DNA of 27,934 nucleotides from Methanocella sp. (GTDB lineage: Archaea; Thermoproteota; Bathyarchaeia; Bathyarchaeales; Bathycorpusculaceae): assembly GCA_050261115.1 (NCBI GenBank), contig JBLNCY010000025.1, positions 1-27,934 of the forward strand. Direction: 5' to 3'. Within the stretch, counting starts at the first letter, position 1. Every line of letters starts with the position of its first letter. A program made the position numbers and the translations under genes. The notes beneath the pieces are model-generated. The model did no database searches. It was not told the origin of the DNA and worked only from the letters and a program-made list of their open reading frames with translations. This document shows, piece by piece, positions 1-27,934 of this stretch.

Positions 1-1
1 A

Positions 2-910
2 AATCGATTAACTGTGGCGGTTTGTGCATTTAACGAAGGCAAGAACATAGGTCATTTGCTAAATAATATTCTATATAAGCAGGCGCTATCCTGCGATTCG
101 GAAGTGCTCGTTGTCTGCTCAGGCTGTACTGACACAACAAACAATATAGTTCAACAGTACGCCGCCAAAGATTCACGCATACACGCCCACTTTGAAGAGC
201 AAAGAACTGGCAAAACCAGCGCCGTTAACTATATCCTAAAACATGCCAACGGCGATATTCTTCTCTTTGTCTCAGCGGATACGCTACCGAAAAAGGGCAC
301 CTTTGCAAAGTTGATTTCCAAGCTGGCGGATCCCCAAGTCGGAGTTGCATGCGGCAATCCTAAACCCGTCAACGAAAAAACATCTTTAGTTGGCAAACTT
401 GTACAGCTTCTCTGGGGTTTTCATGGCTACGTGTTTGAATCGCTTAATGATCATGGGCTCGCTAGGCATGCCACGGAGATTTTTTGTGTAAGGAAAGGGA
501 TTGTGGATAAGTTACCGGCTGGCACTATCAATGACGATGCCTACATAGCAATAACAGCGAAAAAGAAAGGCTGGCTGATAAAATACGATCCGCAAGCACA
601 GGTTTTTATTCACGGCCCGGATAGTTTCCAAGAATATTTCCAGCAACGCAGAAGAATTATTTTCGGTCACTATCAAATTAGAAAATTAACCGGGGAATCA
701 CCCCAATATTTAGTCCATATGATGCCCACGCACCCCCTTCAAGCATTTCGGCTGCTTCCCTGGTTGTTTATAAAAAATAGTCCATTTGTTACTGCTGCTT
801 TTCTTTTTGCAGAGTTCTGGGTAAACGCCCTAGCAATATCAGACTATATCGTCGGAAAAAATTATGCTCAATGGTCCGCTCTTGAGTCAACTAAAAGCTT
901 GGTAGGTTAA
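2..910 (+). CDS. Glycosyltransferase family 2 (cellulose synthase/IcaA-like), probably 5'-truncated by the window edge
   Basis: AVCAFNE..I, CSGCTDTT, GK..A.N, SADT (DxD-like), INDD and QRRR motifs, followed by a hydrophobic C-terminal segment. The frame is open from base 2. Confidence 0.88.
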   Translation, partial: NRLTVAVCAFNEGKNIGHLLNNILYKQALSCDSEVLVVCSGCTDTTNNIVQQYAAKDSRIHAHFEEQRTGKTSAVNYILKHANGDILLFVSADTLPKKGTFAKLISKLADPQVGVACGNPKPVNEKTSLVGKLVQLLWGFHGYVFESLNDHGLARHATEIFCVRKGIVDKLPAGTINDDAYIAITAKKKGWLIKYDPQAQVFIHGPDSFQEYFQQRRRIIFGHYQIRKLTGESPQYLVHMMPTHPLQAFRLLPWLFIKNSPFVTAAFLFAEFWVNALAISDYIVGKNYAQWSALESTKSLVG

Positions 911-934
911 CCAAAGTTTACTCCATTTTTAAAA

Positions 935-1819
935 ATGCTGGTTGGAAATATGACTTCCAAAAATACAGTTCTCAGCTTGATTGAACAAAACCCCGTTACA
1001 GTCAAGCTTGCTTCTCCTTTAGCTGTTAGATTATACCCTGATTGTCGACCCTGTTGTCTTGAAACAAGTATCTTGCAGAAAGGCCTAGTCCTGCTACTAA
1101 ATGGTGAGGAGGTAGTTGAGGAAGGCGTCGGTTTTGGTCTGCCGATCGTTAAATATGCTGACAAGACCTTTTTTTCCAGCAAAGCCGAAATCTCCATGCA
1201 GAGAATCGGCGATCGCTTCAGGTTGACTAAGACTTTTGTGCTCGACACGGTTTCAGTAAAGAAGCTAGGCAACAATGTTCGGATTCACGATAGGCTATAC
1301 TCCCCGTTGCGAAAAACCTTCCAACTGCTCTACCTAAAACACAAACGCCTAAACCCCCTATTCAACGCAGTCATGGAGACTCGCAACCTATTCGGGGTTA
1401 AAACCGAATTCGAAACAGTCAACCCCCGAGGCACCGTAACCGTAACTTACGACTGCCACCCAAACCAAATCAAAATTCACGCCGACCTATCCAATATAAA
1501 ACTAACAAACTGCCAACAAATCCTAATGCTAAACGAGCAGGGTTCAAACATCTTCCAAACCTACACCGACAATACTAGAACCCTGCTACGGGGCGACCGA
1601 ATTGGCGCATGGGATCGCGTTGAAACCGACGCGGCAGCTTTACTTAGCAGCCAAAGCACGTTTGGCTTTAGTGTATTTCAAGTTAGGGGCGCCTTGCTTT
1701 ATCGTGGGTGGGAGAATACCCGTGGGCGTTTTTCTTGGGCTGGTCTTAGTTATTCGCTAAAACCAGGAAAAACCGCTTTTGATTACACGATTGAGCTGCT
1801 ATGCAGTAATAAGCAGTGA
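935..1819 (+). CDS. Hypothetical protein
   Basis: 294-aa ORF co-oriented directly after the GT2 gene. No family recognised. The start could be ATG 950. Confidence 0.75.
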   Translation: MLVGNMTSKNTVLSLIEQNPVTVKLASPLAVRLYPDCRPCCLETSILQKGLVLLLNGEEVVEEGVGFGLPIVKYADKTFFSSKAEISMQRIGDRFRLTKTFVLDTVSVKKLGNNVRIHDRLYSPLRKTFQLLYLKHKRLNPLFNAVMETRNLFGVKTEFETVNPRGTVTVTYDCHPNQIKIHADLSNIKLTNCQQILMLNEQGSNIFQTYTDNTRTLLRGDRIGAWDRVETDAAALLSSQSTFGFSVFQVRGALLYRGWENTRGRFSWAGLSYSLKPGKTAFDYTIELLCSNKQ

Positions 1820-1909
1820 AGAATCAATTTGCTATTAACAATGCATTAGTGTTTGTGTTGGAAAGTTTTTTATGCTAACTATTTTAGATTATCAACGGGG
1901 CATAGATAG

Positions 1910-3916
1910 GTGAAATCAATTGATGTCACTAGACCCGTAGAAGCAAAACAGGTTACTTCTGCAGTAGATTTTATTGAACCCCCATCATATGCTAAGCGGC
2001 GTTTTTGCCGTGGCTTGAATCTTTCTGGTTCACAACTTCAGTTGTTACTCAACAATATACCGCAGGGCATGGCACTAAACAAAATAGTTTATAGCCAAAC
2101 CGGTGAACCCAAAGACTTCATAACCATCGAAGCAAACAAGGCTTACCTCCAAATTCTAGAGTTATCCCGGAAGGCAGTAGTAAACAAAAAAGCCTCCAAA
2201 AAATTCCCCCTAAAGATTCTGGGGTCAGGTACATGGCTTGACTTCTATGACAACGCTGTCTCGACTGGTATGCCGCAGATGTTTGAGGCGTTATTCAAAG
2301 ACAAGTTCTACCTGGTTTACGTTTACCGGATGCTTAAGGGCTTCTGCGTTTCTGTCTTTGTTGATATTACCGCTCAAAAAGAACAAGTAAAACAGCAAAC
2401 CCAAAGACAACAGCCAGAGCAGCTAAAAGACAACTTTGAGAAATATCAGTACTTCATCAAGTATGCTCCCTTGGGCATCTGTGAAATAGACACAAAAACC
2501 AGCAAGTTCCGAATGGCAAACGAGGAAATGTGCAGAATTCTGGGGTACAGCGAGCAGGAACTACTCCTCTTAGAGCCTTTAGACCTCTTGTACCCTGGAA
2601 GCAAAAAACGATTCAGGCGCCAAATGAATGAATTGATGGCGGGAAAAGAGGTTGATGAATTCGAAGAGTATCGTATAGAGACAAAGAGTGGCAACAGCTT
2701 ATGGGTAGTGATACAGGCTAAACTCTTCCACGCACTGCACGGATTAGACGGTGCCCTTGTAGTCGTGCATGATGTAACCAAAAGAAAAAAGTCTGAGCGG
2801 GGGTTGCTTTTAGCTGAAAAAAGATACCGGCGACTATACGAGACAACCCACGATGGTATCATGGCTCGCGACTTAGAGGGCAACATGATCGACTGCAACC
2901 CGGCCTACGCAAAAATGCTGGGTTACACCCGAAAAGAGCTACGTAAACTATCTGTTAAGGAGTTGCTGCCGGAAAAGTGGCATGAGCAAAGAGAGCGCAT
3001 AGTAAAAAAAGTCACCCAGACCGGCCGCTCGATCGTGTTTGAGCGCGAATACAAGCGAAAGAACGGCTCTGTTTTTCCTGCTTCTGTTAGGACATGGCGG
3101 CTAACAAACGGAAAAGGCAAAGTCATAGGCATATGGTCTATTGTTAGGGACATAAATCAACAGAAACTGCTTCAAAAAAACCTCGAAGAACATGCCGGCA
3201 TTCTAGAGAAGATTATTGCAGAACGAGAAAAGAGGCTCAAGGATACCGAGCGGCTTGTGGCGATTGGGCAAACTGCAGCCATGGTGGGACATGACCTGCG
3301 CAACCCGCTCCAGACCTTAACGGGAGAATTATACCTGGCCAAAATGGAAGTTGACGCCTTACCTGAAGGAGATCAAAAGACGAACCTGCAGGAAAGTATC
3401 CACGTAATCGAAGACCAAGTCGCATATATGGATAAAATCGTTTCTGATTTGCAGGCGTTTGTGCGACCGGTAAAGATAGACAAGAAACCCCTCAGCCTCA
3501 AAGAACTCCTCTCAACTGTGCTAGAGACAGTATCCATCCCTGGAAACATTTCAGTGCAAATATGCAATAGCGGCGACTCTTTTGAAGTGAAAGCTGACCC
3601 GTATCTGTTAAAGCGTGTGCTGATTAACTTGGTCACTAATGCGGTTCAAGCCATGCCTCAGGGCGGCAACCTATCCGTAGCTACCGACATTAACTCGGCT
3701 GGTTTGGTCTCGATATCTGTGAAAGACACGGGCTTAGGCATACCTGAAAAGATCCGCAGCCAAATATTTACCCCACTTTTCACCACTAAGCCGCGTGGGC
3801 AAGGCTTTGGCTTGGCGGTGTGCAAACGGGTCATCGAGGCTCATGGTGGATCTATACACTATAAAAGCGTCGAAGGCCAAGGAACGGAGTTTGTGATTGT
3901 GTTTCCCTCAAGCTAA
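1910..3916 (+). CDS. Cytoplasmic multi-PAS sensor histidine kinase
   Basis: Three PAS-like repeats (EANKAY; ANEEMCRILGYS; CNPAYAKMLGYT, ending DIT/DVT/DIN). H-box HDLRNPL, N-box NLVTNAVQAM, G1 DTGLGI, F-box FTPLFTTK, G2 GQGFGL. No transmembrane segment. Confidence 0.95.
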   Translation: MKSIDVTRPVEAKQVTSAVDFIEPPSYAKRRFCRGLNLSGSQLQLLLNNIPQGMALNKIVYSQTGEPKDFITIEANKAYLQILELSRKAVVNKKASKKFPLKILGSGTWLDFYDNAVSTGMPQMFEALFKDKFYLVYVYRMLKGFCVSVFVDITAQKEQVKQQTQRQQPEQLKDNFEKYQYFIKYAPLGICEIDTKTSKFRMANEEMCRILGYSEQELLLLEPLDLLYPGSKKRFRRQMNELMAGKEVDEFEEYRIETKSGNSLWVVIQAKLFHALHGLDGALVVVHDVTKRKKSERGLLLAEKRYRRLYETTHDGIMARDLEGNMIDCNPAYAKMLGYTRKELRKLSVKELLPEKWHEQRERIVKKVTQTGRSIVFEREYKRKNGSVFPASVRTWRLTNGKGKVIGIWSIVRDINQQKLLQKNLEEHAGILEKIIAEREKRLKDTERLVAIGQTAAMVGHDLRNPLQTLTGELYLAKMEVDALPEGDQKTNLQESIHVIEDQVAYMDKIVSDLQAFVRPVKIDKKPLSLKELLSTVLETVSIPGNISVQICNSGDSFEVKADPYLLKRVLINLVTNAVQAMPQGGNLSVATDINSAGLVSISVKDTGLGIPEKIRSQIFTPLFTTKPRGQGFGLAVCKRVIEAHGGSIHYKSVEGQGTEFVIVFPSS

Positions 3917-4215
3917 AGTTCGATGTGGCTTTTTGATTTGCGGTCTGATAGTTTATGCTTTAGGGTGTAGATGAATACGATAAACCAGAATGCCACCGTT
4001 GCCCAGGTCAGCGCAAAGCCTAAGACGTTGCCTACTAGGTGATAGGCGAATTCGAAGATAACCAGGGACACAAATGTCAGAAAAGAGCCAACTATGCTGT
4101 AGCCTCTCAGTACATTGCGGTTCTTGATGACTGCACGCAGCATCCAGATTAACGCGACAAAGTTGATGAGGCAGCCGACGTCTAGTAGTAGGTTGGCTAA
4201 TTGTAGCATGTCCAT
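3913..4215 (-). CDS. Small three-helix membrane protein, function unknown
   Basis: Three hydrophobic stretches and a basic tail. Converges on the kinase gene with a 4-nt overlap. Confidence 0.7.
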   Translation of the reverse strand: MDMLQLANLLLDVGCLINFVALIWMLRAVIKNRNVLRGYSIVGSFLTFVSLVIFEFAYHLVGNVLGFALTWATVAFWFIVFIYTLKHKLSDRKSKSHIEL

Positions 4216-4353
4216 TTTATTGTTGTCCCTTTAGCGAATTCAGTCTGCGTTAACTTAAGGTTATTGCTGTATCAAGCTCTGGGCTGTAAATTACCTTAAA
4301 TCTGCTGATGAAGGTGTATATGGATAACGTAAGGGAGAGGGGTGAAAGACAAA

Positions 4354-4488
4354 TTGATTTCACGCGATTGTGACGGCTGTGGCCTTCAGAAGCCATGCCT
4401 AAAACGCTATAAGAAAGTCAACTTGTATGAGAAGGTTTACTGCCCAGACGGAACCGCTCATCTAGTCGACGAAGCAAGCCTAGCCTAA
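4354..4488 (+). CDS. Unlisted 44-aa Cys-rich small protein, probably metal-binding
   Basis: TTG start, MISRDCDGCGLQKPCLKRYKKVNLYEKVYCPDGTAHLVDEASLA*. SD GGGGTGA at 4339-4345 and a downstream hairpin plus T-tract. Alternative in-frame GTG at 4342. Confidence 0.7.
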   Translation: MISRDCDGCGLQKPCLKRYKKVNLYEKVYCPDGTAHLVDEASLA

Positions 4489-4510
4489 GGCAGTCTTGTC
4501 TTGTGGCTTG

Positions 4511-4539
4511 TGGAGTAGCCTAAGTGCTCCAGTTTTTTT
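4511..4539 (+). terminator. Hairpin plus oligo-T terminator after the small ORF
   Basis: TGGAGTA-gcctaag-TGCTCCA stem followed by GTTTTTTT. Confidence 0.6.
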
Positions 4540-4673
4540 GCTTTTGATTAAACCGCTATTTTTTCTTTTCCTTAAAAAACGCGTTGGTTACGGTTCTATT
4601 TTCTGGTACAGGGGATATTTTGGAAAAATTATATATAGTTTGCATGGCTGAAAGGTGAGGGAAGAGGGATTCG

Positions 4674-5438
4674 GTGAAAACACTCAAACTCGCATTAGTC
4701 GTTTCATTTATAGTCGTTATGTTTGCTTCGGTTAGCATTGTTTCGGCAGCAGCTATGGAGGGTACCGCGGTGGGGTATTGGTCAGTCACTCATCCCACCC
4801 CTGGAAGGCAAGTGACCCTAACAGTCACTTTTGACAGTAGCAGCACTCAAACGTTGTATCTTTATGCTATCGGCGTCCATGGCGACTGGATGGAATCCGG
4901 TCGCTTCTATGGCCCAGACTTATCCGACGATCCTGTACCTGTTGCACCTGGGCAACCTTACTCTGCAAAAATCATTTTAGACATACCCGTCACGGCAAGT
5001 CTCGGTGAACATGAATACTACATCGGCGTCGACGGCGTTAAAGAAAACGGTGAAAGCTTCTCTTGGGACTCCCCCACTTACACAGTAACATTTGACGTAT
5101 CTAGCGCCCCCACTCCTACAGGCCAACCTAATTCTGGCTCTACAAATCCACCTACAGATGGCGGCTTAAACAACATGCTGGTCTATGTGGCTGTAATTGC
5201 GGTCGTTGCCGTCGTTGCAATAGTTCTTGCTATCTTTATTGTCAAAAGATCCGGTAAGAAACCCGATGCTCCTGCTGAATCTTTTCCACCTGAGTCAACC
5301 TTTGTTCCGCCCCCAGCATCGCCTAAGCCAGAGCAGAAACCAAAAGCAGAACCCATGCCTGACCCCGAACCAGAACCAGCGCCTGAACTCACAGAGCCTG
5401 AAGATACAGAACCCGAAAGTAAAGACTTCACTATCTAA
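4674..5438 (+). CDS. Secreted, single-TM-anchored surface protein with a Pro/Glu-rich cytoplasmic tail
   Basis: Signal peptide, beta-rich ectodomain, Pro/Thr linker, TM (VYVAVIAVVAVVAIVLAIFIV), then KR and a PEPEP-rich tail. TATA TTATATA lies upstream. Confidence 0.85.
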   Translation: MKTLKLALVVSFIVVMFASVSIVSAAAMEGTAVGYWSVTHPTPGRQVTLTVTFDSSSTQTLYLYAIGVHGDWMESGRFYGPDLSDDPVPVAPGQPYSAKIILDIPVTASLGEHEYYIGVDGVKENGESFSWDSPTYTVTFDVSSAPTPTGQPNSGSTNPPTDGGLNNMLVYVAVIAVVAVVAIVLAIFIVKRSGKKPDAPAESFPPESTFVPPPASPKPEQKPKAEPMPDPEPEPAPELTEPEDTEPESKDFTI

Positions 5439-5512
5439 CCTTTTTTTCTTACCCTTCTTTTCTTTGCCTGAAAAACCTTATAGCCTTAGATTCTAATATC
5501 ATATATCTGTTT

Positions 5513-6193
5513 ATGGGAAGGGCTTTGAGGGCTAACAATCGTAGACCAATTCAGACCGGGGTAGCCGGAGTTTTTTTGTTTGCCCTACTATTGTCTTCTT
5601 TTAACTCAAACGTTGCTGGACAGGAAGGTACGGCGTTTAATCCCCAAGACCGCTTTGATATTCCACAATTAAACGGTTCCATAAACTTTGCCTACAACGG
5701 CTCCTACACTCAAGCTACCCTTGAAGACAACACTTGGCATTTCAGGGGATTAACCCTCAACGGATCTAGGTCGCTGGGTGATTTCTCGGTTTCTGTGCAG
5801 GATTCTAACATAACTATCTCTTCGCTTTCAGCCCCAAACTCATCCCAGAGCCGCAGGTTCGTGCGGTATTACGCTGAGGGTGCAGGGCAGCAGATTTTTG
5901 ATTTGGGCGTTAAAGGCTCCACGCATGTTAGTGAATGGTGGGTTACCTTGCCAGGCGGGGTTTTCTTAGCACCAGGAAGGGACTGGCAGTTGCTAGACGG
6001 CAACATCATTTCGGTAACTGGCCAAACTGGGAACGTGTCAGTGGTGCATAATAACTTTGGTCTTGACGAGCGCCGCAGCTTGTCTTTTGTTGAGCAGCAC
6101 TCTGTTGCCCTTACAGCCGGCGCCATAGTTGCTGTTACTGTTACAGCTGCAGCTTTACTTAGAATTAAACGGGGACGACTAAATGGTTACTGA
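5513..6193 (+). CDS. Secreted, C-terminally anchored hypothetical protein
   Basis: N-terminal hydrophobic signal and C-terminal TM followed by RIKR. Several N-x-S/T sequons. Overlaps the next gene by 11 nt. Confidence 0.8.
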   Translation: MGRALRANNRRPIQTGVAGVFLFALLLSSFNSNVAGQEGTAFNPQDRFDIPQLNGSINFAYNGSYTQATLEDNTWHFRGLTLNGSRSLGDFSVSVQDSNITISSLSAPNSSQSRRFVRYYAEGAGQQIFDLGVKGSTHVSEWWVTLPGGVFLAPGRDWQLLDGNIISVTGQTGNVSVVHNNFGLDERRSLSFVEQHSVALTAGAIVAVTVTAAALLRIKRGRLNGY

Positions 6194-7424
6194 AAATTCA
6201 CCCTACCTTGTAGTGCCGCTCTATTTCCTAATCATAGCCATCGGCATAATCCTCATCCTAAAACTATCCAAAGACAAAACACGCAAATACAGTTCCCTGC
6301 GACTATTCGTTCAGGTAGCGGCGGTTTTTGGCATATTCATGGGGTTAATTGTTGGCCCCTTCAACGTACCCATCTTTGCCCCTCTGGGTCCATCCCCACG
6401 CGATAACCTGCTAGGCGCAGATCTCCTGGGCAACCAGTTCCCCGACGGCATATCTGTGCCCTTCCTAGCCTGCTATTACCCCAACGGTCGCACTGTTACT
6501 TGCGCAATCTGGCAGCTGCAAGCCTACATTTTCCCCTTCTGGGATTACCCCCGGGGCTACCAAGTCACCTACTCCACGTCTGGTCTTGAGAAACTAGCCA
6601 TCGTCGTGGGCTCTTTGGCTGCTGCGTGTATTGTTTTGGGGCGTTCCTTCTGCGGCTGGCTTTGTCCCTTTGGGCTCTATCAGGATCTCCTGACGCGTCT
6701 GCGTAAATCTGTGCGGCTCAAGCATTTCAGTACCTCAGTTAAAACAAACAAGAAGCTGGGGCAAGTTAGCTATATCATAATCGCTGTGTTTCTGTTGCTC
6801 AGTGTCATTTTTGGATCCTACGCCTTTTTTGGCACCGAAATCATACCGGGAACCATACCCGGCGGCCCCGAGGGTACTGAAGCAGGCATTGTCAGTTACA
6901 TCAATGAGCCTTTCTGTCTGGTTTGCCCCGCAAGGCCCCTCTGTATAGGCGTAGAGTTACTTGTGGGTTCAATGAATTGGGACTATGTTTCCCAAATTGC
7001 ATATGGCCCCTTTTGGATAAGTGGTTTCTACTTAACCTCAATCAACGTGACCATTCTAATCATCGTTACGCTTCTGGCTTTGGCGTACCGTCGGGCCTGG
7101 TGTCGAATCTGCCCCATGGGCGGCATCACCGCGCTGTTTAGCACTTTCACACCCTTCAAACAAATCGCTCTAACCAAGCTAGAGAAGAACGAGCAAAAAT
7201 GCACCAAATGCGGCGTCTGCAAACGCGTCTGCCCAACCCAAGCAACCGATATGTACGAGAAGAAAGGCGGCGACGTCACCGAATCCCGATGCATCCTCTG
7301 TGCCCGCTGCGTCGAGATTTGCCCCTATGATGACGCCTTAAAGTTGACCTTTGCGGGAAAAACGGTGGCTAAGTCACGGAATTGGCTGGACTCCGATAAA
7401 TCCGAGGGTGCCTCGGCAGATTAA
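6183..7424 (+). CDS. Membrane-bound 4Fe-4S polyferredoxin (NapH/MauN/RdxA-like)
   Basis: GRSFCGWLCPFG, FCLVCP and WCRICPMG motifs. Two CxxCxxCxxxCP motifs (CTKCGVCKRVCP, CILCARCVEICP). Multiple TM helices. Confidence 0.9.
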   Translation: MVTENSPYLVVPLYFLIIAIGIILILKLSKDKTRKYSSLRLFVQVAAVFGIFMGLIVGPFNVPIFAPLGPSPRDNLLGADLLGNQFPDGISVPFLACYYPNGRTVTCAIWQLQAYIFPFWDYPRGYQVTYSTSGLEKLAIVVGSLAAACIVLGRSFCGWLCPFGLYQDLLTRLRKSVRLKHFSTSVKTNKKLGQVSYIIIAVFLLLSVIFGSYAFFGTEIIPGTIPGGPEGTEAGIVSYINEPFCLVCPARPLCIGVELLVGSMNWDYVSQIAYGPFWISGFYLTSINVTILIIVTLLALAYRRAWCRICPMGGITALFSTFTPFKQIALTKLEKNEQKCTKCGVCKRVCPTQATDMYEKKGGDVTESRCILCARCVEICPYDDALKLTFAGKTVAKSRNWLDSDKSEGASAD

Positions 7425-7464
7425 GCCCCGCCCTTGCGGTGTAGTGCTGGGGTTCCTGGGTAAA

Positions 7465-8157
7465 TTATTCTTTCTTTACTATGCCTGCTCCGCATTGCTT
7501 ACAGAACAAAGCGTTGTCCACGCTCATAGTTCCGCATGTTCCGCAAGCGATTCCTGTGCTGTTGGTGGTTGGTTTTTCTGTGAGGTGTTGGCCGCAATTA
7601 ATGCAGCAAACCGCATCTAAATCATTCTCAGCGCCGCATTCATCGCAGCGAACGGCACATAGAATCTTTTGTAGTTCTTTCCAGTTGCCTTCAACCTCCA
7701 GTTTATCGCTGGTCGGTTCAAGCGTTGTTAGTAGGTTGAAGAGTTGCATCCACTGTTCTTTGGTGGGTTCTAACTCGGATTCATAGTCCTCGCTTAGAAT
7801 TCTAAACTTTAGCTCCTCGCCCCATTCTAGTTGGAGCCGCTCAATTTCGTCGTAGGTGTAGTCGCTGTTTTTCTTGCTGAGTTTGAGGATCTGGTCAAGG
7901 GGCATGGTGCTAAGTTCTTCTTCTATTGCTTTTATGCGGCTGTCGACGTAGGTTAGGGGTGGGCTGATGGCGTTGGCGGTTGAGGGAATCTGGCGGATAT
8001 TAGGCATGCTGGGGCTGTAGCGGTCGAGGTTGCCCATGAAAACGATGGCGACACGGTTGTCAGTGAAGTAGAGGTCGTATCTGGCGTTAACGTCTGCGGT
8101 TAGCAATACGTCTCGTATTATGTGACGCTGTTCACTATCTGGCATCCTAGGTTCCAT
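7465..8157 (-). CDS. Double zinc-ribbon domain protein
   Basis: C-terminal CDEC..CINCG and CGTCG..CKQCG pairs. Confidence 0.8.
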   Translation of the reverse strand: MEPRMPDSEQRHIIRDVLLTADVNARYDLYFTDNRVAIVFMGNLDRYSPSMPNIRQIPSTANAISPPLTYVDSRIKAIEEELSTMPLDQILKLSKKNSDYTYDEIERLQLEWGEELKFRILSEDYESELEPTKEQWMQLFNLLTTLEPTSDKLEVEGNWKELQKILCAVRCDECGAENDLDAVCCINCGQHLTEKPTTNSTGIACGTCGTMSVDNALFCKQCGAGIVKKE

Positions 8158-8204
8158 GTGTCGTATTGACCTCGGTTAAATTTAGCTTTATCGAAATGAG
8201 CCGA

Positions 8205-9743
8205 CTATGTTGAATTAGCGGTTTTTTTATGCTTTCTCAAGAGCACTATACAAGCCAAAGAGATGGATACAACCGAGACGATTACGGCCGTCACAAGCAA
8301 GTTTGACAAGGATTTGTTTTCCTCAATTGTGAAACTGACTGTTTCTGAACTACCCTCATTGCCATATTCGTCAATAGCATAGATTGTGATATTATGTGTA
8401 CCAAGCGACAAATCAGTGAGGGTTAGATTGCCCGATATGGTTTCATTGTTATTTTCGTCTAAACTATAGCCAATCCATGAAACCGGTTTGTTAAGGACAA
8501 AATCTACACTTACATTTCTAATCGAATAGGTAACGCTTTCTGGATTGATAATTTCGATAGTTGGCATTATAAGCCAATCGGGAATCACTTCCTCAACTGC
8601 GGAAAGATTAACTGGATTTATGAGGGGATACCTGTCGAGATGTGTAGAGTCTAAGTAGAAAGGCGAGTCACCTACACCATCGTTGTTGTTATCCTCTCCT
8701 TGATAGGTGTTCCAATAATTACCTTCTATGCCATTGTCCAAATAGTCTGTAATATTGGACATAACCATTGTCCACATTTGATAATACCGATTGTCCACAA
8801 AGTTGTTATGGACTAAGAAGCTAAGGTTGCCATATGGATTTATGATAGCGTTACGTGAGTTTATAGTCCACTCATTATTGGCAATATAGTTCGCGTACAT
8901 TATACTATCTGCACTTGGAGAAATACCTATTCGACAATAAGTGACATTATTCAACATAGCCTTGTTGCCATAACCGATTAAAATTAAACCATCCCCAAAG
9001 TGGTCTAAAACATTTTTGCACAAAACATTATTGTTACCATTAACTTTAAACGCACCATACTGTGCATCAACGCAGAAATTACTATAAAAGTAGCTTTCGT
9101 CTGAGACTGCAGAAAAAGAACCCCCGAATGTATTGAAAGATACCGTGTTATATTGACCAGCGAAATTAACGTCTCCATTGCTAACTTTATTTAATGTAAA
9201 GTTGCAATGATTTCCAGCAATATTTATGGGTCTTGATGATAATGTATTGTTTACTATTTTGTTATTAAACCCCAAAACTGTTAGAGGAGCTGATATGAAG
9301 TTGCTCTCTATTTTGTTATTGTTTCCAGTAATGTTAATGTCACCGCCTGTAGTTGAAATTGTGAGACCAGAAAGTACAAAATTATCAGCGTAAACAGCCA
9401 TAGCTCTGTCATACCAAATTGCTCTGTATATGTCTGGAAATTCTGGGTACAAGGGTTCATCATGTTTTTCAGAATTCAATTTTATTTTCGTTGTTTCAAC
9501 ATTTTCACCTATTAATGATATAGACTTGGTTATGCTAAGCTCATTTTCAGTATAAATTCCGCTTCTAACATAAACGGTGCCTCCGTTGGTAGCATGGTTT
9601 ATGGCTGATTGGATAGTAGCAAAGTCGTCTGGAACAATTATTGTTTTACTTTGGGCTTTGACGAATATGGGTTGGGCCATAACTAAAGATGATATGAATA
9701 ATACAGCAAGCAGTAAAGTCAAGGTTTTCCCGATTCTGCCCAT
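8205..9743 (-). CDS. Secreted right-handed beta-helix (NosD/CASH-like) surface protein with Ig-like domain and C-terminal TM anchor
   Basis: TIIVPDDFATIQSAIN..G.TVYVRSGIY.E start, Asn-rich repeats, GNYW..Y.G.D.N.DGVGD.P motif, Ig-like YSLD..G.HNITIYA.D..GN segment, then TM and RKHKK. Likely start is ATG 9743 (MGRIG); the ORF track starts at 9767. Confidence 0.88.
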   Translation of the reverse strand: MGRIGKTLTLLLAVLFISSLVMAQPIFVKAQSKTIIVPDDFATIQSAINHATNGGTVYVRSGIYTENELSITKSISLIGENVETTKIKLNSEKHDEPLYPEFPDIYRAIWYDRAMAVYADNFVLSGLTISTTGGDINITGNNNKIESNFISAPLTVLGFNNKIVNNTLSSRPINIAGNHCNFTLNKVSNGDVNFAGQYNTVSFNTFGGSFSAVSDESYFYSNFCVDAQYGAFKVNGNNNVLCKNVLDHFGDGLILIGYGNKAMLNNVTYCRIGISPSADSIMYANYIANNEWTINSRNAIINPYGNLSFLVHNNFVDNRYYQMWTMVMSNITDYLDNGIEGNYWNTYQGEDNNNDGVGDSPFYLDSTHLDRYPLINPVNLSAVEEVIPDWLIMPTIEIINPESVTYSIRNVSVDFVLNKPVSWIGYSLDENNNETISGNLTLTDLSLGTHNITIYAIDEYGNEGSSETVSFTIEENKSLSNLLVTAVIVSVVSISLACIVLLRKHKKTANST

Positions 9744-9778
9744 ACCACCAAAGGCAAATAGTAGCAATTAATAGTTTA

Positions 9779-10615
9779 CTACAAACTGGGTATGGTACAA
9801 CTCATCGCTGGAAGATGTCCTTTCTTTAAGTTAACGGTTTTTTGATGCCTACTATAAAGCAATATAGCGGTAATAACAACCGCTGTAGCAATCAGAACTG
9901 TAGCTAAAACTATTGAGGTTGGGGCAGGATGTGTTTCTGGTTGATGTGCACTCGTATTTATGGTTGGCATTGGCGAACTCGAAGTATGAACGGTTGGAGA
10001 TGGTGTAGGTGAAGCAGAACTTACTGGTATGGTTACTATTTGGGTGCTGCTCCAATCGCTTTCAGTACCATTGAAAGTCCAGGAGTTAATTATGGGGTAT
10101 CTATGAACGTAGCCTATTAATGCCTGAACTTGAAACTCAATCTCTGAACCATAAGGGATGCCTGATGGGAAAAGCTGGTCTAATGGGTAACTTGCTATTG
10201 TTGAATGACCGGCAGACTGGCTTAGGTATCCATCTGATAGATGGGTAATGAATGCCCAATTTCCTTCTGATTGTTTCATTCTAATATTGTACATCACGCT
10301 TACAGTTTGACCCGTATTGTATGGGTCGCTTGAATTATATGGGATAGTATATGGTGCAAAGGCTTGATTTTTAATGGAAAATTCAAACGTCTTATTCTCG
10401 ACATAGCCCTGTACTACCCGACTATTGCCGTACTGGTCAGTAATTGCGGTAGGAGTTGGAGCATAATATGAGTTATCTGCATACTTCACGGTGAATTCCG
10501 GTACTGCTGGTTTAGGTATTGTTTGGGCGTTGGTAGGCTTAGCAACAATCAAAGTTAGACATGACAAAACGATAATGAAAGTTAGGGATAACGCCTGAGT
10601 TTCTATTCTACCCAT
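9779..10615 (-). CDS. Secreted, C-terminally anchored hypothetical protein
   Basis: Signal peptide, PKPAVPEFTV motif after the cleavage site, FQVQALIG..G.ESDWS motif, Pro/Thr/Ser linker, then TM and RHQKT. Likely start is ATG 10615; the ORF track starts at 10633. Confidence 0.85.
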   Translation of the reverse strand: MGRIETQALSLTFIIVLSCLTLIVAKPTNAQTIPKPAVPEFTVKYADNSYYAPTPTAITDQYGNSRVVQGYVENKTFEFSIKNQAFAPYTIPYNSSDPYNTGQTVSVMYNIRMKQSEGNWAFITHLSDGYLSQSAGHSTIASYPLDQLFPSGIPYGSEIEFQVQALIGYVHRYPIINSWTFNGTESDWSSTQIVTIPVSSASPTPSPTVHTSSSPMPTINTSAHQPETHPAPTSIVLATVLIATAVVITAILLYSRHQKTVNLKKGHLPAMSCTIPSL

Positions 10616-10876
10616 GATAGGTAATAGACACATAAATGGTTATAACGTTAACTTAGCAGTATGAATGCTGTGAGATAGGTTTTCTTCACGCCAAACCCTG
10701 CTAAGTTTTAGTTACCACTTATTCGTTTGGTTTATTTTTAAAACCTTGATTTTCTTGCAAACTATACTCATTTTAAGCGTAATGTTTTCAATAAGTAAAG
10801 TTCCATACAAATCAGGGCTTAAACCGATGAATCTGAATCTGCAATGATGGAAAAATTTACCAGTTAAGTAGACTTG

Positions 10877-10902
10877 CTATAGTTCATTTCTATAGTTCAT
10901 TT
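10877..10902. repeat. 13-bp tandem duplication CTATAGTTCATTT x2
   Basis: Read directly. Lies about 35 nt beyond the tRNA-Ala 3' end. Confidence 0.8.
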
Positions 10903-10936
10903 CCTATATCTCAAAAAATTATATGGAGTGGTTGAT

Positions 10937-11014
10937 TGGTGGACGAGGCGGGATTTGAACCCGCGGCCTCTGCAATGCCAATGCAGCGTTCATACCAAGC
11001 TGGACTACTCGCCC
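10937..11014 (-). tRNA. tRNA-Ala(GGC), CCA encoded, no intron
   Basis: Reverse complement GGGCGAG...CTGCA-TTGGCAT-TGCAG...GGTTCAAATCC...CTCGTCC-A-CCA. The G3:U70 alanine identity pair is present. Confidence 0.97.
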
Positions 11015-11116
11015 ACTTTTTGGTTAGCTTCAGAAATCTACCGTTCCTCATTTAATAAGCATTTCTTATGCTTAATGGGGAAGCCACTTGAAGAGAGGCA
11101 AATATACGCTTAACTA

Positions 11117-11276
11117 TTGGAAGAGTTGTGTAGCCAACAATCCCCCCTCCGCCAGCGCCACAGTCCTCACAGCCCAAAGCAGCAACCACCCAGACAAGCC
11201 CTCCGACTTCAGCGGGTGTTGAGTCTATATATAAGGGAGGGGGGTTCCTGCGAGAGCAACAGAGGCACTCTAGCAA
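11117..11276 (-). ncRNA. Candidate structured non-coding RNA, family unknown
   Basis: Nested inverted repeats: 11122-11126/11267-11271, a 9-bp stem 11142-11150/11236-11244, 11183-11191/11214-11221 and 11196-11200/11205-11209. G-U pairs favour the minus strand. Confidence 0.45.
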
Positions 11277-11330
11277 ACTTATGCCGTAGCTACGCCAGAT
11301 TTTTAAGCATAAACCGCCCATTTACTGACT

Positions 11331-11657
11331 ATGTCCAGCGACGAAGGTTACATACCGCTTCTATCCGAGTCGGAAATCAAAGATGGCGAAAAGAAACTTG
11401 TCAGCGCCGAGGGCAAACAAGTCCTATTCATCAAGCACAAGAATAAGCTCTATGTTATTGACGATAGGTGTCCTCATATGGGCTGCAAGTTCTCGGGCGG
11501 CACCATAGCGGACGACATGGTGATTTGCCCGTGCCATGACTGGCGATTTAGCCTAGAAACAGGCGAATACGAAAACGACCCCGGTTATGCCTTGACGTTT
11601 TATCCTTTTAAAGTTAAGGATGGGAAGGTGTGGGTTAAGTTAGACGAGGACTTTTAG
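11331..11657 (+). CDS. Rieske [2Fe-2S] ferredoxin
   Basis: CPHMG and CPCHDWRFSLETG Rieske motifs. TATA-like TTTTAAG about 25 nt upstream, consistent with a leaderless transcript. Confidence 0.93.
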   Translation: MSSDEGYIPLLSESEIKDGEKKLVSAEGKQVLFIKHKNKLYVIDDRCPHMGCKFSGGTIADDMVICPCHDWRFSLETGEYENDPGYALTFYPFKVKDGKVWVKLDEDF

Positions 11658-12580
11658 CTCTCAGGGCAGGTTACGGTTTTAGGTTTATACTTGTAGGCTT
11701 TGCAGAATTCCCAGAAGGCCTCTGCTGGTTTTAGCATCGGCTTTTTAGGCCGCGCCATGTATAGTTGGCGGCCGCCTGAAATACCCATGATAGGCACCAC
11801 CGTCACCAAGCCCGCCGCCTGAGCTTTAGAAGCAGCAAGCGAAGAAACCACACTAACGCCTCTGCCCTCAGACACAGCCGTAATCACCGACGAGGTGCTG
11901 CCAACCTCCAAGGCAATATCCTCAAACGAGGCATTATGTGCCTCAAGCAGCTTCTCGATTTCCAAACGGGTCCCCGAGGTCTCCTCACGCACTACCACTG
12001 GATACTTTGCGGCCTCTTCAAGTCTAACCGATTTACTCCGGGCTAACTCGTGATTACACGCTACGATTAATACCAACTGGTCTTCGCCGATGGGGAGAAA
12101 ATCAAATTTTTCCTCAAACCCCTCCCTGGTTCCCACAGCTGCAAAATCAACGTCATCTATCTGCAAAGAAGACAAGCTGCTGAGGCTGTCTTGGGCTTTG
12201 ATTTTGAACTTGACGCCGGGATTCTTTTTATGGAACTCCGCCATCAAGCCCGGTAGTATGTATTCTTCGGGAATGGTGCTTGCCGCAATAGAGATGGTTC
12301 CTTGGAGGGTGCGGTTGATTTGGGATATTTTGGCTTTGGCGTCGGTTGCTTGACGGAGCATTTTTTCAGCCGCTTCCTTTAGAATCGCGCCCGCGTCCGT
12401 GACGATGACGCCATTAGCTGATCTCTTGAATAGTTCAGCGCCAAAAAAGGCCTCGAGTGCGGCTATGTGGTGGCTGACGGTGCCTTGGCTGGTCTTTAGC
12501 TCTTTGGCGGCTATTGAAAAGCTATGTGTTCGTGCAACAGTCAGGAAAGTGTTCAGGTAATCAAATCGTATTGTCTCCAT
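11654..12580 (-). CDS. LysR-type transcriptional regulator (CysL-like, selenium-metabolism-associated subgroup)
   Basis: HTH SFSIAAKELKTSQGTVSHHIAALE..FG..LF.R, plus ASTIPEEYILP and REETSGTR typical of the CysL-like substrate domain. Likely start is ATG 12580; the ORF track starts at 12598. Confidence 0.92.
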   Translation of the reverse strand: METIRFDYLNTFLTVARTHSFSIAAKELKTSQGTVSHHIAALEAFFGAELFKRSANGVIVTDAGAILKEAAEKMLRQATDAKAKISQINRTLQGTISIAASTIPEEYILPGLMAEFHKKNPGVKFKIKAQDSLSSLSSLQIDDVDFAAVGTREGFEEKFDFLPIGEDQLVLIVACNHELARSKSVRLEEAAKYPVVVREETSGTRLEIEKLLEAHNASFEDIALEVGSTSSVITAVSEGRGVSVVSSLAASKAQAAGLVTVVPIMGISGGRQLYMARPKKPMLKPAEAFWEFCKAYKYKPKTVTCPES

Positions 12581-12647
12581 ACCGTTATTGTCCCACAACG
12601 TGTTTAGTCTAAGTGCCCCGTTTATATATTATTCCTTATACGAATCC

Positions 12648-12669
12648 TTTAATATTCGCTTTTTTAATA
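12648..12669 (+). promoter_or_regulatory. TATA box TTTTTTAATA preceded by the 10-mer TTTAATATTC (putative operator)
   Basis: TATA ends 32 nt upstream of the dsrE-like ATG. The same two elements recur at 13308-13336. Confidence 0.5.
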
Positions 12670-12700
12670 ACTACTATTAACCATTCAGGTTTGAACACAC

Positions 12701-13051
12701 ATGGCAACATTCACAATAATCATACTCGAAGCCCCATACGCCAAAGAACGCGCACTAACTGCCCTACGCTTCGCATGGACCGCAGACCTAGAAGGACACA
12801 AAGTACGCATCTGGCTATTCGAAAACGGCGTCTACCTCGCCAAAAAAAGCCAAAAACCCGCCCAAGGCCTAACTAACTACGGCCAAATGCTTGAGGACAT
12901 GATCAAAGGCGGCGTAGAAGTAAAATCCTGTGTAGTATGCGCAGATGCACGCGGCTTAACCCAGGCAGACCTATTTGATGGGGTCAAACTTGCTACCGTG
13001 CATGACTTAATTGAATGGACGATAGACAGCGATAAAGTCCTAACGTTTTAG
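12701..13051 (+). CDS. DsrE/DsrF/TusD-family sulfur-relay protein
   Basis: APY..E...ALR, LFENGVY and CVVCADARG (conserved Cys in C..RG), with C-terminal SDKVLTF. Confidence 0.92.
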   Translation: MATFTIIILEAPYAKERALTALRFAWTADLEGHKVRIWLFENGVYLAKKSQKPAQGLTNYGQMLEDMIKGGVEVKSCVVCADARGLTQADLFDGVKLATVHDLIEWTIDSDKVLTF

Positions 13052-13061
13052 TGACCACCCT

Positions 13062-13286
13062 ATGAGTCTTGAAAAAATCGACGTAAAAGGCAAAATGTGC
13101 CCTCTACCCGTGGCGTTCACAAAGCGGAAACTCGAATCAATGGCGACTGGGCAGTTGTTGGAGGTTATCGGTGAAGGCGAAGCAGAATTTGATAATATTC
13201 AGCGCTGGGCAAAAAATAACGGTCACAGCGTGGTGGAGGCCTCCAAGTCAGACGGCGAATTCAGGATTCTGATTAAAAAAGCATAA
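13062..13286 (+). CDS. TusA/SirA/YedF-family sulfur carrier
   Basis: IDVKGKMCPLP (CPxP motif), 74 aa, ending ILIKK. Confidence 0.93.
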   Translation: MSLEKIDVKGKMCPLPVAFTKRKLESMATGQLLEVIGEGEAEFDNIQRWAKNNGHSVVEASKSDGEFRILIKKA

Positions 13287-13307
13287 ACTAGAGTAACTAT
13301 CAATTTT

Positions 13308-13336
13308 TTTAATATTCAAATAAACATTTTTTAATA
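13308..13336 (+). promoter_or_regulatory. Second TTTAATATTC plus TTTTTTAATA promoter element
   Basis: Same 10-mer and TATA box as at 12648-12669, upstream of the reductase gene. Confidence 0.5.
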
Positions 13337-13363
13337 GCGGTAGCTGTCTCCGTTACAACGGCA

Positions 13364-14665
13364 GTGAAAAATATGTCTGAAAACTATGTTGAACTGTGGA
13401 AAAGCATCGGAATAGACATAGAAAAACACGACCACCTACTAAACGCCCTAGGACAATTCTATAGCAGCGTCTACTTAACCCAGAAGAATCGCCCTAAAAA
13501 GATGGATTACTTTGACTTTGTCGTCTCAGAAATCCATGGGCTCCGCATCAAAGAGCTAAACGACCAACGCAAAGAAGGAAAAAAAGTCATAGGCGCCTTC
13601 TGCGTCTATGCTCCTGAAGAATTGGCTTATGCCGCAGGCGCCTCTATGGTGGGCTTGTGTGGCGGCGCGGACTTTTCTGTTCCAGAAGCAGAAACAGTTC
13701 TACCTCGTAGCCTCTGTCCCCTCATCAAATCCTTCTACGGTTTCAAACTCAGCAAGACTTGCCCCTATTTCCAAGTGAGCGACTTAGTGGTAGGCGAAAC
13801 CACCTGCGATGGCAAAAAGAAAGTCTATGAACTCTTAAACGAGCTTGTTCCAACATACGTGTTAGAGATCCCACATAAACCTGACACGCAGCAAGGCAAA
13901 GAGTTCTGGCTAAAAGAACTTGAAGCCTTCAAAGCCAAACTCGAGGAGCTTACAGGAAACAAAATAACGGCTGAGAAGCTAAAAGAATCCATAGAGCTAA
14001 TTAACAATAAGCGCAAAGCCCTAAAACGCCTCTCAGACCTCAGAGCAAATTCTCCCTCTCCAATCAGCGGCTTAGACGCTCTGTTAATCTACCAGATTAG
14101 CTTCAACGATGATCCCAAACGCTTTACCGCAAAAGTGAACGAATTATGCGATGAACTCGAAGAGCGGGTACGAAACGGCGTCGGAGTTGCACCCAAAGAT
14201 GCCCCACGACTGCTTGTCTCGGGCTGTCCGATGGCGATTCCAAACTGGAAAGTTCACAGCATCGCTCAATCAGTAGGCGCAACAATAGTCGCTGAGGAAA
14301 GCTGTGTCGGCACACGCTTATTCATGGACTTGGTAGAACCCAAAGGAGACCGCATCGATGACCTGTTATGGGCTATAGTGGAGAAATACAGCAAGATTCC
14401 CTGTGCATGCTTCACCCCCAATGAGCGGCGCATAAAGAGCGTAACTGACCTCGCTAAGCAATTCAAAGCGGATGGTGTAATTTACTATACGCTCCAGAAC
14501 TGCCATGACTATAATGTGGAAGCAGTCAAGGTTGATCGTGCACTCAAAGCTCAAGAGGTACCGATGCTGAAAATCGAAACCGACTATTCCATGGGGGACG
14601 CTCCACAGATTCAAACACGCCTAGAAGCCTTCCTTGAGATAATCGCGGGTAAAAAACAACCTTAA
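13364..14665 (+). CDS. 2-hydroxyacyl-CoA dehydratase (HgdB/FldB) family protein, double-cubane-cluster reductase (DCCP) type
   Basis: FDFVVSEIHGLRIKEL, AFCVYAPEEL, GLCGG, LCPLIKS, ETTCDGKKK, SGCP, EESCVG, PCACFTPN, QNCHDY and IETDYS..D..Q..TRLEAFLE. The start may be ATG 13373. Confidence 0.88.
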   Translation: MKNMSENYVELWKSIGIDIEKHDHLLNALGQFYSSVYLTQKNRPKKMDYFDFVVSEIHGLRIKELNDQRKEGKKVIGAFCVYAPEELAYAAGASMVGLCGGADFSVPEAETVLPRSLCPLIKSFYGFKLSKTCPYFQVSDLVVGETTCDGKKKVYELLNELVPTYVLEIPHKPDTQQGKEFWLKELEAFKAKLEELTGNKITAEKLKESIELINNKRKALKRLSDLRANSPSPISGLDALLIYQISFNDDPKRFTAKVNELCDELEERVRNGVGVAPKDAPRLLVSGCPMAIPNWKVHSIAQSVGATIVAEESCVGTRLFMDLVEPKGDRIDDLLWAIVEKYSKIPCACFTPNERRIKSVTDLAKQFKADGVIYYTLQNCHDYNVEAVKVDRALKAQEVPMLKIETDYSMGDAPQIQTRLEAFLEIIAGKKQP

Positions 14666-14737
14666 CCAGCTTCTACCCATTTTTAGATTATACCTTTTTA
14701 TTTATTCCCAGATTAAGTCTAACATGGAGCGTCCTGT

Positions 14738-15757
14738 ATGAGTTACCGTTTAACCAAAGCTGTTCCGGTCCATGGCTGCAGCTGTAAACTGCCCCAATAC
14801 CAACTGGATAAGCTGCTAGATCAAGCGGGCATGACCGAAGAGTTTGGACCCGACGTGCTCGCAGGCCCATGGGAAAATAGCAGTGTTGTCAAAGTAGCTG
14901 ACGACATAGCTATCCTGAATACGCTGGACTTTTTTACGCCAATGGTTGACGAACCCGAAATTCAAGGCAGAATTGCTGGGAGCAACGTAACAAGCGATAT
15001 CTACACGTTGGGCGTAACCAAAATCGCAAGTGTACTCACGATTATGGCTTTCCCCGAGAAAATGCCCACCGAGATAGCGGTCGGTATGCTTAAGGGGTTT
15101 GGTGATTTCTGCCGCGAAATGGATGCGCCCGTGGTGGGTGGACACACTATTCGTAATCCTTGGCCAATTATTGGAGGCGCCGCTACTGGAGTGGGTAAGC
15201 CTGAGAGTATTGTTTATACTAAAGGCGCTAAACCAGGCGACCGCCTGTTTCTAACTAAACCCCTTGGCATCGCTCCAGCTATGGCGGCGTATCGACTGCG
15301 CAAGGACGAGGCGGATTGCGAGTTACTTGAAGACATACCTAAAGACCTCATAGATACCGCTGTTGACAGCGCCATAAACGGCATGATAACCTCCAATAAG
15401 CCAGTGGCTGAAGTAATGCAAAAAGTCCCCGTTCATGCCGCCACAGACGTCACCGGTTTTGGCTTGAAAGGGCATGCAGCTAACATGGCCATGCTCAGCA
15501 GGGTAGACATAGTGATTGACACGCTCTGGGTGATCAAGGGTACCCCGCAATTAGCAGACGTATTTGGCTACCCACTTTTGACTGGCGAATCCAAAGAGAC
15601 AGCAGGCGGCATACTGATGGCAGTAGCCAAAGAGCACAGCAATCAACTGCAAAGTGAGCTAGATAAACGGCACATTCGATTCTGTGAAGTCGGCTACGTC
15701 AAAGAGGGTGTAGGAAACGTTACTGTCCTGAAAGATGCAAAAGTGGTAGAGGCATAG
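14738..15757 (+). CDS. selD: Selenide, water dikinase (selenophosphate synthetase), Cys form
   Basis: RLT...HGCSCKL (catalytic Cys14/Lys17), DFFTPMVD.P...GRIA..N..SDIY, GGHT, AKPGD.L.LTKPLG, AATDVTGFGL.GH and ETAGG.L. Confidence 0.92.
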   Translation: MSYRLTKAVPVHGCSCKLPQYQLDKLLDQAGMTEEFGPDVLAGPWENSSVVKVADDIAILNTLDFFTPMVDEPEIQGRIAGSNVTSDIYTLGVTKIASVLTIMAFPEKMPTEIAVGMLKGFGDFCREMDAPVVGGHTIRNPWPIIGGAATGVGKPESIVYTKGAKPGDRLFLTKPLGIAPAMAAYRLRKDEADCELLEDIPKDLIDTAVDSAINGMITSNKPVAEVMQKVPVHAATDVTGFGLKGHAANMAMLSRVDIVIDTLWVIKGTPQLADVFGYPLLTGESKETAGGILMAVAKEHSNQLQSELDKRHIRFCEVGYVKEGVGNVTVLKDAKVVEA

Positions 15758-15810
15758 GAATGCCGCTTTAAGCTATGGCTATCTCTTAGCGCTTCTTGAA
15801 TTTCAGGAAC

Positions 15811-17160
15811 CTATCTGCTGCTCGAATACCATGCATCGATTAGGCGGCAGCTTGACGCATCAACTTTTTCTTGTCCATACCGTCTGAGCGGCTTAGTCAA
15901 ATGCCTCTGAGACCGCGGGGAAGTCACATATAGCCCCAAACCAACCGCCCGAGGCAAAGCCACCTCTTTCTTTTTTAGGTCAGGGTATTTCCCGCCGCAT
16001 TTCTCGCAGCGGAACCCTTGGTTTTTACCCATGGATTTGAGGCGTTTGTTACAGTTGGGGCAATATGGGTTTTCGGTTTGAGTTTGTAGGGCTAATTTGA
16101 GGGCCTCGATTTTTTCTAGATTGATTGTTAGGGGCTTGTTTTCGGCGGCTTTATGGGTGGCTCCGTAGACTTTGACTTCGTCGCCGACTATTAGCTGTCT
16201 AGCGACCTTGTTTAAGTCGCCTGTCGGTTCGTAGGCGGCGCAGTCTACTTCGCCGGATTCATCCTTAATCGAGAAAATTACGTGCCTAACAGGAACTAAG
16301 CGTGGCGCTTTAGAAACTGTGCCCCTAACGATAACCGAACAGTAAGGTTCCAACTCGGTTAGCTTCGCTACCGGCTTTAGGTGTGCATCCGTGCCTTGGT
16401 TACTGCGGAAGATTAGCCAACGCTCAACCGGTTCCAAGGTTTTTACTATGCTGAAGGCTTTTCTAACGATTTCGGGAGACTCACCCCTAATGCCAAACAA
16501 GATCGGGTCGGGACCTCGGGGTGTAATAATGACTCGACCCTTCTCGGTGTCTACGTTGTTAAAAGTATAGGGCTGGGTTTGCTTATCCATCTCAAAAATT
16601 GACGCCGCATCTACCTGTCGCTTTGTACCCAAGTTTTCGGGTGCGCGATAGGCGATGAGTTCGTAGGTGTGGTCGCAGTTGAGGGTTTCACCGATGGCTG
16701 CGAGTGCACCGATGATGCCTCGGCAGGTGTTGTAGCCGAATGCTTCAGCGTGGAACTTTTTAATCAGTGATAAAGCTTCTTCGAGGGTTACGATTGTTGT
16801 TTCCGCCTTCTTTGAAAAAGCGGTAAACTCTTCTGGTATCTCCTGTGAGTTGTAGAAGACTATGCCGGGATTGGTGCCTGCTTCGTTGGTCCGTGAATGT
16901 TCTTCCCAGAGCTCGATGGCGGTTTCCTTTATTGTCTGCTCGAACTCTGTATTGTAATTGAATCTTAGGCAGAGTGCACCGTTGCCACGGGTTTTCCATG
17001 GCACGTTAGGGTTCAACCTAATTAAGCCAGGGTAATCTATGTAGTTAACGTTGTATTTTTTTAGTTTGTCAATTAGGATTGCGGTGAGGTATGTGGTGCA
17101 GCCACCCTTGGTTGAGTCCGTATCATCTAAGCCGATGTGCATGGTGGCCTGTGTAGTCAA
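15811..17160 (-). CDS. tiaS: tRNA(Ile2) 2-agmatinylcytidine synthetase
   Basis: IGLDDTDS..GGCTTY, LIRLNPNVPWKTRGNGA, RGIIGALAA, PRGPDPILFGIRG, SNQGTDAH, AAYEPT, zinc ribbon CPNC..CEKC and RHLTKP. Confidence 0.96.
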   Translation of the reverse strand: MTTQATMHIGLDDTDSTKGGCTTYLTAILIDKLKKYNVNYIDYPGLIRLNPNVPWKTRGNGALCLRFNYNTEFEQTIKETAIELWEEHSRTNEAGTNPGIVFYNSQEIPEEFTAFSKKAETTIVTLEEALSLIKKFHAEAFGYNTCRGIIGALAAIGETLNCDHTYELIAYRAPENLGTKRQVDAASIFEMDKQTQPYTFNNVDTEKGRVIITPRGPDPILFGIRGESPEIVRKAFSIVKTLEPVERWLIFRSNQGTDAHLKPVAKLTELEPYCSVIVRGTVSKAPRLVPVRHVIFSIKDESGEVDCAAYEPTGDLNKVARQLIVGDEVKVYGATHKAAENKPLTINLEKIEALKLALQTQTENPYCPNCNKRLKSMGKNQGFRCEKCGGKYPDLKKKEVALPRAVGLGLYVTSPRSQRHLTKPLRRYGQEKVDASSCRLIDAWYSSSR

Positions 17161-17222
17161 GGGTGGTGCCTCAATTGGAAAGTAGAAGAAAGAGGTTGAA
17201 GGTAAAAAATATTGTTAAAAGA

Positions 17223-17534
17223 CTATGCGAGAACTTGTACTGGTTCAAACTCTATGATGTCGGTTTTCTCGTCTGTTTTCTTTAATGGGAAGACGACTGG
17301 TGCCTTATCTGAGATAATCATTGTCAGTTTGGAATGAATCCGACCGACTTCATCAATACGATGTGTGACGATGTCTTTGAGTTCATCCATGGTCTTTGCT
17401 GCAACGTTGACAATGATGTCATAGACTCCCCATAGCTTGTAGGCTTCTTCTACCCCATCTAACTCTTTGAGCGCTTTTAGAACCTGCTTTTCTGAACCTA
17501 TTTCGGTATTTAGAAGGACATAGGCTGTTGGCAT
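17223..17534 (-). CDS. Stand-alone Lrp/AsnC ligand-binding (RAM) domain protein with C-terminal extension
   Basis: AYVLLNTEIGSE..V...L...GVEEA....GVYDII. No HTH. Start is ATG 17534 or TTG 17549. Confidence 0.88.
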   Translation of the reverse strand: MPTAYVLLNTEIGSEKQVLKALKELDGVEEAYKLWGVYDIIVNVAAKTMDELKDIVTHRIDEVGRIHSKLTMIISDKAPVVFPLKKTDEKTDIIEFEPVQVLA

Positions 17535-17560
17535 AACTTTTTTCTCCAAAATTTAATGGC

Positions 17561-17642
17561 GGTTGGTTTAGAGGAAAGAGTGCTCTGTGTCTAAGGGGAA
17601 CACATTAAAAATCATTGACTTCTCAAACCTCATAAACCAACC
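17561..17642 (-). promoter_or_regulatory. Structured 5' leader (candidate cis-regulatory RNA)
   Basis: 10-bp perfect stem 17561-17570/17633-17642, continued by GAGG/CCTC and GAG/CTC, with an inner hairpin TGTGT/ACACA. Confidence 0.45.
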
Positions 17643-17766
17643 AGTTAAAAATTCCGTGCATCCGCTAGCCGCTTCTGTTAGCGTTTCTTGGGATTGCAAG
17701 GTTAATTGCATCATGTCACCTTCTGGACGCACAGGTAGGATTGTGCAGCTGTGAATAATTTAAAAA

Positions 17767-17794
17767 TTTGTGATTGTGTCGATACAGTCACAAA
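17767..17794. promoter_or_regulatory. 28-bp imperfect palindrome, putative transcription-factor site
   Basis: TTTGTGATTGTGTC|GATACAGTCACAAA, 12 of 14 positions symmetric. Abuts a minus-strand TATA-like TTTTTAAA at 17759-17766. Confidence 0.55.
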
Positions 17795-18000
17795 CGCTAA
17801 CTTGGCGCAGTATTTTTGTAAGTGACATAGTGCCCTCTGGCATGATGCTGCAAATCGGTGGAGCTTTCGAAATATTCTCCACACCAGGGACACTTAAACT
17901 TGAATTCTAATTTCACAATTACCAAATCTATCTGTTATTTTATTGTTTAAGAGGATATGCGAGTAACAAAACTATCGAATGATTGGAAAAGAAGGAATGG

Positions 18001-18237
18001 TTACTTGTCTTCGACCACAATCATGGTGAGCGTCGAACGGACTTTGTCGAGTCTGCGTATGCGCCAAGTAACGATTTCTTTGAGTTTATCCATCGTGTCT
18101 GCTTTTACTCTTGCTACGATGTCATAAACTCCATACACGGCGGATGCTTCCTCAACGCCTTCAACCTTCTTCAGCTCCTTTAAAACATCTGATTCAGAGC
18201 CTATCTCGGTATTAATCAACACAAACGCTGTAGGCAT
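18001..18237 (-). CDS. Stand-alone Lrp/AsnC RAM domain protein
   Basis: MPTAFVLINTEIGSE...GVEEA..VYGVYDIVARV......L...V..RIR.L..VRSTLTMIV. Start at ATG 18237 chosen by alignment to the paralogues. Confidence 0.92.
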   Translation of the reverse strand: MPTAFVLINTEIGSESDVLKELKKVEGVEEASAVYGVYDIVARVKADTMDKLKEIVTWRIRRLDKVRSTLTMIVVEDK

Positions 18238-18326
18238 ATCTATCCTCAAAGTAAAGAATGGTGCCGTGACATTAAAAATGTTTCCTAGCAAATAGCTAAG
18301 CTCTAAGATGATAAGTGCCTAAGCCG

Positions 18327-19382
18327 TTAGTGCACTTTTGGTTTTTGTTCCCTGTTTTGGCGTATAATCTTTAGTCCCGACCATTGCAGTGCCACATAAG
18401 ACACACAGAGGCGGAACCATAACGTGACGATGCGGGTAAGTAATGCTACTGCGATTGCCACTTCAGGGTTTATACTAAGCGCCTGCAGGGTGAACGCCAT
18501 CACTACCTCGGGGAAACCAAAAAACGCCACTCCCACCGTCTGCAAAACTCCTGTCAGGGTGAAAACGATGAAGATAGCGTCTATACGTATGGGCTGCCCC
18601 AACGCGGCAAACGCTAAAAAGAACACTGAGACTTCACAGGCAAAACTTGCTGCTGAGTACAGTAGAGGCAGGGCTAGAGTTTTGGGTTTGGCTCTTAGGT
18701 GTGCAACGCCTGAGTGGAAATTCCCCAGCGCCGATTCGATTTTAGCGATGAAGCTTGTTGGGTTCCAATTTTTTCGAAAGAACTGCACGATTCTAACCGC
18801 CCAACCCACAAGCGTTTTGGTGGCGGAGGGCTTGAAGCTGATATAGTAAACTACGCCTAGTACCGTTATTGAGAGAAACAGTACAACTGTAATTAGTAAC
18901 GCGGCTGAAAGGGGCAGAGCACTGTTGAAAAGTACCAGCCCCAATCCAGCACTTAGGGTAACGACTGTTAGGGTCATGTTGAAGATTTTCTGCCAGATAA
19001 CTGAGGCGCCGATTTTTCCTGCATCAATATTGGAGTCTTTGGAGAGCATGTATGTTTTGGAGATCTCCGCTGACCAGCCTAGCTGCGGTACAGTTGCTTC
19101 GAAGAATAGACCAACCCAGGTGTATAGAAAGGCTTTGTTGCGTGAGACTTTAACGTTTACTTCGTTTAGGAGGCGATACCACGCTAACGAGGAAAAGACC
19201 GTGTTTAATGTGTACATGAAGAAGGCTGCGGCGTAGATGGCGAGGTTAGTATGGGTGAGAATTTGCGCTACCTCTTGGGGGTTAACGTAGAAGAAGAAGT
19301 AAAGGAAAAATGCGATTAAGCCTGCTACGAGGATGATTAGGATTGGTTTGGATTTAAGAGGTTTAGCTGCGTTGGATTCCAT
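18327..19382 (-). CDS. UPF0104 / lysylphosphatidylglycerol-synthase TM (flippase-like) membrane protein
   Basis: About 8 TM helices. W..L......S..KAFLY.W.G.F....VP....S.E motif and LLTRIVTLWFR. Confidence 0.85.
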   Translation of the reverse strand: MESNAAKPLKSKPILIILVAGLIAFFLYFFFYVNPQEVAQILTHTNLAIYAAAFFMYTLNTVFSSLAWYRLLNEVNVKVSRNKAFLYTWVGLFFEATVPQLGWSAEISKTYMLSKDSNIDAGKIGASVIWQKIFNMTLTVVTLSAGLGLVLFNSALPLSAALLITVVLFLSITVLGVVYYISFKPSATKTLVGWAVRIVQFFRKNWNPTSFIAKIESALGNFHSGVAHLRAKPKTLALPLLYSAASFACEVSVFFLAFAALGQPIRIDAIFIVFTLTGVLQTVGVAFFGFPEVVMAFTLQALSINPEVAIAVALLTRIVTLWFRLCVSYVALQWSGLKIIRQNREQKPKVH

Positions 19383-19447
19383 AAATCGCCTAAGGCCTCG
19401 CTTAACGTTTGGTAGCTAACCATTTAAGCTTAACACAAACAACTAGG

Positions 19448-20113
19448 CTACCGCCGCTTTGCGTTGCAGGTTCTTCTTCGCAGGTAATGCACAAGCCAGG
19501 CCACAAACGCAGATAACACAACCACGATGACACCGCCCACCAATACCAACGACGCAAAATCAAACACTAACCCAGATTCTGCTCGCCACATATTAGTAGC
19601 GGAGGCTACCGAGTGAATAGCGTACTCTGGCGTCTGTGTGTTTCCTTCGACGCTTACGCCGGTGGCTTTATCCCAGTAGTAGGTGTTGTTGCCCATGGTG
19701 GCATAGAGTACCGTTCTTTGGACGCCCACATAGGTTCTTTCTTCTGATCCAGTGATGGTTATGCTGCCGTAGTGTTCGTCTTTGAAGCTGTCGCCGACGT
19801 TTAGGTTGGCGGGAATTATGAAGTCGTCGATTAAGTGTCCAGTTTCTAGGTTGATGGTTGCGGTGATTGTGTCGGTTATGCCGTCGGTGAATCTTGAGGT
19901 TAGGGTTACGGTTATGTTGGGGGATTGGGCGGCTATTACTTCCATTCTTGCCCATTCCACATCGTGACCTTGCATGGGTGCTCCTGAGGAGGTTACGTTA
20001 TATTCTATCCAGTCGCCGCTTTTCACTCCCACAGAAATCCCCTCGGATGAAGCTGCGGTGGCTACGCTTAACAGGATTACTGTTGTGAGTAGGGCAGCAA
20101 GTTTATGTCTCAT
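19448..20113 (-). CDS. Secreted, C-terminally anchored hypothetical protein
   Basis: Signal peptide, VGVKSGDWIEY..., IPANLNVGD and YYWDKATGV motifs, then TM and RRR. Confidence 0.85.
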   Translation of the reverse strand: MRHKLAALLTTVILLSVATAASSEGISVGVKSGDWIEYNVTSSGAPMQGHDVEWARMEVIAAQSPNITVTLTSRFTDGITDTITATINLETGHLIDDFIIPANLNVGDSFKDEHYGSITITGSEERTYVGVQRTVLYATMGNNTYYWDKATGVSVEGNTQTPEYAIHSVASATNMWRAESGLVFDFASLVLVGGVIVVVLSAFVAWLVHYLRRRTCNAKRR

Positions 20114-20176
20114 AAAATCTCTGTTGACTGTTTAACTTAATAAGAAATGCGTTAAAGATAAAATAAGGTGAAGCGT

Positions 20177-20410
20177 TTATTCTTCCATCATAATCAGAGT
20201 TAGGGTGGACCGGACTCGGTTAAGCGTTCTTATTTTACGGGTTACTAAGTCCTTGAGTTTCTCCATGGTTTCCGCTCTAACTCTGCTGATTATGTCATAA
20301 ACGCCGTAAGAGTAGTAGGCTTCTTCTACGCCTGCCACTGTTTTTAGTTGATTGACAACTTCTTCTTCTGAGCCTGATTCAACGTTGATGAGTACATAGG
20401 CTTGTGGCAT
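20177..20410 (-). CDS. Stand-alone Lrp/AsnC RAM domain protein
   Basis: MPQAYVLINVESGSE...GVEEAY.SYGVYDII.RV...KIR.L..VRSTLTL. Confidence 0.92.
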   Translation of the reverse strand: MPQAYVLINVESGSEEEVVNQLKTVAGVEEAYYSYGVYDIISRVRAETMEKLKDLVTRKIRTLNRVRSTLTLIMMEE

Positions 20411-20539
20411 TTATTTTATCGCTCCACGTATGCTATTGCAACTGTGATTAATAGTTGTTATGCAAAAAGACCCTCTGTACTATCCAAGATTTTAGGTTAC
20501 CAAAAGTCTTATCAGTACACAACTCACTGAATAAATACG

Positions 20540-20869
20540 GTGAAACCGATGGTTTATTGCACAAGATGCGGAACTTATAATCCAGAGAATGCACAGAACT
20601 GCTCTAACTGCGGCGCACCCCTCTACAGCACAGAGTCACGCTCCTACGCTCGCCAAGGGTATACCCGTTACGGCGAAGAGCCTTTTTGGGGAAGCGGCGT
20701 CAGGCTTTTAATTGCAGGGTTATTTGTTATACTCATCGGTTTAGGCGCTCTTTTTGGCTGGAACATATGGTCGTTGATTTGGCCCATGATACTGATTCTT
20801 ATAGGCCTCTGGATTATTGTGTTGGGCTTGCGACGTAATCGCAGATACCGACAAGCAACATCTTCCTAG
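20540..20869 (+). CDS. Zinc-ribbon protein with two C-terminal TM helices
   Basis: YCTRCG..N...A.NCSNCGAPL followed by two hydrophobic helices (IWPMILILIGLWII). The start may be ATG 20549. Confidence 0.85.
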   Translation: MKPMVYCTRCGTYNPENAQNCSNCGAPLYSTESRSYARQGYTRYGEEPFWGSGVRLLIAGLFVILIGLGALFGWNIWSLIWPMILILIGLWIIVLGLRRNRRYRQATSS

Positions 20870-20980
20870 TTTGCTCTTTTCTCATGCTATTTTACGTGTG
20901 ATTGCTTATTTTTATGCACCTTGCACAAAAAGAGTTAATAGGACTTAGCATGAAAGGTGTAGGCTAATGCGGGGAAACTA

Positions 20981-22600
20981 ATGGTTAAGTATATTTTCGT
21001 AACTGGCGGTGTCCTGAGCTCTGTTGGAAAGGGAATTTTAACTTCCTCCATTGGCAAAATGTTACAAGCAAGAGGACTAAAACCAACCGTAGTAAAAATC
21101 GATCCATACGTTAACATTGATGCGGGTACAATGAACCCGTACATGCACGGCGAAGTTTTCGTTACCGATGACGGCGGCGAAACCGACCTTGACTTGGGCT
21201 GGTATGAACGCTTTTTGGATTTAAGCCTCAAACAGGATAATAACTTAACCACTGGTACCATCTATCGAAGTGTAATCGAGAAGGAACGCCATGGCGATTA
21301 CCTTGGCAGATGCGTCCAGATTGTTCCACATATCACTAATGAGATTAAGAACCGCATAAGAAACGCCGGCAAATCCGTCAATGCTGACATCGTATTGACT
21401 GAAGTCGGCGGAACAGTCGGCGACATCGAAGGCTTACCTTTTCTTGAAGCCATTCGTCAAATGCGTCTAGAAGAGGGATATGAAAACACACTATACGTTC
21501 ACGTTGCGCTTGTGCCCGTCCTAGATGTTACAGGCGAGATGAAAACAAAACCCTTACAGCACAGCGTCAACGAGTTGCGTCGCATAGGCATCCAGCCTGA
21601 CACAATTGTTGCAAGAAGCCCCCAGATGATAGATGCTGAAGCGCTAAGAAAAATAGCTGTGTTTGGCACTATACCGGAGAGCTCGGTTTTCTGTTCCTAT
21701 AACGCTGAAACCGTCTATGAGGTGCCTCTGCTGCTTGACAAGCAGGGTATGGGTGACTTTATCTGTCAACGCCTCGGATTAAAATGCGACTCTAAAGACT
21801 TCAGCCAATGGCAAACATTTGTCGAAAGCATGCTTCACCCCGATTATGAAGTCAAAATAGCGCTAGTCGGGAAATATGCAGGTTTATCGGATAGCTACGT
21901 GAGTATGACTGAAGCGCTCCGCCACGGCGGCGCAGCTTGCAAAGCCAAAGTTTGTATAAGTTATCTGGAGGCAGAAAAATTCGAGCGGGAACCTGAATGC
22001 CTCAAAGACCTCTCAAATTACGATGGCGTCTTCGTTTCATATGGGTTTGGTCCAAGGGGCACCGAGGGTATGATTGCCGCTACAAAGTACGCCCGAGAAA
22101 ACGACATTCCATTCTTAGGTATCTGCTATGGCTTCCAGCTTGCCGTTATCGAGTTCGCACGTAACGTCGCGGGCTTAACGGATGCTAACAGCACTGAAAT
22201 AAACCCCGATACACCCTACCCTGTCATCGATCTCATGCCTGAGCAGCGAGGCATCGAAATTAAGGGTGCAACTATGCGTCTTGGTGCACACAAAATTGTA
22301 CTCCAAAAAGACAGCTTAGCTGAGAAACTCTATGGCGCAGAGGAAATTCAGGAGCGTCACCGCCACCGCTTCGAAGTTAACCTTGACTATATCGAGGCGC
22401 TTAAGAACAAAGGCTTGTTCTTTACTGGTAAAAGTACAGACGGCCGGAGGATGGAGACGTTAGAGTTGCCTGACAGATACTTCTACTTTGCATCGCAGTT
22501 CCATGGGGAATTTAAGAGTCGGCCCGCTAGGCCCTCGCCGGAATACTTTGGTTTCATCCAAGCTTGCGTTAACAAGAAGCTGGGTAAACCTAAAGCCTAA
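20981..22600 (+). CDS. pyrG: CTP synthase
   Basis: KYIFVTGGVLSSVGKG, HGEVFVTDDGGETDLDLG, GGTVGDIE, KTKP, GICYG (glutaminase Cys), ERHRHR and QFHGE. Confidence 0.98.
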   Translation: MVKYIFVTGGVLSSVGKGILTSSIGKMLQARGLKPTVVKIDPYVNIDAGTMNPYMHGEVFVTDDGGETDLDLGWYERFLDLSLKQDNNLTTGTIYRSVIEKERHGDYLGRCVQIVPHITNEIKNRIRNAGKSVNADIVLTEVGGTVGDIEGLPFLEAIRQMRLEEGYENTLYVHVALVPVLDVTGEMKTKPLQHSVNELRRIGIQPDTIVARSPQMIDAEALRKIAVFGTIPESSVFCSYNAETVYEVPLLLDKQGMGDFICQRLGLKCDSKDFSQWQTFVESMLHPDYEVKIALVGKYAGLSDSYVSMTEALRHGGAACKAKVCISYLEAEKFEREPECLKDLSNYDGVFVSYGFGPRGTEGMIAATKYARENDIPFLGICYGFQLAVIEFARNVAGLTDANSTEINPDTPYPVIDLMPEQRGIEIKGATMRLGAHKIVLQKDSLAEKLYGAEEIQERHRHRFEVNLDYIEALKNKGLFFTGKSTDGRRMETLELPDRYFYFASQFHGEFKSRPARPSPEYFGFIQACVNKKLGKPKA

Positions 22601-22685
22601 TCCCTAAATTTTTTCTGTTCTTTTAGCGTTTTAAGTAAACGTTATAATGCACAGTTTACATGACTCCCTGAAGGATTGATGTATA

Positions 22686-22994
22686 ATGAGCATGGAACCA
22701 ACTGGCGAAAGAGATTCAGATGCTTACAGTAAGAAAATGGTCGAAGCTAAAGACGAATTAGGCCGTCTTCAAGAAGAACTAAAAAACGTTCTTGTAAAAT
22801 TCTGCTTACGTGCACTTCGTGTCTTTCAGACAACAAGAACCGAGCCCCTTAGACCAGGCGAAATTGCCCTAATTATAAACAATGAGCTTGTTAAAGGTGT
22901 TTTATACGATTTGAATCTCCAACCAAGCATTGACGAGATAGTCAAGGCTGCTAAGGAAGCTTGGGCAGAAGAGCAGAAGCAAATATCTGCCTAA
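22686..22994 (+). CDS. Hypothetical alpha-helical protein
   Basis: 102-aa ORF with a TATA-like element upstream and a T-rich tract downstream. Confidence 0.75.
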   Translation: MSMEPTGERDSDAYSKKMVEAKDELGRLQEELKNVLVKFCLRALRVFQTTRTEPLRPGEIALIINNELVKGVLYDLNLQPSIDEIVKAAKEAWAEEQKQISA

Positions 22995-23105
22995 ACATTT
23001 TTTATTTTTGTTCACTCTAACCCGAAGTTTTCTGTTTTTAGCATTGGGGATAGCGTTTATTAATCTCGAAATTTATAGTTAGAAACACCAAAAATGAATT
23101 TGGCG

Positions 23106-23179
23106 TTCTTTGCAATATCAACCACATAATCGGTATGTGTTGGTTTTGCAGAGAAAATCGAGGTTCCCGAATGTTTCGA
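23106..23179 (+). promoter_or_regulatory. Long hairpin(s) in the 5' leader of the receiver gene
   Basis: About 21-bp interrupted stem at 23106-23155 with G-U pairs on the plus strand. A second weak stem at 23158-23179. TATA TTTATA at 23072-23077. Confidence 0.5.
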
Positions 23180-23212
23180 GGAGCCAGTTGTTATAAGAAG
23201 GGAATTTGAGAA

Positions 23213-23611
23213 GTGGCAGCAAACAAAAAAACCATACTAGTTGTCGACGATGATAAATCTATACTTCGTACCTTCACACGAATCTTACAAAAAAGTGGCT
23301 ATGAAATAGATACGGCAGAAACCGGCAAAGAAGCAATGGAGAAAACTGAGAACCGCCACTATGACTTGGCATTGGTTGACATTAGGTTACCGGACATGGA
23401 TGGGACCGATTTGTTGGCTAAACTAAAACCTCAACTCCAACACACCGTCAAAATCATGATCACGGGTTTTCCCTCTCTTGAGACGGGCGTAAAAGCGCTC
23501 GATGAGGGTGCTGATGCTTACTTGGTTAAGCCAGTTAAGCCGCAAGAGCTTTTGGTTTTACTCGATGAGAAGCTTAAGAATCGTGAAGAAACCACCGAAG
23601 TAAGCCATTAA
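23213..23611 (+). CDS. Single-domain response regulator (receiver only)
   Basis: ILVVDDD, LVDIRLPDMDG (phospho-Asp), ITG and GADAYLVKP. Confidence 0.95.
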   Translation: MAANKKTILVVDDDKSILRTFTRILQKSGYEIDTAETGKEAMEKTENRHYDLALVDIRLPDMDGTDLLAKLKPQLQHTVKIMITGFPSLETGVKALDEGADAYLVKPVKPQELLVLLDEKLKNREETTEVSH

Positions 23612-23678
23612 ACTACCAACCAACTGCAGCCTAAACCCTGCAGCTTCGCCTTTTTTTGTTAAACAGTATGGGGTAAAC

Positions 23679-24983
23679 TTGAAGAATTATTGGCTAATCA
23701 CTATTTCCGTTATTGTGGCACTGCTTTTTCTCACTTTGGCCCCTGAAATTACCGACACCGTAAATGGGCAAATAGCTGACCCGTATATTGTAACAGTAGC
23801 GTTTCCAAATTTGTCTTTCAACCAGCCGACCGGATTAATCGCAGACCCAGTCAGCAGTAACAGGCTTTTCGTACTTGAACAAACCGGAACCATCAGGGTC
23901 TTCCAAAACATAAAAAATGCAAGCGACGCCGTAACTTTCCTTGACATAAGTAGTCAAGTGCTCTATGGCGGCGAACAAGGTATTCTCGGCTTAGCCTTCC
24001 ACCCCAACTGCACAACCAATCCCTATTTCTACATCAACTACGTAGCAGACAATCCGCGTCGAACCGTAATCGCCCGCTACACGATAGACCCAAATAACCC
24101 TGACCAAGCCGATCCAGATAGCCAGCGGATAATACTTGAAATTCCTCAGCCACCCTTCAGTAACCATAAAGGTGGGCAATTAGCTTTCGGCTCAGATGGC
24201 TACCTCTACATAGGCGTTGGCGATGGCGGTTCAGCAGGTGATCCACTTGGAAATGGGCAAAACAGGCAGACGCTCCTCGGTAAAATTCTGCGCATAGATA
24301 TTACCCAAACACCAGCAGAGCGTAATTATGGTATTCCCCCAGACAATCCTTATGCGGGCAACAGTTTGGGTTATCGAGAGGAAATTTATGCCTATGGCTT
24401 TCGTAATCCCTGGCGATTTAGCTTCGATTCAGCAACTGGTCAGCTTTGGGTGGCGGATGTGGGGCAGAGTAGCCTTGAAGAAATCGACTTAGTGGAAAAC
24501 GGTAAGAACTATGGCTGGAACATCATGGAGGGAACTGCCTGTTTTAATCCGCCCGGTGACTGTGATCAGACAGGGCTCACCTTGCCTGTGTATAATTATA
24601 CGCATGATGATGGTAACGCAATCATAGGTGGCTATGTTTACCATGGCCAAACCCACCCCGGCCTGCAGGGTGCATACATCTATGGCGATTTTGGCTCGGG
24701 CAGAATCTGGGCACTTTGCTTAAACGGTACTGAACTAAACAATGAGGAACTTGTAGATTCAGGGTTAAGTATAACCTCATTTGGGGTTGATCAAGACGGG
24801 GAATTGTACTTCACTGCATATGACGGCAGAATCTATGAGCTAATGGTTAATCCTATTCCGGAGTTCCCGAGCATGTGGGTCTTCTTTGGTCTTCTGGGCG
24901 TCTTATCGATAATCTTTACAGTGGCAATAATAATTAGAAAACGCTTTGCCCATCTCAGGGTAACCAAGACCCGATTATGCTGA
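23679..24983 (+). CDS. Secreted PQQ-dependent sugar dehydrogenase-like (GSDH beta-propeller) protein with a PEF-CTERM-type tail
   Basis: GEQGILGLAFHP, NHKGGQLAFGSDGYLYIGVGDGG, GKILRID, AYGFRNPWR and NYGW. C-terminal IPEFP, TM, RKR. Confidence 0.92.
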   Translation: MKNYWLITISVIVALLFLTLAPEITDTVNGQIADPYIVTVAFPNLSFNQPTGLIADPVSSNRLFVLEQTGTIRVFQNIKNASDAVTFLDISSQVLYGGEQGILGLAFHPNCTTNPYFYINYVADNPRRTVIARYTIDPNNPDQADPDSQRIILEIPQPPFSNHKGGQLAFGSDGYLYIGVGDGGSAGDPLGNGQNRQTLLGKILRIDITQTPAERNYGIPPDNPYAGNSLGYREEIYAYGFRNPWRFSFDSATGQLWVADVGQSSLEEIDLVENGKNYGWNIMEGTACFNPPGDCDQTGLTLPVYNYTHDDGNAIIGGYVYHGQTHPGLQGAYIYGDFGSGRIWALCLNGTELNNEELVDSGLSITSFGVDQDGELYFTAYDGRIYELMVNPIPEFPSMWVFFGLLGVLSIIFTVAIIIRKRFAHLRVTKTRLC

Positions 24984-25091
24984 AGGCTTATAGTGCTTTT
25001 AAGCTGGTTTTATTTGAAGAATTGTTCGACTTTGAACAAAGATATATAATCGCCCGCTCGTACCTTCTCGGCGACAGGTGCAAACACCATA

Positions 25092-26150
25092 GTGCAGCCA
25101 CCCAAAATGAAATTCACATGGAAGACCGTGCTGCTCCCACTACTTGGTATAGTAGGGTTCTTTCTCTATTTGTACCTCTTCAACGTAGATGTCGTCGGCA
25201 TCATTGCAACGGCACAGCGCGCCAATCCGCTTATCTACTCAGTCGCTGTCCTCTGTGGGTTTATCGAAATCTTTTTCTTTACAGCTTCTTGGCATGCACT
25301 AACAAGCCATATAAACATCAAACTTTCGATAAAGAAAGCGTTTCTCTACGTTTGGTATGGAATCTACGTAGACACTATTGTGCCAGCGGAGTCGATAAGC
25401 GGTGAAGTAGTGAGAGCCTATCTGGTTGTTCGTGACAAATGCAGCTCATTTGGTAAAGCGATGGCGTCATTGTTTATGCATCGAGTTTTGGGCATGACAA
25501 TGAACGTGGTTATACTCATCTTAGGTATTGTGTTAATAAATATCGATGGCAATATCGCAAAACCCATTTTTGACATTATAGTTTTTGTGGCTGTAGGGAT
25601 CACCGTCAGCATTGCCGGCTTGATGGTGCTGGCCTTCAAGAAAGCATGGATGTTAAAAGTCCTCGATTGGTCTACAAGACTTCTCTCAAAAATCACTCTG
25701 GGCCGATGGAACTTGGAGAAATACCGGGAAGGCGCCGTCGAAATCGCCAACCACTTCCACGACTCAATGATCGAGTACCGACATGACCTCAAACCTGTCG
25801 TTGAATCCTTCCTCTACTTGGGTGTAACATGGTTCTTTAGTTTAGTTATTCCCTACCTTGTCTTTTATTCGCTTGGTCAACCCATACACTGGGGAATAAT
25901 CCTCATTACTGCCGCGATAGTTTTAGCGGTAAAATCTATTCCGGTCGGCATTCCTTTTGAGGTAGGTATTCCCGAGGCTACGATGACCACGCTATACATT
26001 GCAATGGGTGTTAACGGCGCCTTTGCCGCAACAGTTACCATACTTACCCGTGTCATAACGCTTTGGCTCCGCTTCTTTACCGGCTTTGCCGCTCAGCAAT
26101 ACCTTGAACTGCAACCCTGTATAGTCAAAGCAGAGAACGGAAAAAACTAA
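25092..26150 (+). CDS. UPF0104 flippase-like membrane protein (paralogue of 18327-19382)
   Basis: KKAFLYVWYGIYVDTIVPAESISGE, GIPEA and LTRVITLWLR. Multiple TM helices. The start may be ATG 25107. Confidence 0.85.
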   Translation: MQPPKMKFTWKTVLLPLLGIVGFFLYLYLFNVDVVGIIATAQRANPLIYSVAVLCGFIEIFFFTASWHALTSHINIKLSIKKAFLYVWYGIYVDTIVPAESISGEVVRAYLVVRDKCSSFGKAMASLFMHRVLGMTMNVVILILGIVLINIDGNIAKPIFDIIVFVAVGITVSIAGLMVLAFKKAWMLKVLDWSTRLLSKITLGRWNLEKYREGAVEIANHFHDSMIEYRHDLKPVVESFLYLGVTWFFSLVIPYLVFYSLGQPIHWGIILITAAIVLAVKSIPVGIPFEVGIPEATMTTLYIAMGVNGAFAATVTILTRVITLWLRFFTGFAAQQYLELQPCIVKAENGKN

Positions 26151-26187
26151 AAACAAACTCAGAGTATTACACTATTAAGACCGAACT

Positions 26188-26637
26188 TTGGAAATTAAAA
26201 TCGAGACAGCAACCCCCCGAATGCTGGATACTTTTTTTAAAATTGAGCGACAGTGCTTCAACGAGGAAGCCTTTACTAGACAACAAATCGCGTATCTACT
26301 AGTCGACTATAACACGGTTGCATTAACGGCAAAAATAGCTGGTGAGGTTGCTGGTTTTGTTATCGCCCAGATAGATACGGATAGCTGCACAGAGTTTGGT
26401 CATATAGTCACACTTAACGTTGCTCCCAGTTTCCGTCGCAGGGGCGTTGCGACAAGGCTTCTTTGTGAGATGGAAAACCTGCTAAGGGGCAGAGGTATAA
26501 GTGAGTGCCGTCTTGAAGTCCGTGAAGATAACCATTCGGCGATCAAGCTTTATTATAAGCTAGGCTATGGGGCGATTGGTAAATTGGAGCGTTATTATGG
26601 CAGAAAACACGGATTATACCTTAAAAAAGTCCTATAG
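26188..26637 (+). CDS. rimI: RimI/Ard1-like GNAT N-acetyltransferase
   Basis: GHIVTLNVAPSFRRRGVA, LEVREDN.SAIKLY.KLGY and RYY. Confidence 0.88.
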   Translation: MEIKIETATPRMLDTFFKIERQCFNEEAFTRQQIAYLLVDYNTVALTAKIAGEVAGFVIAQIDTDSCTEFGHIVTLNVAPSFRRRGVATRLLCEMENLLRGRGISECRLEVREDNHSAIKLYYKLGYGAIGKLERYYGRKHGLYLKKVL

Positions 26638-26736
26638 GCTGTTCAACGTAGGTTTTAATCATTTTTTGAATGATCGAGGATGGAATAAAGATTTAAATCC
26701 TTTTTTGGGGTTAAAAAGGGCTTAGCTGGGAGAAAA

Positions 26737-27015
26737 ATGGGGGAACCACACCAACAAACAGCTGACCCAGGTTACGGGCACCCGATTGTTGTACTTCTAC
26801 GGAACACTACCTGGCGCTGTGGAAAGCTGGAGAAATCAATCGTTAAGCACCTCTACCGAAAGCATGAACGCTTCGGAAAACCCGAAGGCACAATTGGAGA
26901 CATAATGGCGAACCTAAACATAACAGGCGAAAAGAAAGACGAATGCATTGATGCCATACGAAGGCTAGAAAAAAGAAATATTGTCAAAATACTCTCAATT
27001 CAGTCCCCAACATAG
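26737..27015 (+). CDS. Hypothetical small basic protein, possible winged-helix C-terminus
   Basis: 92 aa with an upstream GGGAG SD-like site. The DAIRRLEKRNIVKI ending resembles a wHTH recognition helix and wing. Confidence 0.65.
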   Translation: MGEPHQQTADPGYGHPIVVLLRNTTWRCGKLEKSIVKHLYRKHERFGKPEGTIGDIMANLNITGEKKDECIDAIRRLEKRNIVKILSIQSPT

Positions 27016-27218
27016 GCTTCGCGGCTTGAAAGGGCACACTGCTTGTCAGTCACTTTTAGACGCTGATTAACCTACAGTGCATAAACAGATTAGCAGTAAG
27101 ATATGAATAGGCGCGTCTAGCTGTCTTTTTTTATTATAGAGCACAATCCCTATCGGTAATTCATTAACGCGCCAAGTTTAAGGGACCGCTGATTTTTGAT
27201 TGTTGATTCAGAATTTGT

Positions 27219-27295
27219 TGGTGCGGTAACCGGGATTTGAACCCGGGTCCTAGACTTGGCAAGCCTATGTACTAACCAAGCTGTACTATTACCGC
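27219..27295 (-). tRNA. tRNA-Gly(GCC), CCA encoded, no intron
   Basis: Reverse complement GCGGTAA...TAGGC-TTGCCAA-GTCTA...GGTTCAAATCC...TTACCGC-A-CCA. Confidence 0.97.
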
Positions 27296-27552
27296 ATATC
27301 GTAACGCAACAATCTCAAAACTCCCTAATAAACCCTATTTCTTAATCTCGGTTACTATTTTGACCAACTGTCTACTTTACGAGGTGTATCTTTATACGAG
27401 ATAATAAGCGAGTATCAACCCTCTCAACAGTTACCGGAATGAAAAACCAATAGAAACTGAAAAAGTCACAACCCTTAGCTATAGTAATCAAGAAAAATAC
27501 TTGCTAGGCTGTCTGAGTATTATGTGATTATTTTCAGCGGAAGCTTACACGC

Positions 27553-27677
27553 GGTTGGGGGTTTCTTGACTAAAACTAATACCTACACGGGCCCGCCACC
27601 CCCCAAACGAATTTATCCTGCACAACAAACCTTCCCTTTTCTTTTAGTCGGAAGGTTAATGTTTCCAAGGTGCAGAA
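27553..27677 (-). ncRNA. Candidate two-hairpin structured RNA with complementary loops
   Basis: Stems 27616-27623/27670-27677, 27628-27635/27650-27657 and 27555-27561/27600-27606. Loop segments 27568-27575 and 27642-27649 are exact reverse complements. Confidence 0.45.
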
Positions 27678-27747
27678 TTTATTAAAAAATTTTTTATTCC
27701 AGCGTATGCGCGATATTTTCTCAGCGCTTAAGTTGCTTATCCTCATG

Positions 27748-27933
27748 CTAAACAGAGGGATGTTTCTGTTGAACTATTCCTCTCTTTAATGCTAAAAAGA
27801 TAAAGAACTGAGCACACGCCGCTATAGCCGCCGCCTTCATGGCAGATACTCCCTCAAGTCCAGCAACAGAACTGCCACCCAAAGTACTAAAGAAGGTTAA
27901 CCCACTAATGATTGCCGCATCCACAAGTGCATC
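27748..27933 (-). CDS. 3' part of a small membrane protein running off the window (not in the ORF track)
   Basis: Open frame ...DALVDAAIISGLTFFSTLGGSSVAGLEGVSAMKAAAIAACAQFFIFLALKRGIVQQKHPSV*, with two hydrophobic segments. Confidence 0.7.
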   Translation of the reverse strand, partial: DALVDAAIISGLTFFSTLGGSSVAGLEGVSAMKAAAIAACAQFFIFLALKRGIVQQKHPSV

Positions 27934-27934
27934 A

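Follow-up and report, generated by a model that had tools for sequence, protein, structure and literature searches.

A conserved Bathyarchaeia operon for selenium activation persists in genomes that lack selenocysteine machinery

The locus lies in a 27,934-nucleotide stretch of DNA (the window) from a Bathyarchaeia archaeon, and its genes were assigned to families by Pfam and NCBIfam profile searches. Four plus-strand genes encode a DsrE-family protein of 116 amino acids (12701..13051; Pfam DsrE PF02635, 88.8 bits), a TusA-family protein of 74 amino acids (13062..13286; Pfam TusA PF01206, 75.2 bits), a double-cubane cluster protein (DCCP; 13364..14665; HGD-D and NF040772 double_cubane, 504.9 bits against a cut-off of 350), and the Cys form of SelD (14738..15757; NF010705, 348.2 bits with a cut-off of 291; TIGR00476, 238.7 bits with a cut-off of 125). 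Divergent from them, on the minus strand, is a gene for a LysR-family regulator of the LysR_Se/HrsM kind (11654..12598; NF040786, with LysR_substrate and HTH_1), and the divergent control region occupies 12599..12700. The coordinates and family assignments of all five genes agreed with a preliminary description of the locus, and all five open reading frames were free of internal stop codons. No Pfam families of selenocysteine (Sec), SelU, YqeB or YqeC genes were found among the other open reading frames of the window, also as described, and the two tRNAs in the window are for Ala and Gly.

Absent from the earlier gene list was a gene for a 108-amino-acid Rieske [2Fe-2S] ferredoxin (11331..11657, plus strand; Pfam Rieske, 68.3 bits), which is convergent with the LysR gene and overlaps its 3′ end. 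The Rieske ligands CPH...CPCH are readable in the translation, and 28 of the 34 cluster loci from Bathyarchaeia have a homologue. In G038 the Rieske gene directly precedes dsrE-tusA-selD and shares their strand, and in L037 it lies downstream of selD. We conclude that the Rieske ferredoxin is a conserved companion of the cluster.

The regulator had been labeled CysL-like, a label that profile scores replace with LysR_Se/HrsM-like: its best NCBIfam match was NF040786, "selenium metabolism-associated LysR," at 237.5 bits, just below the cut-off of 250, whereas CysB-type models reached 94 bits, far below NF040786. The same model gave 254 bits for a basal orthologue (L094) and 263 to 330 bits for bacterial LysR proteins encoded next to DCCP. 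Alignments with LysR homologues begin at residue 7 in most loci, and the true start is probably Met7, at about 12580. On the LysR side of the control region is an A/T-rich TATA-like element, tttatata (12621-12628). Moreover, a dyad, TATTC-N7-TAATA, is found at 12653-12669, about 30 nucleotides upstream of the dsrE ATG, within a block that an alignment of 20 loci showed to be conserved. Taken alone, the pattern statistics of the dyad are weak, with one match in the window against 0.13 expected and at least one match in 10 of 100 shuffles. The dyad fits the LysR T-N11-A box and is thus a candidate operator.

The two small proteins carry cysteine motifs. The DsrE motif C77-x-x-C80 was kept in 29 of 29 loci in which the position could be read and recurs as GICGVCC in two bacterial homologues, L081 and L090; a selenoprotein family, "DsrE-like UxxC," is listed in PMC13188914. 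The TusA motif is Cys13 within CP[LMI]P, and Cys13 was invariant in an alignment of 22 sequences. The best NCBIfam matches of TusA were two YedF models, both below cut-off (44.9 against 79 bits and 39.9 against 110 bits). We propose that TusA is a persulfide/perselenide carrier and that DsrE is a selenium or sulfur carrier or a redox partner.

The window DCCP aligned end to end with the solved DCCP of Carboxydothermus (6eno/7yyl) at 520 bits. Its seven cysteines, at positions 80, 99, 118, 148, 314, 347 and 380, were kept without exception in the loci read at full length, and comparison with homologues indicates a likely start at Met4 (13373). The window DCCP has no neighboring activase gene; all activases of the genome are encoded on contig C55, next to a DCCP paralogue. 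Across the clade, the selD-linked DCCP likewise lacks an activase of its own, and the only tandem pair lies beside the paralogue in 36 of 37 genomes. The closest DCCPs outside the Bathyarchaeia group, from Nitrososphaerota, were 62-65% identical, and SelD was absent from four of four such genomes, which indicates that this type of DCCP also has SelD-independent work.

Of 34 Bathyarchaeia loci, 31 contained all five genes, a recurrence far beyond chance; 30 of those 31 had them in identical order and orientation, and SelD adjoined DCCP in 33 of the 34. RNA-library contigs from four studies covered all five genes and bridged DCCP to selD, although such contigs may include DNA carry-over. In four members of the genus (G127, G102, G133 and G094), SelD is intact but dsrE, tusA and a DCCP of this type are missing from its surroundings, and G038 keeps Rieske-dsrE-tusA-selD and is missing DCCP and LysR; parts of the module are therefore dispensable. 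In the more distant G103, selD, with a TGA codon, is followed by DCCP and activase genes and is divergent from PSTK::aSelB and SepSecS. Dehalococcoidia loci have LysR_Se divergent from DCCP-activase-(DsrE)-SelD, and looser versions of the cluster are found in bacteria next to Sec genes, YedE, YedF and DUF3343. Further layouts in independent lineages are DUF3343-CarbK-like-SelD-YedF-YedE-TusA-DCCP (L072) and DCCP-activase next to NifS, SelD and SelA (L070). Of the 46 more distant DCCP loci, 8 had SelD within 6 kb, and 36 of the 44 genomes concerned contained a SelD, in agreement with the published co-occurrence of 955/970 (Haft and Gwadz 2022, bioRxiv 10.1101/2022.07.06.499078).

The window genome (94.85% complete, 66 contigs) was searched for known users of selenophosphate. 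It lacks tRNA-Sec, SepSecS, PSTK, SelA, SelU, YqeB and YqeC, and it has neither a xanthine-dehydrogenase-type enzyme nor an FGE-sulfatase domain, which we take to be the hallmark of SenA. Genes for selenouridine, the selenium-dependent molybdenum hydroxylases and selenoneine are thus missing from it, as are homologues of YedE, YedF and DUF3343 and, as the one tRNA-linked sulfur acceptor sought, SepCysS. Among 32 cluster-bearing genomes, SepSecS was found in 9 and tRNA-Sec in the same 9, such that 23 have neither; in the relatives, SelU was found in 0 of 37 genomes and YqeB in 0 of 32. The preliminary description had named a Sec or SelU pathway elsewhere in the genome, combined with a lack of linkage in other genomes, as grounds for abandoning its proposal; the linkage recurs in other Bathyarchaeia genomes, and no such pathway was found. 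We conclude that the window SelD is a true orphan.

A gene tree of SelD and DCCP indicated that Sec status changed at least three times, a count that comes from a quick gene tree rather than a species tree. Sec-decoding genomes were basal and interspersed in the tree, the simplest reading of which is an ancestral Sec trait with later loss. The window genome belongs to a 10-member clade that is wholly Sec-less, and the 23 Sec-less genomes with the operon fall into at least three separate groups. Three Sec-decoding relatives (G103, G037 and G110) have PSTK::aSelB, SepSecS and tRNA-Sec clustered next to selD. The earlier list of Sec-using archaea, confined to Methanococcales, Methanopyrus and Asgard groups, was incomplete; Sec machinery with a PSTK-SelB fusion has already been described for Bathyarchaeota (Mukai et al., as cited in PMC9499178).

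The window SelD carries the motif HGCSCKL, with the catalytic Cys14 and Lys17, and in L094 and L101, two orthologues from Sec-decoding genomes, a TGA codon stands at the Cys14 position, placing Sec at the catalytic site. The cluster SelD was the sole SelD above cut-off in 32 of 32 cluster-bearing genomes. Values of dN/dS for SelD were 0.058, 0.055 and 0.025 in Sec-less clades and 0.051 in Sec-decoding ones, and those for SelD and DCCP within Sec-less clades (0.03-0.07) were not above those of Sec-decoding clades, all of them rough values because dS was saturated. No shift in SelD constraint or key residues separated the two kinds of clade. We conclude that constraint on SelD is not visibly relaxed in Sec-less lineages.

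The module is thus real, conserved and selenium linked, and the known SelD-dependent pathways are absent from the window genome, as first proposed. The further proposal, that the module is self-contained and stands apart from the classical traits, was not supported in that form, as the operon also provides the only SelD of nine Sec-decoding relatives and lies beside Sec genes in G103. In those relatives, the operon must feed selenocysteine synthesis, and together with the G103 layout this places its action upstream of selenophosphate. In the window's lineage, which has lost Sec decoding and has no known user genes although the operon is intact under strong constraint, selenophosphate must have another consumer. 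The most likely reading, which we put at even odds, is that the operon is a selenium supply line to SelD. The LysR_Se-type regulator would control dsrE-tusA-dccp-selD; selenium would be held on Cys13 of TusA and the C77xxC80 motif of DsrE; the double-cubane reductase, for which a selenium substrate is presumed, would take carrier selenium to the level of selenide, using low-potential electrons that may come from the ATP-dependent activase encoded on C55; and SelD, through Cys14 and Lys17, would turn selenide into selenophosphate. Of the two alternatives first offered for reductase and SelD, we favor the one in which the reductase and carriers feed SelD.

The other alternative, in which selenophosphate donates selenium to the DCCP double cubane, for example at the bridging position, would make DCCP itself the missing sink. 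It is weakened and is not new: a selenium-bridged DCCP cluster was called a "formal possibility" by Haft and Gwadz (2022), who also published the DCCP-SelD association. A constrained orphan SelD needs a sink, and the near-constant adjacency of DCCP and SelD, their published co-occurrence and the retention of DCCP in 23 of 23 Sec-less cluster genomes, with all seven cysteines where readable, speak for DCCP as that sink. The adjacency in Sec-decoding relatives is explained without it, however, and the SelD-free Nitrososphaerota genomes, the 8 of 44 DCCP genomes without SelD above cut-off and the four genus members with a constrained SelD and no DCCP of this type lead us to regard it as unlikely. 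A different sink would be a Mo/W-pterin enzyme, such as one of the AOR family, that receives a selenium ligand without YqeB/YqeC, as a variant of the selenium-dependent Mo hydroxylases. Genes for a ModE-like regulator, ModA, ModB, an ABC ATPase and MobB lie within 6 kb after selD in about 20 loci, immediately after it in 10; on the selD-DCCP-activase strand of G103, the genes that come next are a ferredoxin gene and one of the AOR family; and an XdhC-like maturation factor is near TusA and DCCP-activase in Nitrososphaerota L052 and L053. Gene order common to close relatives is weak evidence, however, and the linkage is equally present in Sec-decoding relatives, where Sec-containing Mo/W enzymes could account for it. 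The one solved orphan SelD case was a selenium-molybdenum cofactor (PMC2276186), yet the window genome lacks YqeB, YqeC and enzymes of the xanthine-dehydrogenase family; its ModE-like gene sits on a different contig, and no homologue of ModA turned up in it. We consider this reading quite improbable.

The operon might instead do a sulfur job in Sec-less lineages, with DsrE and TusA as persulfide carriers and SelD activating sulfide (thiophosphate) or serving otherwise. The Pfam names of both carriers are those of classical sulfur-relay families, neither carrier reaches the cut-off of a selenium-specific YedF model, and archaea have SelD-related enzymes of sulfur metabolism (PMC4210487). Such a role is highly improbable, given a SelD above two equivalog cut-offs that scored only 35.2 bits against the related sulfur family NF038049 (cut-off 250), orthologues that constitute the only SelD in Sec-decoding relatives, two of them with Sec at the catalytic site, a regulator of the LysR_Se kind, the lack of SepCysS and the unshifted constraint and key residues. 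Were the operon a functionless remnant of a recently lost Sec trait, as an ancestral Sec trait and the genus members already without parts of the cluster might suggest, its low dN/dS (with dS saturated), its complete catalytic and ligand residues, its retention by 23 genomes in at least three groups and its coverage by RNA-library contigs would be unexpected, and we see only a remote chance of it. Finally, a known selenium pathway could lie in the unassembled 5% or so of this 66-contig genome or be too diverged for the models, and since SepSecS, PSTK::aSelB and tRNA-Sec are co-located in relatives, one lost contig could remove them all. Against this, both SepSecS and tRNA-Sec are missing in 23 of 32 genomes, one of them a closed chromosome (G157 = L032), their calls are concordant in 32 of 32, the window's whole clade is Sec-less, SelU and YqeB are absent from the relatives, and control genomes showed that the models detect archaeal forms, such that an overlooked pathway is scarcely credible.

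The closest known systems are bacterial selenium neighborhoods with selD, LysR_Se/"selR," YedE, YedF, DUF3343, Sec lyase, and DCCP with its activase (Lin et al. 2015, PMC5322559; Haft and Gwadz 2022; PMC10418091); DCCP appears as "2-hydroxyglutaryl-CoA dehydratase subunit" in a STRING table of Lin et al. They share with the window operon a LysR_Se beside DCCP, SelD and TusA/DsrE-type carriers, and their DCCP-SelD co-occurrence was reproduced here. In contrast, the operon is archaeal and compact, with separate DsrE and TusA genes in place of YedF, a conserved Rieske ferredoxin, an activase encoded elsewhere, and a genome that lacks YedE and DUF3343. Unlike DCCP/DCCP-R of Carboxydothermus hydrogenoformans (PDB 6eno, 7yyl), which it matches over its full length with the cluster cysteines conserved, the window DCCP has no adjacent partner ATPase, may share one with the paralogue and is fixed between tusA and selD. 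HrsM of Methanococcus, a LysR-type selenium-responsive regulator proposed to sense selenophosphate, is likewise an archaeal LysR_Se and governs a Sec/Cys isoenzyme switch in a Sec-decoding methanogen (PMC5322559), whereas the window regulator, just below the family cut-off, lies beside selenium-activation genes in an organism without selenoproteins.

Earlier orphan SelD proteins, likewise without Sec or SeU systems, were resolved as the selenium-dependent molybdenum hydroxylase trait (Haft and Self 2008, PMC2276186; Zhang et al. 2008, PMC2432076), and the markers of that trait are missing here. One archaeal orphan, in Methanoplanus petrolearius, is listed by Lin et al. (PMC5322559), and no report of one in Bathyarchaeia was found in the literature searched. 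The chief difference from the bacterial neighborhoods is that the operon persists in genomes without any Sec machinery: the Bathyarchaeota machinery of Mukai et al. is found in relatives and is missing from the window genome and from 23 of 32 operon-bearing relatives. A conserved selenium-activation operon has thus been kept after the loss of every known use, pointing either to an undescribed use of selenium or to another function of the operon.

The five open reading frames of the divergent cluster lie exactly where the preliminary description placed them, and Pfam and NCBIfam scans confirmed the family of each: a LysR regulator on the minus strand (positions 11654 to 12598) and, on the plus strand, DsrE (12701 to 13051), TusA (13062 to 13286), a double-cubane cluster protein (DCCP; 13364 to 14665), and SelD (14738 to 15757). 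A small Rieske ferredoxin encoded convergently with LysR (11331 to 11657, plus strand) is the sixth gene of the picture. SelD scored above both equivalog cut-offs (NF010705, 348.2 bits against a cut-off of 291; TIGR00476, 238.7 bits against 125), and its residues 12 to 18, HGCSCKL, contain the catalytic Cys14 and Lys17 and fit the pattern G-[C/U]-x-C-K. Human SPS1 has Thr at the position of the catalytic Cys or selenocysteine (Sec), and two of nine Sec-decoding relatives of the window's genome (L094 and L101) have a TGA codon in selD at the position of Cys14. DCCP matched the double-cubane equivalog NF040772 with 504.9 bits (cut-off 350) and aligned along its whole length with the solved DCCP of Carboxydothermus (6eno/7yyl; 520 bits over residues 10 to 427). 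Its seven cluster-ligand cysteines (80, 99, 118, 148, 314, 347, and 380; spacing X18, X18, X29, X165, X32, X32) are kept in relatives, and their counterparts align with cysteines of the solved protein. A strict seven-cysteine spacing in the Haft and Gwadz preprint (X19, X18-19, X29, X166-170, X32-34, X32) was not matched by DCCP, a discrepancy that is settled by the alignment to the solved structure.

The regulator, earlier described as CysL-like, is not of that kind: its top match by far was NF040786, the "selenium metabolism-associated LysR," at 237.5 bits, which is just below the 250-bit cut-off; the next-best model reached 150.9 bits. The orthologue in L094 scored 254.4 bits to NF040786, and bacterial LysR proteins adjacent to DCCP scored 263 to 330. 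Moreover, LysR adjoins selenium-metabolism genes in a SelD-containing genome, as it does in 30 of the 31 complete loci described below. The idea that DsrE and TusA are a split YedF was rejected: they are two separate genes in the order DsrE then TusA, TusA fell below the cut-offs of the YedF models (44.9 bits against 79 and 39.9 bits against 110), DsrE had no YedF match, and neither protein matched the true YedF of locus L072 by tblastn at E 1e-4.

The window's genome (2.15 Mb in 66 contigs, 94.85% complete) was searched for the known SelD-dependent pathways. ARAGORN found no tRNA-Sec among its 42 tRNAs, and the top matches to the Rfam tRNA-Sec model (42, 39, and 30 bits; threshold 47) were tRNA-Ser, tRNA-Lys, and tRNA-Leu. 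SepSecS had no match in the genome, and PSTK reached 19.6 bits at best (cut-off 290.5). When the PSTK::aSelB fusion and SepSecS of G103, a distant Bathyarchaeon, were compared with the genome by tblastn, only general GTPase domains were returned; tblastn with a relative's Sec genes and with SelA, YedE, YedF, DUF3343, and XdhC from related loci gave only GTPase domains, NifS-like genes, and two activases. A SelU model (YbbB/MnmH, including the split archaeal form) that matches M. jannaschii in control genomes found nothing at E 0.001 in the window's genome or in 37 relatives. YqeB, YqeC, and the xanthine dehydrogenase family (TIGR03309, TIGR03172, and PF02738) were without a match in the genome, and none of the 32 relatives that carry the cluster had YqeB. 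TIGR04348, which we take to be the selenosugar synthase SenB, scored at best 42.5 bits in the genome (cut-off 300), and PF03781, the FGE-sulfatase domain presumably carried by the SenA/OvoA-type enzyme, had no match there. SepCysS is likewise absent from the genome, which rules it out as an acceptor of thiophosphate made by SelD. One SelD-like match on contig C20 of the same genome is a generic AIR-synthase-family protein, nearest to HypE and ThiL. The orphan status proposed in the preliminary description therefore held when the search for Sec, SelU, YqeB-YqeC, and Sen pathways was extended to the whole 94.85%-complete assembly. Since no known SelD-dependent pathway was found, we conclude that, as judged by gene content, this bona fide SelD is an orphan from which all known consumer pathways are absent.

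The orphan state is common to 23 of the 32 related Bathyarchaeia genomes that hold the operon, including one closed chromosome (G157, locus L032). SepSecS was absent from these 23, and they gave just an ordinary tRNA of ~41 to 42 bits with the tRNA-Sec model, as in the window's genome; SepSecS was present in the other 9, exactly the genomes in which tRNA-Sec exceeded the threshold, adjoining SepSecS. The operon SelD was the sole SelD above cut-off in 32 of 32 genomes, and because it is the only one in the nine Sec-decoding genomes, it must be a working enzyme there. The SelD motif, the CxxC of DsrE, the CPxP of TusA, and the seven cysteines of DCCP are all kept both with and without Sec. A concatenated SelD and DCCP tree of 29 rows, from which loci lacking full-length matches for both genes were omitted, placed the Sec-decoding genomes in basal and interspersed positions with at least three changes of Sec state, and placed the window in a well-supported 10-member clade without Sec; the topology comes from a rapid gene tree with a long-branch root and does not stand for a species tree. 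Bathyarchaeota have already been recorded as decoding Sec and as having a PSTK-SelB fusion (Mukai et al., cited in PMC9499178), and in the Sec-decoding Bathyarchaeia here a PSTK::aSelB fusion adjoins SepSecS, tRNA-Sec, and a TGA-containing selD (L017:10699-14200, L015:9735-13228, and L016:4346-7862).

One explanation for an operon that outlasts Sec is that it is a functionless relic. Three Sec-less groups gave pairwise SelD dN/dS values of 0.058, 0.055, and 0.025, compared with 0.051 for the Sec-decoding group; the values for DCCP, DsrE, TusA, LysR, and the Rieske protein were 0.05 to 0.12. These ratios are rough as dS is saturated. Within that saturation, dN/dS gave no sign of relaxed constraint in the Sec-less groups, and a functionless relic is unlikely because SelD is under constraint. 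At several long-read-derived loci (L049, L057, L061, L044, L047, and L032), genes are split into neighboring frames across the cluster (LysR, DsrE, DCCP, and SelD), which looks like indel sequencing error and not gene decay; these loci were omitted from both the tree and the dN/dS analysis.

To determine how tightly the genes are linked, species-representative genomes were scanned with DCCP, and the 80 loci returned were scored with the window's proteins. Thirty-four Bathyarchaeia loci had a DCCP at least 73% identical, a group that includes the frameshifted L057 by its listed 73% identity. SelD adjoined DCCP in 33 of the 34 and all five genes were present in 31; among the three incomplete loci, two still had SelD (L028 and L041), both truncated by a contig end. 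The window's order and orientation recurred in 30 of the 31 complete loci, and the Rieske gene was found in 28 of 34. Among 46 remoter loci (53 to 67% identity; bacteria, Asgard archaea, and Nitrososphaerota), 8 had SelD and 8 had a related LysR at a distance of no more than 6 kb. TiaS, which lies downstream of the operon in the window, marks the genome as archaeal, and the named relatives of DCCP are from Bathyarchaeota or Bathyarchaeia; the TiaS and AsnC-like genes downstream of selD were conserved neighbors in 0 of 80 loci. The latter are two small proteins downstream of TiaS (17223 to 17549 and 18001 to 18291, both on the minus strand) with only an Lrp/AsnC ligand-binding domain and no DNA-binding domain, and they are not conserved beside the cluster elsewhere. 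Small open reading frames beside selD in L021 and L022 were rejected as new partners, being mutually dissimilar, and a Sec codon suspected in the DsrE homologue of L090 was not present. We note that L038 (DATHCJ010000016.1), labeled Limnocylindrales (Chloroflexota), carries a Bathyarchaeia-type cluster at 76 to 83% identity, and its genome also has tRNA-Sec and an archaeal SepSecS; a mislabeled contig or bin is the probable reason.

Across the class, SelD was found in 10 of 151 evenly drawn Bathyarchaeia genomes: three had a TGA in selD together with SepSecS, one (G064) had YqeB, and six belonged to the window's genus. Within the genus, G038 has Rieske-dsrE-tusA-selD without DCCP or LysR, in four members (G127, G102, G133, and G094) an intact selD sits amid unrelated genes, and the high-scoring DCCP type occurs only in G102 and the window's genome. 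As genus members have selD without other cluster genes, we conclude from gene content that the cluster is not fixed within the genus and that SelD is kept even where the remaining module is gone.

Neighborhoods of twelve loci were annotated with Pfam and NCBIfam models. The families LysR_Se, YedE, YedF, and DUF3343 were defined by Lin et al. 2015 (PMC5322559). In Dehalococcoidia, a LysR_Se above cut-off (263 to 283 bits) is divergent from DCCP-activase-(DsrE)-SelD, where the activase is the ATP-dependent reductase partner of DCCP. Thermovenabulum has activase-DCCP, SelD, a Sec-lyase-like gene, and LysR_Se (330 bits); a deltaproteobacterium has DUF3343, a Carb_kinase-like gene, SelD, YedF, YedE, TusA, and DCCP; and in a Chloroflexia genome DCCP-activase adjoins NifS, SelD, and SelA. 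In the distant Bathyarchaeon G103, selD (with TGA)-DCCP-activase is divergent from the PSTK::aSelB fusion and SepSecS. On the basis of these neighborhoods, we assign DCCP to a selenium-handling neighborhood in several phyla, Sec-decoding organisms included. In Bathyarchaeia, the deltaproteobacterium, and Nitrososphaerota, the Carb_kinase/YjeF-C-like gene (~290 amino acids) is repeatedly found beside DUF3343 ("Se/S carrier") and either selD or DCCP (L037:3799-5180, L094:3744-5140, L072:1085-2532, and L053:1395-2270). A term search of the text of Lin et al. 2015 (PMC5322559) returned no mention of it. The gene may encode a further selenium- or sulfur-handling component.

The solved DCCP requires an ATP-dependent reductase. 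No activase gene is present in the cluster or elsewhere in the window, and the only two in the genome are on contig C55, immediately following a paralogue of DCCP (G000:C55:11609-14402) that scores 336.7 bits, just below the NF040772 cut-off. One resembles BzdQ and the other BcrD, as in a BzdQ/BcrD-type pair. They occur in tandem in 36 of 37 related genomes and also in family members without SelD, and with the paralogue they seem to form a distinct reductase system of three genes. A cluster-encoded activase was found in the basal L094 and L101, where it is a third activase, and in G103; one further genome has a third activase elsewhere. As the clade has no activase of its own in the cluster, the selD-linked DCCP, if ATP driven, must borrow the paralogue's pair.

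Two alternatives had been offered for the module: that the reductase and carriers supply selenide to SelD, or that SelD supplies selenium to the DCCP cluster. The operon has the sole SelD of the Sec-decoding relatives and elsewhere neighbors Sec genes and selenium carriers, which argues that it acts before selenophosphate. The operon would then be a supply line in which selenium is carried on cysteines of TusA and DsrE, DCCP gives the low-potential electrons for reaching selenide, and LysR answers a selenium signal via a conserved dyad at 12653 to 12669. There are counter-examples to the idea that SelD feeds selenium into the double-cubane cluster. Of 44 further DCCP genomes, 36 have SelD, but it was absent from all four Nitrososphaerota genomes, which own the nearest DCCPs outside the Bathyarchaeia group, and four members of the window's genus retain SelD without this DCCP. 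Thus, the earlier interpretation stands in part: supply of SelD by the reductase and carriers is favored over supply of the cluster by SelD.

A supply line leaves the question of what consumes selenophosphate where Sec is absent. We tentatively propose, while rating it somewhat below an even chance, that Sec-less Bathyarchaeia keep making selenophosphate for an undescribed selenium use, beyond selenocysteine, selenouridine, the YqeB-C Se-Mo cofactor, and selenoneine-type metabolites. Two candidate uses are the most concrete: the neighboring reductase may incorporate selenium in its double-cubane cluster, or a tungsten or molybdenum cofactor may carry selenium as a ligand. In ~20 cluster loci, a ModE-like regulator, ModA, ModB, an ABC ATPase, and MobB lie within 6 kb after selD, directly after it in ten (examples of the block are L018:3858-7963 in G038, L031, L036, L038, L057, L061, and L065). 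The ModE-N-terminal-like regulator, of 109 amino acids, is on another contig in the window's genome (G000:C55:34687-34989), in which no ModA homologue was found and the link of mod genes to selD is absent. On the same strand as selD-DCCP-activase, G103 next has a ferredoxin gene and an AOR-family gene, and the DCCP loci of Nitrososphaerota contain an XdhC-like maturation factor. These arrangements hint at a molybdenum or tungsten cofactor as the sink, and the hint is a weak one because the gene order is shared among close relatives, is absent in the window's genome, and is equal in Sec-decoding relatives. The two Nitrososphaerota loci concerned (L052 and L053) come from genomes without SelD; there, the XdhC-like factor (NF045664, 212 bits, below cut-off), TusA, and a Carb_kinase-like gene are found close to DCCP-activase, which points to a version of the module that handles sulfur.

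The stretch was found in 18 sequencing runs from 11 studies, representing anaerobic digesters, sludge, soil, and biofilm; one of the runs may be its source, and six were RNA libraries. In four RNA libraries, each from a different study, contigs with at least 95% identity span all five genes, and three contigs bridge the DCCP-selD junction. These contigs are consistent with transcription and are also compatible with DNA carry-over or with several transcripts. In three runs, coverage was sparser over 13116 to 13399 (the remainder of tusA plus the spacer), a contig gap that proves nothing about operon structure. Separately, the window contains two large open reading frames (520 and 284 amino acids; 8205 to 10633, minus strand) that have signal-like N termini, carry hydrophobic anchors at the C terminus, and match no Pfam family, in a stretch with a G+C content of 0.37 to 0.40 versus ~0.47 for the genome; they are probably surface proteins.

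The link of DCCP to selenium and the idea of a selenium-bridged cluster, both advanced in the preliminary description, are not new. Among the highest-ranking partners in a STRING table of Lin et al. (PMC5322559) are a "2-hydroxyglutaryl-CoA dehydratase subunit" and an "activase," both left without comment, and the same paper lists one archaeal orphan SelD, that of Methanoplanus petrolearius. NF040772 was built by Haft and Gwadz (bioRxiv, 2022), who found 955 of 970 high-scoring DCCPs in SelD-containing assemblies and called an analogue of the 8Fe-9S cluster with bridging selenium a "formal possibility." Elsewhere, DCCP is "provisionally linked to selenium metabolism," with DCCP, DCCPR, selD, and selR drawn together (PMC10418091). 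No orphan SelD or dsrE-tusA-DCCP-selD operon was found for Bathyarchaeia in the literature searched, though supplementary tables could list such genomes. What is new here is the compact archaeal operon, its occurrence in both Sec-decoding and Sec-less Bathyarchaeia, and the lineage-wide evidence for a constrained orphan SelD.

The operon turns a statistical association of DCCP with SelD into a fixed and testable unit of two small carriers, one reductase, and SelD, and it could give double-cubane enzymes their first physiological substrate. An orphan SelD call requires lineage-level evidence, which is supplied here, and the previous follow-up of orphan SelD led to the Se-Mo cofactor trait (PMC2276186). 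In a widespread and abundant archaeal group of digesters, sludge, soil, and biofilm, SelD has been conserved after the loss of selenocysteine, apparently several times. SelD kept after Sec loss is the cleanest kind of natural experiment for finding a new biological use of selenium.
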